DNA from: a virus
Taxonomy: Duplodnaviria > Caudoviricetes
Length of the DNA stretch: 64,000 nt
IMG/VR virus record: IMGVR_UViG_3300020431_000005
Coordinates: 32,001 to 96,000 of that record
Reading direction: 5' to 3' (one strand)
The notes under the pieces are model-generated. The model made no database searches. It was not told where the DNA came from and saw only the letters and a list, made by a program, of their open reading frames with translations. A program made the translations under genes and the position numbers. Numbering within the stretch: the first letter of the stretch is position 1; every line of letters begins with the position of its first letter. Below are positions 1 to 64,000 of the stretch, in pieces.

Positions 1-34
1 TCACTGTTGTTTCACACATCACTAAGAAATAAAA

Positions 35-535
35 ATGGCATCTATAAAAGAAAAGTTTGATTCTGCTGGTGGATTTTCTGTAGAGAAAACAATTCATATT
101 GACGAATTGCATAATGCAAAAAATCTCAATAGTTTTGAATTAAAAAATTCTTTCTATTCTGATAGTAGAGTGAAAAACGTAATCTTGAGAGGTATCAATA
201 CTGCAGTATTATCTGTAGACGATATTGGTACACAAATTACAATTGAAAATAATACTATTAATTTTATTACCGGAAGAGTTATTGTTGTAAACCCTCAAGG
301 AACAGCATACTCCGGAAAGTTGGAATCAGTAGTTCAATGTAATTCAGTTGGTGATGTAAGTATCTTATCTACAATGATAACATCTATTAAGGATGATATC
401 CCTGCAGGTCAATCATGGGTTATTGAACCTTTGGGATCAACCAATCGTTTTAGTTATAGTACGACAAGAGCAGGAACAACACAAACATTAAAGTGGGCAG
501 TAGCTACAGATGTAGTTAGTATTGCGTGGACCTGA
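35..535 (+). CDS. Hypothetical virion structural protein (tail/baseplate region)
   Basis: 166-aa beta-rich ORF directly upstream of the giant fibre gene; no diagnostic motif. Confidence 0.6.
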   Translation: MASIKEKFDSAGGFSVEKTIHIDELHNAKNLNSFELKNSFYSDSRVKNVILRGINTAVLSVDDIGTQITIENNTINFITGRVIVVNPQGTAYSGKLESVVQCNSVGDVSILSTMITSIKDDIPAGQSWVIEPLGSTNRFSYSTTRAGTTQTLKWAVATDVVSIAWT

Positions 536-553
536 TGCTAAATATATCAGAGG

Positions 554-560
554 ATAAATA
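554..560 (+). promoter_or_regulatory. T4-type late promoter (ATAAATA) for the giant structural gene
   Basis: GATAAATA about 20 nt upstream of ATG 580, followed by a GGAG RBS. Confidence 0.6.
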
Positions 561-579
561 GGCGGAGCTAGATAGCACC

Positions 580-3500
580 ATGAGTTTTAATATCAATTCC
601 GATAAAGAGTTCATTAGAGGTTCCAAACCACAACTCATCGGTGATAATGAACTTACGATTAGAACTGGATCTGGTTCTCTCGAAAAGGAGATTATCAGAA
701 CACAGTTAGATGCAAATACTGGTTTGCCCCGTGTTGGCATCAACCGAACCGGACAGAGAGTAAACGAAGTTAAACTTATTTCCGGTGGATCTGCGTATAC
801 CAGTATTCCATCTGTAACTTTAGATCCACCAGGTACTGCTGGAGGAATTCAAGCACTAGCATCTGCTTTCATTTTTAACGGTGAAGTAATTAATGTCGCC
901 GTTAATAATCCCGGTAGTGGATACACATCTGCTCCTGCTGTGACTATCACAGGTGGTGGTGGATCTGGTGCATCTGGAGAATCTTTCCTTGATACAGTTG
1001 ACTTTGAACTTGATATCAACGGCGCAATCAGAACATCAACATCAATTATTTCAGACACAGCGAGAGTTCTTAATCTTGATGTTGATAATTTTGTCACTCC
1101 AGATCTCGTTTTACGAGGTCCAAATTTTAAAAATTATATGAATGGTACTGGAATTCTATGGGATTCCAATGTTATTGTTCAAGAAAACGCTTACAGATGG
1201 TTTGGTTCTAATGTATATCAAGCATTAAATACTGGAACTACTGCATCAACAGCACCAGTTCATACTGATGGTATCGTAACAAATGGTACAGTTCAGTTTA
1301 AACATATTGGTATTAGATCAGAGGATCAAAATGCATTTGCATATGGTGAGACAGGCGAAGCAGGAATTTTTCCGCGTTCTATTACTCCGCTCCTAGGTGA
1401 TAGATCAGACAAAATTGCTACTACAGAATACGTCCTTAACCTAGCAACGAATGACGTTGGTGGTCGTATCTATGTTTCAGAACAAATTGGTTCTGACCTA
1501 AATGATGGTCGTTCAGCAGTTAATCCTGTACGTACAATCAAGAAAGCAGCACAAGAGGCATGGAAAACTGTTGGTGTTAAAGAAACTATTATCGTTTCTG
1601 GTGGTGAATACCTAGAAGACAACCCAATCTCTTTACCACCTGATGCTTCTGTTGTTGGTGATAACTTACGTTTGGTAATTGTCAGACCAAAAAATCCAGG
1701 CAAACATATTTTTAAGTTTGGTGATAAGAACTATGTTACTGGTGTAACGTACAGAGACAAAGTTGATGCTAACGGAGATTCTGTCTCTACTTGGGATTTT
1801 GCAATGGTCTTTGATGACAAGCAAAGAGTCATCTTAGATTATGAGGTAAATGGAGATTTTGGTGTTGAGTTTCCAGTTGGACATCAAATTTTTGGACCGG
1901 ACCAGTTTAGAATTGGATTTCAGGAAAACACAGGATTATCTGCTCTACAAACCGGATTAGAAATTGTTGGTATCAACACAGGTGCTAGAGCAAAAATATT
2001 TGATCTCACTTTTACCGGTACAGGAGTTTTAGAAAATAAAGGCACTATAGACATTACACTGACCAGTGGTTCTATTCAAGAAGGTGAGACCTTTAAATAC
2101 ATAACTTCTGCTTCCACAAATGCTGCTATTAATGCATTCTCAATTAGTGCAGTAAGTGGATTCAATACATTCAGAACTACTACAGATCCCACAGGAGAAA
2201 TTTCTGGTGGTGATTACATATTTTTAGATGATCTAGATGATTCTACTTTCACTTCTGGATATTATGAAGTTGCAAGTATTACACCAGATGACGAAAACAC
2301 CCCAACATATTGGGATGTTACTGTTGTTCCAATTCTAAACTCTCCAGCATGGAATGCCAATACATCAGAAAGTATTTTAATCTATGAAGCAAGTGTTGTA
2401 GAATATCAGTTTGATGGAGTATCACTAGAATCAATTAGAGCAGAAGGCGAAGTTGTATCCGTTGACGAGGATGTTACAAATACTCTGCCAATTCAGAGAC
2501 TTGATTTTTCGCTTCAAGGAGATCCCAGTATTACAACTGGAGGTTTCCAAGATGAGCAGTTTGGCAATGCAGAAGATTTAGGTGGCGTTGTTTTCTACAC
2601 GAATGAATTAGTTGGTCGAGAGAATTTCCATGAGTTCAAAGAAGGTCAAGAAATTTTAATTGAAGGTCTTCCAACTGTTGGTCCCGATTTATCATTTTTA
2701 AATGGTAAGCAAAGAATCTACAAAGTTCTGGAAGATGCGGATGGTCGCTGCCGAAGATTTGTTATACCAAAGAAAGCATCATCAATTAATGATGCCAATT
2801 TTGATCCGGGACAAAATGCTACTGTAAGCACATATTCTAGAAGTGTTACCCTATCACTACTAAACTCACCAAACACATTTGCTCTTACGACTCCAGTAGA
2901 AAGAAGATTTCAAGATGCATGTGTTTTCATCCGTAATAATAGAGACTTTATTGCTGATGAAGTAGTAGGAAGAATTAATGATGAATTTAAAAAAGATCAT
3001 TATTCGGTATATGATATTGGAGGACAATCCACCGCACAATTTACTCCAACAGACGTAACTTACGATACCGCCACAGGCGATGCAGTATTTACAGTAAATA
3101 ACCACGGATTATCTCTAGGAGATGGTATAAGAATTGCTGATCAGTCTATTGTGTTTACATGCACAATGGACAACAATCAAACAGAACATGCGTTGCCCGA
3201 TACAGATCAATACGCGAGTGGAAGATCTTTACCAATTACCGCATCAACAACTAATACTTTTACTGTAAATGTTGGTGCTTCCGGTCCAGATCAGCAGTTC
3301 ACACCTTCTGGTGCTAATTACGATCCATCAACTGGAGATCTTGTTTTAACAGTCGGACCACATACTTTATCTGCCGGTGAAGGTATTATTATTGACGACA
3401 ATTCGTTGTCCTTTACATGTGACATGGATGGAAATCAGTCTGTTAAGACTTATCCACGTCCTGGTATCGATCCTTTTGCTGGTAGGTCTATGCCTATCAC

Positions 3501-6500
3501 ATCTGTTGCTGAAAATACCATCACTATCAATGCTGGTATCTCAGGTCCTAATAAGTACTTCACACCAACTGGTGCTAACTACAATCCATCAACAGGTGAT
3601 ATGACAGTCACTGTTGGACAGCATGGTTTAGGTGTAGGTCGTAGTGTTGTTCTTGTAGACAGTTCACTCACATTCACTTGTGCTCTGGATAATAACGCAA
3701 CTCAGCATAGTTATCCACGTCCTGGTACTGATCCATATGCAGGTCAGAAATCAATCGAAATTACTGCTGTTGGTTCTACCCAACATACAGCAACTGATGC
3801 TCCTTACGATGCAGCAACTGGTGTTGTAACACTAACAGTTGCGGGTCATGGGTTTACTAATGGCGATTATGTCAAAATTGATGACGGATCTCTAACTTAT
3901 ACTTGCGATCTGGATGGCAACACTGTACAGAAAGCATATCCACGCGCTGGATACGATTATCCATCAGGTCGCTGGTTAGAAATCAGTAATGTAACTACCA
4001 ACACATTTGATATCAATGTAGGGTCTTCTTCATATACTGGTACTCATACATTTGTAAGTGCTGCAGCAAATGGCATTGATCGTCAAGACGGAACATTTAC
4101 AATTAACGTTGGAATTTCTTCCGACACTTCTGTTCATACTTTCATATCTGCAACAACAAATGCTATTAAGCATGAACCACAATCAATACACAGTTTCTCC
4201 GGTTCCACATCAAATGCAGTAAAACATCTTCCACAATCTGGTCACACTTTTGTAAGATCTGCAACAAATTCTATATCTGTTGGTGGTAGTTCATTTAGTA
4301 TCTACCTCGGAACATTAGATCATGTTAATACTTGGATTAGTGGTGGTACTGTAACTGCTACATCAAATGGTGCCGTAGCTAACGTTACTAATTTTGTATA
4401 CGATACTGCAAATACTGGTGTCGCAGTAGTAACAACTGACACACCATTAACTTTAGCAAATGATGATATTGTAAGACTAGCAGATTTACTGATTGAATGT
4501 GAAGCTGGACAAAAAATCTATCCTGCTTATAGTTCTCCAACTTCAACAAACTCTGGAACTAATGGCGATGTTCAGTGTAGGCAAGATGTTGTCCACTTTT
4601 GTAATGCACTCGTAAGAGATCTTGAGTTTGGCACAAACCATAATATTATTGAGTCATCTCAAAAGTATATTGTTGATGGCAAAATTGCGTATATCGAAGA
4701 CGAGATTACTCAAAATGTACGTGCAATAGAATATGCTAGAGAACTAGCAGTCTATGCAATGCGTAATTGGAGAACTAAAAATGGTACTCCCAACGATCCA
4801 ATCTACACTCCAAGGTATTCTTCTATTACAAGATACTTTGACGATACTGTTATCACATCTACAGCAACTGATGGTGGTACAATTGCATGTGAAGATGTAA
4901 GATCAGCAATTGACACCTTATCATATCTATGGGTTGATGTCATCACCAATGGTCAAAATGGTACTTATAAAGATGCTGCATATTTAATTACTAGAAATGC
5001 TGATGTAATTGCAAGTGAAACATATTATCAAACTAAGGTTGCTTATCCTGGACTGAACCATAATAATATTGACGAGAGAAAGTGCCTTAGAGATACCAAA
5101 TCAGTTTTGAATGCCTTAGTCAAAGATCTTACTCTTGGAGGAAACTTTGGCATTTTAGAAGCAGGAGAAATATACTTTACTGGAACCGCATTAACCGGTG
5201 TTGCTATTGGTGAATTGCCAGCGGTTCGTTATGCATATACGGTAGCAAAAGACTTAGCGCAAAAGGCAATGCGTAATTGGTCTACTAGTGGAAACATCAT
5301 TGCTGCACAACCAACTAATGCTACGTACAATTCAACTAGTGGAGAACTTGTTCTAACGGTAATCACAAGTAATTTGCCAAGTGGTTTCTCGTCTGCTGCC
5401 AACTGTAGAGTTGGATTCCAATTAGGAGCATTAACATTTAATTGTGCTCATAATAGTGGTGGAGATGATGCAAGTCCTCAAATTTTAGATACAAATCCTG
5501 GACAATCTTACCCGGTTCTTGGATATAGTGAGGGAGGTGGAATTTCCACTATCACATTAAATGTAGGTGCTGCAGGAACAAATACCGATGCTCATACTTT
5601 TGTGAGTGCATTATCGGGTGGAACAATTTTCGTTAATGATTATGCAGTATTAAACACAACTATTCCAAGATTTGAGGACTACACAACTGGAACTGATTTT
5701 CCAAACACTCCCATATGTGCGGGTGTAAAATCTGCTATTGATACTTCTTTCCAATTATTGGACGATATTTTAAGTTATGCTGTTGATCCAGTTAATGGTA
5801 TTGAACCAGGAACAACTACTCCAACATATGGAACTCTATTTACTATTTCTGATATTATTACGTATCCAAACAATTATGTTTATGATCTTAATAATACCAG
5901 GATGGCAATCCGTGGAACATATGATGATTATCCAATTATTGAGGCATCTCCATACACACAGAACGCTTCTGTAATCTCCTTCTTAGGTGGTGGCGGTGCT
6001 GAGGTTGATGGCAACAAAGTTAAGCAACCTAACTGCCCATTCCCCGGTTTAAACCAAGACGGAACAGCTCAGTTCCCAAATCAAGGTAAATCGATGGTTG
6101 CTGCGGCATTCACGATTGTCTCCTTTGGTGGTACAGGTTATAGAGTTATTAACGATGGTTATGTCCAGTTAGTTTCTGTATTCGTTATCTTCTGTGCTGA
6201 TGGTGTTCTTGCTGAGTCTGGTGGTTATGCTTCTATTACAAACTCTGCTACCAACTTTGGTGTTCATGCCCTACGTGGCATTGGATTCAGAGAGGAAGCA
6301 TACAGTTTCGACGTTGCAACTATTACTAATGTATCTTCGACTCCAACAGGTAGAGCAATTTTAACTGTTGATGGTCTTGGTAGAGAACCGCTAGAGCATT
6401 ATATTGTCAAAATCGATGGTTATCAAAATACCAATGAAGACATTGAATACTTTGTTGATGTTGTAGCCAAAGTTGGTGCTGGTCCACCATTCTCTGCTGA

Positions 6501-9500
6501 ACTTACCATTGATGATGGTCAAGGTCAAGCTATGAATCTTACTGATAGTGCAACTGGTGTTCCGGTAGCAACTTCAGTTCTGGATGGTAAAACAATTAGA
6601 CTGCATAGACCTTCTATTGTTAACTCGTCTTCGCATACTTGGGAATATGCAGGTTCTGGTACTAACTACTTAGCACTACCAGAAAACGGTGGTACTAAAA
6701 ATGAGGCAGAAGAACAAGTATCAGAAAACTATGGTCGAGTATATGTTTCAGGTACTGACGAATTAGGAGACTTTAAAGTTGGTACGTTTGCTAGGATCGA
6801 GAACAGAACTGGTAATATTACTTTCACTGGTACTGTTACTATCTCTGAAGTTGAATTCCTGAAACTGAAGGGTGGTGATGTTGTTGTTACTGGATTCTCT
6901 GCTGATAACACTCTTGGTGGAGCTACTACAAGTAATTCTGTTCTGCCTACACAAAAAGCAGTTAGAGATTACATCACTAACAATTTAGGACCTTTCATCA
7001 ATAAACCATATTCCACAAATGCTGTTCCTAGAGCTCTAGTTGAACTTACGGATTCTGGTAAAATTTCTGTTGATCAAATTCCAGCACTCAGACCATTTGA
7101 AGTTTTTACTGTTGTTAATGAGGCCGAAAGACTCCAGTTAGAAGGAGCACTTGCAGGTGATATTGCTATTCAACAAAATAGCGATGTTGTAAATGGATCT
7201 CCCCAATCGTTTATTCTTAATAATGATTTGGATAGTCAGTTCTTGGCATTTAATCCAGATCCAACAATTCAATTTACTCTTAATGATATTTTCCAGGGTA
7301 GCAATACCACCGGTCGCGTTCAAGCAACTGAGTATAGAACTGGAGTTGTATTTACAATCAATCTTGTACAAGGTGGTAGTGGATACACAGTACCTCCAAC
7401 AGTCACAATTGCAGGTACTGTTGGACAAGGTGGAATAGAAGCAAAAGCAGAAACAACCATAGCCAATGGTGAAGTTGTTACAATTTCACTAATCTTCTTC
7501 AATGGAGTTAAAGGTGGTAAAGGTTATACAAGTGCTCCTACTGTTACTATTTCGGCACCTCCAGGATTAGGAACTCAAGCAACAGCAAATGCATTAATTG
7601 AATCCAGACTATATGGAAATATTGTTAATAGAATTGCAATTATTGATACTGATCAGATTGAAAGTAGTGATGTTCCTGCGGTTACAGTTAACCTTACAAG
7701 AGTAGTTAATACTTCATCTAGTGATATCACCAATTGGGTTGGATTATCATCTAATCAGATTGCTGCTTCTGATATCACTTCTGGTACTATAGAGACTGAT
7801 AGACTTGCTAATAGCGGCGCTGCAAACTCGTTTACTTTCCTACGAGGTGATAGTTCGTTCGCTCTTGCTGTTCAATCACTCAAAGGAGCAGAAACTCGAT
7901 ACTTTGCTAAGTTGTATAGCAATGTAAGTAGTGGTCAGAACTCAATGATCTTTACTACAAATTCAGAATTCTTGATTGGTCATTCTGTTCTTTCGAGCAT
8001 TAATGGCATCCAAGCAAATACCAATATTACTGGTGTTATTACTGCAGCTGGATTGACAACTATTTCTATCAATAATCCAGTTTCACAAACAATTACTGCT
8101 GGAACTATTATTGAGTTCCAGCGTGGCAATTCGCCAATGATTTTTGAGTCAACTTATACTCAAGGAAACTTTGTTGATCGTATTATTATCGCCAATGGTG
8201 GTACTGGATTTACTAATGGTCAGTATTCTGATATTGCACTGAGTGGAGGAGCAGGAACTGATTTAAAAGCTTCAATTACTGTTTCTGGTAATACAATTAC
8301 AAAGGCTCTTGTAACATCTGGTGGAATTAACTACACAAGTGATTTTACAATTACACTCAATCCCACTGAAATTGGTGCTGGATCTGGAATGGTTTTGGAA
8401 GCAAAAGTTTCTACTGTTAATAGACAGTATGCAAACGTTGCATTAGATGTTCAGAGAGTTACCGATCTGACTATTACAGCAGATGAATATGGAACGATTG
8501 GTGTATCTAGGTTTAGGAAAGCTCAATTTAATCTTGGCACAAAAGGAAATGGTTCGGTTGAACTTAAAACAGGTGCTGGATCCGGATTAGATGCAGATAA
8601 ATTAGATGATAAGCAAGGTTCTTATTATACAAATGCAACAAATTTATTCACAGGAACTGTTCCTACAGATAGACTTGCTGGATCCTATAACATTAATGTT
8701 TCTGGTTCTTCTGGAAATACACTAAGACTAGCAACTGGTACTAACAACCCAACATCAAACCCAACTCCAAACAATTTTGTTGAAGGTCTTGCTGCTAATA
8801 CTATTAATAATAGTTCTGATGGTTTGAATGATGGTGGAGCTCAACACCTTGTGTTGACAATCAGAAACAAAGGTCAAGGTTTAACTGCCGAAGGTGGTGT
8901 CAGACAAATGGCATTCACAGATAATGACAACATCTGGTTGCGTGGTTCTGGTGATGAAGTAACAACTTTTGGTACTTGGGCGAAGATGTGGACTTCTCTA
9001 AATGATGGTCCTGGTTCCGGTCTCGATGCTGATAGACTTTCCAACAAACAAGCAGAATGGTATCAAAATGCACTTAATATTAACTATGGAGTTATTTCTG
9101 ATAATAGGATTCCAACATTCTTAAGTGCTACTAAATTTAGAGATAATCTTCGTATCCAATCATTTAATGGAGATCCTAAGTTTAAAATTTATGTTGCTGG
9201 TCAAATCTTAAATGCAACTCCATTTACTCCTGGAGGAAATGTCAACATATATAATGCACTTTCTCAAGCAATTGGTGCAATTTCAATTGATAATATTGTC
9301 ATTAATGATGACGCAAGTGATACCTTTAATGATTACACGATCCTTATTGGTAGATTGACCGCCGGTAATTTTATTGGCGGAGAAACTATTGGTACTGCAT
9401 CGAATAGAGTTCCTTACCAAGACTTTACACTTGACGATAATAATGTTGTTGAAGTTGCTACTTTAGAAAGTGATGGTGGTACTGCCAACTTAAGGTTGGG

Positions 9501-10866
9501 AAGGAAAGACGGTAATGCTACTTCTCCGGGTGTTTACTTTAATAGTTCTCAGTTAACTGCAAATTATAATAGTGCAATTGTATCCACTGGTGGTACTTCT
9601 ACTGATGGTTCAGGAACCCTGAATGCTATAGTAGTAAATGCAGATGGATTTAATATTAATGGTAATGTTATCTGGAACGAAGGCAACATTCAATTTAATT
9701 CATCGAACGTTGTAAGTACTGCTGTTGAACGTGATGCTTCTGGCAACTTTGCTGCTAGCACAATTACAGCATCATTAATAGGTGCTTCTTCACTAAACGT
9801 CCTTAAGACGGGTGATACTATGACAGGACCACTACAACTGTCTGGTGTTAATTCCACTTTAACTATTGCAGGAGCTGCAACTTTCAGTAGTACTGTAGGA
9901 ATCACAGATGATTTAACAGTTGACGGTGGCGTTTTGTTTGTAGATGCTTCTTCCAATGAAGTTGGTATTAACACCACAGATCCACAGCAAGCACTACATG
10001 TATATGGAAACATTAGATTGGATGCGGTAAACCCAGAAATTCAGTTTAATGGGACTAGCGATACCGGTATTGATATAGCAATCAAGGCAACACCAGAAGG
10101 TTTAGATTTTTATGAACCAGAAGATAGTAATAAAATTCAGTTCAGAATTTATGATGATACTGGTGTGGATTCTCCATTCGGTTATCATATTAACGGAACC
10201 AGAATTTTCAATCAAGCAAGAGATTTAACTAACGTTAACTCTACTACTATACAAAATACAGGTGCTGGTCAACTCAATTTCTATAATAATAGTGGTACAA
10301 GATACTGGAGAGCTGGTTCAAATAATAATACAACCAACTTCTTTACGATCGAAGCATCAGATGCAAATGGAGGAACGTCATTTAGTGGAGCACCTGCTCT
10401 TGCTATAAGTGGAGTTAATAATGCTGTAACAATTAACACCACTACAACTTCTGGTACTGACCCGTCAGATGGTACTACGGTAAGAAATTACAAATTTAAT
10501 GTTCAAGGTGATATGAACCTTAACGGTCAGTTCTTCCAAAATAATGCAGAATTTGTAACCTCTAGATGGACTGAAGCAACTAATGGTAATGACATTTACA
10601 GATTGTCTAGTGTTGGTATTAATAAAGCAGATCCACAATATACATTAGATCTGGATGGAGATTTTAATATCACTGGTATTCAGTATATTAATGGCAATGC
10701 ACAATGGTTGGATTCCAATGGAATCATCAAAATTGTTCAAAATGCTGATATCGCAGAAAACATTACAATTGGTAATTCCTCTGATTGTTTTTCCAATGGT
10801 CCTATTGTAATTGCTACCGGATATGCGGTAACTATTGGAAGTGGATCTAGTTGGGCAATTATCTAA
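580..10866 (+). CDS. Giant (3428 aa) tail-fibre/baseplate-associated virion protein
   Basis: G/T/S/N-rich. Contains GSGYTSAP(T/A)VT repeats, a beta-helix start (IYVSEQIGSDLNDG...RTIKKA), helical DAxxxIxxN..C.RD repeats and fibre motifs GSGLDAD(K/R)L, VLKTGDTMTG and VGIN. Confidence 0.8.
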   Translation: MSFNINSDKEFIRGSKPQLIGDNELTIRTGSGSLEKEIIRTQLDANTGLPRVGINRTGQRVNEVKLISGGSAYTSIPSVTLDPPGTAGGIQALASAFIFNGEVINVAVNNPGSGYTSAPAVTITGGGGSGASGESFLDTVDFELDINGAIRTSTSIISDTARVLNLDVDNFVTPDLVLRGPNFKNYMNGTGILWDSNVIVQENAYRWFGSNVYQALNTGTTASTAPVHTDGIVTNGTVQFKHIGIRSEDQNAFAYGETGEAGIFPRSITPLLGDRSDKIATTEYVLNLATNDVGGRIYVSEQIGSDLNDGRSAVNPVRTIKKAAQEAWKTVGVKETIIVSGGEYLEDNPISLPPDASVVGDNLRLVIVRPKNPGKHIFKFGDKNYVTGVTYRDKVDANGDSVSTWDFAMVFDDKQRVILDYEVNGDFGVEFPVGHQIFGPDQFRIGFQENTGLSALQTGLEIVGINTGARAKIFDLTFTGTGVLENKGTIDITLTSGSIQEGETFKYITSASTNAAINAFSISAVSGFNTFRTTTDPTGEISGGDYIFLDDLDDSTFTSGYYEVASITPDDENTPTYWDVTVVPILNSPAWNANTSESILIYEASVVEYQFDGVSLESIRAEGEVVSVDEDVTNTLPIQRLDFSLQGDPSITTGGFQDEQFGNAEDLGGVVFYTNELVGRENFHEFKEGQEILIEGLPTVGPDLSFLNGKQRIYKVLEDADGRCRRFVIPKKASSINDANFDPGQNATVSTYSRSVTLSLLNSPNTFALTTPVERRFQDACVFIRNNRDFIADEVVGRINDEFKKDHYSVYDIGGQSTAQFTPTDVTYDTATGDAVFTVNNHGLSLGDGIRIADQSIVFTCTMDNNQTEHALPDTDQYASGRSLPITASTTNTFTVNVGASGPDQQFTPSGANYDPSTGDLVLTVGPHTLSAGEGIIIDDNSLSFTCDMDGNQSVKTYPRPGIDPFAGRSMPITSVAENTITINAGISGPNKYFTPTGANYNPSTGDMTVTVGQHGLGVGRSVVLVDSSLTFTCALDNNATQHSYPRPGTDPYAGQKSIEITAVGSTQHTATDAPYDAATGVVTLTVAGHGFTNGDYVKIDDGSLTYTCDLDGNTVQKAYPRAGYDYPSGRWLEISNVTTNTFDINVGSSSYTGTHTFVSAAANGIDRQDGTFTINVGISSDTSVHTFISATTNAIKHEPQSIHSFSGSTSNAVKHLPQSGHTFVRSATNSISVGGSSFSIYLGTLDHVNTWISGGTVTATSNGAVANVTNFVYDTANTGVAVVTTDTPLTLANDDIVRLADLLIECEAGQKIYPAYSSPTSTNSGTNGDVQCRQDVVHFCNALVRDLEFGTNHNIIESSQKYIVDGKIAYIEDEITQNVRAIEYARELAVYAMRNWRTKNGTPNDPIYTPRYSSITRYFDDTVITSTATDGGTIACEDVRSAIDTLSYLWVDVITNGQNGTYKDAAYLITRNADVIASETYYQTKVAYPGLNHNNIDERKCLRDTKSVLNALVKDLTLGGNFGILEAGEIYFTGTALTGVAIGELPAVRYAYTVAKDLAQKAMRNWSTSGNIIAAQPTNATYNSTSGELVLTVITSNLPSGFSSAANCRVGFQLGALTFNCAHNSGGDDASPQILDTNPGQSYPVLGYSEGGGISTITLNVGAAGTNTDAHTFVSALSGGTIFVNDYAVLNTTIPRFEDYTTGTDFPNTPICAGVKSAIDTSFQLLDDILSYAVDPVNGIEPGTTTPTYGTLFTISDIITYPNNYVYDLNNTRMAIRGTYDDYPIIEASPYTQNASVISFLGGGGAEVDGNKVKQPNCPFPGLNQDGTAQFPNQGKSMVAAAFTIVSFGGTGYRVINDGYVQLVSVFVIFCADGVLAESGGYASITNSATNFGVHALRGIGFREEAYSFDVATITNVSSTPTGRAILTVDGLGREPLEHYIVKIDGYQNTNEDIEYFVDVVAKVGAGPPFSAELTIDDGQGQAMNLTDSATGVPVATSVLDGKTIRLHRPSIVNSSSHTWEYAGSGTNYLALPENGGTKNEAEEQVSENYGRVYVSGTDELGDFKVGTFARIENRTGNITFTGTVTISEVEFLKLKGGDVVVTGFSADNTLGGATTSNSVLPTQKAVRDYITNNLGPFINKPYSTNAVPRALVELTDSGKISVDQIPALRPFEVFTVVNEAERLQLEGALAGDIAIQQNSDVVNGSPQSFILNNDLDSQFLAFNPDPTIQFTLNDIFQGSNTTGRVQATEYRTGVVFTINLVQGGSGYTVPPTVTIAGTVGQGGIEAKAETTIANGEVVTISLIFFNGVKGGKGYTSAPTVTISAPPGLGTQATANALIESRLYGNIVNRIAIIDTDQIESSDVPAVTVNLTRVVNTSSSDITNWVGLSSNQIAASDITSGTIETDRLANSGAANSFTFLRGDSSFALAVQSLKGAETRYFAKLYSNVSSGQNSMIFTTNSEFLIGHSVLSSINGIQANTNITGVITAAGLTTISINNPVSQTITAGTIIEFQRGNSPMIFESTYTQGNFVDRIIIANGGTGFTNGQYSDIALSGGAGTDLKASITVSGNTITKALVTSGGINYTSDFTITLNPTEIGAGSGMVLEAKVSTVNRQYANVALDVQRVTDLTITADEYGTIGVSRFRKAQFNLGTKGNGSVELKTGAGSGLDADKLDDKQGSYYTNATNLFTGTVPTDRLAGSYNINVSGSSGNTLRLATGTNNPTSNPTPNNFVEGLAANTINNSSDGLNDGGAQHLVLTIRNKGQGLTAEGGVRQMAFTDNDNIWLRGSGDEVTTFGTWAKMWTSLNDGPGSGLDADRLSNKQAEWYQNALNINYGVISDNRIPTFLSATKFRDNLRIQSFNGDPKFKIYVAGQILNATPFTPGGNVNIYNALSQAIGAISIDNIVINDDASDTFNDYTILIGRLTAGNFIGGETIGTASNRVPYQDFTLDDNNVVEVATLESDGGTANLRLGRKDGNATSPGVYFNSSQLTANYNSAIVSTGGTSTDGSGTLNAIVVNADGFNINGNVIWNEGNIQFNSSNVVSTAVERDASGNFAASTITASLIGASSLNVLKTGDTMTGPLQLSGVNSTLTIAGAATFSSTVGITDDLTVDGGVLFVDASSNEVGINTTDPQQALHVYGNIRLDAVNPEIQFNGTSDTGIDIAIKATPEGLDFYEPEDSNKIQFRIYDDTGVDSPFGYHINGTRIFNQARDLTNVNSTTIQNTGAGQLNFYNNSGTRYWRAGSNNNTTNFFTIEASDANGGTSFSGAPALAISGVNNAVTINTTTTSGTDPSDGTTVRNYKFNVQGDMNLNGQFFQNNAEFVTSRWTEATNGNDIYRLSSVGINKADPQYTLDLDGDFNITGIQYINGNAQWLDSNGIIKIVQNADIAENITIGNSSDCFSNGPIVIATGYAVTIGSGSSWAII
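3037..4281 (+). repeat. Four nested ~90-aa beta-domain repeats inside the giant protein
   Basis: Units FTPT..Y(D/N)..TG...TV..H....FTC..D.N...YPR...TF.INVG start at 3037, 3295, 3556 and 3781; the HTF(V/I)S-type terminal strands are stacked at 4045, 4135, 4189 and 4243. Confidence 0.8.
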
Positions 10867-10867
10867 T

Positions 10868-10874
10868 CTAAATA
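10868..10874 (+). promoter_or_regulatory. Late promoter (CTAAATA)
   Basis: TAAATA core 17 nt upstream of ATG 10891; equivalent elements at 12394-12400, 13741-13747 and 14803-14809. Confidence 0.6.
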
Positions 10875-10890
10875 AAAGAAAGTTTAAAAA

Positions 10891-11898
10891 ATGTCAACTG
10901 TTAATACTGATAGGGCCAATATTGGAATTGGTATTAAAATTCCGTCATTAACTCAGTCTCAAATCAATAGTCGTTCTACGAGCGGTGGTGATATTGTATA
11001 CAATAGCACCGAAGAGACAATGCAGATCTACAATTCTGTAGAAGGGCAATGGGAAATTATTGGAGAGGGAGCATCTTTGTATGATTTCTCATCAGCAACT
11101 TTTACTACTCCAATAGAAGGATCTTCAGGTCCTTCTTTGGCGCAAATTAGATCCGGAATTTCTGGTAATGATGCATGGAAAAATGACACAAATTTTCTAA
11201 ATGTATCATCTGGTATTATTACATGGGCAGTTCCTGCTGATGGAAATTACCAGATTACCGTAAAAGGTGGGCAAGGTGGTAGAAGTAATTGTTATGGACC
11301 TGCTGGTGGATTAGGTGCTACCTTAGCAGGAACATTTTCATTGACTGCAGGTGATACCCTTAAAATGGTTATTGGACAAAGAGGAACTAACAACTGTTAT
11401 GACTGTGGCGGCGGTGGCGGTACTTATGTATGCGATAGCAGCAACAGTCCATTAATTATTGCAGCAGGTGGCGGTGCTGGATCTGCTTCTGGATATCCTT
11501 ATGGTGGTAATGGTTATCATGGAAGGCACGACCAAACCAACGGATCTTTAGGTTACAGCAGCAGACCTGGTGGAACTAATGGATCTGGTGGCAGTGGATA
11601 TAGTGCATCTGGAGGTGGCGGAGGTTTAACTGGAGACGGTAGCGGATCTTGGTATGGCAGAGCTTTTACCAATGGAGCTGGAGGTGGTCCTGGACAAGCT
11701 CAAGGTGGTTTTGGCGGTGGCGGCGGCGGTGGAGGCACCAATGGCGCTGGCGGTGGTGGTGGATACTCTGGTGGTGGCGCAACTCAATGGAGTTTCTGGG
11801 GTGCTGGTGGAGGATCATATAATAATGGTTCTAGTCAATCAGGATCAACAGGAAATAATTCAAATGCTGGATCAATAAGTATACAATTTCAAGGATAG
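10891..11898 (+). CDS. Glycine-rich fibre-tip/adhesin-like protein, copy 1
   Basis: N-terminal fibre motif (GDIVYNSTEETMQIYN..W) followed by a polyglycine domain (GGQGG, CGGGGGTY, GFGGGGGGG, AGGGGGYSGG, AGGGSY). Confidence 0.75.
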   Translation: MSTVNTDRANIGIGIKIPSLTQSQINSRSTSGGDIVYNSTEETMQIYNSVEGQWEIIGEGASLYDFSSATFTTPIEGSSGPSLAQIRSGISGNDAWKNDTNFLNVSSGIITWAVPADGNYQITVKGGQGGRSNCYGPAGGLGATLAGTFSLTAGDTLKMVIGQRGTNNCYDCGGGGGTYVCDSSNSPLIIAAGGGAGSASGYPYGGNGYHGRHDQTNGSLGYSSRPGGTNGSGGSGYSASGGGGGLTGDGSGSWYGRAFTNGAGGGPGQAQGGFGGGGGGGGTNGAGGGGGYSGGGATQWSFWGAGGGSYNNGSSQSGSTGNNSNAGSISIQFQG

Positions 11899-11903
11899 AT
11901 AAA
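11086..11903 (+). repeat. Dispersed ~818-bp imperfect direct repeat, copy A (copy B at 13990-14807)
   Basis: Colinear, indel-free DNA similarity with constant 2904-bp offset, running through the stop codon to GATAGATAAA. Confidence 0.9.
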
Positions 11904-11905
11904 AA

Positions 11906-12397
11906 ATGAAATATATTAAATTGGTAAACAACATTCCTATTAATTATACAATAGAACAATTTATCGAAGAATATCCAGAAGTTAAAATTTACACAAAGGT
12001 AAAAGGAATTCCAGATAAAAATGTTTTAAAACAGTATGATGTATTCCCTGTGATTACTACCGCGTCTCCGGAAATAACGGCAGATACAGAAGTAGTGGAA
12101 ATAGATCCTCAACAAAATTGGAATGGTGAGTGGATTCAGCAATGGGAAGTAAAGGAGATTCACAAATCAATTGATGATATGGAAGTTGAGGAAGAGAAGG
12201 GATTTAAATTTCCTAATCTTGGTCCTGATGCATTTGCTACTAATGAACAAAGACTAGAAAGAATGAATATTTGTCAAGACTGTGATAGATATAGAAAATC
12301 TACTAGACAATGTAAAGAGTGTGGATGTTTTATGGTTCTCAAAGCGCAACTAAAAGTATCCGCATGTCCCCTAGACAAGTGGGGAAAATTAGTCTAA
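11906..12397 (+). CDS. Putative fibre assembly/partner protein with C-terminal Cys-rich domain
   Basis: N-terminus is paralogous to 13478 (IKL.N..PI.Y.IEQFIE..P.V; WIQ.W); C-terminal CxxC-x9-CxxCGC-x11-CPxxKW. Confidence 0.65.
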   Translation: MKYIKLVNNIPINYTIEQFIEEYPEVKIYTKVKGIPDKNVLKQYDVFPVITTASPEITADTEVVEIDPQQNWNGEWIQQWEVKEIHKSIDDMEVEEEKGFKFPNLGPDAFATNEQRLERMNICQDCDRYRKSTRQCKECGCFMVLKAQLKVSACPLDKWGKLV

Positions 12398-12421
12398 ATA
12401 AGATATAGAGTACTTTTAAAA

Positions 12422-13465
12422 ATGGCAGAAACTTCAAAACTTACGGTTGACACAGCTAACGTCTCACAAAATTTAGTTTTTGCAAGATTATCTGCAGCCG
12501 CGAGAGATGCACATTTTGCAGCCAATCCTCCGGAGATTGGCATGCTCATTTTTAATGATGATGACAAAGTTTTAGAATTTTGGAATGGTAGTGAATGGAA
12601 ACTCGCTCTTGGAAATCGAACGGGTGGAGGAGGAGCACAAAGATATGAGTTCAACAGTTTTGAATATGATGCCACTGAGACGAGTGCTACTGGTCCATCG
12701 TTAGCGACTGTTGTAGGCAGGATTTCTGGTAATGATGCATGGAAAAATAACACAGAATATTTAAATGTTAGCGGTGGAGTCTGGTCATGGACCCCACCAG
12801 GAACCGGAAACTACAAAATTGAATGTTGGGGTGCCCAAGGTGGTAGAAGTAATTATTATGGACCTGCTGGTGGATTAGGAGTATATGCTACCGGTACTGT
12901 GAATATCCAAGGTGGAACTAAATTAAAAATTGTTGTCGGACAAAAAGGTGGAAGTAATGGATATGATTGTGGCGGCGGTGGCGGTACTTATGTCTGTGAA
13001 GATGACAACACACCTCTAGTTATTGCAGGAGGTGGTGGTGGTGGATCTGCTTCTGGAATGAATGGACCAGGACCACAAAATGGAACCACTAGTGAAACTG
13101 GAGGTAGCACTGCATATGGTCCGGGAGGATCTAATGGCGCTGGTGGCGGCGGTAATAATGGAGCTGCTGGTGGTGGCGGAGGAACAACCGGAAACGGTAA
13201 TGGAAGTTGGGGAGGGCAAGGTTTGAGTGCCGGATCTCAAGGTGGTTCTGGTACTAGTGGTGGTTCTGGTGGTTTTGGCGGTGGCGGTGGCGGCGGTCAA
13301 ACAAATGGCGCTGGTGGCGGCGGTGGTTATGGCGGTGGAGCTATGTCTAGATGGAGTTATTATGCTGCTGGTGGAGGTTCTTATGTAACCAGTGATGCTC
13401 AGAGCGTAGTGAAGACTGCAGGGCAAAAATCAAATGCCGGTAAAATTAAAATTACTAAAGTGTAA
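12422..13465 (+). CDS. Glycine-rich fibre-tip/adhesin-like protein, copy 2 (divergent)
   Basis: GMLIFNDDDKVLEFWNGSEW motif, then the same polyglycine domain architecture as copies 1 and 3. Confidence 0.75.
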   Translation: MAETSKLTVDTANVSQNLVFARLSAAARDAHFAANPPEIGMLIFNDDDKVLEFWNGSEWKLALGNRTGGGGAQRYEFNSFEYDATETSATGPSLATVVGRISGNDAWKNNTEYLNVSGGVWSWTPPGTGNYKIECWGAQGGRSNYYGPAGGLGVYATGTVNIQGGTKLKIVVGQKGGSNGYDCGGGGGTYVCEDDNTPLVIAGGGGGGSASGMNGPGPQNGTTSETGGSTAYGPGGSNGAGGGGNNGAAGGGGGTTGNGNGSWGGQGLSAGSQGGSGTSGGSGGFGGGGGGGQTNGAGGGGGYGGGAMSRWSYYAAGGGSYVTSDAQSVVKTAGQKSNAGKIKITKV

Positions 13466-13477
13466 GGATGAGATGAA

Positions 13478-13744
13478 ATGACAAGATTAATTAAATTAGA
13501 AAATAAGCACAATCCTATTGAATATTCAATAGAACAATTTATTGAAGATCATCCGGATGTGGATCCATGTGATGCAGAGTTTCAAGAACTTTCTCCTGAA
13601 ATTTTATTAAAGTATGATATTCACATTCTCCACGAAGTAGTAAAACCGTCAATTAATGGAAATTTTGTAGAAGGTCCTCCTGTGTTTCTTGCAGAGAAAT
13701 GGATTCAAAACTGGATTAAACAAGTGCCATCACCGTGGGAATAA
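13478..13744 (+). CDS. Small putative fibre partner/chaperone protein
   Basis: 88 aa; paralogue of the N-terminal half of 11906..12397. Confidence 0.6.
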   Translation: MTRLIKLENKHNPIEYSIEQFIEDHPDVDPCDAEFQELSPEILLKYDIHILHEVVKPSINGNFVEGPPVFLAEKWIQNWIKQVPSPWE

Positions 13745-13770
13745 ATAATAGTAATAGGTCTATAATATAA

Positions 13771-14802
13771 ATGTCTACCTTAAACGTAAATCACCTTTTT
13801 ATCAATACTGATCTCAATATTCCACAATACAGTGAGGCAGCTAGAGATGCTTTGCCAAAAATTATTGGTGCCGTGATTTATAATACAACTTCAGGTCAAT
13901 TTGAAGTTTGGACGGGAGATCCAGATAGTGAAGTAGACTCAGAATATGGAGTCGGGTGGATTTCTTCTCCTGGTCCGACACTATATGAATTCTCATCAGC
14001 AACTTTTACTACTCCAATAGAAGGATATCAAGGTCCTTCTTTGGCGCAAATTAGATCTGGAATTTCTGGCAACACGGCATGGAAAAGTGATACAAATTTT
14101 CTAAATGTATCAGCTGGTGTTATTTCATGGGCAGTTCCTATTGACGGAAATTACCAGATTACCGTAAAAGGTGGTCAAGGTGGTAGAAGTAATTGTTATG
14201 GACCTGCTGGTGGATTAGGTGCTAGATTAACAGGAACATTTGCTTTATCCCAAGGCGATACCCTTAAAATGGTCATTGGACAAAGAGGAACCAATAACTG
14301 CTATGACTGCGGAGGAGGCGGTGGAACATATGTATGCACATCTAATAATTCTCCTTTAATTATTGCAGCAGGTGGCGGTGCTGGATCTGCTTCTGGATAT
14401 CCTTATGGTGGCAATGGTTATCATGGAAGGCATGATATTACCAACGGATCTTTAGGTTACAGCGGCAGACCTGGAGGAACCAATGGCTCTGGTGGCACTG
14501 GATATAATGCTGCTGGAGGTGGTGGAGGTTTAACTGGAGACGGTAGCGGATCTTGGTATGGCAGAGCTTTTACCAACGGAGCTCAAGGTGGTCCTGGTTC
14601 TGCTCAAGGTGGTTTTGGCGGCGGTGGCGGCGGTGGAGGCACTAATGGCGCTGGTGGCGGCGGTGGATATTCTGGTGGCGGTGCAACTCAATGGAGTTTC
14701 TGGGGTGCTGGAGGAGGATCATATAATGGTGGTAATTCTCAATCAGGAACAACAGGAGATAATTCAAATGCTGGATCAATAAGTATAACCTATCAAGGAT
14801 AG
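13771..14802 (+). CDS. Glycine-rich fibre-tip/adhesin-like protein, copy 3
   Basis: GAVIYNTTSGQFEVW motif; C-terminal ~270 aa nearly identical to copy 1. Confidence 0.75.
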   Translation: MSTLNVNHLFINTDLNIPQYSEAARDALPKIIGAVIYNTTSGQFEVWTGDPDSEVDSEYGVGWISSPGPTLYEFSSATFTTPIEGYQGPSLAQIRSGISGNTAWKSDTNFLNVSAGVISWAVPIDGNYQITVKGGQGGRSNCYGPAGGLGARLTGTFALSQGDTLKMVIGQRGTNNCYDCGGGGGTYVCTSNNSPLIIAAGGGAGSASGYPYGGNGYHGRHDITNGSLGYSGRPGGTNGSGGTGYNAAGGGGGLTGDGSGSWYGRAFTNGAQGGPGSAQGGFGGGGGGGGTNGAGGGGGYSGGGATQWSFWGAGGGSYNGGNSQSGTTGDNSNAGSISITYQG

Positions 14803-14807
14803 ATAAA
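13990..14807 (+). repeat. Dispersed ~818-bp imperfect direct repeat, copy B
   Basis: Aligns without gaps to 11086-11903. Confidence 0.9.
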
Positions 14808-14827
14808 TACTACATACACAATTACAT

Positions 14828-15034
14828 GTGATAACTATGGATCCCACACAACTTAAAACAAATTTTGAAGAGCAGATTGCTTCTACAGAAAAGCAAATTG
14901 CTGAACTAGAAAAAAATCTAGTCAAAGCAAAAGAATATAAAATTAAATTAGAAGGAGGTCTAGAAACTCTAGGTCTTCTAGAAGAGAAACCTGAGGAAGA
15001 AGCAGAAGCAGCACCCACAGAAGTAGTAGAATAA
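14828..15034 (+). CDS. Small coiled-coil protein
   Basis: Heptad-rich with acidic tail; true start may be ATG 14837. Confidence 0.6.
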   Translation: MITMDPTQLKTNFEEQIASTEKQIAELEKNLVKAKEYKIKLEGGLETLGLLEEKPEEEAEAAPTEVVE

Positions 15035-15041
15035 CTCTCAG

Positions 15042-15076
15042 ATCCCTTCTTCCTAAATAGGTAAGAAGGGATTTTT
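15042..15076 (+). terminator. Rho-independent terminator with late promoter CTAAATA in its loop
   Basis: ATCCCTTCTT-CCT-AAAT-AGG-T-AAGAAGGGAT followed by TTTT. Confidence 0.75.
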
Positions 15077-15083
15077 GTGTGTA

Positions 15084-15884
15084 ATGGCGTCTCCAAATTC
15101 AAGAGCTGATCTTATCACATATTGTAAGAGGCAACTTGGTGAGCCTGTATTACAAGTCAACATCGATGACGAGCAAGTAAATAATGTTATTGATGACACG
15201 TATCAGTTCTTCCAAGAGAACTGCTACAACGGTATGGAGAGATGTTTTCTGAGGCATAAAATTACTGCTGAAGACATAACTCGTTTCGATAGTAAAGCGA
15301 CAACATCATCAGGAACAACAGACTGGGAAGAATCTACTAACTATATTCCTATCCCAGATCATGTAGTTGGTATCAGTAAAGTTTATGGTCTAGTCAGTAA
15401 CTCAATTAGATCTAATCTTTTTGGTGTTGAGTATCAAATGTTTCTGAATGATCTATATGCATTTGGATCTCTTGATATTGTCAACTACTTTATGAATAAG
15501 CAGTATCTAGAAACTCTAGATATGATTCTGAATAATGGAGCATTCCAACAATTCAGATACACACAACGTCGTGATCGTTTATATCTTGACATCAAAAAAT
15601 CATTCCTCAATGAAGACAGATATCTTGTAATTGAGGCACATAGGATGATTGATCCTACAGATGCTACAGAAATGAATAATGATATGTTTGTCAAGAAATA
15701 TGCTGCTGCTCTCATGAAGAGACAGTGGGGTCAAAACTTGATTAAATATAACAACGTCCAACTACCTGGTGGCATTACGCTCAATGGTAGAGAGTTATAT
15801 ACAGACGCACTAGCAGAAATTGAGAAAATCGAAAGCGAAGTTCTCAGTAAGTATGCATTACCACCCATGGATATGATCGGATAA
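15084..15884 (+). CDS. g13: Neck protein gp13
   Basis: LITYCKRQLGEPVLQVNIDDEQ; KRQWGQNLIKY..VQLPGG; T4-like synteny. Confidence 0.92.
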   Translation: MASPNSRADLITYCKRQLGEPVLQVNIDDEQVNNVIDDTYQFFQENCYNGMERCFLRHKITAEDITRFDSKATTSSGTTDWEESTNYIPIPDHVVGISKVYGLVSNSIRSNLFGVEYQMFLNDLYAFGSLDIVNYFMNKQYLETLDMILNNGAFQQFRYTQRRDRLYLDIKKSFLNEDRYLVIEAHRMIDPTDATEMNNDMFVKKYAAALMKRQWGQNLIKYNNVQLPGGITLNGRELYTDALAEIEKIESEVLSKYALPPMDMIG

Positions 15885-15885
15885 A

Positions 15886-17349
15886 ATGCCTACTAGTCCC
15901 TACTTTCCAACTTACTATTCAGGACACAGTGGCGAGCAAGGTCTCGTTCAGAATCTTGTGGACGAACAAATTAAATTGTTTGGAACAGATATTTACTACA
16001 TCCCAAGAATAGTTCTACAAGATAACACTCTAGATGAAGTTAGATACTCCAAGTATCAAGAACAATTTCAGATTGAGATGATTTTACAGAACGTCATGGG
16101 ATTTGGAGACAACGCTGAGTTTATCTCCAAGTTTGGTTTGAGGATTACTGATGAGATTATCTTCCGAGTATCTACTAGGAGATGGGACGAGGAAGTAGCA
16201 GAGCACAGTCCAAGTCTTACAGTAACTTCTAGACCCAATGAAGGAGATTTACTTTACTTCCCGTTAACACAAGACATCTACGAAATTAAGTTTGTCGGAA
16301 AAGAAGAACCATTCTTCCAGTTTGGTAAGATCCAATTCTATGCTATCACTGCTGAAATCTACGAAATCGGTAGTGATGACTTTGATACTGGTGTTGAGGA
16401 GATTGATGATATCGAACAACTCTTTGATCCTGCCATCAAACTCTTTATGGATCCTGGTGGATCTGGAGACTTCCAAGTTGGTGAAGAAATTGTTGGTGAT
16501 GAATTCTTAGCGAAAGCAACCGCAACAATCGATAGTGGCGCAGTAAATTCAATTGTTCTAACTGATGGAGGTTCTCACTATAAATCAGCAACTCCCCCAT
16601 CAGTAACTATAGGTTCTCCACCCGCACCAGGATCAGTTACAAATATGCAAACATCTAACGATAATGGAGTATTTGCTACAGATTCTGGAACTGGATATTT
16701 ATCTGGAGTTACTTACAATACAACCACCATGACCAATTATGGTCCTGGAACAGGATCTGGATTAACCATCAGAATTGATAATTTATCTAGTCAAGGTGGA
16801 GTTAGGGGTTCTGGTGGACAAACAATGAGTAACATCACAATCATTAATAGTGGTAGTGGATATACAAAAGACTTGACTGGAAGTGGTGGTTCGCAAGGAT
16901 CACTTGTTCGTGTCGATGGCGGAAATGACGATTTATATCTAAGGGTAAATTATGTTTCTGTAACGTCTCCAGCAGCTGCAACTGCAAACGTTAGTAGCAC
17001 TGGTATTGTTAATGGCATCACTATCACTGATCCAGGTAGTGGTTATACTAGTGCTCCTACTGTCACCATTGATTACTCACCTAAGGATAATAGAGCAGAA
17101 GTCAAGTCTTGGGATAGCGCAACCAGAGCTCTGGAAGTATACAATAGAACAGGAACCTTTACTACTGCTGAAATAGTTACTGGACTAACCTCAGGTGCTA
17201 CCTGGTCTCCGGAGACATTTGACACTCTAAATAATACCAACAGCAACTACGATCAGAATAGACAGATCGAAGATTCTGGTGATGAGATTATTGACTGGAC
17301 TGAAGGTAATCCATTCGGTGAATTTGGTAACTTTACGGATAGCATCTAA
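15886..17349 (+). CDS. g14: Neck protein gp14 with inserted Gly/Thr-rich domains
   Basis: EQGLVQNLVDEQIKLFG; ISKFGL; RPNEGDLLYFP; C-terminal NPFGE. Confidence 0.9.
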   Translation: MPTSPYFPTYYSGHSGEQGLVQNLVDEQIKLFGTDIYYIPRIVLQDNTLDEVRYSKYQEQFQIEMILQNVMGFGDNAEFISKFGLRITDEIIFRVSTRRWDEEVAEHSPSLTVTSRPNEGDLLYFPLTQDIYEIKFVGKEEPFFQFGKIQFYAITAEIYEIGSDDFDTGVEEIDDIEQLFDPAIKLFMDPGGSGDFQVGEEIVGDEFLAKATATIDSGAVNSIVLTDGGSHYKSATPPSVTIGSPPAPGSVTNMQTSNDNGVFATDSGTGYLSGVTYNTTTMTNYGPGTGSGLTIRIDNLSSQGGVRGSGGQTMSNITIINSGSGYTKDLTGSGGSQGSLVRVDGGNDDLYLRVNYVSVTSPAAATANVSSTGIVNGITITDPGSGYTSAPTVTIDYSPKDNRAEVKSWDSATRALEVYNRTGTFTTAEIVTGLTSGATWSPETFDTLNNTNSNYDQNRQIEDSGDEIIDWTEGNPFGEFGNFTDSI

Positions 17350-18149
17350 TGTTAGGATCACATTTTTACAATCAAATTGTTCGTAAGAATATTATTGCGT
17401 TTGGTACGCTCTTCAATAATATTACGATGAAGAGCAGTGATCCTAACACAGGAGAAGTTTTAGAAGAACAAAAAGTTCCTCTAGCATACGGACCCAAGCA
17501 AAAGTTTCTTGTTCGTCTAGAAGAGAATGCTGCTTCGTCTAAAGTAGCAATTACTTTGCCACGCCTCTACTTTGAGATGACAGGTGTTGAATATGATTCT
17601 TCCCGTAAGACATCACCAATTCAAAAATACAAAACAATCATTGCTGATAATGGTAATGAAGTCAAAGTGCAGTATGTTCCTGTTCCTTATAATATAAGTT
17701 TTGAACTAGGAATTATTGCTAAGTCTCAAGATGATGCACTACAAATTCTAGAGCAGATCTTGCCATACTTCCAACCATCATTTTCTGTGACTCTTAATAT
17801 GATTCCAGATATGAATGAGAAAAAAGATATTGCTATTGTATTAAACAATATTGGCAGCGAAGATGAGTGGGATGACAGTTTTCTAGAGCGTAGATACATT
17901 AACTACACTCTCAACTTCACAATGAAGTCATACCTCTACGGTCCTTACAGCACTTCCAATATTATCAGGAAGGCAATTATCCATGAAACTATTGGAGATG
18001 CTGCTGTCAATCGTAGAACTATTACACGAACATATACACCCAAAGCAGTTGTAGACATTAATACAGATGGCGTCATCGATGTAAATGATGACGCACTAGT
18101 GGATGCTGGCGATGACTTTGGATTTAATGAAGGGATTGAATTCTTATGA
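17349..18149 (+). CDS. g15: Tail sheath stabiliser/terminator gp15
   Basis: FYNQIVRKNIIAFGTLFN; VPLAYGPKQKF; QILEQILPYFQP. Confidence 0.92.
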   Translation: MLGSHFYNQIVRKNIIAFGTLFNNITMKSSDPNTGEVLEEQKVPLAYGPKQKFLVRLEENAASSKVAITLPRLYFEMTGVEYDSSRKTSPIQKYKTIIADNGNEVKVQYVPVPYNISFELGIIAKSQDDALQILEQILPYFQPSFSVTLNMIPDMNEKKDIAIVLNNIGSEDEWDDSFLERRYINYTLNFTMKSYLYGPYSTSNIIRKAIIHETIGDAAVNRRTITRTYTPKAVVDINTDGVIDVNDDALVDAGDDFGFNEGIEFL

Positions 18150-18559
18150 GTAACCTAGAAGATAACATGGAGGAAATCCTCAACATTAGTGCTGAACCTG
18201 TTGAGGAATCCAAACCATCCAAACCCCAACCACCCAAGGTTGATGCTGAAGATCGTGAGAAAGATTATAGATATACACGAACAGAATTGTACTCCCTCAT
18301 AGACAAGGGTCAGGAGGCGGTCAACGGTGCCTTAGAGGTCGCTCAGGAGTCAGGGCACCCAAGAGCGTATGAAGTCGCTGTAGCGGCAATGAAGCACGTT
18401 GCAGACATGACAGACAAACTTGCTGATCTTCATAAGAAGATGAAGGATCTTGACGAAGATAAGAAAGGTCCATCCAAAGTTACCAACAACGCTATGTTTG
18501 TAGGATCTACAGCAGAGCTTCAGAAGATGCTCAAAAATATGAGTGGAGGTAAACGCTAA
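18146..18559 (+). CDS. g16: Terminase small subunit gp16
   Basis: ESGHPRAYEV; NNAMFVGSTAELQKML. Confidence 0.92.
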   Translation: MSNLEDNMEEILNISAEPVEESKPSKPQPPKVDAEDREKDYRYTRTELYSLIDKGQEAVNGALEVAQESGHPRAYEVAVAAMKHVADMTDKLADLHKKMKDLDEDKKGPSKVTNNAMFVGSTAELQKMLKNMSGGKR

Positions 18560-18587
18560 ATAATCTCGTACACCCTCGTCGGTTGTC

Positions 18588-19013
18588 ATGAGAGATTATA
18601 AAGATCTAAAAGAACTCTGTGAAGCAAAGCGCGGTCTCTACGCAAATATCCACGCAAAGCGAAAACGAGGAGAAGCACCAGCGAAGTCAGGTAGTAAGGA
18701 CTACCCCGCTAAGGATGCTTTTCAAAAGGCGGCGAGGACTGCCAAAGAAAGTTTTGAACTCACCACAGAAGCAGCCTGGACAAAAAAGTCAGGCAAAAAT
18801 AAAGAAGGAGGTCTCAATGAAAAGGGACGAAGATCTTATGAAAAGGAAAATCCAGGATCTGACCTTAAAGCACCAAGCAAGAAGGTTGGAAACCCCCGTC
18901 GCGCATCGTTCTGCGCTAGAATGAAGGGCATGAAAAAGAAGTTGACCAGTAAGAAAACTGCTAGTGATAAGGACAGCAGAATTAACAAATCATTACGTGC
19001 GTGGAATTGCTGA
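18588..19013 (+). CDS. Basic hypothetical protein (DUF6321-like; putative internal head protein)
   Basis: GLYANIHAKRKRGE; EAAWTKKSGKNKEGGLNEKG; RRASFCARM; SLRAWNC. Confidence 0.7.
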   Translation: MRDYKDLKELCEAKRGLYANIHAKRKRGEAPAKSGSKDYPAKDAFQKAARTAKESFELTTEAAWTKKSGKNKEGGLNEKGRRSYEKENPGSDLKAPSKKVGNPRRASFCARMKGMKKKLTSKKTASDKDSRINKSLRAWNC

Positions 19014-19074
19014 CATACTTGTTAAAAGTATGTTAAAATAGAGCAATTTTACTCACACAATCTATAATTATATC

Positions 19075-19242
19075 ATGAGTTCTGATATGACAATGCGTTT
19101 AAACGACTGCGACATCACACGCCTAATCACGGCTTGCCGTCTCTATCAAGAGAAGACAGGTTCTGAGTGGATGTGGGACGAGTATAATGATCTAATCAAT
19201 AAACTCAATACTTACAAAGAACAACATTCTGTATCAAAATGA
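19075..19242 (+). CDS. Small hypothetical protein (55 aa, not in ORF track)
   Basis: MSSDMTMRLNDCDITRLITACRLYQEKTGSEWMWDEYNDLINKL...; stop overlaps petE ATG (ATGA). Confidence 0.65.
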   Translation: MSSDMTMRLNDCDITRLITACRLYQEKTGSEWMWDEYNDLINKLNTYKEQHSVSK

Positions 19243-19562
19243 AAGCTCTAATCACGTTTCTGGTTGTGTTATTTTTTGCTGCTCCGGTGTGGGCAGTGGA
19301 TGTATCAATGGGTGCCGGTGGCAACCTAGTATTTGAACCTAATGAGATTACAATCTCTGCAGGAGACACAGTTCACTTCATCAATGAATCACTACCTCCT
19401 CACAATATTATTGTTGAGGCACGTCCTGATCTCTCAAGAGAAGCACTACTGTTTGCTCCAGGAGAATCACAAGATGTTGTATTTGCTGACACAGGAGACT
19501 ATAACTTCTTCTGTGGTCCTCACCAGGGCGCAGGTATGACTGGAGTTGTTCACGTAAATTAA
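19239..19562 (+). CDS. petE: Plastocyanin
   Basis: Signal peptide ending VWA; LVFEP..I.I..GDTV; PPHNI; copper ligands in CGPHQGAGM. Confidence 0.95.
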   Translation: MKALITFLVVLFFAAPVWAVDVSMGAGGNLVFEPNEITISAGDTVHFINESLPPHNIIVEARPDLSREALLFAPGESQDVVFADTGDYNFFCGPHQGAGMTGVVHVN

Positions 19563-19567
19563 ATAAC

Positions 19568-20035
19568 ATGAAACTTGGAATGATAGGTCTTGGTAAATTG
19601 GGTGAGGGTATTTGCCGTCGCCTTATTGAATCAGGACATGAGGTTTGGGGATACCAAACCAACTACGAAAAAGCATGTGAGCAGTATGAATCAAAGTACA
19701 TTAGTGGTTGTACCACATCTATAAAGTATTTGGTTCGAGCAGTTAAATCAGATGGTCTTCAATATACTAGTGCTGGTAAAGTTCCTGGTATATTTCAACT
19801 GACAATTCCAGAAGTAAAGGTAGATAACACACTAGATGAGTTAATACCATTACTTGAGGAGGGTGATATCATTATTGATTATAGTAGTTCCGATATAGTA
19901 AAATGCATTGAACTAGAAAAATATTGTTCTAAGTTAGGTATCTCTTATATTTTTGGTGGGGTGTATGGAGCAAGTTATGCTATCTCTACATGCTCTAAAA
20001 TTTTCCAATCTTTATCACCGGGTAATATTAAATGA
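19568..20035 (+). CDS. Truncated 6-phosphogluconate dehydrogenase-like protein (N-terminal Rossmann part only)
   Basis: MKLGMIGLGKLG, L.PLLEEGDIIID; only 155 aa, with no C-terminal catalytic/dimerisation domain. Confidence 0.7.
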   Translation: MKLGMIGLGKLGEGICRRLIESGHEVWGYQTNYEKACEQYESKYISGCTTSIKYLVRAVKSDGLQYTSAGKVPGIFQLTIPEVKVDNTLDELIPLLEEGDIIIDYSSSDIVKCIELEKYCSKLGISYIFGGVYGASYAISTCSKIFQSLSPGNIK

Positions 20036-20163
20036 CCTTATCTGATGTCTTACTTTTCGGATCACTACCCTTTCTATGTGCCACCATATATTTCGGGCAC
20101 AGAAGAGGTGAAAATATCTACTATGCAAGTGACAAATATGACGGAAATGGAACAGCGCATTAG
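20032..20163 (+). CDS. ndhP: NdhP-like NDH-1 small subunit (43 aa, not in ORF track)
   Basis: MTLSDVLLFGSLPFLCATIYFGHRRGENIYYASDKYDGNGTAH: one TM helix, FG, then YxSDxYxGNGxAH C-terminus as in cyanobacterial NdhP; ATGA overlap with upstream stop. Confidence 0.8.
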   Translation: MTLSDVLLFGSLPFLCATIYFGHRRGENIYYASDKYDGNGTAH

Positions 20164-20350
20164 GATGAGACATGCATTTGCTATGTCATCATTTGCTAGA
20201 CTGTATACACCAAATAGAATAACTTTTGAGATGAGAGCATTCTGTTTAGAGTGGTCAAAAAATGAAGAGCAACCACCCCAAGGTGATTTGTATACAGTAG
20301 ATCGCTATTTTTTAGAAATCTGGAAAGTTAAAAACGAAGCAAACAAATGA
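20138..20350 (+). CDS. Hypothetical protein
   Basis: MTEMEQRIRMRHAFAMSSF...; start re-assigned from 20045 because the upstream part overlaps the ndhP-like gene. Confidence 0.6.
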   Translation: MTEMEQRIRMRHAFAMSSFARLYTPNRITFEMRAFCLEWSKNEEQPPQGDLYTVDRYFLEIWKVKNEANK

Positions 20351-20436
20351 ACCATGCTATTTTTTATGGATTAATTTTATTTTGCTTCATAGTAGCAAGT
20401 ATCACCTTGAGCTTAGAATATGCATATACAATCTGA
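20347..20436 (+). CDS. 29-aa single-TM microprotein
   Basis: MNHAIFYGLILFCFIVASITLSLEYAYTI; ATGA coupling to upstream stop. Confidence 0.5.
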   Translation: MNHAIFYGLILFCFIVASITLSLEYAYTI

Positions 20437-20506
20437 GTTTTTAATTATAGGATTATATTGTTTGCTTGGATTATTTTTATTCACATTATCGGTAGTATCA
20501 GAATGA
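20420..20506 (+). CDS. 28-aa single-TM microprotein
   Basis: MHIQSEFLIIGLYCLLGLFLFTLSVVSE; stop overlaps next ATG (ATGA). Confidence 0.5.
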   Translation: MHIQSEFLIIGLYCLLGLFLFTLSVVSE

Positions 20507-20661
20507 TGTTACAGTTTGCTAAATTTTGTGGTGTTGTATTAAACAACCCATATGGATTAGGGTTTCTCTCGACCATTCTAATTTTTGTTCCTATCATAGG
20601 AATGTGGGCAGTTCATAAATATAATTGGAAACACTGGGAACCTTTCCACAAACATGAATAA
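20503..20661 (+). CDS. Small membrane protein
   Basis: MMLQFAKFCG...LGFLSTILIFVPIIGMWAVHKYNW; one TM segment. Confidence 0.6.
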   Translation: MMLQFAKFCGVVLNNPYGLGFLSTILIFVPIIGMWAVHKYNWKHWEPFHKHE

Positions 20662-20845
20662 GGAACCAGACTACAGTGTCAATTTAACAATAGAAGATAT
20701 ACGTCTTTTACATCACTGTGTAATAAAGAGAATTGAACGTTGGGAAGGTTTCCCTGCTCGACCTGCCGAAGAACAAGAACACTTATGGTTCATGAGAGAT
20801 TCTTTATACAGAATGATTTTAGATTACCAATTCCACCAACTATGA
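20654..20845 (+). CDS. Small hypothetical protein
   Basis: 63 aa, helical hairpin-like (LTIEDIRLL...MRDSLYR). Confidence 0.6.
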   Translation: MNKEPDYSVNLTIEDIRLLHHCVIKRIERWEGFPARPAEEQEHLWFMRDSLYRMILDYQFHQL

Positions 20846-21018
20846 AATTTGAATTAACAATGGAGGATTACACAATCATCCTCAATGCGCTTCACTATTA
20901 TAAGAGAGTTGAGAAGAAAGGAAACTTTCAGCAATATGACAATGAGCGTATTAATAAGTTGAGAGACAAAATGGCATATCAATTAATTCCTTCATCAGAT
21001 AGTGGTAATAGATTATGA
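20842..21018 (+). CDS. Small hypothetical protein
   Basis: MKFELTMEDYTIILNALHYY...LRDKM; ATGA overlap; resembles the preceding ORF. Confidence 0.6.
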   Translation: MKFELTMEDYTIILNALHYYKRVEKKGNFQQYDNERINKLRDKMAYQLIPSSDSGNRL

Positions 21019-21095
21019 TGAGTGGAATATTTGTATTTGGATTTGTTCTGCTACTCACGATAGGAATGGAACTTACTTGGCCTGTTAAGAAATGA
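21015..21095 (+). CDS. 26-aa single-TM microprotein
   Basis: MMSGIFVFGFVLLLTIGMELTWPVKK; ATGA overlaps at both ends. Confidence 0.5.
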   Translation: MMSGIFVFGFVLLLTIGMELTWPVKK

Positions 21096-21301
21096 ATTTG
21101 TTATTGCGTCCTTTAGATAATGTGAATGATCCTGTATGGTCAGTGATCTTTATGGTATTCCTTGCTGTCGCAGGAGCATTCTATTGCATCTACTATATAC
21201 TAGGAATAGCATTTAAGGAATTAGAAGATGGGAGCAATGACACCACCAAGCAGGAAGAGCTGCTACAACTTCCGAGTGACGGAGATCAATCGTGTCCTTG
21301 A
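21092..21301 (+). CDS. Small membrane protein
   Basis: DPVWSVIFMVFLAVAGAFYCIYYILG TM segment. Confidence 0.6.
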   Translation: MNLLLRPLDNVNDPVWSVIFMVFLAVAGAFYCIYYILGIAFKELEDGSNDTTKQEELLQLPSDGDQSCP

Positions 21302-21689
21302 TGGTGATACTATTGACGTTACTATCGACCTCGGGTTTGATCTATACAAGAAAGAAAGAGTTAGAGTTGCAGGAGTTGATACGCCAGAGAAGAGAACGAG
21401 AAATCTAGAGGAGAAAGCCCTTGGAATCGACGCAACAAACTGGCTCAAAGAAAAACTCGAAGGCACGTTGGCTGGTGATGATGAGTTGTCTGTTAGGACT
21501 GAACTTGTTGGTGGGACTGGGAAATATGGCCGTCTTCTGGGTTGGCTTTACATCGGGGATAGCAGCGTGTCCCTTAACGAGCAAATGATTACTGAAGGTT
21601 ATGCTCATGCCTATGATGGAGGCACTAAAGATATGAACCTAGAAGCACTGAAAGAAATTCGCCGTGAGCATGGAACACTAGTAGAATGA
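21228..21689 (+). CDS. Thermonuclease (SNase-like) family nuclease
   Basis: RVLDGDTIDV; RVRVAGVDTPE; GKYGRLLG; LNEQMITEGYA. Confidence 0.85.
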   Translation: MGAMTPPSRKSCYNFRVTEINRVLDGDTIDVTIDLGFDLYKKERVRVAGVDTPEKRTRNLEEKALGIDATNWLKEKLEGTLAGDDELSVRTELVGGTGKYGRLLGWLYIGDSSVSLNEQMITEGYAHAYDGGTKDMNLEALKEIRREHGTLVE

Positions 21690-21775
21690 GTGTAAACCAA
21701 CACTTATAAAAATGTAGCCAAACGATACAATATTTTTCACTACATACACTATAATGTTTGTAGTGGAACAATATT

Positions 21776-21997
21776 ATGCTTGGCATATATGTAATCATCA
21801 CTCTCATTGTCCTCATGGTAGCGTATGCTGGCATGGAAGAAACTGTGCAGTTATTTGCTTACGTAGATCTTATGATTCGATGGCAATGGGTTCAGTTTAG
21901 AATGTTTATGATGAGACGTAAATTAGAACAACAACTTATAAAGGATCTACCCAACTTCAACAAACTCGCAAAGGAATTAAAAGATGACCAACGATAA
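21776..21997 (+). CDS. Small membrane-anchored hypothetical protein
   Basis: N-terminal hydrophobic helix, basic C-terminus. Confidence 0.6.
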   Translation: MLGIYVIITLIVLMVAYAGMEETVQLFAYVDLMIRWQWVQFRMFMMRRKLEQQLIKDLPNFNKLAKELKDDQR

Positions 21998-22283
21998 GGA
22001 ACTGTCAGATCTCAGACTTGAGAGAAAAGAATGTCCTAAATGTGGTGCTACTTGGATCAACGGTAAGCATGTGTTTAGAGGCACAGCTGCGTCATATGAC
22101 AAGAGTGAATTAGACCTTGCTGGTCTTGTTTGTAATAAACTAGGTAACGAGGAATGTATCAACCCATCAAAAGGAAAAGAGGGTGGAACTACTTGGGAAT
22201 ACCGTTCTGGATATATTGATGGCGTTCATGCCACAAAGAAAAAAGAAATGGAGGACTTGCGCGATCAATTTGGAGATCTATAA
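21984..22283 (+). CDS. Cys-containing hypothetical protein
   Basis: CPKCGATWING...DLAGLVCN..CINP. Confidence 0.65.
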   Translation: MTNDKELSDLRLERKECPKCGATWINGKHVFRGTAASYDKSELDLAGLVCNKLGNEECINPSKGKEGGTTWEYRSGYIDGVHATKKKEMEDLRDQFGDL

Positions 22284-22286
22284 ATA
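22279..22286 (+). promoter_or_regulatory. T4 late promoter TATAAATA for g17
   Basis: Exact T4 late consensus 25 nt upstream of the TTG start. Confidence 0.8.
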
Positions 22287-22310
22287 CTAGTGGTGAACTA
22301 GGTTTTTGTT

Positions 22311-23963
22311 TTGGCAACTGGTACTGATGTATATTTGGGTAATCCCAACCTTAAAAAGGCTGGGACCCCAATACAATTTACAAAAAAGCAAATTGATGAG
22401 TGGATCAAGTGTAAGAATGATCCCATCTACTTTGCGATGAACTATATAAAAATCATCTCTCTTGACGAAGGTTTGGTGCCTTTTGAGATGTATGATTTTC
22501 AAAAAAAGATTTTGAGCGATTTTCATGAAACAAGATTTAACATCGCAAAGCTCCCAAGACAAACAGGGAAGTCTACTACGGTTGTCGCTTATCTTCTTTA
22601 TTACGCAATTTTTTACGATAGTGTTAATATTGGTATTCTTGCAAACAAGGCATCTACCGCTAGGGAACTGCTAGGAAGATTACAACTTGCTTATGAAAAT
22701 CTACCAAAGTGGATGCAGCATGGTGTATTGGTGTGGAACAAAGGTAATGTGGAGTTAGAAAATGGCAGTAAGATATTGGCAGCTTCTACATCTGCAAGTG
22801 CTGTCCGAGGCATGTCGTTTAACATTCTCTTCCTCGATGAGTTCGCCTTCGTTCCAAACCATGTTGCAGAGCAATTCTTTGCCTCTGTTTATCCTACTAT
22901 TACTTCTGGTAAATCAACGAAAGTAATTATCATCTCTACGCCTAATGGGATGAATCACTTCTACAAGATGTGGGAGGATGCTAGGCGTGGTAAAAATGAT
23001 TACACTACAAACGAAGTTCACTGGTCTCAAGTACCTGGCAGAGATGCTAAGTGGAAAGAAGAGACGATTAAGAACACATCCCCAAGACAGTTCGCACAAG
23101 AGTTTGAGTGCGACTTTCTTGGATCTGCTGACACTTTAATTAGTCCAGCAAAACTACAAACTATACCATTCGCTGATCCGATTAAATCAAATGCTGGACT
23201 TGATATCTATGAGAGAGTCGAAAAGGATCACGAATATATTATTACTGTTGATGTTGCCAGAGGAATTGGTGGGGACTATTCTGCTTTCCTCGTGTTTGAT
23301 ATCACCACGATGCCGTATAAGATCGTTGCAAAGTACAGAAATAATGAGATTAAACCTATACTGTTTCCCTCAGTAATTTTTCAAATTTGTAAAGAATATA
23401 ACAACCCATACGTTCTGGTAGAAGTAAATGACATTGGTGATAGTATCGCTGCTACTCTTAATTACGATCTTGAATATCCTAACGTACTTATGTGTGCGAT
23501 GCGTGGTAGAGCAGGTCAAGTCGTGGGGCAAGGATTCTCAGGAACAAAAACACAACTAGGTGTCAAGATGAGTGTAACGGTCAAGAAGATCGGTTGCTCT
23601 AATCTCAAAGCTATTATTGAAGAAGACAAATTAATATTCAATGACTTCCAGATCTTCCAAGAACTTACTACGTTTGTGCAGAAGAAACAAGCATGGGAAG
23701 CAGACGAAGGATATCATGATGACCTTGTAATGTGTATGGTTCTCTTCGCATGGTTAGTCATGCAAGAATACTTTAAGGAGATGACCGATCAGGATATCAG
23801 AAGGAGAATTTATGATGAACAACGTAATCAAATAGAACAGGACATGGCTCCATTTGGTTTCCTTGATGACGGCATGGGTGATGATACTTTTGTTGATGGA
23901 GATGGCAATCTTTGGGAGTATGGAGACAAGCAAGAAGAAGTCGGATACATGTGGAACTACTGA
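22311..23963 (+). CDS. g17: Terminase large subunit gp17
   Basis: YLGNPNLK; Walker A PRQTGKST; Walker B ILFLDEFAF; STPNG; nuclease DVARG...HDDLVM; TTG start. Confidence 0.97.
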   Translation: MATGTDVYLGNPNLKKAGTPIQFTKKQIDEWIKCKNDPIYFAMNYIKIISLDEGLVPFEMYDFQKKILSDFHETRFNIAKLPRQTGKSTTVVAYLLYYAIFYDSVNIGILANKASTARELLGRLQLAYENLPKWMQHGVLVWNKGNVELENGSKILAASTSASAVRGMSFNILFLDEFAFVPNHVAEQFFASVYPTITSGKSTKVIIISTPNGMNHFYKMWEDARRGKNDYTTNEVHWSQVPGRDAKWKEETIKNTSPRQFAQEFECDFLGSADTLISPAKLQTIPFADPIKSNAGLDIYERVEKDHEYIITVDVARGIGGDYSAFLVFDITTMPYKIVAKYRNNEIKPILFPSVIFQICKEYNNPYVLVEVNDIGDSIAATLNYDLEYPNVLMCAMRGRAGQVVGQGFSGTKTQLGVKMSVTVKKIGCSNLKAIIEEDKLIFNDFQIFQELTTFVQKKQAWEADEGYHDDLVMCMVLFAWLVMQEYFKEMTDQDIRRRIYDEQRNQIEQDMAPFGFLDDGMGDDTFVDGDGNLWEYGDKQEEVGYMWNY

Positions 23964-24193
23964 TGAATATTGAAGATCAATTTTCACTGGAACATATTCT
24001 GTTTAAAGAAAGAAAATGTAGATCATGTGGAATTAAAAAAGATCTTATCGAAGATTTTTATCTTACCAGAAAAACTAAGAAAGGACATCCATCAGCATAC
24101 GCATACGAATGTAAGGAGTGTACTGTCAAAAGGGTTATGGAATCTAGAAAAAAGAGAGATCCGTTTCATGATTGGGGATATCCAGATTGGTAG
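23963..24193 (+). CDS. Small zinc-ribbon protein
   Basis: RKCRSCG..K.L..DFY...AYECKEC; ATG overlaps the g17 stop. Confidence 0.7.
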   Translation: MNIEDQFSLEHILFKERKCRSCGIKKDLIEDFYLTRKTKKGHPSAYAYECKECTVKRVMESRKKRDPFHDWGYPDW

Positions 24194-24274
24194 TTCATGC
24201 ATAGTTCACCACCTCTGAAACATTCAAAAATCTAAATAGATTTAGATAAATTTGATATCTAAAGAGGTATAAAC

Positions 24275-26191
24275 ATGGCAAGTCAAGTCTCGCCTGGTGT
24301 TGTTATTAGAGAGAGTGATTTGTCCAATGCAGTTGTTGTAGGCGATGTAGCTATTACTGGCGCTATTGCTTCCTCATTCCGCAAAGGACCCGTAGGCAAA
24401 ATTACAAACGTTAGTACCGAAAGGGAACTAATCGACACATTTGGAGCACCATCCGAGGCTAACGCTGGAGATTGGTTGGTTGCTTCAGAATTCCTCCGTT
24501 ATGGTGGAAGACTAGCAGTTGTTAGAGCAGCAACTGCAGTTGTTAACGCAACAGAATCTGGCACTGGTGTTCTTATCGCTGACAAGGATGCATTTGATGC
24601 TGGAGTAACTTCAGAAAAATTTGCTGCTAGAGATGCAGGTGCAGATGGAAACAACCTTAGTGTTGTTATCATAGACAGAGGTCCTGATTACACCATCAAC
24701 AAAACCGGTCATGGTCTAGCAGTCGGTGGCACATACACTGACGACGCTGCTGTAGCACACGAAGTTTATGAACTAAATGGTGCTAACAGTTTCAGAATTA
24801 TTAAAGGAAGTGCTGCTCCAACTCCTGCTGCAGGAGATACTGCTGTTCTATATTCAGCATCTGATTGGAACGCACGTCAGATTGGATCAACTGGTTTGAC
24901 ATTCAAATCAATTGCTCCTCGTCCTGGAACTTCTGCATACGCAACTGAGCGTTTCTTGTCATATGACGAAGTGCATGTTGCTGTAGTTAATACTGCAACC
25001 AATACAGTTCTTGAGAGAATGACATATCTCTCCAAACTTACCGATGGTAAGTCTCCCGAAGGTAATTCAACTTACTGGAAGGATTATGTAAATCAGTATT
25101 CTGGTTATATTTACGCTGGTGCTGCTCTAAGTGGAACCGAAATTACAACTGCCGGAGAAGATCCCGGTGCTGCAGCTGCCTCTTATGGTGCTACTTCAGG
25201 ATCTCCATTGGTATTAGCAAGAATTCTTCCTACTGCAGGTGGAGCTCTTTCTGGTGGTACTGATGACTATGCATATACTGCTGGCGAAGTTAGTGCTGCA
25301 TACGATTTATTCTTAGATACAGAAGCAACGGATGTTGATTTTGTTCTTATGGGTGGCGATGCTGCTGACGAAACAGACACAATTGCTAAAGCAGCTTCTG
25401 TTGCTGCTGTTGCTAATAGCAGAAAAGATTGTGTTGCATTCATCTCACCATGGACCGGTGCTCAAATTGCAACCTCTGGTGGCAGTGCATTAACTCCAAC
25501 ACAACAACTAGCAAATACACTAGAGTTCTTTGAAAGCATTGGTTCTAGTTCCTTTGTTGTTCTAGACAGTGGTGTTAAGTATACATACGATCGCTTTAAT
25601 GACAAGTATCGTTATGTTGGTTGTAATGGTGATGTTGCTGGTTTATGCGTTTCAACTTCTGCAATTCTAGATGACTGGTTCTCACCAGCAGGTCTAAACC
25701 GTGGTGGTTTGCAAAACGTTGTTAAGTTGGCATTCAATCCCAACAAAGCACAACGCGATGATCTCTATACAAATAGAATCAACCCAATCGTTTCATTCCC
25801 TGGTTCTGGTCCTGTTCTCTTTGGAGATAAGACTGGTCTTGCTTCACCTTCTGCATTCGATCGTATCAACGTTCGCCGTCTCTTCCTCAATGTTGAGAAG
25901 AGAGCAAGAGCTCTCGCAGAAAGCGTACTGTTTGAGCAGAATGATCCGGTAACACGTTCTAATTTTAATTCTTCTATTGCTTCTTATCTTTCCGAGATTC
26001 AAGCACGTAGAGGTTTAACAGATTATCTAGTTGTTTGCGATGGAACAAACAACACTCCTGAAGTTATCGACAGGAACGAATTCGTTGCTGAACTATACCT
26101 CAAGCCCACCCGCTCTATTAACTACGTAACTGTCACAGTGACTGCTACGAAGACGGGTGTTTCCTTTGAGGAAGTAGTCGGTAGAGGTTAA
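24275..26191 (+). CDS. g18: Tail sheath protein gp18
   Basis: SPGVVIRESD; WFSPAGLNRG; LFGDKT; FDRINVRRLF; YLKPTRSINY. Confidence 0.97.
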   Translation: MASQVSPGVVIRESDLSNAVVVGDVAITGAIASSFRKGPVGKITNVSTERELIDTFGAPSEANAGDWLVASEFLRYGGRLAVVRAATAVVNATESGTGVLIADKDAFDAGVTSEKFAARDAGADGNNLSVVIIDRGPDYTINKTGHGLAVGGTYTDDAAVAHEVYELNGANSFRIIKGSAAPTPAAGDTAVLYSASDWNARQIGSTGLTFKSIAPRPGTSAYATERFLSYDEVHVAVVNTATNTVLERMTYLSKLTDGKSPEGNSTYWKDYVNQYSGYIYAGAALSGTEITTAGEDPGAAAASYGATSGSPLVLARILPTAGGALSGGTDDYAYTAGEVSAAYDLFLDTEATDVDFVLMGGDAADETDTIAKAASVAAVANSRKDCVAFISPWTGAQIATSGGSALTPTQQLANTLEFFESIGSSSFVVLDSGVKYTYDRFNDKYRYVGCNGDVAGLCVSTSAILDDWFSPAGLNRGGLQNVVKLAFNPNKAQRDDLYTNRINPIVSFPGSGPVLFGDKTGLASPSAFDRINVRRLFLNVEKRARALAESVLFEQNDPVTRSNFNSSIASYLSEIQARRGLTDYLVVCDGTNNTPEVIDRNEFVAELYLKPTRSINYVTVTVTATKTGVSFEEVVGRG

Positions 26192-26226
26192 TCAATACTA
26201 GATAAAACATAACGAGGTAAACAACA

Positions 26227-26850
26227 ATGGCAACGTCAAACGTAAGTCAATTTCTTCAGACAATTGGGCAAGGTGTCAAGCCCAATATGTTCTTGGTTGA
26301 CATCAAATTCCCAGATGAATTAGGTGGTTCATCTACAGCACTAGGAACTGATCTTTCAAATATTCTTTGTAAGTCAGCAGCACTTCCAGGTTCTAACTTG
26401 GGTGTTATTGAAGTTCCTTTCCGTGGTAGAACAGTTAAAATCGCAGGTGATCGCACCTTCGATACATGGTCTGCAACCTTCTTCAATGATAAGAACATGG
26501 AACTCCGTGGTCTATTTGAAGAGTGGGCAAATCAACTCAACACCCATGAAGCAAATACTGCTCCTAGGTTCCTACCTGATAGTGCAAGTACTGGATACAT
26601 GGCAAGTCTCTATGTAACTCAACTAGAGAAAGATGATTCGGAAGGTGGTTCTGCAGTCAGAACTTACAAACTCCATCATTGCTTCCCAACCAACATCTCT
26701 CAGATTGATCTTGCTTATGATAGCAACGATCAGATTGAAGAGTTTACAGTTGAATGGCAGTATTCCTTCTTCACCGCGCAGAAGGAAAATAGCGAGACCT
26801 CTGGTTCCGCTAATGTCAAGGGTACTGCATCTGCTAAGACTGTGGTCTGA
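26227..26850 (+). CDS. g19: Tail tube protein gp19
   Basis: CKSAALPGS; VPFRGRTVKIAGDRTF; FPTNISQIDL; IEEFTVEW. Confidence 0.96.
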   Translation: MATSNVSQFLQTIGQGVKPNMFLVDIKFPDELGGSSTALGTDLSNILCKSAALPGSNLGVIEVPFRGRTVKIAGDRTFDTWSATFFNDKNMELRGLFEEWANQLNTHEANTAPRFLPDSASTGYMASLYVTQLEKDDSEGGSAVRTYKLHHCFPTNISQIDLAYDSNDQIEEFTVEWQYSFFTAQKENSETSGSANVKGTASAKTVV

Positions 26851-26886
26851 TAAATAGTTGGAAGCGCACAAGTTGAATAGATAATC

Positions 26887-28590
26887 ATGAGTCAGTTATT
26901 TGGCTTCCAAATTAACAGAAAAGAGGGGCAGCGAGGTCAATCTCCTGTCCCTCCTTCTGCTGAAGATCCAGTTGCAGTAGCCGCTGGTGGGTATTATGGA
27001 ACGTATGTAGATACAGACAATCAAGCTCGTAATGAGTTTGAGATGATCCGTCGTTATCGCGACATGGCAATTCACCCTGAGGTGGATAGTGCCGTAGATG
27101 AAGTTGTAAACGAGTTTATCGTAAGTGATGCTTACGATTCTCCTGTAGAAATTAACTTAGATAATCTAGGTGTTGGTGCTGGAGTAAAAACTAAAATTCG
27201 TAATGAGTTTGAGTATCTGAAAAGACTTTTAAACTTCGACAATCGAGCACATGAGATTGTCCGAACTTGGTATATTGATGGACGTTTATTTTATCATAAG
27301 GTTATCGATTTAGATAATCCTAAAAAAGGTATTACAGAACTTCGTTATATTGATCCGATGAAGATCAAGAAAGTTCGTCAAAAAATTGACAATACTCCAA
27401 AAGATTCTCTAGCGAAAGCAGCAATCAAAGGCACGGCGCTTGAGTATGAATATGGAACGTTTGTTGATTACTATCTTTACAATCCAAAAGGTTTCTATAA
27501 AGGCGGTGTCCTAGGACCGATTGGAGATATGTCTTTGTCTCAGGGTGTCAAGATGGCAACTGATTCGATTACATTCTGTCCCTCTGGACTACAAGATTTA
27601 AACAAAAGAATGACTCTTGGTTTCCTACACAAGGCAATCAAGACTCTCAATCAATTAAGAATGATTGAAGATTCAATTGTTATCTACAGATTATCACGCG
27701 CACCTGAGCGTAGAATTTTCTACATCGATGTTGGTAATCTACCTAAAGTTAAAGCAGAGCAATACCTGCGTGATGTCATGTCTCGCTATCGTAACAAACT
27801 AGTGTATGACGCAAACACTGGTGAGATGCGTGATGACAAAAAGCATATGAGTATGCTTGAAGATTTCTGGTTGCCTCGTAGAGAGGGTGGTCGTGGTACT
27901 GAAATTACTACGCTGCCTGGAGGACAGAACCTTGGAGAACTTAAGGACGTTGAGTATTTTAAAAAGAAACTTTATAACTCTCTCAATCTTCCTCCCTCTC
28001 GTCTCACAGACGATAGCAAAGGATTCAATCTCGGTAAAACCACTGAAGTCCTCCGTGACGAACTTAAGTTCACGAAGTTCATTGGTCGTCTCCGCAAGAG
28101 ATTCTCTGAGATGTTCCATGACATGCTCAAGACTCAACTCATTCTTAAAGGAGTAATTTCTCCTGAAGACTGGGATGATATGAAGGAGCATATCCAGTAT
28201 GACTATCTCTTTGACAATCATTTCAATGAACTAAAAGAAATTGAAATGATGAACCAGAGGATGATGACTGTAAGTCAGATGGATCCTTTTGTTGGCAAAT
28301 ATTTCTCTGTTGAATATATCCGTCGTCATGTTCTAAATCAAAAAGATACAGAATATAAGGATATTGACAAGCAGATAAAAGCAGAGATTGCTTCTGGTCT
28401 CTCTGTTGATCCGGCAGAAACAAATGCTATGGATCAAATGACAGCAGCAAACACTGCCCTTGCTCCTGAAATTCAGGATCAGCAAGCACAAGATGCTGCA
28501 GAAAGACAAGAACTTGCTGCGGATGCTGCGTCGGAAAGAGAAGTATCCAAGGCAAAGAAAATGCCTTCACCTTCTACAAATAATAAATAA
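26887..28590 (+). CDS. g20: Portal protein gp20
   Basis: YRLSRAPERRIFYIDVGNLPK; EDFWLPRREGGRGTEITTLPGGQNLG. Confidence 0.98.
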   Translation: MSQLFGFQINRKEGQRGQSPVPPSAEDPVAVAAGGYYGTYVDTDNQARNEFEMIRRYRDMAIHPEVDSAVDEVVNEFIVSDAYDSPVEINLDNLGVGAGVKTKIRNEFEYLKRLLNFDNRAHEIVRTWYIDGRLFYHKVIDLDNPKKGITELRYIDPMKIKKVRQKIDNTPKDSLAKAAIKGTALEYEYGTFVDYYLYNPKGFYKGGVLGPIGDMSLSQGVKMATDSITFCPSGLQDLNKRMTLGFLHKAIKTLNQLRMIEDSIVIYRLSRAPERRIFYIDVGNLPKVKAEQYLRDVMSRYRNKLVYDANTGEMRDDKKHMSMLEDFWLPRREGGRGTEITTLPGGQNLGELKDVEYFKKKLYNSLNLPPSRLTDDSKGFNLGKTTEVLRDELKFTKFIGRLRKRFSEMFHDMLKTQLILKGVISPEDWDDMKEHIQYDYLFDNHFNELKEIEMMNQRMMTVSQMDPFVGKYFSVEYIRRHVLNQKDTEYKDIDKQIKAEIASGLSVDPAETNAMDQMTAANTALAPEIQDQQAQDAAERQELAADAASEREVSKAKKMPSPSTNNK

Positions 28591-28609
28591 ATTATACAGA
28601 ATACTTATT

Positions 28610-28822
28610 ATGGAACAACATAACCCTGAACCTGGCGTGGTAAATATCGTTGATAAGATCAGCGACAACGACAGGGCATCTGCTATTGATGCTATTCATG
28701 ATCTACTTTTTGCTAAAGCATCTGATGCTATGGCAACATATAAGCAGGTTGCCGCGAATACATTCTTTGATGAACCTACCGAAACGGAAGAACCCGATGA
28801 AACTGATAACGGAAACGATTGA
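28610..28822 (+). CDS. Small prohead core protein (position of T4 gp67/gp68)
   Basis: MEQHNPEPGVVNIVDKI...; acidic; lies between g20 and g21; start re-assigned to ATG 28610. Confidence 0.65.
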   Translation: MEQHNPEPGVVNIVDKISDNDRASAIDAIHDLLFAKASDAMATYKQVAANTFFDEPTETEEPDETDNGND

Positions 28823-29441
28823 GAACGTCAAAATCCTCACTGAGGAAAGAGACGGAAAGAAACTTCTTTATATTGAAGGAGTATTTTTACAGTCAGAACT
28901 AAAGAACCGTAATGGTCGCATGTATCCTTTCGATGTTCTCAACAATGAAGTTGAGAGATACAACGAAGAGTATGTAAAATCAAAACGTGCTTTAGGTGAA
29001 CTCGGTCATCCTGATGGTCCTACTATCAATCTTGATAGAGTATCACACAGAATCACAAGTCTTCGCGCTGAAGGAAATAACTTCATTGGTAAGGCACAAA
29101 TTCTAGATACACCTATGGGACAGATCGCTAAGTCTTTACTTGGCGAAGGAGTTCAGTTGGGTGTTTCATCTCGTGGTATGGGAAGCATTGAAAAGCGTGA
29201 AGATACTTCAGTAGTTCGCGATGACTTCATGCTTACAACTGCTGCTGATATCGTAGCAGATCCTTCCGCTCCCGATGCATTTGTTAATGGCATTATGGAA
29301 GGCAAAGAATGGGTATGGGACAACGGTATTCTTAAGGAATCAAAAGTTGATAAATACCAACGTTATATCAATGGCGCTCCGCGTCGTGAGTTAGAAGAGA
29401 GAACACTCAAGGTGTTTGAGGATTTCCTCGGAAAGCTTTGA
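28797..29441 (+). CDS. g21: Prohead protease gp21
   Basis: MKLITE; NRNGRMYP; ALGELGHP; GVSSRGMGS; DIVADPSAPDA. Confidence 0.96.
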   Translation: MKLITETIENVKILTEERDGKKLLYIEGVFLQSELKNRNGRMYPFDVLNNEVERYNEEYVKSKRALGELGHPDGPTINLDRVSHRITSLRAEGNNFIGKAQILDTPMGQIAKSLLGEGVQLGVSSRGMGSIEKREDTSVVRDDFMLTTAADIVADPSAPDAFVNGIMEGKEWVWDNGILKESKVDKYQRYINGAPRRELEERTLKVFEDFLGKL

Positions 29442-29443
29442 TT

Positions 29444-29451
29444 TATAAATA
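29444..29451 (+). promoter_or_regulatory. T4 late promoter TATAAATA for g22-g23
   Basis: Exact consensus; GAGGT RBS downstream. Confidence 0.8.
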
Positions 29452-29494
29452 AACTTAGATTAATTATTTACGGAAAATTACGAGGTAATCTCAA

Positions 29495-30637
29495 ATGTCA
29501 GATATGTTAAATGAAAAATTTGAGGAGTTCGTTACCGAGCAAAAGGTGATTGTAGAAGCTGGCGATCCTATGCCAACAGTTTCTGCTAACATTATCCCCG
29601 GTGCTGGTAGCGAACCCTCTCAGGTTTCTGACGCGCAGACTGGTTCTGGCGGCAAGGATCCTATGCCTTCAGTTCAACCAGGTGTTGCTCCTGGACAATC
29701 TGCTGCTGCAGATTTAGGTGGAACTTCCACCGCTCCTAATGAGGATGATGACGACGGCGAAGAGAATCCTGGCGCTAAAGCGGCAGCACCTATTTCGCAA
29801 GTATCTGGCGATCCCCAACAACGTGCCGGTAGTCCCGACGCTATGCCTACCGTTGGTGCTGATGTTGCATACGCGACTAGTACTGGACCTGCTGTTACTT
29901 ACCCCATCAAACCTTCTTTTGAAGAACTTGATGTTTCCGCTGATGTTGCCGCTCTAGTAGAAGGCACAGAACTCTCTGAAGAGTTCGCTGAGAAAGCAAA
30001 AGTCATTTTTGAGGCTGCTGTCAAAGCGAAAATCTCTGAGGAGTATGACAAACTTGTAGAGCACTTTGCTGCTGAACTCGATAAGCACGTATCATCTGCT
30101 AAGGCAGAACTTTCCGAGGAAGTAGACGGCACAGTGTCCTATGCCATCGGTCAATGGATGGAGCAAAACCAAGTTGCTATTGACCGTGGAATCAGAAATG
30201 AGATCACTACAGACTTCATCGCAGGTTTGAAGGGTCTCTTTGAAGAGCACTACATTTCTATTCCCGACGAGAAAGTCGATGTTGTAGAAGGTATGGCTGA
30301 ATCTATTCGTGAAATGGAAACCCGCCTTGACGAACAGGTCAAAGCAAACGTGAAATTACAAAATCGTCTTAACGAGTCTGCCAAACTCAATGTTCTGTCC
30401 ACCGTGTCAGAAGGACTAGCAGATACTCAGAAAGAAAAACTCGCAGCACTTGCTGAGGGTCTAGAGTTTGTCTCGGAAGAGTCATTCTCCAAGAAGGTTA
30501 CGACCATCAAGGAGTCTTACTTCAAAGAGTCAATCGCTACCCCAACGGAAGTTGTTGATGAATCCCCAGTTGAAGGTGTAGATGATTCTAACCCAGTAAT
30601 GGCGCAGTATCTGAAAGCACTTGACCGCTGGTCCTAA
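29495..30637 (+). CDS. g22: Prohead core scaffold protein gp22
   Basis: ELSEEFAEKAKVIFEAAV; LKGLFEEHYI; TIKESYF; MAQYLKAL. Confidence 0.93.
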   Translation: MSDMLNEKFEEFVTEQKVIVEAGDPMPTVSANIIPGAGSEPSQVSDAQTGSGGKDPMPSVQPGVAPGQSAAADLGGTSTAPNEDDDDGEENPGAKAAAPISQVSGDPQQRAGSPDAMPTVGADVAYATSTGPAVTYPIKPSFEELDVSADVAALVEGTELSEEFAEKAKVIFEAAVKAKISEEYDKLVEHFAAELDKHVSSAKAELSEEVDGTVSYAIGQWMEQNQVAIDRGIRNEITTDFIAGLKGLFEEHYISIPDEKVDVVEGMAESIREMETRLDEQVKANVKLQNRLNESAKLNVLSTVSEGLADTQKEKLAALAEGLEFVSEESFSKKVTTIKESYFKESIATPTEVVDESPVEGVDDSNPVMAQYLKALDRWS

Positions 30638-30673
30638 TAATAAACCCCACATTTTTCAAACAAGAGCAAACAA

Positions 30674-32089
30674 ATGTTTAATTCAAAGGCTCTAACCGAA
30701 AAGTGGTCTCCTGTTCTAAGTCATGAAGGCGCTGGTGCCATCAAAGACAATTATAGAAAGGCTGTTACCGCTGTTCTGTTAGAAAACACAGAAAATCAAC
30801 TACGCGAAGAGCGTGGTATGATGAACGAAGCTAGTACTGTTGGAGCTATCAGCGCAGCTGGTGGACAAGCACTAGGCGGTTCTGGTCTAACCACCAAGAC
30901 TGGTGGACTTGCAGGTTTCGATCCTGTAATGATCAACCTTATCCGTCGTGCGGCACCTAACTTGGTTGCATACGACATCTGTGGCGTTCAACCCATGAGC
31001 GGTCCTACTGGACTTATCTTCGCAATGAAGAGCCACTACAACACCAGAGCTGGCGCTGAGGCACTCTACAACGAGCCTGACACCAACTTCTCTGGAAACA
31101 CTCAGGGTCCTGGCGCATACAACGATCCCGTATCTCCTCTTGGCGATGGCGGTTCGACTGATGCTAACCCTGGTCTGCTTAACGACGCCACTGGCGGCGG
31201 CACCACTGCTGCTAACTACGAGCGCCAAGCAGGCAACATTGCTAGAGAAACAGCAGAAGTTCTTGGATCGGGTTCGACCTTGTTCAACGAAATGGACTTC
31301 AGCATCGAGAAGACTGCGGTCACTGCTAAGACCAGAGCTCTTCGCGCTGAGTACACTCTAGAATTGGCACAAGACCTTAAGGCAATCCACGGTCTTGATG
31401 CAGAGCAGGAACTCGCTAACCTATTGTCTAGCGAAATCCTTGCTGAGATCAACCGTGAGGTTGTTCGTACCGTTTACACCGTTGCTAAGCCTGGTGCTCA
31501 GAACAACGTTGCTAACGCTGGTGTATTTGACCTCGACGTTGACAGCAACGGTCGTTGGTCGGTTGAGAAGTTCAAAGGACTTATGTTCCAAATCGAGCGC
31601 GATGCCAACGCTATCGCACAAGAGACTCGTAGAGGAAAGGGCAACTTCATCGTCACTTCTGCTGACGTTGCTTCTGCTCTTGCCATGTCTGGCACACTCG
31701 ACTATTCCTCAGGTCTAACTGGTTCTGGTGGTCCTTCCATCGGTGATGTTGATGACACCGGAAACCTTCTAGTCGGCACCATGAACGGTCGCATTAAGGT
31801 CTATGTTGATCCTTACTCTGCTAACGTTTCTAACACCCACTACTACGTAGTTGGTTATAAGGGTTCTTCCCCTTATGACGCAGGACTATTCTACTGCCCC
31901 TACGTTCCCCTCCAGATGCTACGCAGCATCGATCCTCAGACCTTCCAACCTAAGATTGGTTTCAAGACCCGCTACGGCATGGTCAGCAATCCTTTCGTTG
32001 AGTCTTCTGCAGGAACTCCTGATGCTGAAGCACTTACCGCTTCTAAGAACCAGTACTACAGACGTGTTCGCGTTGCGAACCTCGCCTGA
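30674..32089 (+). CDS. g23: Major capsid protein gp23
   Basis: KWSPVL; CGVQPMSGPTGLIFAM; ELAQDLKAIHGLDAE; FQPKIGFKTRYG. Confidence 0.99.
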   Translation: MFNSKALTEKWSPVLSHEGAGAIKDNYRKAVTAVLLENTENQLREERGMMNEASTVGAISAAGGQALGGSGLTTKTGGLAGFDPVMINLIRRAAPNLVAYDICGVQPMSGPTGLIFAMKSHYNTRAGAEALYNEPDTNFSGNTQGPGAYNDPVSPLGDGGSTDANPGLLNDATGGGTTAANYERQAGNIARETAEVLGSGSTLFNEMDFSIEKTAVTAKTRALRAEYTLELAQDLKAIHGLDAEQELANLLSSEILAEINREVVRTVYTVAKPGAQNNVANAGVFDLDVDSNGRWSVEKFKGLMFQIERDANAIAQETRRGKGNFIVTSADVASALAMSGTLDYSSGLTGSGGPSIGDVDDTGNLLVGTMNGRIKVYVDPYSANVSNTHYYVVGYKGSSPYDAGLFYCPYVPLQMLRSIDPQTFQPKIGFKTRYGMVSNPFVESSAGTPDAEALTASKNQYYRRVRVANLA

Positions 32090-32113
32090 TATCGGTTATT
32101 ACGAAATCAACAC

Positions 32114-32139
32114 AGGGACGCTGCGGCGTCCCTTTTTTT
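32114..32139 (+). terminator. Rho-independent terminator after g23
   Basis: AGGGACGC-TGCG-GCGTCCCT followed by a T run. Confidence 0.9.
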
Positions 32140-32172
32140 GTGCTTAAATAGAAGTAGTAATTCTTTATCGTT

Positions 32173-32340
32173 ATGCCCCGTGGTCGCTTACAGAAAACAG
32201 ATATGCTTGCCAAAGTATATAAATTGAAAACTGAATTGTATGATAAAGAAACAAATCCTGGTATGACAGGTCAGTGGTATGACGGAGCTCATGATTCACT
32301 AGATAAGATATTAGATATAATTAATGAATACGCACAATGA
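32173..32340 (+). CDS. Small hypothetical protein (55 aa, not in ORF track)
   Basis: MPRGRLQKTDMLAKVYKLKTELY...WYDGAHDSLDKILDIINEY; late-like TTAAATA upstream. Confidence 0.7.
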   Translation: MPRGRLQKTDMLAKVYKLKTELYDKETNPGMTGQWYDGAHDSLDKILDIINEYAQ

Positions 32341-32411
32341 ATAATACAATAGAAGACGTAACTGATTCACAAAAAGACTGGGAAGATTTTTGGTACAATG
32401 AAGATAAATGA
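32337..32411 (+). CDS. 24-aa acidic micropeptide
   Basis: MNNTIEDVTDSQKDWEDFWYNEDK; ATGA overlaps on both sides. Confidence 0.45.
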   Translation: MNNTIEDVTDSQKDWEDFWYNEDK

Positions 32412-32884
32412 TTGAAATTAGTAATTTTATATCAAACGAATATTGTGATAAATTAATAAAAATACATCAACAACATTGCAACACTAAAGTAGAACCATTT
32501 AAACAAAGACCATACTACGTCAATGGAAAGTTTCCAGATATAGAAAATAAAGTAAAGAAAATTTGTAAAAACCTTTCCCCACTATCACTGTTAGATACAA
32601 CTGCTATTGTACATTGGTCTGTTGGATCATATATGAAACCACATTATGATCACCCAAAAGATTTGTTTGCATGTGTCATATACTTAAACGATGATTACAA
32701 AGGAGGACAAACATGTTTTGATGGAGTAGAGATCCAACCAGAAAAAGGAAAGTTGTTTTTATTTTCTTCTTGTGGTGTAAAACATTGGGTTAATATGATA
32801 TCTGAATCTGATAGATATACTATTGGATTGTGGATTGCCAAAACAGATCCATACACATATGTTCCTGGAATAAATACTAAGTAG
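32408..32884 (+). CDS. 2OG-Fe(II) oxygenase (prolyl-hydroxylase-like)
   Basis: HYD...YLNDDYKGG.T.F...H.V....RYT. Confidence 0.88.
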   Translation: MIEISNFISNEYCDKLIKIHQQHCNTKVEPFKQRPYYVNGKFPDIENKVKKICKNLSPLSLLDTTAIVHWSVGSYMKPHYDHPKDLFACVIYLNDDYKGGQTCFDGVEIQPEKGKLFLFSSCGVKHWVNMISESDRYTIGLWIAKTDPYTYVPGINTK

Positions 32885-32898
32885 CTTGGGAAGTTGAT

Positions 32899-33420
32899 AT
32901 GTCTGCTGATTGGTATAAGGAACAACCTACTAACAGGAATTTCCTGAACCCTATTGGTTATCTCCTCAAATTAGAAAAATTTGAAGGAGTAGATTTCTTT
33001 TGTCAAAGAGCAAATGTCCCCGACATTACAATGCCAACTACGGAAGTTGTAAGTCCTTTTAGAAACTTGCCTATCCTTCCTGGTGGTGGAGTAACGTTTG
33101 GGGATCTTTCTGTATCTTTTATTGTAGATGAAGATTTAAAAAATTATAATAGTATTCATAAGTGGATTCGTGATAATGGCAATGCAGATCAGATGCAACG
33201 CACTACACCAAAAAATGACATCTTGACAAATGGTTTACTGCATATTGTTACTTCACAATACAATCCAGCATTTGTTGTAGAGTTTAAGGATATATTTCCT
33301 GTATCACTATCAGGATTAAATTTTGATGCTACAATAACAGATGTAGAATACATTACTGCTGAAATTACATTCAAGCATCAACAGTTCTTCATTCGTGATA
33401 AAAACTTACAACCTCTATGA
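32899..33420 (+). CDS. g3: Tail tube terminator gp3
   Basis: NFLNPIGY; FFCQRANVP; FIVDEDLKNY; FPVSLSGLNFD. Confidence 0.88.
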   Translation: MSADWYKEQPTNRNFLNPIGYLLKLEKFEGVDFFCQRANVPDITMPTTEVVSPFRNLPILPGGGVTFGDLSVSFIVDEDLKNYNSIHKWIRDNGNADQMQRTTPKNDILTNGLLHIVTSQYNPAFVVEFKDIFPVSLSGLNFDATITDVEYITAEITFKHQQFFIRDKNLQPL

Positions 33421-33890
33421 ATTTTGAAACCCTTCGTAATAAATTTGACAAACTGAGAGAAGACTGGACAGAAGATTCTGCAGTTGACTTTCAATTTAAG
33501 AACAAACAGTATACCACGGATCTGGGGCAACTTGCATTATCGATCCCTTTCCAACACAATAAATACTTAAACCATTACACTGACATTCAGCAGATCAAGA
33601 CTTCGCTGGAATTTGAGACCCGCAAACTGGTAAAGAATAAACGTGAGTATTACTCTGGCGAAGCAGACGCTAAGACATACGCCGCCAAACCATTCGGATC
33701 AAGCATTAAGACTTCGGAAAAAATGAGAACTTACCTTGAGGCAGATGAGGAGATCATCAACCTTGAGGCGAAGATCAAATATCTAGACCAGATGCTTTAC
33801 TGGTTGGATCAAGTCATGCGTCAAATTTCTAATAGAGGTTTCCAGGTCAAGAGTGCCATTGAGTGGGAGAAATTCGTTAATGGACAATGA
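33417..33890 (+). CDS. uvsY: Recombination mediator UvsY
   Basis: HNKYL; EYYSGEA; ISNRGFQVKSAIEW; adjacent to uvsW. Confidence 0.88.
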   Translation: MNFETLRNKFDKLREDWTEDSAVDFQFKNKQYTTDLGQLALSIPFQHNKYLNHYTDIQQIKTSLEFETRKLVKNKREYYSGEADAKTYAAKPFGSSIKTSEKMRTYLEADEEIINLEAKIKYLDQMLYWLDQVMRQISNRGFQVKSAIEWEKFVNGQ

Positions 33891-35359
33891 TGACCACCCT
33901 CAGTATCAAAAAGAAAAACGAAGTATACGTTACTATTCAATCTGCTGAGCCACATGTACATCAGGAACTCTCAGATTACTTTTCGTTTGAAGTTCCCGAA
34001 GCAAAGTTCCTGAAGAAGAATCCCAGATACAAATACTGGGATGGAACTATTCGTCTGTACTCTCCTGGTACAGGCGACCTTTATGGTGGTCTGATGAAGC
34101 ACCTGCAGGTATGGGCAAACGAGCGACAATATAAAGTTGAGTATGAAACTAATGACTGGTATGGAGAAGTCAGAGAAACTAACGACTTTGTTTCATACGC
34201 AGGCATTGAAACATTTATGAATAAAATTACACGATCTGAAATTAAACCAAGGGTGTATCAGTATCGTGCAGTTTATGAAGCAATTAAAAATAATAGAAAA
34301 CTTTTACTTTCTCCTACGGGCAGCGGAAAGAGTTTGATGATCTATTCCCTCGTCAGATACTATACTGCTACCAACAAGAAAACGCTCATCATCGTTCCTA
34401 CTACGTCCTTGGTGGAACAAATGGTCAATGACTTTAATGACTACGGATGGAACGCTGACGATCATGTGCATAAGATTTATTCGGGCAAGGATAAGAATAC
34501 GGATAAACCAATTGTTATTTCAACTTGGCAATCAATCTACAAGTTTCCGAAAAGATACTTTGATGATATTGATTGTGTTATCGGAGATGAGGCACACCTA
34601 TTTAAGTCGAAGTCCCTCACGGGAATTATGACTAAACTCCACAACGCTAAGTATAGGTTTGGTTTTACTGGAACCCTGGACGGCACCAAGACTCACAAGT
34701 GGGTATTGGAAGGATTGTTTGGCGACTGTGAACAAGTTACTAAAACAGACAGTTTAATTAAGGAAGGTTATCTTTCTAAATTTAGGATCAAAATCTTACT
34801 TTGTAAACATGCTCCGCAACACTTTGAATCATATCATGAGGAGATTGATTACCTAGTAGAGCATCGTGGTAGAAATAATTTGATTAAAAATTTAGTAAAA
34901 GATATTGAAGGAAACACTCTTGTGTTATTTAACTATATCGAGAAGCACGGTGAACCACTTTTAGAATTGATAAATAGCACCATAGACCCCGAGCGAAAAG
35001 TATTTTTTGTTCACGGTGGTACTGATGTAGAAGATAGAGAAGAAGTCCGACAACTTACTGAAACTGAGAACAATGCAGTAATCATTGCTTCTTATGGCAC
35101 ATTCTCTACAGGGATTAACATCAAACGATTACACAATATTATTTTTGCTTCCCCAAGTAAGTCGCGCATTCGCAACCTCCAGTCCATCGGACGTGTCCTC
35201 AGGAAAGGCGAAGGAAAAGATATAGCAACCTTATACGATATCGCTGATGACATTGGCGGTCAGAATTATACCCTTAGACATTTGAATGAAAGAGTTAACA
35301 TTTACAATGAAGAGAATTTTAAGTATGAGGTTATAAAAGTAAACCTTAGAGCAAGTTAA
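33887..35359 (+). CDS. uvsW: SF2 helicase UvsW
   Basis: WDGTIRL; SPTGSGKS; DEAH; TGT; QSIGRVLR. Confidence 0.96.
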   Translation: MMTTLSIKKKNEVYVTIQSAEPHVHQELSDYFSFEVPEAKFLKKNPRYKYWDGTIRLYSPGTGDLYGGLMKHLQVWANERQYKVEYETNDWYGEVRETNDFVSYAGIETFMNKITRSEIKPRVYQYRAVYEAIKNNRKLLLSPTGSGKSLMIYSLVRYYTATNKKTLIIVPTTSLVEQMVNDFNDYGWNADDHVHKIYSGKDKNTDKPIVISTWQSIYKFPKRYFDDIDCVIGDEAHLFKSKSLTGIMTKLHNAKYRFGFTGTLDGTKTHKWVLEGLFGDCEQVTKTDSLIKEGYLSKFRIKILLCKHAPQHFESYHEEIDYLVEHRGRNNLIKNLVKDIEGNTLVLFNYIEKHGEPLLELINSTIDPERKVFFVHGGTDVEDREEVRQLTETENNAVIIASYGTFSTGINIKRLHNIIFASPSKSRIRNLQSIGRVLRKGEGKDIATLYDIADDIGGQNYTLRHLNERVNIYNEENFKYEVIKVNLRAS

Positions 35360-35361
35360 AT

Positions 35362-35760
35362 ATGGAAGAAGAATTCTATGCAACTATTAAATTAGTATCC
35401 GGTGAAGAGTTAGTATCAAAAGTATGTTATCTTACTGAAGAAGATAAGATAATGTTAGAGAGACCTCTTATGGTTGAAAATTCTAAACTAAAAAAAGGTC
35501 AATTAGAAGTAACAGGTTTTGCTTTGAAAGAATGGATCTCTGCTACATTTGATAATATGTTTATTATTAAAAGAGATCATGTTATTACCATAACTCAAAT
35601 TGAAGGAGAAATTGTTGACTTCTATGAAAAAACTCTCAACCGATTAGAAACTGGAAAGTCTCTAGCGGGTAGAGGAAATAAGATACCTAGAGGATCTGGA
35701 TACCTAGGTTCAGTAAAGGAAATGAAAAAATCTTTAGAAGATCTATTTAATAAAAGCTAA
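35362..35760 (+). CDS. Sm-like fold hypothetical protein
   Basis: IKLVSGEELVSKV...LERP...LKEWI...FIIKRDHVIT; similar to the 48617/48939/49300 ORFs. Confidence 0.65.
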   Translation: MEEEFYATIKLVSGEELVSKVCYLTEEDKIMLERPLMVENSKLKKGQLEVTGFALKEWISATFDNMFIIKRDHVITITQIEGEIVDFYEKTLNRLETGKSLAGRGNKIPRGSGYLGSVKEMKKSLEDLFNKS

Positions 35761-35792
35761 GAGCTACAACCCTTCTGAACTCTGACATAGTT

Positions 35793-35821
35793 ATTCTACT
35801 GAGTTTATGGGGATCTGTCAA
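35793..35821 (-). promoter_or_regulatory. Sigma70-type promoter on the minus strand (TTGACA-17-TAGAAT)
   Basis: Reverse complement of TGTCAA (35816-35821) and ATTCTA (35793-35798), 17-bp spacer. Confidence 0.65.
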
Positions 35822-35824
35822 GCT

Positions 35825-35853
35825 TTGACAATAATCGAATAGAGTGGTATACT
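35825..35853 (+). promoter_or_regulatory. Sigma70-type promoter for g55 (TTGACA-17-TATACT)
   Basis: TTGACA 35825-35830, 17-bp spacer, TATACT 35848-35853. Confidence 0.85.
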
Positions 35854-35880
35854 TAATATTATGATAATGTAAGGCAAACC

Positions 35881-36390
35881 GTGGCATACACAGTAATGGC
35901 AAAAAGAAAGCAAACCGAATATTACGTTAATAACAAAGAGTTTCTCGCTGCTATCACTGAGTATCGAGACAAAGTTATTAAAGCAAAAGAACAAGAAAAA
36001 CCTCGACCGCGTGTTACTAATTACATTGGTGAGTGTTTCCTTAAGATCGCTACACATCTATCATATAAACCAAACTTTGTCAACTACATGTTCCGTGAGG
36101 ACATGATCTGTGATGGTATTGAGAACTGCCTACAGTATATTGACAACTTCAATCCAGAAAAATCTCAGAACCCGTTTGCCTACTTCACTCAAATTATCTA
36201 CTACGCTTTCTTGCGTCGTATTCAGAAAGAGAAAAAGCAACTAGAGATCAAGGGCAAGATCCTAGAACGTTCTGGATATGATGAGGTTATGCATACTGAT
36301 ACTTACGATGGTACAATGTCTGGTATGAACGCTTCGTATTCTGACATGGGTAGTATCAAAGAAAACATTGAGACAAGAATGAACCGATGA
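35881..36390 (+). CDS. g55: Late-transcription sigma factor gp55
   Basis: YVNNKEFL; IGECFLKIA; DMICDGIENC; NPFAYFTQI. Confidence 0.95.
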   Translation: MAYTVMAKRKQTEYYVNNKEFLAAITEYRDKVIKAKEQEKPRPRVTNYIGECFLKIATHLSYKPNFVNYMFREDMICDGIENCLQYIDNFNPEKSQNPFAYFTQIIYYAFLRRIQKEKKQLEIKGKILERSGYDEVMHTDTYDGTMSGMNASYSDMGSIKENIETRMNR

Positions 36391-36611
36391 ATTATGAATG
36401 GTATGAAACACCCTATGGAAAATTCCGCATTGAGAAGAGACGGTTTGGAACGTGGTCTAGCTTTGGTGAGGATGGCGAGAGCATCGTCACAGGCGGTACG
36501 AGGGAATCTGTCATGGTCGGAACGCCATTCCACTTGGAAGGTGTCGCTACTAACTGGGCAAACTGTAAATACTCAGCACGATACGATGGGACAGTGAGCG
36601 GTAAGTTATGA
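36387..36611 (+). CDS. Hypothetical protein
   Basis: 74 aa; ATGA overlaps with both neighbours. Confidence 0.65.
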   Translation: MNYEWYETPYGKFRIEKRRFGTWSSFGEDGESIVTGGTRESVMVGTPFHLEGVATNWANCKYSARYDGTVSGKL

Positions 36612-37648
36612 AGATTGCTTTAATTACTGATCAACATTTAGATGGACGTAAAGGTTCTTTAGCGTTCTGGAACTACTGGCAACAATTCTATGATAATATC
36701 TTTTTCCCAACTCTTGAAAAAGAAGGTATCGATACCGTCATTGATCTTGGCGACACATTTGATAATCGAAAGTCTGTGGACTTTAATACTTATCACCGTG
36801 TGCGTGAAAATTATTTTGAAAAACTAGCAAAGTATAAAGTTCATATGTTGCTCGGCAATCATTGTACTTACTACAAAAATACTAATCGTATTAACTCACC
36901 AGAACTTCTATTAGAGAAGTATGACAACATCACAATCTATTCTGAACCCAAGCATCTAAAACTTGGAAACAAAAAATTTCTGATGCTTCCATGGATCAAC
37001 AAAGAAAACCTAGAAGAAATAACAAATTTTCTTAACACTAGTGAAGCAGATATCTGTTGCGGTCATTTAGAACTTTCTGGGTTTGAGATTACTCCGGGCA
37101 TGAAGATGGATCATGGTATGGATGCTGGTTTATTTCATCGCTTCAAACGTGTGTGGTCTGGACACTATCACCATAAATCTAAAAAGGGTAATGTTCAGTA
37201 CCTAGGCAACCCTTATCAGATGTATTGGAATGATTATAAAGACGCTCGCGGTTTCCATATCTACGATACTGAAAGTGATAAACTTAAGTTTGTCCGAAAT
37301 CCCTACGAAATCTTCGACAAGATCTTCTATGACGATTCCAGTATGGACTACAACAAACAAGATGTGTCTAGTTATAAAGACAAGTTCATCAAGATCGTTG
37401 TTAACGAAAAACGAGACTACCAAATGTTTGAAACATTGGTTGATCGTCTTTACAACGTAGGAGTCCATGATGTAAAAATTGTAGAGACCTTAGTTGATAT
37501 TGAAGACCAGGTAGACCTTGAAGTTTCTACTAAAGATACACTCACTCTTCTTAATGAGTATATTGATGAAGTAGAAATGACCGTAGATAAATCTGATCTC
37601 AAGAGTTTAATGAGATCTCTATATATTGAGAGTTGTAATGTTGTCTGA
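36608..37648 (+). CDS. g47: Recombination endonuclease gp47 (Mre11/SbcD-like)
   Basis: ITDQH; LGDTFD; GNH; GH; SGHYH. Confidence 0.95.
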   Translation: MKIALITDQHLDGRKGSLAFWNYWQQFYDNIFFPTLEKEGIDTVIDLGDTFDNRKSVDFNTYHRVRENYFEKLAKYKVHMLLGNHCTYYKNTNRINSPELLLEKYDNITIYSEPKHLKLGNKKFLMLPWINKENLEEITNFLNTSEADICCGHLELSGFEITPGMKMDHGMDAGLFHRFKRVWSGHYHHKSKKGNVQYLGNPYQMYWNDYKDARGFHIYDTESDKLKFVRNPYEIFDKIFYDDSSMDYNKQDVSSYKDKFIKIVVNEKRDYQMFETLVDRLYNVGVHDVKIVETLVDIEDQVDLEVSTKDTLTLLNEYIDEVEMTVDKSDLKSLMRSLYIESCNVV

Positions 37649-37914
37649 TGTTTATCGTAACCTTAGAAGATCAACCTGATGGTGTGTACTCTGTCTTTGA
37701 TGATGACGAGGATAGAGTAATTCCTATATTTCAGGACGAAGAAGATGCGGATAGATATTTGATGATGCTACAGATTGATGAAGATTATCCACCCATGCAG
37801 ATCCTAGAGATTGACGACCATGCTATAATTACAGCATGTCAAGACAGGGGACATAAATTTTCTATCATAACCCCTGACGATTTTTTGATACCCCCTGATG
37901 ATTCTGAAGAATGA
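37648..37914 (+). CDS. Acidic hypothetical protein
   Basis: IFQDEEDADRY; lies between g47 and g46. Confidence 0.7.
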   Translation: MFIVTLEDQPDGVYSVFDDDEDRVIPIFQDEEDADRYLMMLQIDEDYPPMQILEIDDHAIITACQDRGHKFSIITPDDFLIPPDDSEE

Positions 37915-39641
37915 TTATTTTTAAAAAGATCCGTTGGAAGAATTTTCTTTCGACGGGTAATGTTTTTAGTGAAGTTGATTTAAGAACATCAAAAACAAAT
38001 TTGATCATTGGTAGCAATGGCGCAGGTAAGAGTACTATTCTAGATGCTCTTACCTTTTCTTTGTTTGGGAAACCATTTCGTAAGATCAACAAACCGATGC
38101 TGGTAAACAGTATCAATGAAAAAAACTGTCTTACTGAAATTGAATTTAGTATTGGTAAGAAAGAATACAAGTTGGTTCGGGGAGTCAAACCAAATGTATT
38201 TGAGATTTACTGTAATGGTGAACTGTGGAATCAGGAGAGCTCTTTAGTAGAACAGCAGAAGAACTTTGAGAATAATGTTCTCAAGATGAACTACAAGTCA
38301 TTCACACAGATTGTGGTGCTTGGTTCTTCTACGTTTGTTCCATTCATGCGTCTGCCTTTGGCACAGCGTCGTGAGATTATTGAAGACATCCTTGACATCC
38401 AAGTATTCTCTACGATGAATGTTCTTCTTCGTGATAAAGTTAGAGAGAATAACGAAGACATTAAAACAATTGATTACGAGATACATCTTTTGGCGGAGAA
38501 GATTGATCTCCAGAAGAAGTATATGCTTGAACTCGAAAAGAAAACCAAGGAAGAGATTACTCGTAAAGAGAATAAGATTGCTGAATTGTTAGAGGATGAG
38601 AATACCCAACACCAAGAAATTGCGCGACTAACTTCTGAAGTTGAAAAACATTCTAAAGAAATGGAAGAGGTGTCTAGCAGCACTTCAAAACTGAAGAAGT
38701 TAAACACTTTTCTAATTAAAGTTCAGGGTAAATTAAAAACATGTAAAAAAGAACATGAGTTTTTTGAGAAGAATCATGTGTGCCCTACATGTACTCAAGA
38801 CTTATCAGAAGAATTTCGTGATGAAAAGTTGGAGTCTGGAAAAACTAAGGTTGATGAAATGCTTGTAGGATACAATGATATCCTTGCTGCTATAGGAGAA
38901 GAGGAAGTTAAATTTAATAAATTTACTGAGTTGTCAAGTCAGGTCATGACTATCAACAACTCCATCAGTCAATCTAATTTCCAGATCACTTCATTCAGAA
39001 AAACTATTTCTGATATCGAATCTGAGATCAAAGAACTGGAAGGTAGCAACCCAGACAAGAAAGCAGAGTTTGTAAAACTTGAGGGTCTTGTTAAGAATAA
39101 AAAACAATTGGGTAGCACACTCGCAGAAAACCGCAAGGACCGTGATACACTATTGGTAGCATCGCAACTGTTGAAAGACAACGGTATTAAGACTAGGATC
39201 ATCAAGACCTATCTTCCAGCGATGAACCAACTCATCAATCAGTATCTTCAGAGTATGGACTTTTATGTCAACTTTACACTGAATGAGAACTTTGAGGAGA
39301 TAATTAAATCTAGGTATAGGGATGTGTTTTCTTATGATAGTTTCAGCGAAGGAGAGAAATCTCGTATTGATATTGCTCTTCTGCTTACTTGGAGAAGTAT
39401 TGCTAAGCTCAAGAATAGTGTGGATACTAACCTCCTCATATTAGATGAGATATTTGACAGTTCATTGGATCAGCAAGGTGGTATGGATCTAAGTTGGATC
39501 CTACGCAACTTTGATGACAACTCAAACATCTATGTTATCAGTCATAGAGAAAACCTTGACGGTAAATTTGAGAGAACTATCACAGCAGAGAAAGAAAAGA
39601 ACTTCTCCGTGATCCGAGAGACAGTTTCTGAACTGGACTAG
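37911..39641 (+). CDS. g46: Recombination ATPase gp46 (Rad50/SbcC-like)
   Basis: KNFLSTG; GSNGAGKST; zinc hook CPTC; FSEGEK; ILDEIFD. Confidence 0.97.
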   Translation: MIIFKKIRWKNFLSTGNVFSEVDLRTSKTNLIIGSNGAGKSTILDALTFSLFGKPFRKINKPMLVNSINEKNCLTEIEFSIGKKEYKLVRGVKPNVFEIYCNGELWNQESSLVEQQKNFENNVLKMNYKSFTQIVVLGSSTFVPFMRLPLAQRREIIEDILDIQVFSTMNVLLRDKVRENNEDIKTIDYEIHLLAEKIDLQKKYMLELEKKTKEEITRKENKIAELLEDENTQHQEIARLTSEVEKHSKEMEEVSSSTSKLKKLNTFLIKVQGKLKTCKKEHEFFEKNHVCPTCTQDLSEEFRDEKLESGKTKVDEMLVGYNDILAAIGEEEVKFNKFTELSSQVMTINNSISQSNFQITSFRKTISDIESEIKELEGSNPDKKAEFVKLEGLVKNKKQLGSTLAENRKDRDTLLVASQLLKDNGIKTRIIKTYLPAMNQLINQYLQSMDFYVNFTLNENFEEIIKSRYRDVFSYDSFSEGEKSRIDIALLLTWRSIAKLKNSVDTNLLILDEIFDSSLDQQGGMDLSWILRNFDDNSNIYVISHRENLDGKFERTITAEKEKNFSVIRETVSELD

Positions 39642-39666
39642 GGATGCCTTCGGGCATCCTTTTTTT
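39642..39666 (+). terminator. Rho-independent terminator with cUUCGg tetraloop
   Basis: GGATGCC-TTCG-GGCATCC followed by T7. Confidence 0.9.
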
Positions 39667-39669
39667 GTA

Positions 39670-39696
39670 TATACTAGTAGCATCAACGAAACGAAC
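39670..39696 (+). promoter_or_regulatory. Putative early promoter/leader motif, copy 1
   Basis: TATACT-N5-CATCAACGAAACGAAC immediately before ATG 39699. Confidence 0.7.
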
Positions 39697-39698
39697 GT

Positions 39699-41834
39699 AT
39701 GTCATCCCAAGAAATCAAAGGAAACCTTGCTCGTCTGCTCGCAACAGAGAACTTGATTGTAGAGCACCGTAAGGTCTCCACAGCATCCTTTGATGTGGAT
39801 CGCCGTGTGTTGACCCTTCCCAACTGGGACAAGGCATCTAGCACCGTATACGACATGCTGGTGGGTCATGAGGTTGGACATGCTTTGTTTACACCTAACA
39901 AAGACTGGCGTGATGTTGCAGATTGTCCTAAGGACTTTGTTAATGTGATTGAGGATGCTCGTATTGAGAAACTCATGAAACGTAAGTATCCTGGATTGCG
40001 TAAGTCTTTTGCTGGTGGTTATAAAGAATTAAACGATGCTGACTTCTTTGACATTGATGGAGAAGACTTTAATACTTTTAGTTTGATTGATCGTATCAAT
40101 CTCCACTTTAAGATTGGTGCTAGTGCTATGGTTCCTTTCTCTATTGAGGAGCAATTGTTTGTTGCTCGTACAGATGTTGCTGAGACTTTTGAAGAAGTCC
40201 TACAAATTGCTGTAGATGTTTTTAACTATAGTAAGCAAGAACAAGAAGAAGAACAGGAAGAAACTCCACAAGAGATGCCTGCTAATGAATCTTCATCAGA
40301 ATCACAGGAAGATGTAGAGCAGCAAGAAACAAATGATGAAGAACAACCTAAACAAGAAAATACTACTAGTAGTGGTCAAGAGCAATCTGGTGTTGAAGAA
40401 GATGAAGAAGAAGAAGAATCTATAGAAGGTTCTAGGACACAAGATAGTTTCAACGAGGCAGCAAAAGGTTTAACTGATCGTTACTCTAATGATCCTGTAT
40501 ACGTAGAGATTCCTGACAGTGTGGATCTCCCCACGTTTGTTGCTGACTGGACTGAAGTTCATGACTGGATTGATGAGTATCGTAATAACTTCCTTGGTAA
40601 GAATGAAGGAGACGATTATTACAATCCTTATGAAACTGTAGATAAATCTTACACAGAGTTTCGTAAGCAATCACAGAAAGAGGTAAACTATCTTGTTAAG
40701 GAATTTGAATGTCGTAAGTCTGCTGACGCTTATGCTCGTGCTGGTCAATCTAAGACTGGTGTGCTTGATACTACTAAGCTACACACTTATAAGCACAACG
40801 AAGATCTTTTCAAAAAAGTAACTGTAATTCCTGATGGTAAGAATCATGGTTTGATATTCTTGCTTGACTGGTCTGGTTCTATGCAGAGTGAGATTCTTTC
40901 TACAGTAAAACAGTTGTTGAATCTGACTGCCTTCTGTAAGAAAGTTCAGATCCCATTTGAGGTGTATGCTTTTACGAATGAGTTTTATACTGTTCGTCGT
41001 ATTAAGAACGGTATTGATGAATACGTTTCTAATGATGAGTATTTTCAAAAAAATGGTTGTATGGAAGGCAAAATCTTTCTACCAAAAGATATGTTCCACT
41101 TGATGAACTTTGTTTCTTCTCGTTCTAACTCTAAAAACTATGAGCGTATGTGTTTAAACTTGTATCGTGAGGCATATGCTTTTGTGTATGCTTGTGCTTA
41201 TCAATCCACTATCGGTATTGGTCTTTCTGGCACTCCTTTGAATGAAGGTATTATTATGTTGAATTATATTATCCCTCAATTCAAGAAACAAAATGATCTA
41301 CAAAAAGTAAACGTGTGTGTTCTATCTGACGGAGAAGCATGTCAGTCTTCTTATGGTCGTGAACTTTATAACGATCATAAAGATGAATTTTATGTTCGTC
41401 CTCGCCGCCTTGATTACCGATCTGTTTTACGAGATCGTACCACTGGTCATGTTTATGCTGTAGGTGATAGTTGGTCTGGTATGACTAATATTTTTATTCA
41501 ACAACTGCGTGATCGTAATCCTGGTGTGAACGTTCTTGGTTTTCGTATTATGTCTAGTGGCGGTCTTAGTAACTTTGTCTCTATTTACGGCAATATTTCT
41601 TACTACGATCAAGTACAGAAACAATGGAAAAAATCTAAATCTGCTGTGGTTCCTTTCCCGAAGAGTTACACTGCTCTGTATGTGATTAGTAATAACGCTG
41701 TAGAATCTGATGTAGATTTTGATGTTGAGGCTGGTGCCAAGAAAGGCGAGATATCTCGTGCCTTTAAAAAGATGCTTGGATCTAAATCTACTAACAAGAA
41801 ACTTCTAAACTCCTTCATTGAGTATGTCGCTTGA
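39699..41834 (+). CDS. Metallopeptidase-like plus vWA (MIDAS) protein, partner of the MoxR ATPase
   Basis: HEVGH...EDARIE; acidic linker; LLDWSGSM; GTPL; LSDGE. Confidence 0.85.
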   Translation: MSSQEIKGNLARLLATENLIVEHRKVSTASFDVDRRVLTLPNWDKASSTVYDMLVGHEVGHALFTPNKDWRDVADCPKDFVNVIEDARIEKLMKRKYPGLRKSFAGGYKELNDADFFDIDGEDFNTFSLIDRINLHFKIGASAMVPFSIEEQLFVARTDVAETFEEVLQIAVDVFNYSKQEQEEEQEETPQEMPANESSSESQEDVEQQETNDEEQPKQENTTSSGQEQSGVEEDEEEEESIEGSRTQDSFNEAAKGLTDRYSNDPVYVEIPDSVDLPTFVADWTEVHDWIDEYRNNFLGKNEGDDYYNPYETVDKSYTEFRKQSQKEVNYLVKEFECRKSADAYARAGQSKTGVLDTTKLHTYKHNEDLFKKVTVIPDGKNHGLIFLLDWSGSMQSEILSTVKQLLNLTAFCKKVQIPFEVYAFTNEFYTVRRIKNGIDEYVSNDEYFQKNGCMEGKIFLPKDMFHLMNFVSSRSNSKNYERMCLNLYREAYAFVYACAYQSTIGIGLSGTPLNEGIIMLNYIIPQFKKQNDLQKVNVCVLSDGEACQSSYGRELYNDHKDEFYVRPRRLDYRSVLRDRTTGHVYAVGDSWSGMTNIFIQQLRDRNPGVNVLGFRIMSSGGLSNFVSIYGNISYYDQVQKQWKKSKSAVVPFPKSYTALYVISNNAVESDVDFDVEAGAKKGEISRAFKKMLGSKSTNKKLLNSFIEYVA

Positions 41835-41875
41835 TGAACCGTCCACTAGGGGTCGCTAAGACCCTGCCCATCCTT

Positions 41876-41902
41876 TATAATAACTACATCAACGAAACGA
41901 AC
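41876..41902 (+). promoter_or_regulatory. Putative early promoter/leader motif, copy 2
   Basis: TATAAT-N5-CATCAACGAAACGAAC immediately before ATG 41904. Confidence 0.7.
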
Positions 41903-41903
41903 C

Positions 41904-43004
41904 ATGCCTGCCAAACTCGATCTCACTACAACTCAACTCGCTTCTTTCCTATCAGAAAATTTTGGCAATGATGTCAATGCCGAGCACGTTCGTTCTGCCT
42001 GTGATCACTTTGGTATCACCTATGCTACTGCTACTAAGCGTCTGCGTGATTTCTATGTCAAGCGTGGCACTTGGAACCTGACAGTTCAGGAGCGTCTTGA
42101 GCAATCTCTTGCTGCCCCTGCTGCTATTCCAGTTGCTAATAGCAACGATGAGAATCTTGTTCCTATGAAGGACGAGAACTATGTTCCTTTCGGAAACTTC
42201 TCTGATGTAAAGAAGATCATTCAATCTAAGATTTTTTATCCTACTTTTATTACTGGTCTATCTGGCAATGGTAAGACTTTCTCTGTTGAGCAAGCATGTG
42301 CTGCTCTAAATAGAGAACTTATTCGTGTAAACATTACCATTGAAACTGACGAGGATGATCTTATTGGTGGGTTCCGTCTTGTTAATGGCGAAACTGTTTG
42401 GCATAATGGTCCTGTCATCGAAGCTCTGGAACGTGGAGCTGTGTTGCTTCTAGATGAAGTTGACTTGGCATCCAATAAGATTCTCTGTCTGCAGTCTGTT
42501 CTAGAAGGTAAAGGTGTTTTCTTGAAGAAAACTGGTCGTTACGTACAACCTGCTATGGGTTTCAATGTCATCGCTACTGCCAATACTAAAGGTAAAGGTT
42601 CTGATGATGGTCGTTTCATCGGCACCAATGTTCTCAACGAAGCATTTCTTGAGCGTTTTGCCTTGACCTTTGAGCAGGAGTATCCTACTCCCGCTACTGA
42701 GCAGAAGATTTTGTTGCGTATTGCTGCTTCTGTTGGTAAGCACGATGAAGACTTCTGTAAGAATCTTGCTAACTGGGCAGACATTATTCGTAAGACATTT
42801 GCTGATGGTGGTATTGATGAGATCATTAGCACCCGTCGTCTAGTCCACATTATCCGTGCTTATGCTATCTGGGGTGATCGTATGAAGGCGATCAAAGTCT
42901 GTGTAAATCGTTTCGATGATGAGACTCGTCAATCATTCATCGAATTGTATGATAAAATTGATGCTGACGTTCAAACTGGGGAGGAAGAAAATGCAGCATA
43001 CTGA
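41904..43004 (+). CDS. cobS: MoxR/CobS-like AAA+ ATPase
   Basis: GLSGNGKT; LLLDEVD; ATANTKG; NEAFLERF; ISTRRL. Confidence 0.88.
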   Translation: MPAKLDLTTTQLASFLSENFGNDVNAEHVRSACDHFGITYATATKRLRDFYVKRGTWNLTVQERLEQSLAAPAAIPVANSNDENLVPMKDENYVPFGNFSDVKKIIQSKIFYPTFITGLSGNGKTFSVEQACAALNRELIRVNITIETDEDDLIGGFRLVNGETVWHNGPVIEALERGAVLLLDEVDLASNKILCLQSVLEGKGVFLKKTGRYVQPAMGFNVIATANTKGKGSDDGRFIGTNVLNEAFLERFALTFEQEYPTPATEQKILLRIAASVGKHDEDFCKNLANWADIIRKTFADGGIDEIISTRRLVHIIRAYAIWGDRMKAIKVCVNRFDDETRQSFIELYDKIDADVQTGEEENAAY

Positions 43005-43170
43005 AAAACTTCATGGGTATGTAAACAATCTCGCCATCATAGTAGATGGTGAGGATCGTAAAACTGTAAAAATTATGGGTGGCAATGGTTTGAAGTTGTT
43101 TGTCAAAGACCTTGACGGCAAGGTTCAAGAGTGCTACCATAGTAATCTACGCTTAATCTGGGATAACTGA
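42991..43170 (+). CDS. Small hypothetical protein
   Basis: MQHTEKLHG... preceded by GGGGAGG RBS. Confidence 0.6.
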   Translation: MQHTEKLHGYVNNLAIIVDGEDRKTVKIMGGNGLKLFVKDLDGKVQECYHSNLRLIWDN

Positions 43171-43458
43171 ATGGCGAAAAAATACAATGAAGATGCTCTG
43201 TTGAAAGAGCTGAGTGATTACATTTCTGGAACTTATGGACAACACTATTCTGCTGGTAACGACAGCATTCAAACGTTAGATCTAATTGAAGCATGTGGAG
43301 ACGCTGAGGCATTCTGCCGTAGCAACATCCTCAAGTATGCTTCACGCTACGATCGTAAAGGCACTGCCCGTCGTGATATCATTAAGATCCTTCACTACGC
43401 ATTGCTGCTGCTCCACTTCTCTGACAAATCCCAAATTACCGAATCTTACAATCAATGA
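43171..43458 (+). CDS. DUF3310/gp1.7-like protein
   Basis: HY...IQTLDLI...FCRSNILKYASRY..KG...DIIKILHY. Confidence 0.7.
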   Translation: MAKKYNEDALLKELSDYISGTYGQHYSAGNDSIQTLDLIEACGDAEAFCRSNILKYASRYDRKGTARRDIIKILHYALLLLHFSDKSQITESYNQ

Positions 43459-44129
43459 GTAAAGTTATTCTTTCTAGAAAAACCCTAGATGTTCTCAAAA
43501 ACTTCAGTACTATCAATTCCTCGATTGTCTTCCGTAAAGGATCCACGGTTAGAACTATCTCTAATGCAGAGAACATCCTCGCAAAGTTTACTGGCGAGGA
43601 AGTGTTTCCTGTTGACTTCGCTATCTATGATCTTAGTCAGTTCCTTTCTGGGATCTCTTTGTTTAGCGACCCTCAGCTTGAGTTTGACAACGAAAATTTT
43701 GTCAGCATCCGTGGCGGTCGTCAGTCTGCTCGCTATTTCTTTTCTGATCCAGAGATTACGCTCAAGTCTGCTCCAGAAAAAAACGTAAAGTTTCCTGGTG
43801 CTGACCTTCAGTTCAATCTAACTGGCGAAGATCTGATTGCTTTACAAAAAGCATCTGCTGTCTACAGTCTACCTGATCTTACCTTCCAATCGATTGAAGG
43901 TCATGAAGAGATTAAACTTATCCTTAGGGACAAAGAGAATGATACCAGTAATACTTATGATATCACTGTGGCAGGTTGCTCTACTGGCACCTATACTCTT
44001 GATCTTAAGATTGAGAACATTCGTCTTCTCCCTGGTGACTATACTGTCAAAGTATCCCAACACCTTATCTCAGAGTGGACCAATGTAAATACTGATTTGA
44101 CTTACTACATTGCCCTTGAACCAGCGTGA
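43455..44129 (+). CDS. g45: Sliding clamp gp45
   Basis: LKNFSTINSSI; FAIYDLSQFL; LLPGDY; YYIALE. Confidence 0.95.
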   Translation: MSKVILSRKTLDVLKNFSTINSSIVFRKGSTVRTISNAENILAKFTGEEVFPVDFAIYDLSQFLSGISLFSDPQLEFDNENFVSIRGGRQSARYFFSDPEITLKSAPEKNVKFPGADLQFNLTGEDLIALQKASAVYSLPDLTFQSIEGHEEIKLILRDKENDTSNTYDITVAGCSTGTYTLDLKIENIRLLPGDYTVKVSQHLISEWTNVNTDLTYYIALEPA

Positions 44130-44461
44130 AGCATATTCTCTTTACACTCAAAGGGTGTAATGTTGATCTTCTAAATGACGAGGAGTTCATCCGAGATATT
44201 ATTTACACTACATCTAAAAGGTGTAAATCAACTCTGCTATCCATTAACTCACATAGGTTTGATCCGCAAGGTGTTACTTGTGTGGCGATGCTGGCAGAGA
44301 GTCATATTAGTATTCACACATGGCCAGAGAAAGGTATGGCAGTCTGCGATATCTTTACCTGTGGTGAGCATACCAAACCCAAGAAGGGTATGGAGTATAT
44401 GCAAATGATGTTCAGTGCCAAGGACATCGTATCTAAATCATTTACTAGACCATTAGAATGA
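44126..44461 (+). CDS. speD: S-adenosylmethionine decarboxylase proenzyme
   Basis: F.PQGVT...LAESHISIHTWPE..AVCDIFTCG (E|S self-cleavage site). Confidence 0.9.
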   Translation: MKHILFTLKGCNVDLLNDEEFIRDIIYTTSKRCKSTLLSINSHRFDPQGVTCVAMLAESHISIHTWPEKGMAVCDIFTCGEHTKPKKGMEYMQMMFSAKDIVSKSFTRPLE

Positions 44462-45402
44462 GCAAAGAATTTTTGTGGGTGGAGAAATACCGCCCAAATA
44501 TTGTTGAGGACTGCATCCTTCCTGCTAGCACTAAACAAGTGTTTCAGGGTTTTGTAGATCAAGGAGAACTCCCTAACCTGATGCTGACAGGCACAGCAGG
44601 CGTTGGTAAGACCACTGTTGCTAAGGCATTGTGTGAGGAGATTGGTGCTTCTTACATCGTCATCAACGGGTCTGACGAGGGACGTTTCCTAGACACTATC
44701 AGGAACCGTGTTCGTCAGTTTGCTACGACTGTCTCTCTCACGTCTGGGGCATCCCACAAGGTGGTCATCATCGATGAGGCAGACAACACCACTAACGACG
44801 TGCAACTGTCTCTGAGGACTGCTGTGGAAGAGTTCCATAGCAACTGCCGTTTCATCTTCACCTGCAACTTCATCAATAAAATTATTGAACCGTTGCACTC
44901 ACGTTGTACGGTAGTTGACTTTAGAATCAAACCTGAGCAGTCTACTAAACTTCAGGGAGAATTCTTTACTCGTCTCAAAACTATTCTAACAAATGAGAAT
45001 GTTGAGTATGAAGACAAAGTTCTCGCGAAGCTTGTCAAGAGGTATTATCCTGATTGGCGTCGTCTTATTAACGAGTGCCAGCGTTATGCTGCCACAGGGA
45101 GTATTACTTCTGCTATCTTGGTTGACGTTGCAGATGTTAATCTGGACTCTCTACTTACATCTCTGAAGAAGAAAGACTTTACTACTGTAAAGAACTGGGT
45201 AGTTCAGCATCTGGATAACGATCCTAGTATGGTGATGCGTAAGATCTATGACAGTTTGTATGGTGTATTGAAACCTGCTTCTATTCCTGAAGCTGTTCTT
45301 ATCATCGCCAAGTATATGAAAGACATTACTATTGTTCCTGATCAAGAGATCAATCTGTTGGCATGTCTGACAGAGATCATGATGAGTTGTGAATTCAAAT
45401 GA
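44458..45402 (+). CDS. g44: Clamp loader large subunit gp44
   Basis: LWVEKYRP; GTAGVGKT; IIDEAD; LHSRC. Confidence 0.96.
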   Translation: MSKEFLWVEKYRPNIVEDCILPASTKQVFQGFVDQGELPNLMLTGTAGVGKTTVAKALCEEIGASYIVINGSDEGRFLDTIRNRVRQFATTVSLTSGASHKVVIIDEADNTTNDVQLSLRTAVEEFHSNCRFIFTCNFINKIIEPLHSRCTVVDFRIKPEQSTKLQGEFFTRLKTILTNENVEYEDKVLAKLVKRYYPDWRRLINECQRYAATGSITSAILVDVADVNLDSLLTSLKKKDFTTVKNWVVQHLDNDPSMVMRKIYDSLYGVLKPASIPEAVLIIAKYMKDITIVPDQEINLLACLTEIMMSCEFK

Positions 45403-45542
45403 CGCTACTCAAATTTATTGAAAAAGAACCTAAATTTATTATGATGGAGGAAATGTATGAGAGACTCGAAAACGAAGCAGAACGGCAGTGGGCATATATC
45501 AAAAGTCAAAACGACACCAGAAAATGTAGCAGAAGCAAATAA
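45399..45542 (+). CDS. Small hypothetical protein (47 aa, not in ORF track)
   Basis: MTLLKFIEKEPKFIMMEEMYERLE...; ATGA overlap with g44. Confidence 0.45.
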   Translation: MTLLKFIEKEPKFIMMEEMYERLENEAERQWAYIKSQNDTRKCSRSK

Positions 45543-45669
45543 AGCATTGTTTCATGCTACAATGAACTTACCTCATGCTGCTGCTCATTGTGGTATGACT
45601 GAACGAGAGATGAAACATATCTTTCGTGAATACTTAAAATATAACAATCCAGATTACGATGCCAGTTGA
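45457..45669 (+). CDS. Small HTH-like hypothetical protein
   Basis: MNLPHAAAHCGMTEREMKHIF. Confidence 0.55.
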   Translation: MRDSKTKQNGSGHISKVKTTPENVAEANKALFHATMNLPHAAAHCGMTEREMKHIFREYLKYNNPDYDAS

Positions 45670-46258
45670 CTCTCTTTATTCTATCCCTTTTTATCGTGCT
45701 AGTGTATCTAACCTTGAAACAATTCAAAGTGAGTTAAAACCTGCTATTGAAAGTATTAAAATTGATACCATAGATGATTGGGGAAGTCCGCATAAGTTAT
45801 CAACAACGACCTTTACTGATAGTTTTATTGATGAATACAATTTAATTAATTTTAAAAATGAAATCTATAAACATGTAGATGTAATGTTATCTGATCTTAG
45901 ATTTGATATGAGTGCAAACTACACAGATTCTATGAGGGTGAAAATTAATTCTTCATGGGTTTCGTTGTTTGAAAAACATGACTATGCACATATTCATGAT
46001 CATGGTGATGCGGATATATCTGGAGTTTACTACTATAAAGTAGATGAATCTCATGGAGATTTTTTTGTATCCAGTCCTTTTCCTGCTCTCTCCTCTTCAT
46101 ATCCTTTCTTTCATTTGTGTAATAGAAGAACTTTTCAACCAGTAAATGGTACACTATATTTGTTTCCTGGATTTTTATCTCATGGAGTTTGTACAAATAC
46201 TTCTGATGTAACCAGGATCAGTGTAGCATTTAATATTTACTTTCAACGAAACGTTTAA
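45659..46258 (+). CDS. Putative 2OG-Fe(II) oxygenase (TIGR02466-like)
   Basis: SW.....HDH...ISGVYY...LFPGFLSHGV...RISVAFN. Confidence 0.85.
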   Translation: MPVDSLYSIPFYRASVSNLETIQSELKPAIESIKIDTIDDWGSPHKLSTTTFTDSFIDEYNLINFKNEIYKHVDVMLSDLRFDMSANYTDSMRVKINSSWVSLFEKHDYAHIHDHGDADISGVYYYKVDESHGDFFVSSPFPALSSSYPFFHLCNRRTFQPVNGTLYLFPGFLSHGVCTNTSDVTRISVAFNIYFQRNV

Positions 46259-46260
46259 TT

Positions 46261-47100
46261 ATGGCAAGTTTGAAATCTCTTAAGACTCCTCTTCGTTATC
46301 CTGGTGGAAAGAGTCGTGCCTTGAGTAAACTCTTTCAGTACATTCCTAACCTGAAAGATTACACTGAGTATCGCGAACCATTTATTGGTGGTGGTTCTGT
46401 GGCATTGGAAATTGGTAAACGATATCCACACCTAGACATCTGGGTCAATGATCTTTATGAACCTCTCTATAATTTCTGGCGGGTGCTTCAGGATCAAGGA
46501 CAAGAACTTCGTGATGAGTTGGTTCAACTTAAGCAACGTCATCCAGAACCAATATCAGCAAAACTATTATTTTTAGACGCCAAGGAGAAAGTGAACGATG
46601 ATCAGATATCCGATGTATTTCGTGCTGTTAGTTTTTACGTTGTTAATAAGTGCTCTTTTTCTGGTCTCACTGAATCCAGTTCCTTCAGCAAGCAAGCGTC
46701 AGAGAGCAATTTCTCGATGCGAGGCATTGATAAACTTCCAGACTACTCCTTGATGATCAAGAAGTGGAAGATTACTAATCTTCGCTATCAAGAACTCTTT
46801 ACTGATAACAAAGACATCTTTACTTATCTAGATCCTCCTTATGAGATTGGTTCTAATCTCTATGGTAAGAAGGGGAATATGCATAAGGGATTTGATCATG
46901 ATGGGTTCGCTGCCATCTGTGATCGGTTTGTTGGTCATCAACTTGTGTCATATAATTCAACGCAACTGATCCGAGACCGCTTCAAGAAAGGGTGGACAGC
47001 TGCTGAATTTGCACACACTTACACCATGAGGAGCGTGGGGAGTTATAATACAGATCAAGCGTCTCGCAAGGAACTCGTCCTAACCAACTATGAAATGTGA
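46261..47100 (+). CDS. dam: DNA adenine methyltransferase (Dam family)
   Basis: LRYPGGKS; EPFIGGGSV; YLDPPY. Confidence 0.92.
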   Translation: MASLKSLKTPLRYPGGKSRALSKLFQYIPNLKDYTEYREPFIGGGSVALEIGKRYPHLDIWVNDLYEPLYNFWRVLQDQGQELRDELVQLKQRHPEPISAKLLFLDAKEKVNDDQISDVFRAVSFYVVNKCSFSGLTESSSFSKQASESNFSMRGIDKLPDYSLMIKKWKITNLRYQELFTDNKDIFTYLDPPYEIGSNLYGKKGNMHKGFDHDGFAAICDRFVGHQLVSYNSTQLIRDRFKKGWTAAEFAHTYTMRSVGSYNTDQASRKELVLTNYEM

Positions 47101-47233
47101 AGTCACTCTCTACGTAGCAGGCACCGTCTTTAAGGAGGAGGTCATTGCTCGTAATTACGAAGAAGCAAGGCAAACTGCTATTGCTCGAAATCCCACTGCT
47201 AGAATTGTTTCTGTTACCGCTGTATTTAAATAA
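47090..47233 (+). CDS. Small hypothetical protein (47 aa, not in ORF track)
   Basis: MKCEVTLYVAGTVFKEEVIARNYEEARQTAIARNPTARIVSV; TAATG overlap with g62. Confidence 0.65.
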   Translation: MKCEVTLYVAGTVFKEEVIARNYEEARQTAIARNPTARIVSVTAVFK

Positions 47234-47616
47234 TGTATCAACTGAAAGATTACCTGTACTCCATCAATCAATCGAAAAAAAGTATCCTAAATGATGACGC
47301 TGATGGTGAGCGAGGGTATCCTCCTTATATTGTTAATAGGTGCTTGTCTTCTTTCACTGATACTATTCTATACGTCAATGAGATGAATAAAAATTCTCAC
47401 CTTGACAAGAAGATGCAATATGACTTTTTACTAAATAGTGTGAAACCGAGGAAGCGTTTCTCTCCTTGGGCACGAAAAGATTCTATTGATTATCTTGAAG
47501 TAGTTAAAGAGTATTATGGTTATAATGACGATAAAGCTCTACAAGCACTCAGAATTCTCACCAAGGATCAGTTAGATCATATTACCAAGGTATTGAATAA
47601 AGGTGGAAAAACATGA
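47233..47616 (+). CDS. g62: Clamp loader small subunit gp62
   Basis: YPPYIVNRCLS; QYDFLLNS..PRKRFSPW; YYGYN. Confidence 0.92.
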   Translation: MYQLKDYLYSINQSKKSILNDDADGERGYPPYIVNRCLSSFTDTILYVNEMNKNSHLDKKMQYDFLLNSVKPRKRFSPWARKDSIDYLEVVKEYYGYNDDKALQALRILTKDQLDHITKVLNKGGKT

Positions 47617-48038
47617 ATGATGAAATTATAATCCAGTGGAAACAATCTGATATGGTTGAAGTGGTTCTTGGAGAACCAGATGATTTTCTCAAGGTGAGAG
47701 AAACTCTAACACGTATTGGTGTTGCTTCACGTAAAGAAAAAAAGATTTACCAGTCTTGTCATATTTTGCATAAGCAAGGTAAGTATTATATCGTTCACTT
47801 CAAAGAGTTGTTTGCTCTTGATGGTAAAAATACTAACTTGTCTTTAAATGATGTTCAACGTCGTAATCGTATCATTCAATTGCTTAGTGATTGGGGATTG
47901 ATCACTGTTGTTAACCTTGAAACAATTAATGATCTTGCTCCTCTGAATCAAATTAAAGTCTTGTCTTTCAGAGAGAAAGGTGAGTGGACACTTGAGAGTA
48001 AGTACAATATCGGTCGCAAGAAGACTACGGTAGAGTAA
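47613..48038 (+). CDS. regA: Translational repressor RegA
   Basis: DDFLKVRETLTRIG; QSCHILHKQGKYYIVHFKELF. Confidence 0.96.
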   Translation: MNDEIIIQWKQSDMVEVVLGEPDDFLKVRETLTRIGVASRKEKKIYQSCHILHKQGKYYIVHFKELFALDGKNTNLSLNDVQRRNRIIQLLSDWGLITVVNLETINDLAPLNQIKVLSFREKGEWTLESKYNIGRKKTTVE

Positions 48039-48144
48039 ACCGCAATTTTTAATAAGGAAAACCGTTATTAAACTTTAAACGATTGTCGTTAAATAAGAGT
48101 GTGATGCCTAACGGGTCGCATATAAACGTCGCTTATTTAAGGAC

Positions 48145-48549
48145 ATGGTAAACATTAACTGGGAAACATATACTCCCTACTCAATCGGATTTGATGAAAC
48201 ATTCAGCAGACTTGAAGCTATTGCGGGAGGTGGATCAAATTACCCACCTTACAATGTGGTGGACGGACATGATGGCAGAACCTTGCTGGAGGTCGCTCTT
48301 GCAGGATTTTCAGGAGCAGATATTGAAGTTACAACAGAACGAAATGTTCTAACAGTATCTGCTAAGAAAGCACCACCGGATAAAGAACGTAAATATTCCC
48401 ACAAGGGAATTTCATATAGAACATTTTCACGCAACTGGCAAATGGCAGATGATGTAGAAGTGGAAGATGTGAAATTTGAAGATGGTCTTCTTAAAGTTCT
48501 TCTTGTCAAGAACCTACCAGAGAAACAGAAACGAAAAACTTGGTTCTAA
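48145..48549 (+). CDS. hsp20: Small heat-shock protein Hsp20
   Basis: NYPPYN; EVALAGF; HKGIS.R.F; DGLL. Confidence 0.93.
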   Translation: MVNINWETYTPYSIGFDETFSRLEAIAGGGSNYPPYNVVDGHDGRTLLEVALAGFSGADIEVTTERNVLTVSAKKAPPDKERKYSHKGISYRTFSRNWQMADDVEVEDVKFEDGLLKVLLVKNLPEKQKRKTWF

Positions 48550-48559
48550 ATAAAAATGG

Positions 48560-48595
48560 AAGGCACTTGACGGTGCCTTTTTTTAATGCTAAACT
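48560..48595 (+). terminator. Terminator overlapping a sigma70-type promoter
   Basis: AAGGCAC-TTGACG-GTGCCTT plus T run; TTGACG (48567-48572) -17 bp- TAAACT (48590-48595). Confidence 0.75.
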
Positions 48596-48616
48596 TAGAA
48601 GGAATTCATAATAACT

Positions 48617-48976
48617 ATGGCAGTATCAATCTTAACTTTGAAAACTGGCGATCGTGTTATTGCTGAACTGAAAGAAATCTTTGATGGGGAGGGAGACGAC
48701 AAACGTGGAGTTTGTCTCCTCATGGAAGAACCATACGTTCTAAGTTTAGATGGCAGTTCGCCGCAATATCTTACTGAACAAAGTGGATCGGAATATCAAA
48801 TTCGATTTAGTAAGTGGAATCCTTACTCTTCAGACTGGCAGTTTAAGATCCCCTATGATTGTATCATGACAATCAGTAATCCAGAACCTGGATTACAAGA
48901 AGCATACGAAAACAAAATCGCTGAGAAGCTTGAAAAATATGGAAGAGACACAGACACAGACACAACTGAAAGTTAA
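48617..48976 (+). CDS. Sm-like fold hypothetical protein
   Basis: LTLKTGDRVIA...EEPY...IRFSKWNPY...FKIPYDCIMTISNP. Confidence 0.7.
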   Translation: MAVSILTLKTGDRVIAELKEIFDGEGDDKRGVCLLMEEPYVLSLDGSSPQYLTEQSGSEYQIRFSKWNPYSSDWQFKIPYDCIMTISNPEPGLQEAYENKIAEKLEKYGRDTDTDTTES

Positions 48977-49337
48977 TCATTCAGTTCGTATTGCAATTCT
49001 TTCTACTGGAGAAAGAATACTTTGTTTATTTGGCGATGTAAAAGATGATCAGAACAGAACAATAGGGTATAAAGTAATTTATCCTTTTGCTTTGGGTCTT
49101 GGTGATAAAGATGAAAATGGAAACCTTCCAATTAGGTATTCAAAATGGTGTCCCTATACACCAGTTCAAGAGTTTCGTATTAACGGCGAACATATTATCA
49201 GTGTAACATATCCAGATAATGCTATCTTGGAAAATTATGTTTCTGAACTTGAAGAATATGGGTTGACCAAAGATCAAATTTTTTATCCTGAGGAATCTAA
49301 TGGAGATAACAGCGAACCTGCTGAAACTGCAGAATGA
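48939..49337 (+). CDS. Sm-like fold hypothetical protein
   Basis: ILSTGERILC...YPF...IRYSKWCPY...FRINGEHIISVTYP. Confidence 0.7.
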   Translation: MEETQTQTQLKVNHSVRIAILSTGERILCLFGDVKDDQNRTIGYKVIYPFALGLGDKDENGNLPIRYSKWCPYTPVQEFRINGEHIISVTYPDNAILENYVSELEEYGLTKDQIFYPEESNGDNSEPAETAE

Positions 49338-49557
49338 GTGGATTATCGCTCAGGTAGAACCTGCTGAGGGTGACACTATACCAGGTGACCCTGACGTGTG
49401 GATGATCGAACCTTATGTGGTAGACTGTGAAGGTCAAATAAATCAATGGGCTCCTCATGCTGCTGAACGTGAATTCAACGTTAGGTCTTCTGACCTGACT
49501 GTTGTGACCAATCCAAGCAAGGCACTCCTTGCTCGTTATATCGAATCTCTTGAATGA
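49300..49557 (+). CDS. Sm-like fold hypothetical protein
   Basis: LLKLQNEWIIA...IEPY...QWAPH...FNVRSSDLTVVTNP. Confidence 0.65.
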   Translation: MEITANLLKLQNEWIIAQVEPAEGDTIPGDPDVWMIEPYVVDCEGQINQWAPHAAEREFNVRSSDLTVVTNPSKALLARYIESLE

Positions 49558-52046
49558 AGTTTTACACTAGTGTTGAGCAAGCAGGCAATCGTCTGCTTGT
49601 ACGTGGTTATGAGAATGGCAATCGCTACAGCGTAAGGGTTCCGTTTAGTCCCACGATGTACTTGCCTAGTAAAAATTATTCTGAGTGGAAAACACTAGAA
49701 GGTGATTGTGTAGAACCACATAAGTTTGGTTCTATCAATGATGCCCGTGAATTTATCAAACAGTATAAAGAAGTTGATGACTTTGATATCTATGGAAACT
49801 CTCGTTTCCTGTATCAATACATTGCAGAGCAGCATCCTGAAGAGGAACTAAAGTTTGATAGTAGTAAGATCCGTGTCTTTACTATTGACATCGAGACTGC
49901 TGCTGAGAATGGTTTCCCTGACATCGAGACGGCAGACCAAGAGATCCTTGCTATCAGTATCAAGGACTCCTTCAGCGGTCGTATAACGGTCTTTGGTGCC
50001 CGTCCTTTTAACAACCAAGACAAGATGGTTGACTACATGCACTTCAGGTCTGAGGAGACTATGATGGGTGCTTTCCTTGACTTCTGGCAACAGAACTACC
50101 CTGATGTTGTTACGGGGTGGAACTGTCAACTGTTTGATATGCCATACATCCATAATCGTATCAATCGTATTATGGGTGAGAAGTTTGTGAAGTTGTTGTC
50201 GCCTTGGAAACTTGTGTCGCAGCGTGAGATCTTTATCAAAGGTCGTAAGAACTTCTCTATCGATATGCTTGGCATCTCGCAACTTGATTACCTTGAGTTG
50301 TATAAGAAGTTTACTTATACCAACCAAGAATCATATCGTCTGGACCATATTGCTTTTGTTGAACTTGGATCTAAGAAACTAGATCACTCAGAGTTTGATA
50401 CATTCAAAGAGTTCTATGAGGGAGACTGGCAGAAGTTTATTGAATACAACATTCATGACGTTCGTCTGGTAGATCAACTAGATGATAAGATGAAGTTAGT
50501 TGAACTCGCATACACTATGGCATATGATGCTAAGGTAAATTACGAGGATGTATTCTCACAGGTTCGTATGTGGGATAACTACATCTATTGTGAACTGCTT
50601 AGGCGTAAGATTGCTATTCCTCCCAAGAAGGAAAGCGCAACTAAAACAGAGAAGTATGCGGGGGCATATGTTAAAGAACCGAAGCCTGGATTCTATGATT
50701 GGGTGGTGTCTTTTGATCTCAACTCTCTGTATCCTCATCTCATTATGCAGTACAACATCTCGCCCGAGACCCTTCTTGACAAGAGACATTCAACAGCAAC
50801 TGTTGATAAGATCCTTGATAAAGAACTAGAGATTGATGGTGAGTATGCTGTGTGTGCTAATGGAGCTCAGTATCGTAAAGATAAGCACGGGTTCCTGCCA
50901 CAAATGATGAAGAAGATGTATGACAGTCGTGTTATATTCAAGAAGAGAATGATCAAGGCAAAGCAACAGTATGAGAAGACTCCTACTGTTGAACTCATGA
51001 AAGAGATCGCCCGTTGTAATAACATCCAAATGGCAAAGAAGATTTCTTTGAACTCTGCTTATGGTGCTATTGGCAACGAACACTTTAGATACTATCGTCT
51101 TGCTAATGCTGAGGCTATCACTTTATCTGGTCAGGTTTCTATCAGGTGGATTGAATCTAAAATGAATGGGTATCTAAATACTCTTTTGCAAACGGAGAAG
51201 GTAGATTATGTCATCGCTAGCGATACCGACTCGATCTATCTTAATCTTGGACCTCTTGTTGATAAATTTTTTGCTAATAAGTCTAGCGATAAAGCAGCAA
51301 TTGTTTCAATACTTGATAAGATCTGTGAAGACAAGTTGGAACCATTCATCGAATCCTCTTATCAGGAACTTGCGGATTACGTTGCGGCGTATGATCAAAA
51401 GATGAGTATGAAGCGTGAGAACATCGCTGATCGTGGTATTTGGACTGCGAAAAAGCGTTATATTCTCAACGTATGGGACAGTGAAGGGGTTAGATATAAC
51501 GAGCCCAAGATGAAGATTATGGGTCTTGAGACTGCGAGGTCTTCTACTCCAGCGTACTTTAGGGATAAGTTATATGCAGCGTTTAAGATTATTATCGGCA
51601 AAACAAATGATGAACTTATCGATTTCATCAATGTCGTGCGAGCAGAAACCAGACTGCGACCCTACGAAGAAGTCGCCTTCCCCAGAGGAGTTAACAATCT
51701 GGCAAAGTATCGCCACCCAAATGAGATTTACCAGAAAGGAACACCCATTGCAGTGAGAGGTGCTCTACTCTACAACTACTATGTTAAAAAACATAAGGTA
51801 GAGAACAAGCATCCTCTTATTCAGGAAGGTGAAAAGATCAAGTTCATGTATCTTAAGACACCCAACCCTCTTCATGAAAACGTGATTAGTTTCTTTGGTG
51901 AGTTGCCTAAGGAGTTTGGTATTGAGAAGTATGTAGACTACCAGACACAATTTGAAAAGTCTTTTCTCGAACCGCTCAAGAATGTGCTATACTGTGTCGG
52001 GTGGCAACACGAGAAAACCATTACCATTACGAGTTTCTTTGGATGA
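49554..52046 (+). CDS. g43: DNA polymerase gp43 (family B)
   Basis: Exonuclease DIET; SFDLNSLYP; KISLNSAYG; SDTDS; C-terminal clamp-binding TSFFG. Confidence 0.98.
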   Translation: MKFYTSVEQAGNRLLVRGYENGNRYSVRVPFSPTMYLPSKNYSEWKTLEGDCVEPHKFGSINDAREFIKQYKEVDDFDIYGNSRFLYQYIAEQHPEEELKFDSSKIRVFTIDIETAAENGFPDIETADQEILAISIKDSFSGRITVFGARPFNNQDKMVDYMHFRSEETMMGAFLDFWQQNYPDVVTGWNCQLFDMPYIHNRINRIMGEKFVKLLSPWKLVSQREIFIKGRKNFSIDMLGISQLDYLELYKKFTYTNQESYRLDHIAFVELGSKKLDHSEFDTFKEFYEGDWQKFIEYNIHDVRLVDQLDDKMKLVELAYTMAYDAKVNYEDVFSQVRMWDNYIYCELLRRKIAIPPKKESATKTEKYAGAYVKEPKPGFYDWVVSFDLNSLYPHLIMQYNISPETLLDKRHSTATVDKILDKELEIDGEYAVCANGAQYRKDKHGFLPQMMKKMYDSRVIFKKRMIKAKQQYEKTPTVELMKEIARCNNIQMAKKISLNSAYGAIGNEHFRYYRLANAEAITLSGQVSIRWIESKMNGYLNTLLQTEKVDYVIASDTDSIYLNLGPLVDKFFANKSSDKAAIVSILDKICEDKLEPFIESSYQELADYVAAYDQKMSMKRENIADRGIWTAKKRYILNVWDSEGVRYNEPKMKIMGLETARSSTPAYFRDKLYAAFKIIIGKTNDELIDFINVVRAETRLRPYEEVAFPRGVNNLAKYRHPNEIYQKGTPIAVRGALLYNYYVKKHKVENKHPLIQEGEKIKFMYLKTPNPLHENVISFFGELPKEFGIEKYVDYQTQFEKSFLEPLKNVLYCVGWQHEKTITITSFFG

Positions 52047-52219
52047 GTAAGAGAATTTTTGTTGTGACATGGACTAACCATCTTGTCGGTCAAGTAGGAC
52101 CAGAGGACATCAAGTGCTTTGAGGACTACAAAACTGCCTGTGGGTTTGCTAAACTCATGGGTAAGTCTTATAATTATGTAAACTTTTACGAGGAGAATGT
52201 AGAAAAATGGGATTCCTAG
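52043..52219 (+). CDS. Small hypothetical protein
   Basis: [13 protein letters not shown]...; ATGA overlap with g43. Confidence 0.6.
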
Positions 52220-53220
52220 ACACAGTAATTAGGGATAGTGGCAATGAGTTTGCTAGTCGTGTTAGTGAAGGGGTTGCTGCTGGCGACATTACATCTTACG
52301 TTGATACTGGGTCTTATATTTTTAATGCCCTGGTTAGTGGTTCGTTGTTTGGAGGTTTACCCGCCAATAAAGTTACTGCCTTGGCAGGAGAATCAAGCAC
52401 TGGTAAGACTTTTTTTGCTCTCAGCGTCGTTAGTAATTTCCTTGCTGCTAATCCTACGGGTGGAGTCATTTATTTTGAGTCTGAATCTGCTATCTCGCGT
52501 GATATGATTGAGACTCGCGGTATTGATTCTAAGCGTATGATCATCATGCCTGTCGCAACGATTGAAGAGTTCCGGACACAAGCTTGTCGTATCCTAGACA
52601 AGTATATTAAAGAACCTAAAGACGAGAGGGTTCCTATGCTGTTTGTGTTAGACTCTCTTGGTATGCTTTCAACATCCAAGGAGATGGAAGACGTTGCTAA
52701 TGATAAGCAGGTCAGGGACATGACTAAGAGTCAGTTAATCAAGGGTGCCTTTCGTGTGCTTACCCTCAAACTAGGACAGGCATCTGTTCCTATGATTGTG
52801 ACCAACCATACATATGATGTTATCGGTTCTTATGTTCCGATGAAAGAAATGGGTGGGGGAACAGGTCTTAAGTATGCTGCTTCCACAATCATTTATCTTG
52901 GTAAGAAGAAAGAGAAAGATGGCACTGAATTAGTAGGTAACATCATCAAGTGTGAGGCAAAGAAATCTCGTTTAACAAAAGAAGGTAGTAAAATTGAGAC
53001 ACGTTTGTTCTTTGATGAACGTGGACTTGACAAATACTATGGACTATTGGAACTGGGTGAGAAGTATGGAGTCTTTGAGAAAGTTGGAAATCGTATTAAG
53101 ATTGACGGCACCTCTGTATATCCCAAATCAATTCTTGCAGATCCCGAGAAGTATTTCACAGAAGAAGTAATGGTTAAACTTGAAGAAGCAGCACAGCAAG
53201 AATTCTCCTATGGCAACTGA
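52207..53220 (+). CDS. uvsX: RecA-like recombinase UvsX
   Basis: [10 protein letters not shown]; GESSTGKT; LDSLGML; MGGGTG. Confidence 0.96.
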
Positions 53221-54598
53221 GCGCATTCAACAAACTATCTTACGTAATCTCATCTTCACTGAAGAGTATTATCGTAAAGTAGTCCCTTTCCTAAAAGCAG
53301 ATTATTTTGAGGAGTATCATGAGAAAGTTATCTTTGAAGAGATCGCTGACTTTGCTGGTAAGTACGACAAGGTTCCTACTCAGGAAGTCTTATCGATTAA
53401 TCTCCAGAATCGTAATGATCTTACTGACGAAACGTTCAGAGATTCGTTATCGACAATACGAGGACTTACCGATGAATGGGTTGACTACGAGTGGCTCCTC
53501 GACGCAACTGAAAAGTGGTGTCAAGACAGAGCAATCTATCTCGCCCTTATGTCCTCGATCAAGATCGCAGATGGAGGTGATAAAAAAATATCAAAGGATG
53601 CGATCCCAGGTATCTTACAAGAGGCCCTGGCAGTATCGTTCGACGAACACATAGGACACGACTACATTGAACAAGCAAAAGACCGCTATGAATTCTACCA
53701 TCGTAAAGAGGAGAAGGTTCCCTTTGATCTCGAAAAGTTTAACTATATCACGAAAGGTGGTATCTCTAACAAGACTCTCAGTGTCGCTCTTGCTGGAACG
53801 GGTGTCGGCAAGTCTCTATTCATGTGCCATTGCGCTGGTGCCGCACTCACGCAAGGGAGGAACGTACTCTATATTACATGTGAAATGGCAGAGGAGAAAA
53901 TTGCTGAACGAATTGACGCAAATCTTTTAAATGTTTCTATCAAAGATATTGCTGAACTACCTGAAGTTATCTTCAATTCTAAAGTTCAGGAGATCTCTAG
54001 GAAGACTAGAGGCAAACTTATTATCAAAGAGTATCCCACAGCATCAGCACATGCGGGTCACTTTAAATCACTTCTAAGTGATTTGTCTCTCAAGAGGGAT
54101 TTTAAACCAGATATAATCTACATTGATTATCTGAACATCTGTGCATCAGCGAGGTATAAAGGTGCGATTGTCAATTCTTACACGTATGTCAAAGCGATTG
54201 CTGAGGAGCTTCGGGGTCTTGCTGTGGAATGTAATGTTCCTATTGTCACAGCTACTCAAACTACTCGCAGTGGTTATGGCAATAGTGATCCTGACCTTAC
54301 CGATACTTCTGAGTCTTTTGGTTTGCCTGCCACTGCTGACTTTATGTTTGCTCTTATCAGCACTGATGAGCTTGAACAACAGGGTCGCATCATGGTCAAA
54401 CAACTTAAGAACAGATACAACGAAACCGCTGCCTCACGAAAATTCATGGTGGGAATTGACAGATCCAAGATGAGGCTGTATGATGTAGCGGAGGATGCTT
54501 CTGATATTAGCATCGACCAAGAGGACCCTGGTGAAGAGTTCTCACAATTTGCCCAAACACAAAACCGACTATCTAAATTTGCTGAGTGGAATGTATGA
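53210..54598 (+). CDS. g41: Replicative helicase gp41
   Basis: AGTGVGKS; IDYLNI; ATQTTR; [11 protein letters not shown]; KQLKNRY. Confidence 0.96.
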
Positions 54599-54999
54599 CT
54601 ATTAATTTTGACCGTTATGAAGAATTTGTTTCAGCAGTTACTTCAGAAGCTTCTACAAACTTTGTTGATTTCGCTGACCGTATTGGTGATCTGGATCGAC
54701 AAGGTGCCAATATTGAGAGACTGCTTACTGCTGGGGTTGGAATTAATGCTGAGGGCGGTGAGTTCCTTGAGATCATTAAAAAAATGGTCTTCCAAGGAAA
54801 ACCGTGGAACGAAGATAATCGTGAGCATCTCATTATTGAGTTGGGTGACGTTATGTGGTACGTTGCTCAAGCTACAATGGCACTTGATATATCCTTTGAT
54901 GAGGTAATTGAAACTAACGTTAACAAACTGAAGAAGCGTTATCCTGGCGGTGAGTTTAATGTTCATAATTCAGAAGTTCGTGCTGCTGGCGACAGATAA
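54595..54999 (+). CDS. mazG: MazG nucleotide pyrophosphohydrolase
   Basis: AEGGEFLEIIKK; ELGDVMWY; KLKKRYP. Confidence 0.92.
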   Translation: MTINFDRYEEFVSAVTSEASTNFVDFADRIGDLDRQGANIERLLTAGVGINAEGGEFLEIIKKMVFQGKPWNEDNREHLIIELGDVMWYVAQATMALDISFDEVIETNVNKLKKRYPGGEFNVHNSEVRAAGDR

Positions 55000-55196
55000 T
55001 GCTTAGTCTCTGGATCCACTTGGTAGCATTCTTTCAAGTTGTGGTAGTGAATTGTATTCATCCTGCCAACTGGCAGTATTGCTATCGAGTAGACCAGTGG
55101 CTCTTGCCAGAAGTCAAGGAAGGGTATAAACTATGGACAGGACAGACAACCCCCTATCAAAGTGAACAAAATTATCTCGACCTCCCCTCTAAATAG
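54999..55196 (+). CDS. Small membrane/secreted hypothetical protein
   Basis: Hydrophobic N-terminus; C..PANW..C..VDQWL. Confidence 0.6.
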   Translation: MLSLWIHLVAFFQVVVVNCIHPANWQYCYRVDQWLLPEVKEGYKLWTGQTTPYQSEQNYLDLPSK

Positions 55197-55213
55197 TTAG
55201 ACGGGAGGTTTTC
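55180..55213 (+). promoter_or_regulatory. Hairpin holding the late promoter CTAAATA and sequestering the GGGAGG RBS of the next gene
   Basis: ACCTCCC-C-TCTAA-ATAG-TTAGA-C-GGGAGGT, then TTTC; ATG at 55216. Confidence 0.8.
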
Positions 55214-55215
55214 TT

Positions 55216-56361
55216 ATGGCATTTAATAGCATACCTAAAAACTCCTCTGAAATGAGAGCTCTTGCTGGGAGTAGTATTGAAAAGAAATACAGAGGACCAA
55301 TTATTCATTTTTACAACCATATTAAAAAGCACTATGGTATAGAAGATGCGTTGGCATTTAATCCTAAAACTAACGCAGGTAAGAGTTGTAAAATTATGCG
55401 TGGTTTGAAAGGAACAGTTGATGTAACAAAGGTTAAGAGACAGGTAGGATTGGATACTAATTTTAAAATTACTTGGGGTGATGGTAGTAGAGGTAATCGT
55501 GGCACAGGTAATAGAGGTAATTTATTTGAGGGGCAACTTGAGAACGGATTGAATGATTGGATTGAGACTGGAGAATACTCTGACAATCCATATAAAAATC
55601 TTATTGCTGATCTAATAAAATACTATGACCTTGAAGATTGTCAGATTGTAGGGGTTCAAGAAGAAGGTAGTCAAAATAAAGGAAGACCACTGAAATATGA
55701 AAATGGAAATTGGAAAGTTGGTGATGCTGATGGATCTCATTATGATATTGGATCCACCGTTACAGACCTTACACTGACAACAAAGAAAGGATCTAAAAAA
55801 AGTGTTATCTATCTTTCTCTTAAAACTAGTGGCACTACTACCATGTCTAACTTGGGAGTAAAGAAAATATTTACCAAGGATGAAATACAGAAAGGTGTTA
55901 TTGAAACTGATGTAGGATTAAAAGTTTTAGAAACTTTTGGTATTAATAACGATAGATTTTGTAGAATTTTTAATGAAGCAGCAATGGGTAGAGTTAGAAG
56001 TGGTGGAAATGATCCTAATCCACAATTTAATAGAACTTTGTTACAGGGTATGATTCGTGGATCTATTGGATATGGATATCACTATACACATAAACAAGGA
56101 AATAAAATTAAAAACTTTCCTATGACAAAGCAGTTGTGTGATCGTGCTACTAGTATCACTTCTGTAACTGTCCACTATGGAGGTAAGACTGGGACAGGAC
56201 AGCGTGTTGATATCACGGTCAACACACCCATCATGGAACTTAAGTTTAATATTCGTGACACTAGCGGCAGTGCGGACCCATGGCCTGATAAACTACAGTC
56301 AGCATACAAGTTTGATGGTGAAGCTGTGTTCAGTGTTCCTGAGGATGGATACGTAGACTAA
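55216..56361 (+). CDS. Hypothetical protein, possible PD-(D/E)XK nuclease-like fold
   Basis: GNLFE ... TVTDLTL ... IYLSLK arrangement. Confidence 0.5.
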   Translation: MAFNSIPKNSSEMRALAGSSIEKKYRGPIIHFYNHIKKHYGIEDALAFNPKTNAGKSCKIMRGLKGTVDVTKVKRQVGLDTNFKITWGDGSRGNRGTGNRGNLFEGQLENGLNDWIETGEYSDNPYKNLIADLIKYYDLEDCQIVGVQEEGSQNKGRPLKYENGNWKVGDADGSHYDIGSTVTDLTLTTKKGSKKSVIYLSLKTSGTTTMSNLGVKKIFTKDEIQKGVIETDVGLKVLETFGINNDRFCRIFNEAAMGRVRSGGNDPNPQFNRTLLQGMIRGSIGYGYHYTHKQGNKIKNFPMTKQLCDRATSITSVTVHYGGKTGTGQRVDITVNTPIMELKFNIRDTSGSADPWPDKLQSAYKFDGEAVFSVPEDGYVD

Positions 56362-57563
56362 TGGCAAACATTAAACAGCTCAAGCACCTAGAGCACTTGG
56401 AAGATGAGATGCTGAACTACGGCGTCGATGGGTGTAAGGCAGCAGTATCATTTCTTAAAGAACTCCGCAAGATGTTGGGTCAGCAAGAGAGTGGTGGTTT
56501 TATGCAGACTAAGTGGGACGGTGCTCCTTCTGTTATCTGTGGTATGGATCCTCTCGCTGATATCTTTTTTGTGGGAACTAAGTCTGTATTTAATAAAGAC
56601 ACTCCTAAAATTTGTTATTCGGAAGAAGATGTTGACTCCATGTATAGTGGAGACCTCGCAGAAAAACTTAAGTTTTCATACAGGTATTTTAGTAAACTTG
56701 GTATCAAGGGAGTTATCCAAGGAGATCTTCTTTACACTTCTGATATTAGAAAAGAAACTGTAGATGGAGAATTACTATACACTTTTAGACCTAACACTAT
56801 TACCTATGGTATTCCTGTAGATCATCCTATTGGTAAAGCAGCAGGTAAATCCAAGATTGGTGTAGTATTTCATACTCATTATCAGGGAACTGACTTGCCT
56901 ACTATGCAAGCACTGGCAGGAGCTCCTGTCGATACTTATAATGATATTCCTGAAGTTTTACTTGTCAAAAATGATACTCCTATGGATAGGGTTGGGTTCT
57001 CTAGAGCAGAGATGTCTAAATTCAATAACTATATTTCAAAAATTGAACGTATGTGTGGCATCTGTGGTGATTTTTTAGATGAATTAGTTGCTAAGACAGG
57101 TACTACTGGTGATTCTAAGTTCCACATCGCATCTTATCTAAAGCAGTTCTTTAATAATGAGATTAAGAATGCTCGTAGTATTGTCAGAATTGATGAGACG
57201 ATGTATGACATGCTTAACTTCTATGAAGAGAAAACAAATAAAGAACTTGCCAAAATTAAAACAGTTGCGAACCTGACTAAGAAGAGATCTCTTGTATATG
57301 ATAGTCAGAACTACGTAGTAGATAATGTATACAAGTTTAAAGCAATGCTTACTCTGTATAAAGAACTCCAAGCAGTCAAGCAAATGGTTATAGATAAACT
57401 GGACCACCTGGAAGAGTTTAGAACATTCGTTCAAACTGACAAGGGATATAAGGTTACAACTCCCGAAGGGTATGTCTTACATAAAGACGGTGATATGATT
57501 AAGTTTGTCAACCGTATGGAGTTTGCTTACAATAACTTCACCCTACAGAAGCAATGGCGTTAA
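56361..57563 (+). CDS. ATP-dependent ligase-like nucleotidyltransferase (DUF6267-like)
   Basis: HLEHLED; motif I TKWDG; IQGDLLY; EGYVL; IKFVNR. Confidence 0.7.
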   Translation: MANIKQLKHLEHLEDEMLNYGVDGCKAAVSFLKELRKMLGQQESGGFMQTKWDGAPSVICGMDPLADIFFVGTKSVFNKDTPKICYSEEDVDSMYSGDLAEKLKFSYRYFSKLGIKGVIQGDLLYTSDIRKETVDGELLYTFRPNTITYGIPVDHPIGKAAGKSKIGVVFHTHYQGTDLPTMQALAGAPVDTYNDIPEVLLVKNDTPMDRVGFSRAEMSKFNNYISKIERMCGICGDFLDELVAKTGTTGDSKFHIASYLKQFFNNEIKNARSIVRIDETMYDMLNFYEEKTNKELAKIKTVANLTKKRSLVYDSQNYVVDNVYKFKAMLTLYKELQAVKQMVIDKLDHLEEFRTFVQTDKGYKVTTPEGYVLHKDGDMIKFVNRMEFAYNNFTLQKQWR

Positions 57564-58117
57564 ATTGTAATACTTGCTACTTTACATTTGGTAGGTTTCA
57601 ACCACCTACTACAGGACACAAAGATAACTTTGATGGGGTGAAACGTATCGCAGGTAGTCATGACTATCGGATCTATATTTCTCAAACATTTGATACTAAA
57701 GGTAAGAACCCCTTACCACCTGATCGTAAATTGTATTACATGAACTTGATGTTTCCAGAACATCGTGGTAAGATAATATCTGGACCCAAAGATCCTGTTG
57801 CTATTATGCAAGACTTAATGTTGGCAGGATATAATGAAGTTGTATTTTTAGTTGGATCTGATCGTGTTAGTGCGATGCAGTTCTTACACAGATACAATGG
57901 CAAAGACTTCTCGTTCAGAAAGATCGAGATACAATCTTCTGGTAGCAGAGATGCTGATGGAGATACCTTTGCTATTTCTGGAACGAAGATGAGACGTGCG
58001 GCATTTGCTGACGACTTTAAAACATTTCGTTCTGGTATTCCCAGAGCATTGAATGATAAACAGTGCCAGAAAATGATGGAAGAGATACAATCAAATCTAC
58101 CTGCGAATTTTAAATGA
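57554..58117 (+). CDS. HIGH-superfamily (cytidylyl/adenylyl-transferase-like) protein
   Basis: FGRFQPPTTGH; VGSDR; ISGTKMR. Confidence 0.85.
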   Translation: MALNCNTCYFTFGRFQPPTTGHKDNFDGVKRIAGSHDYRIYISQTFDTKGKNPLPPDRKLYYMNLMFPEHRGKIISGPKDPVAIMQDLMLAGYNEVVFLVGSDRVSAMQFLHRYNGKDFSFRKIEIQSSGSRDADGDTFAISGTKMRRAAFADDFKTFRSGIPRALNDKQCQKMMEEIQSNLPANFK

Positions 58118-58371
58118 AAGATTTCAAGAAACTACGAGAAGAAGCACTGCGGCAACAACAGAGGCAGGAAGAAATATTCAAAGAAGGTGATGCTGTTATG
58201 TCATCACGTACAGGAGAGAAAGGACATCTCCATAGAGTAGGTGGAAACTATGCTATAGTAATTTCTGAAGAAGGTAATATGTTTAGAGAGTGGATTAGGA
58301 ATATTAGATCTATAAATAATACGAGAAGAACCTCCTTGTTAAACGATGAAGTATCAGAAGACAGTCAATAG
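58114..58371 (+). CDS. Small SH3/KOW-like protein with CTS-like N-terminus
   Basis: MKDFKKLREE; IFKEGDAV...G...R.G.NY....W. Confidence 0.65.
   Translation: MKDFKKLREEALRQQQRQEEIFKEGDAVMSSRTGEKGHLHRVGGNYAIVISEEGNMFREWIRNIRSINNTRRTSLLNDEVSEDSQ
58311..58318 (+). promoter_or_regulatory. T4 late promoter TATAAATA
   Basis: Exact consensus upstream of ATG 58346. Confidence 0.75.
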
Positions 58372-58900
58372 CGTTAACAACAATGACGAGTTTTCGTCTG
58401 GGTTGATGGAAGCATACGGTAAATGGATGGGTGGAGATACCTTCCAGAATACTACCATCAGCGAAGCAGCATTTGATGGTATGCCACAGCAGTCCAATGG
58501 TGCTGAAATTGAAGACACTACAATAAAAGCAAAGAAAGCAAAGAAAACGGTCAAGAAAGAAGAAGTAGAAGTTCTTGAGCGTGAAGAGTATGAGATCGAT
58601 GGCGAGATTTATGTCATCGAGAAAGTAAAGATGGATGGCGTTGATGACAACGGCAACACCTCATGCTGGAAAGGATATAAGAAGCAAGGCACCAAGAAGA
58701 AAGGTGGTAAAGAAGTTAACAACTGTGTAAAAGCAGGCGTTGAGTATGAAGGTAATGAGCTTACAGAAAAGAAACTTGACCCCGTTGGTAAAGCAGATGC
58801 TGACATCGACAATGACGGTGATGTAGATAAGTCTGACAAGTATCTCCACATGCGTCGTAAGAAGGTCTCCAAGATCATTGGTATGTCAAAGAAAAAATGA
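58346..58900 (+). CDS. Putative internal head protein with CWKGY module and EF-hand-like loop
   Basis: CWKGYKKQGTKKKGGKEVNNCVK; DADIDNDGDVDKSD. Confidence 0.65.
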   Translation: MKYQKTVNSVNNNDEFSSGLMEAYGKWMGGDTFQNTTISEAAFDGMPQQSNGAEIEDTTIKAKKAKKTVKKEEVEVLEREEYEIDGEIYVIEKVKMDGVDDNGNTSCWKGYKKQGTKKKGGKEVNNCVKAGVEYEGNELTEKKLDPVGKADADIDNDGDVDKSDKYLHMRRKKVSKIIGMSKKK

Positions 58901-59226
58901 AAACATTTAGACAACTCCGCGAAGAGTGCGATTGTAAAGATAAGGAACGTAAAGGTAAGAAGAAAAAATCTACCATAGAAATCATGCCTGTTGTCAACGA
59001 TGGCAAGAAAGGCATGGTTACTAAACCTACTAATGAATCAGTATTTGCTGGTAATTATCAGGGACCATTGTATGCTCCTCATCCTGACCTTGTTAAAAAA
59101 GTTAAGAAAGAATCATTTGAAGGTGGCGTAGCAAAAGCAAGAAAAGACTACCGTTCTGGAACACTTTTAAATTTTAAACAGTTCATGTCAAAATTGACAG
59201 ACATTTTAGACGAGTGGGAGAAATAA
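58897..59226 (+). CDS. Putative internal head protein
   Basis: MKTFRQLREE N-terminus; very basic. Confidence 0.6.
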   Translation: MKTFRQLREECDCKDKERKGKKKKSTIEIMPVVNDGKKGMVTKPTNESVFAGNYQGPLYAPHPDLVKKVKKESFEGGVAKARKDYRSGTLLNFKQFMSKLTDILDEWEK

Positions 59227-59253
59227 ATAGTTCATGCTCTATGACATGAACCA

Positions 59254-59457
59254 ATGTTATCCTTTCTACTTCCACTAGCATCCAAAATTATTTCTGATGC
59301 TGTTAATAAAATTCCAGAAAATGAAGAACTGGGCGAGAAACTTGTTGAGATCTGTCTTGCTATTCTTGCTAAAGCAGTTAAGTTAACTAAGACTGACATG
59401 GACGATCAACTCTTGGAAGTTGTATCGAAAGCGATTGCTGCTCGCAAAGATTCCTGA
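59254..59457 (+). CDS. Small amphipathic helical protein
   Basis: 67 aa; late-like AATAAATA upstream. Confidence 0.65.
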   Translation: MLSFLLPLASKIISDAVNKIPENEELGEKLVEICLAILAKAVKLTKTDMDDQLLEVVSKAIAARKDS

Positions 59458-59460
59458 GAA

Positions 59461-59468
59461 TATAAATA
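59461..59468 (+). promoter_or_regulatory. T4 late promoter TATAAATA
   Basis: Exact consensus upstream of ATG 59498. Confidence 0.75.
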
Positions 59469-59497
59469 ACCATTAGGAAAATAAACGCTGAATAAAC

Positions 59498-60115
59498 ATG
59501 TCTCTATACGGAAGAACTGACAGCAATGCAAATAAAACCAAAGCTGGTGTAGGCATTGCAGCGTCAAGTCAAGCAAAAACTACAGTCTTCGTTGACGAGA
59601 CTGAAGCACAACTAAACGAAACCAGGTCTCGTGGTATCACTGGTCCTGGTTGGTGGTCTTATTTCACCTATACTGATTCTTCTGGCGCAACCCGTCATAA
59701 GGCAGAGCAATTGATTGTTGTTGCTAACCCTGATCTCAACTCTAACGAGACTCAATCAGATGACACTATCGCATCAGACGTTGCGTCCGCAGTAACAATT
59801 ACTGTTCAACCTGCTAACTCCACATCTTCCTCTGGTGCTGGTACTTACACCCTCACCACTACGACAACAGGAACACCTGGAACACTTGCATATCAGTGGC
59901 AGCGTCAGACAGCAACTGGTAAGCGTTGGGTCAACATCGCTGCTGGTACAGACACAGGTATTACTTATGCAGACTTCACGACAGCAACTCTTGCTTACAG
60001 TGGTCTCGCTGGCGATACTCTGGACGGTAATAAGTTTAGAGTCAAGATCACCTCTGCGGGTGGTACTGAAGAAGTAATGTCTGACGGTGCGGCAACACTA
60101 ACCTTCGGAAGTTGA
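59498..60115 (+). CDS. Virion surface protein with C-terminal Ig-like domain (decoration-like)
   Basis: ITVQP...LAYQWQ...LDGNKFRV...SDGAATLT. Confidence 0.7.
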   Translation: MSLYGRTDSNANKTKAGVGIAASSQAKTTVFVDETEAQLNETRSRGITGPGWWSYFTYTDSSGATRHKAEQLIVVANPDLNSNETQSDDTIASDVASAVTITVQPANSTSSSGAGTYTLTTTTTGTPGTLAYQWQRQTATGKRWVNIAAGTDTGITYADFTTATLAYSGLAGDTLDGNKFRVKITSAGGTEEVMSDGAATLTFGS

Positions 60116-60118
60116 TGA

Positions 60119-60472
60119 ATGAACTTCGATGAATTGACGCCAGACAACTGGCTCTTCTTTGCTATTCAAAATTATAACAACCCGTCGTCAGTAACTTATA
60201 GTGATTTTGAAGAAGACTTAAAGAGATTTAAGTATATCAAAAGATTGCTAAAGCGATATGAGACGACGGGTGAATTAAAAACACATCTTATTTTAAATCA
60301 TATCATTGTATTATATAATGTGTTTGGTGATGCAGCAACTCCGTTGTTGTTTTACAAGACAGAAGCGACATATTGGCGACAAATTACTGCTTTCATGTTG
60401 TTTCTAAATAGATTACCACCTAACTTTACTGATGCTGACGAAGAATGTCTAAAAAGTCTGAATCTAATTTAA
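60119..60472 (+). CDS. Conserved T4-like hypothetical protein
   Basis: FEEDLKRFKYIKRL; LILNHIIVLYNVFG. Confidence 0.75.
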   Translation: MNFDELTPDNWLFFAIQNYNNPSSVTYSDFEEDLKRFKYIKRLLKRYETTGELKTHLILNHIIVLYNVFGDAATPLLFYKTEATYWRQITAFMLFLNRLPPNFTDADEECLKSLNLI

Positions 60473-61152
60473 ATGAAATGGTAGCAGGAGACGGTTCTGG
60501 TCTTCAATTGCCACCTGCTTTTGTTATGGTGAATCCTAGACAGCACCGTAAGTATAAAAAGAACAACCAAGATAAAGTTGATGGGCGCACATCAGGCGCT
60601 CGCACTCTCTTCGATCGTATACAAAAAAGAAAAATGAAAGAACAAGTAGAATCACAAATTGATGAAGCTATTGTGTCCGATACAGAGAGGGCACAGAAGT
60701 CTATCCAACAGGGTAAGAAACTGAATCGCCAAAAAGATATGCAGAAAAAGCGTAAAGAGGCGAAAGAAAAAATGATGAATAAGTCTGGTGAGATGGATAC
60801 TCTCATGAAGGCACGTATGTCTGACTTTAAAAAGAAGGCAAAGGACCAAGAAAAGAAAGTCCAAAAAAATTCTTATGAACCCACAGGTGAAATTATGACT
60901 GAAAATCAAGATGTAGTTCAAGTTGCATTAGACGTTGCGACATCAGAACTTAATCCACAAGGCGAAGGATCATTTGCTAAGGTACAATTTGGCGATGGAT
61001 CTACACAGAACCTTGATAACTTCTCAGCAAAACGTATTGCTGCTTGTTATGCTCAATTGGATGATTCTCATAAGCAACAGTTTCAGTATCTGCTGAACAA
61101 AGATGCTTCTTCATATCAAACAGCACTCAATTTCGCAGTAAGGAACGTTTAA
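60445..61152 (+). CDS. Hypothetical (putative head-associated) protein
   Basis: Basic coiled coil; VQFGDGS...LDNFSA C-terminal domain. Confidence 0.7.
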   Translation: MSKKSESNLNEMVAGDGSGLQLPPAFVMVNPRQHRKYKKNNQDKVDGRTSGARTLFDRIQKRKMKEQVESQIDEAIVSDTERAQKSIQQGKKLNRQKDMQKKRKEAKEKMMNKSGEMDTLMKARMSDFKKKAKDQEKKVQKNSYEPTGEIMTENQDVVQVALDVATSELNPQGEGSFAKVQFGDGSTQNLDNFSAKRIAACYAQLDDSHKQQFQYLLNKDASSYQTALNFAVRNV

Positions 61153-61154
61153 GT

Positions 61155-61571
61155 ATGGCACTTGGTCTTGGTAGATTAGCAGTATTAGAATCAAAACTCG
61201 ATATTTATGAAGACCTCTCGAAAGAGATGCTTGACAAGCTCGAAAGAGCAGTTGGAACAATCTCGGAAAACAGCAACAGAGTTGCTGTAATCTTGGAGCG
61301 CCACGAAAATCGTTTGGATGAATCTGAACGTGCCGATAAACTCATCATCGGTATGCTAGAAGAGATGAAGGAAAGGCATACAAAAGATATGGAGATGATG
61401 CACGAGAGAATTGGCAAGGTCCAAAAGAAAACAGAAAGCAATGCTAAGTTTGTCATTGCTACCTCTGCTGTCTTGACAACCCTTGTGACAGTATTACAAG
61501 TGTTCCCTCCTGTCTTCAAATTGTTGACACCACAAGTAAACGCTGCTATTATAGGACCAGCGAATCCTTAG
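61155..61571 (+). CDS. Coiled-coil protein with C-terminal TM segment
   Basis: LAVLESKL...ILERHENRL; hydrophobic FVIATSAVLTTLVTVL. Confidence 0.7.
   Translation: MALGLGRLAVLESKLDIYEDLSKEMLDKLERAVGTISENSNRVAVILERHENRLDESERADKLIIGMLEEMKERHTKDMEMMHERIGKVQKKTESNAKFVIATSAVLTTLVTVLQVFPPVFKLLTPQVNAAIIGPANP
61524..61552 (+). promoter_or_regulatory. Sigma70-type promoter for g61-nrdA
   Basis: TTGACA-17-TATTAT. Confidence 0.75.
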
Positions 61572-61577
61572 TAATGA

Positions 61578-62567
61578 ATGTCATTTATTGACGTAAAGTA
61601 TATACAACTAGTATCCTCTCGCTTGACTCTTTTCAGTCGCAAGAAGGCAGACCTGTATAATTTCAGGTGTCCTTACTGTGGTGACTCACAGAAGAGAAAG
61701 AATAAAGCGAGAGGATATTTTTTTAAGATTAAGAATACTTTTGTATATAAGTGCCATAACTGTGGAGTTGGCAAAACACTTGCTAATTTTTTAAAGGATC
61801 AAGATACTCTTCTTCATGACCAATATGTCATGGAGAAATTTAAAGATGGTGGAACTGGTAAGGGAACTACAGTACCCAATCCTAAGTTTGAATTCAAAGC
61901 GCCAAAATTTGCAAAGAAAGATACAAATCTTGAAAAGATTTCTTCGCTAAATATATCTCACCCGGCAAGAGAATATCTTGAGAACCGAGGGATCAAAGAT
62001 CTAGATTACTTCTACTATTGTCCCAAGTTTAAGGCTTGGACAAATGAGCAAAAGAAGATGTTTGATACTCTTAGACAAGATAGTGCTCGCATTATCATTC
62101 CATTCCGAGACAAAGAAGGTAACCTGTTTGGATACCAAGGCAGATCGCTCGCCCCTAAGGCAAAACTAAGATATATCACGATCATGCTAGACGAAGAACA
62201 CCCAAAGATCTTCGGACTGGATAAAATAAAAGACGACAAACCTGTTTACATTGTGGAAGGACCATTCGATGCCACCTTCCTCAGTAATTCTGTTGCTATG
62301 GCAGGATCAGATGCTGATGTTAGAACCTTTGGTTGGAACAATTACATCTGGGTATTTGATAATGAACCACGCAACAAAGAAATCGTCAATCGAATCTCTA
62401 AAGTTATTAGCAAAGGAGATAAGGTAGTCATTTGGCCAAAGAAGATACAGGAAAAGGACATAAATGACATGTTCCTTGCTGGACACGACGTTCAAACCAT
62501 GGTAGACTCTAATGTCTATGGTGGACTAGAAGCAACCCTTAAATTAAACGACTGGAAGAAAGTATGA
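61578..62567 (+). CDS. g61: DNA primase gp61
   Basis: RCPYCGDS; KCHNC; TOPRIM VEGPFD; FDNEPRN; KDINDM. Confidence 0.96.
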   Translation: MSFIDVKYIQLVSSRLTLFSRKKADLYNFRCPYCGDSQKRKNKARGYFFKIKNTFVYKCHNCGVGKTLANFLKDQDTLLHDQYVMEKFKDGGTGKGTTVPNPKFEFKAPKFAKKDTNLEKISSLNISHPAREYLENRGIKDLDYFYYCPKFKAWTNEQKKMFDTLRQDSARIIIPFRDKEGNLFGYQGRSLAPKAKLRYITIMLDEEHPKIFGLDKIKDDKPVYIVEGPFDATFLSNSVAMAGSDADVRTFGWNNYIWVFDNEPRNKEIVNRISKVISKGDKVVIWPKKIQEKDINDMFLAGHDVQTMVDSNVYGGLEATLKLNDWKKV

Positions 62568-64000
62568 CAAACGGACACGGTATCAAAGTAAAGAAGCGTA
62601 ATGGCGCTGTAGAGGGTTTGAACCTTGATAAGATCCATAAGATGGTAGAAGAGGCATGTGAGGGTCTAGGGAGCGGTGTGAGTGCCTCTCAGGTAGAGAT
62701 GAACTCTGGTCTCCAATTCTTTGATGGGATTCAGACAAGCGATATCCAAGAGATCCTTGTTCGCTCTGCTAGCGACTTGATTAGTTTGGATAATCCTAAC
62801 TATCAATTTGTTGCTGCTCGATTACTTTTATTTGGAGTTCGTAAGCAAGTCTTTGGTCCTGATTGGATCAGAGGATACCCTACTGTGTTGGATCATGCAA
62901 TAAAATGTGTCTCCAAAAGTGTGTATGATGATGGTATCTTGCGTAAATATACTCAAGAAGAGTGGAACAAGATTGATTCTTATATGGATCATGATCGCGA
63001 TATGTTGTTTACTTACGCTGGTCTTCGCCAAGTAGTAGATAAGTATCTGGTTCAAGATCGTAGCTGTGGCGAAATGTATGAGACTCCTCAATACATGTAC
63101 ATGATGATTGCGACAACTCTTTTTCAAAATTATCCTACGGAGACTAGACTGGATTATGTCAGACGATACTACAACGCAATCAGCAAGCACAAAATCAACA
63201 TCCCAACGCCAATCATGGCGGGAGTTCGGACACCGCTCCGTCAATTTGCATCTTGTGTTCTCGTTGATGCTGATGACTCCCTCGATAGTATCTTTAGCAG
63301 CGATATGGCTATTGGTAGGTATGTCGCACAGAGGGCTGGTATCGGTATTAACGCAGGCAGAGTTCGTGGCATCAATTCTAAAATTAGAGGCGGCGAGGTA
63401 CAACACACAGGCGTTGTCCCCTTCCTTAAAAAGTTTGAAGCAACTGTCAGATGCTGTACACAAAACGGCATCAGAGGTGGTTCTGCTACAGTTCACTTTC
63501 CTATCTGGCACCAGGAAATAGAAGACATTATTGTTCTTAAGAATAATAAAGGAACAGAAGACAATCGAGTGAGGAAACTTGACTACTCAATCCAAATTTC
63601 AAAAATTTTCTACGAGCGTTTCATTGCGAATGGAGAAATTAGCTTGTTCTCACCGCATGACGTACCGGGTCTGTATGATTCCTTTGGTACTGACAGGTTC
63701 GATGATTTATATGTGGGGTTTGAACGAGATGAGTCTGTTCCAAGAAAGACTATCGGGGCGCAGGAACTTATCCTAGATATTCTAAAGGAGAGAGCAGAGA
63801 CTGGTCGGTTATATCTTATGAATATCGATCACTGTAATGCACATTCTTCTTTTAAAGACAAGGTTTACATGAGTAATCTTTGTCAAGAGATCACACTTCC
63901 AACAAAACCACTTCAGCATATCGATGACCCTAATGGTGAGATTGCTTTGTGTATCTTATCTGCTGTTAACGTAGGTAAGGTATCAAAGAAAGATGAACTG
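62564..64000 (+). CDS. nrdA: Ribonucleotide reductase class Ia large subunit (runs off the window end)
   Basis: ATP cone (VKKRNG...LDKI); PTPIMAG; QFASC; QNGIRGG; SNLCQEI near 63872; absent from the ORF track because no stop falls in the window. Confidence 0.95.
   Translation, partial: MTNGHGIKVKKRNGAVEGLNLDKIHKMVEEACEGLGSGVSASQVEMNSGLQFFDGIQTSDIQEILVRSASDLISLDNPNYQFVAARLLLFGVRKQVFGPDWIRGYPTVLDHAIKCVSKSVYDDGILRKYTQEEWNKIDSYMDHDRDMLFTYAGLRQVVDKYLVQDRSCGEMYETPQYMYMMIATTLFQNYPTETRLDYVRRYYNAISKHKINIPTPIMAGVRTPLRQFASCVLVDADDSLDSIFSSDMAIGRYVAQRAGIGINAGRVRGINSKIRGGEVQHTGVVPFLKKFEATVRCCTQNGIRGGSATVHFPIWHQEIEDIIVLKNNKGTEDNRVRKLDYSIQISKIFYERFIANGEISLFSPHDVPGLYDSFGTDRFDDLYVGFERDESVPRKTIGAQELILDILKERAETGRLYLMNIDHCNAHSSFKDKVYMSNLCQEITLPTKPLQHIDDPNGEIALCILSAVNVGKVSKKDEL

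What the first reader, a model, noticed from the sequence alone, without database searches (positions are those of the whole stretch)
1465..6300. Russian-doll (nested insertion) domain topology in the giant fibre protein
Seen: the ~90-aa repeat normally ends with an HTFVSA strand, as in the intact copy at about 5305-5640. In 3037-4281, repeats 1, 2 and 3 lack that strand. Repeat 4 (3781-4086) is complete and sits inside repeat 3, between ITAVG and DGTFTINVG. The missing strands then return in reverse order: HTFISA 4135, HSFSGS 4189, HTFVRS 4243. This gives 1[2[3[4]]]. The nest interrupts a helical repeat (RFQDA..NRDFIADE ... CRQDV..ALVRDL). Those repeats in turn sit between the two halves of an apparent beta-helix (YVSEQIGSD..GDNLR at about 1465-1815 and SPYTQNAS..SATNFG at about 5938-6290). 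Inference: the chain runs out and back, building a protruding stalk whose length grows by domain-in-domain insertion rather than tandem duplication.
Basis: partly seen in the sequence, partly recalled or inferred. Interest (0 to 1): 0.72.

Follow-up and report, generated by a model that had tools for sequence, protein, structure and literature searches.

The report
Russian-doll barrel domains in cyanophage fibre
A 3,428-residue tail-fibre protein of a T4-like marine cyanophage most likely carries four copies of one small beta-barrel inserted inside each other, themselves inside three further host domains, which matches or slightly exceeds the deepest domain-in-domain nesting I found described.

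Summary
ORF 580..10866 is a cyanomyovirus tail-fibre-type protein (phrog_5342).

**The nest.** Barrels D1 and D2 lack only their last strand. D3 is cut one strand earlier. D4 is complete. The missing pieces return in reverse order.

**Model evidence.** In an AlphaFold2 model (pLDDT 86), the same solved E1 FCCH barrel aligns equally well to contiguous D4 (model 295..401) and to split D1 (47..465). D2 spans 134..450.

- A circularly permuted barrel, D0, lies between the nest and the helices.
- The "helical repeat" is a phycobiliprotein-like globin, and the nest sits in its B-E loop.
- The outer host is a right-handed beta-helix. Its halves are adjacent in paralogues, and in an orthologue model beta-helix matches span the whole 20..1059.
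- That gives six insertion levels.

**Orthologues.** At the same site they carry nothing, D0 alone, D0 plus four barrels, or trees of 9-15 barrels. Body and return-strand counts track each other (Spearman 0.95).

**Not shown.** The stalk geometry, strand completion within one chain rather than between chains, and the function are inferred.

**Closest precedent.** The Si3 insertion of cyanobacterial RNA polymerase. This scan has already found the same phenomenon in other cyanophage genomes.

The parts
580..10866 (+). ORF of the 3,428-aa tail-fibre-type virion protein (P0001)
   Evidence: phrog_5342 'tail fiber protein' matches full length, E=0. The orthologue in Synechococcus phage ACG-2014j is annotated tail fiber-like protein.
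1462..1812 (+). N-terminal part of the split right-handed beta-helix (aa 295-411); level 0 host
   Evidence: In paralogues P0002/P0014/P0018 it lies 5-27 aa from the C-half. In the orthologue model, beta-helix hits span 20..1059 with 220-250 residues aligned, Z 12-14.
2893..2994 (+). First helices of phycobiliprotein-like globin unit 1 (aa 772-805), up to its B-E loop; level 1
   Evidence: Model 1 has helix 2-32, and globin/phycobiliprotein hits span 1..625-650. In the orthologue, unit 1 = model 396..561, 4xxi_A Z 14.2, rmsd 1.9.
2995..3024 (+). D0 strand M1 (aa 806-815, ..YSVYDIGG); level 2, circularly permuted barrel
   Evidence: Barrel hits span model 33-41..536-546. D0 is contiguous in P0112/P0050/P0067. 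Permutation test.
3037..3294 (+). D1 body (aa 820-905), lacks its last strand; level 3
   Evidence: Body HMM 110 bits. UBA1 FCCH barrels align over model 47..465, Z 8.0-8.3, rmsd 2.4-2.6, 72-78 aligned.
3295..3552 (+). D2 body (aa 906-991), lacks its last strand; level 4
   Evidence: Body HMM 124 bits. Barrel hits span model 133-136..446-450.
3553..3777 (+). D3 body (aa 992-1066), cut after strand M1 (..IEITAVGS); level 5
   Evidence: Body HMM 123 bits. M1 scores 10.4 at aa 1056, and M2 is missing until aa 1169.
3778..4083 (+). D4 (aa 1067-1168), the complete innermost barrel; level 6
   Evidence: All four pieces are contiguous. UBA1 FCCH barrels align over model 295..400-402, Z 7.5-8.3.
4084..4179 (+). 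Return of D3: strand M2 (DGTFTINVG) and last strand (HTFISA), aa 1169-1200
   Evidence: M2 14.0 bits at aa 1169 and S 26.0 bits at aa 1185. Strands at model 396-406 and 416-421 with pLDDT about 90.
4180..4233 (+). Return strand of D2 (HSFSGS), aa 1201-1218
   Evidence: S 13.8 bits. Strand at model 434-439. D2 hits end at 446-450.
4234..4281 (+). Return strand of D1 (HTFVRS), aa 1219-1234
   Evidence: S 19.3 bits. Strand at model 452-457. D1 hits end at 465-466.
4282..4539 (+). Rest of D0: M2-like (SFSIYLG), S-like (HVNTWISGG), then the N-part (NVTNFVYD..YPA), aa 1235-1320
   Evidence: Model strands 466-544.
4564..4764 (+). Globin unit 1 resumes at QCRQD (aa 1329-1395), the equivalent of the chromophore-cysteine helix
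   Evidence: Model helices 559-624. The orthologue P0171 joins the two parts with a 9-aa loop. A phycoerythrin alpha alignment covers the same B helix, loop and KCxRD segment of unit 2.
5305..5640 (+). Single complete barrel (aa 1576-1687) inserted in globin unit 2
   Evidence: S 24.1 bits and M2 11.2 bits. Absent from P0171, as an indel at aa 1573-1689.
5935..6291 (+). C-terminal continuation of the split beta-helix (aa 1786-1904; it continues further downstream)

Best explanation
The gene encodes a virion tail-fibre-type protein whose chain makes a long there-and-back excursion through nested domains. There are six insertion levels:
- Level 0: a right-handed beta-helix, interrupted after about 130 residues.
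- Level 1: a phycobiliprotein-like globin within the roughly 1,375-residue excursion.
- Level 2: a circularly permuted small beta-barrel (D0) in the globin's B-E loop.
- Levels 3-6: four more copies of the same barrel family (D1-D4) in D0's M1-M2 hairpin. Each sits in a distal loop of the one before.

The insertion points differ. D2 sits in D1, and D3 in D2, between the penultimate and last strands. D4 sits in D3 one hairpin earlier.

The chain therefore leaves D1, D2 and D3 unfinished and completes D4. On the way back it hands each barrel its missing strand or strands in last-in-first-out order. It then finishes D0, the globin and the beta-helix.

Consequences (inferred): every joint is crossed by two chain segments. 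The arm should therefore be stiffer than a single-linker bead string, and it must fold from the inside out. The arm lengthens or branches in evolution by inserting balanced units (body plus return strand) into three loop hot spots.
For: Shown:
- Sequence anatomy and significance of the return strands.
- AF2 model of aa 771-1420: mean pLDDT 86, pTM 0.68, with the return strands at pLDDT about 87-94.
- The same solved FCCH barrel (for example yeast Uba1 180-258) aligns to contiguous D4 (295..401; Z 7.5-8.3, rmsd 2.5-2.8, 73-79 aligned). It aligns equally to split D1 (47..465; Z 7.5-8.3, rmsd 2.4-2.6, 72-78 aligned).
- Other barrels span D2 at 133..450 and D0 at 33..546. Globins span 1..633.

Comparative:
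- P0171 lacks the whole D0+nest, with a 9-aa loop instead.
- P0112, P0050 and P0067 carry D0 alone and contiguous.
- Others carry D0 plus 4, or D0 plus 9-15 barrels, at the same site.
- P0022 equals P0075 plus a balanced four-barrel nest dropped between M2 and S of one barrel. The outer return strands are retained after it.
- P0039 has 11 bodies and 11 return strands. Bodies are cut at three different points, and their missing pieces reappear in stack order.
- Bodies versus return strands per cluster: Spearman 0.95, with 140 of 240 exactly equal.
- Of 600 parsed barrels, 349 are split.

Outer layers:
- The beta-helix halves are adjacent in paralogues.
- Beta-helix hits with Z 12-14 span 20..1059 of the orthologue model.
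- Globin units match ApcE and allophycocyanin at Z 13-14, rmsd 1.9.
- Pfam PF00502 passes its threshold in orthologues.
- Phycoerythrin alpha gives a sequence hit at E=0.003.
Against: - No coordinates, PAE or contact map were available. Topology is read only from the first and last aligned residue of structural matches to a predicted model.
- D3's split was not resolved separately in the hit lists.
- The top barrel hit, 4hiz, ends at model residue 493, not 465.
- The barrel Z scores (about 8) are middling.
- The covariation test pairing each body with each strand was inconclusive.
- The parser leaves 184 unclosed bodies and 166 orphan pieces in divergent relatives, probably from limited detection.
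- The beta-helix model is of an orthologue (62% identical), with pLDDT only 55-85 in the helix.
- Oligomeric state is unknown.
Confidence: 0.85

Rival explanations
1. The nested order in sequence is real, but the return strands complete barrels of neighbouring chains. This would be 3D domain swapping in a trimeric or other oligomeric fibre, rather than completion within the same chain.
For: Many phage fibres are intertwined trimers (general knowledge). Only a monomer was modelled. Nothing here tests oligomeric state.
Against: The monomer model closes D1 and D2 in cis with high confidence and normal barrel geometry. Linkers of 6-12 residues between return strands fit a path back along the chain's own stack.
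Confidence: 0.08
2. This is an ordinary tandem array. Repeats 1-3 are complete without a last strand, or they borrow the first strand of the next repeat. The three HTF units form a separate small beta-meander.
For: The N-terminal strand (xFTPTxA) weakly resembles the last strand, at 6.5-7.2 bits and below threshold. Whole-model Foldseek hits are to bead-like tandem arrays.
Against: Solved barrels need the distant strand to cover D1 and D2. Bodies in relatives are cut at three different points, and exactly the missing pieces return in stack order. Strand number tracks body number across depths 1-11. D3 lacks two strands, which reappear together after D4.
Confidence: 0.04
3. The pattern is an artefact, either mis-assembly of a repetitive gene or chance motif recurrence.
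For: Metagenomic record; repeat-rich gene.
Against: No long DNA repeats. The gene is colinear with an isolate phage genome at 84% identity. More than 30 orthologues share the same layout. Strand scores are far above shuffled controls.
Confidence: 0.01

Closest known systems
Si3 insertion of cyanobacterial RNA polymerase beta' (RpoC2): recursively inserted sandwich-barrel hybrid motifs
   Same: Copies of one small beta domain are inserted into each other. Several domains are built from distant chain segments. The result is an elongated appendage inside a host domain. Si3 is described as eight domains in a six-level recursive architecture (PMC13114784). SBHM-2 to -5 are discontinuous in the crystal structure (PMC10895346).
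   Different: The domain family differs: an FCCH-like barrel with no SBHM match seen. The protein is a virion protein rather than an enzyme. The hosts are heterologous (beta-helix, globin, permuted barrel). Depth and branching vary widely between close relatives: 0, 1, 5 and 9-15 domains at one site, with parsed depth up to 7 in a balanced case.
First catalytic cysteine half-domain (FCCH) beta-barrel of ubiquitin-activating enzyme E1
   Same: Best structural match of single barrels: Z 7.5-8.3, rmsd 2.4-2.8, 72-79 aligned, 13-20% identity. Weak Pfam E1_FCCH hits cover the first hairpin.
   Different: The hits fall below the Pfam threshold (15.5 and 28.5 bits against 29.5) and cover only profile positions 3-28. 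No functional link is implied.
Beta-barrel domain inserted in the propeller of phage endosialidases (phi92, 4hiz)
   Same: A small barrel of similar fold (Z 8.5, rmsd 2.1, 81 aligned) serves as an inserted domain in a phage tail spike.
   Different: It is a single-level insertion of one barrel, with no self-nesting.
Right-handed parallel beta-helix tailspikes and pectate lyases (K1 lyase 7w1c, CBA120 TSP1 4oj5, phi29 gp12 3gq7)
   Same: This is the fold of the outermost host domain: Z 12-14 with 220-250 aligned in the orthologue model. It begins with the typical N-terminal cap motif.
   Different: Here the helix is interrupted by an excursion of 600-2,300 residues. There is no sequence-level family hit, and no catalytic residues were examined.
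Phycobiliproteins (phycoerythrin alpha, allophycocyanin, ApcE bilin-binding domain)
   Same: Same fold as the two helical units: Z 13-14, rmsd 1.9. Pfam PF00502 passes its threshold in orthologues. The KCxRD segment aligns with the chromophore-cysteine region.
   Different: These units are embedded in a virion fibre. P0001 itself gives no Pfam hit. Chromophore binding is untested. The B-E loop carries the barrel nest.

Membership tests
Recursive (nested) domain-insertion architecture, A1-B1-C-B2-A2 type | The host domain's sequence is interrupted by a complete guest, and the host still forms one compact fold | tested here: met
   D1 spans model 47..465, D2 133..450, D0 33..546 and the globin 1..633, each with only 70-117 residues aligned. 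Orthologues lacking the guests exist.
Recursive (nested) domain-insertion architecture, A1-B1-C-B2-A2 type | A guest is itself a host, over two or more levels | tested here: met
   The order is beta-helix, globin, D0, D1, D2, D3, D4. D3's own span was not resolved separately in the hit lists, so that level rests on sequence pieces.
Recursive (nested) domain-insertion architecture, A1-B1-C-B2-A2 type | Counts of opened and closed domains balance across relatives of different depth | tested here: met
   Spearman 0.95 over 240 clusters, 140 exactly equal, 13 balanced architectures. The remainder deviate mostly by missed divergent strands.
SBHM / hybrid-motif domains of RNA polymerase Si3 | The barrel has the sandwich-barrel hybrid fold | tested here: inconclusive
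   No SBHM chain appears among the listed structural matches. Absence from a 50-row list does not exclude the fold.
Pfam PF16190 E1_FCCH | Score at or above the gathering threshold (29.5 bits) | tested here: not met
   D4 scores 15.5 bits and P0022 28.5 bits, covering only profile positions 3-28. The fold similarity stands.
Right-handed parallel beta-helix (pectate-lyase-like, tailspike-type) | The fold matches solved beta-helices over most of the domain | tested here: met
   For the orthologue P0171: Z 12-14, 220-250 aligned, more than 30 different beta-helix entries. For the window protein this is inferred from 62% identity.
Pfam PF00502 Phycobilisome protein | Score at or above the gathering threshold (22.2 bits) | tested here: inconclusive
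   P0001 gives no hit. Orthologues P0196 (22.5) and P0192 (29.0) pass. Fold match Z 13-14, rmsd 1.9.
PHROG phrog_5342 tail fiber protein | Full-length profile match | tested here: met
   E=0, 4998 bits, residues 1-3428 against profile 1-3319.

The most novel reading that the evidence does not exclude
Self-nesting of one barrel family, inside heterologous hosts, is the way cyanomyovirus fibre proteins build and vary rigid, sometimes branched side arms. In this protein it gives six insertion levels: beta-helix, phycobiliprotein-like globin, permuted barrel, then four barrels. Relatives go deeper. This equals or exceeds the six-level Si3 case, which a survey of 2.7 million domains highlighted as its most complex example. 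Such arms must fold from the innermost domain outwards.
Probability: 0.6. Interest if true: 0.75.

Novelty: new variant of a known kind. Interest (0 to 1): 0.66.

Why it matters
Domain-in-domain insertion is usually one level deep. Here a natural protein family shows a graded series at a single loop: none, one, five, and 9-15 nested barrels. This makes it a ready test bed for three questions:
- How discontinuous domains fold, including inside-out and co-translational folding.
- How balanced insertions arise genetically.
- How phage fibres change reach and shape without changing their anchoring domains.

It also shows that sequence-repeat counting alone misreads these giant cyanophage proteins. 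More than half of their barrels are split, so automatic domain annotation will under-call them.

Tried and rejected
- **Covariation.** I computed mutual information between each body (N1-N4) and each return strand (S1-S4) over 154 four-barrel modules (Neff 48). The signal was dominated by shared ancestry. After centring, only two of the four predicted pairs were positive, so the test is inconclusive.
- **Whole-model Foldseek against PDB.** Only low-TM matches to bead-like arrays; uninformative.
- **Sequence search of the two beta-helix halves against PDB.** Nothing usable.
- **Pfam on the whole protein.** No family.
- **Contig look-up.** I reached the orthologue's DNA through the search for related loci instead.
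- **Own-genome search for a paralogue with an unsplit beta-helix.** Only the self-match was found in the 114-kb record.
- **First strand detector.** My first HMM detector missed the divergent HSFSGS strand and gave false imbalances. I replaced it with position-matrix scanning.
- **D3's split.** It could not be seen separately in either VIA list.
- **A hypervariable tip.** I looked for one as a hint of receptor binding. Conservation is uniform across D1-D4 at 0.70-0.73 identity, so there is no support for that.
- **Literature.** Searches found no description of nesting in cyanophage fibres. The library is limited to open-access papers and preprints.
Full report
**What is there.** The finding lies in one ORF, 580..10866 (+), of 3,428 aa. 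PHROG family phrog_5342 'tail fiber protein' matches it end to end. Pfam finds nothing. The nearest isolate is Synechococcus phage ACG-2014j (Kyanoviridae, a T4-like cyanomyovirus) at 84% DNA identity. There the gene is annotated tail fiber-like protein and sits in the structural module upstream of gp13. There are no long DNA repeats in the region.

**Checking the observation.**
- I built a 101-position profile from 239 complete domains of homologues and divided it into four pieces: N (positions 1-62, up to the YPR loop), M1 (xIxIxxV), M2 (xTFxINVG) and S (HTFVSA...).
- Scanning the protein gives four N bodies (110-124 bits).
- M1 occurs at aa 881, 968, 1056 and 1130. M2 occurs at aa 890, 977, 1139 and 1169.
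- S occurs at aa 1155, 1185, 1203 and 1221, plus the separate copy at 1654/1671.
- The order reads N M1 M2 | N M1 M2 | N M1 | N M1 M2 S | M2 S | S | S. That is D1[D2[D3[D4]]].
- S scores are 13.8-28.9 bits, against a shuffled 99.99th percentile of 10.8.

**Structure prediction.** I modelled aa 771-1420 with AlphaFold2 using 35 orthologues. Mean pLDDT is 86 and pTM is 0.68. The return segments form strands at pLDDT about 87-94.
- The compact FCCH barrel of E1 enzymes aligns to contiguous D4 (model 295..400-402; Z 7.5-8.3, rmsd 2.5-2.8, 73-79 aligned).
- It aligns with the same quality to a span of 419 residues, 47..465 (Z 7.5-8.3, rmsd 2.4-2.6, 72-78 aligned). That span is the D1 body plus the last return strand.
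- Other barrels (lambda gpJ 490-567, N4 tail, aIF2-gamma domain II, FNR-type barrels) span 133-136..446-450. That is the D2 body plus the second return strand.
- D3's span was not resolved in the lists. The top hit, 4hiz, ends at 493 rather than 465.
- This is strong but indirect support for last-in-first-out completion.

- Hits spanning model 33-41..536-546 with 62-84 residues aligned define another barrel, D0. It is made of aa 806-815 plus 1235-1320.
- Its order of pieces is M1, M2, S, N, which makes it a circular permutant of the same family.
- Re-permuted D0 of P0050 hits the domain profile in one piece (positions 3-94, 34.3 bits). The native order gives two swapped pieces. The signal is weaker for P0001 itself.
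- D0 is contiguous in P0112, P0050 and P0067. In P0001 the four-barrel nest sits in D0's M1-M2 hairpin.

Between the anchors RRFQDA and C(R/K)RD of the first helical unit, orthologues carry one of the following:

| Spacing between anchors | Content | Examples |
|---|---|---|
| 39-40 aa | no insertion | P0171, L036 |
| about 130-143 aa | D0 alone | P0112, P0050, P0067 |
| about 550-560 aa | D0 plus four barrels | P0001 and about 40 others |
| 982-1,668 aa | D0 plus trees of 9-15 barrels | P0063, P0051, P0039, P0044, P0038 |

- P0022 equals P0075 plus a balanced four-barrel nest inserted between M2 and S of one barrel. The outer return strands are conserved after it.
- P0039 has 11 bodies and 11 S strands. 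Bodies are cut after N, after M1 or after M2, and exactly the missing pieces return in stack order.
- Over 240 distinct clusters, body and S counts correlate at Spearman 0.95. They are equal in 140, and 13 different balanced architectures occur.
- Of 600 distinct barrels with all four pieces assigned, 251 are contiguous, 207 are split at M2|S, 123 at M1|M2, and 15 at both.
- In divergent relatives the parser leaves unclosed or orphan pieces. I attribute this to detection limits.
- A covariation test was inconclusive.

**Outer layers.**
They are 603 to 2,300 residues apart in orthologues.
- I modelled the orthologue P0171 (aa 275-1390, 62% identical, pLDDT 72).
- More than 30 solved right-handed beta-helices match it at Z 12-14 with 220-250 residues aligned. 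These include K1 capsule lyase 7w1c, CBA120 TSP1 4oj5, pectate lyases and phi29 gp12. All span model 20..1059. The beta-helix is therefore real and split.
- The 'helical repeat' is two tandem phycobiliprotein-like globins. These are model 396..561 (ApcE 4xxi_A, Z 14.2, rmsd 1.9) and 563..725 (8imk_G, Z 13.2, rmsd 1.9).
- Pfam Phycobilisome passes its threshold in orthologues P0196 and P0192.
- Phycoerythrin alpha aligns by sequence (E=0.003) over helix B, the B-E loop and the KCxRD segment.
- D0 plus the nest occupies that B-E loop in unit 1. The single barrel at aa 1576-1687 is an insertion in unit 2.

**How it most likely works.**
- Shown: the linear order of pieces, the balanced grammar in relatives, and a confident model in which distant strands close D1, D2 and D0.
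- Inferred: the barrels stack outward from the globin. Each barrel's termini would lie at one end and its insertion loops at the other.
- Inferred: two chain segments cross every joint and stiffen the arm. The pTM of 0.68 for seven domains is consistent with fixed relative positions.
- Inferred: folding proceeds from D4 outwards.
- Inferred: arms grow or branch by insertion of balanced units at three loop hot spots.
- Conservation is uniform along D1-D4. This argues for a structural spacer rather than a hypervariable receptor tip.
- Completion in trans within an oligomer cannot be excluded.

**Comparison with what is known.** The closest precedent is the Si3 insertion of cyanobacterial RNA polymerase beta'. 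It has eight hybrid-motif domains, several of them discontinuous (PMC10895346). A survey of 2.7 million domains describes it as a six-level recursive architecture (PMC13114784).
- The present case has six insertion levels in this protein.
- It uses a different, unannotated barrel family (FCCH-like by fold, below the Pfam threshold).
- It has heterologous hosts, and depth and branching vary between close relatives.
- I found no description of it in the searchable literature.
- Earlier follow-ups of this scan reached the same reading on other cyanophage genomes. I saw those notes only after my own tests.

**Verdict.** This is a new variant of a known kind. Interest 0.66.

Noticed in passing
window 2893-2994, 4564-5300 and 5641-5930: The helical units of the fibre are phycobiliprotein-like globins. 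The fold matches at Z 13-14, rmsd 1.9. Pfam PF00502 passes in orthologues. The KCxRD / QCRQD segment aligns with the chromophore-cysteine region of phycoerythrin alpha. Whether they bind a bilin is unknown.
   Followed up: partly
window 2995-3024 plus 4282-4539: D0 is a circularly permuted member of the same barrel family, with piece order M1-M2-S-N. It is contiguous in some orthologues and split by the nest here.
   Followed up: yes
proteins P0002-P0021: Giant paralogues of 4,700-5,900 aa carry three to six separate four-barrel nests (12-24 bodies with equal numbers of return strands). Their beta-helix is not split at this site.
   Followed up: partly
P0179 aa 750-880; L010 aa 714-1044: The same globin B-E loop region holds an unrelated beta domain of about 120 aa in P0179. 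L010 instead has extra short helical repeats further along. The site seems to be a general insertion hot spot.
   Followed up: no
L002 501-5285: The called protein P0171 ends at aa 1409 with an odd tail, while the tblastn match runs on to 5285. This is probably a frameshift or sequencing error in that metagenomic contig.
   Followed up: no
window 29495-32089: The GC-rich stretch (0.48 against about 0.39) is the T4-type scaffold protein gene and the gp23 major capsid gene. This is ordinary.
   Followed up: yes
window 2101-2400 (aa 508-608): P0001 has about 90 extra residues, relative to P0171, in the beta-rich region between the beta-helix N-part and the globins. Not examined.
   Followed up: no
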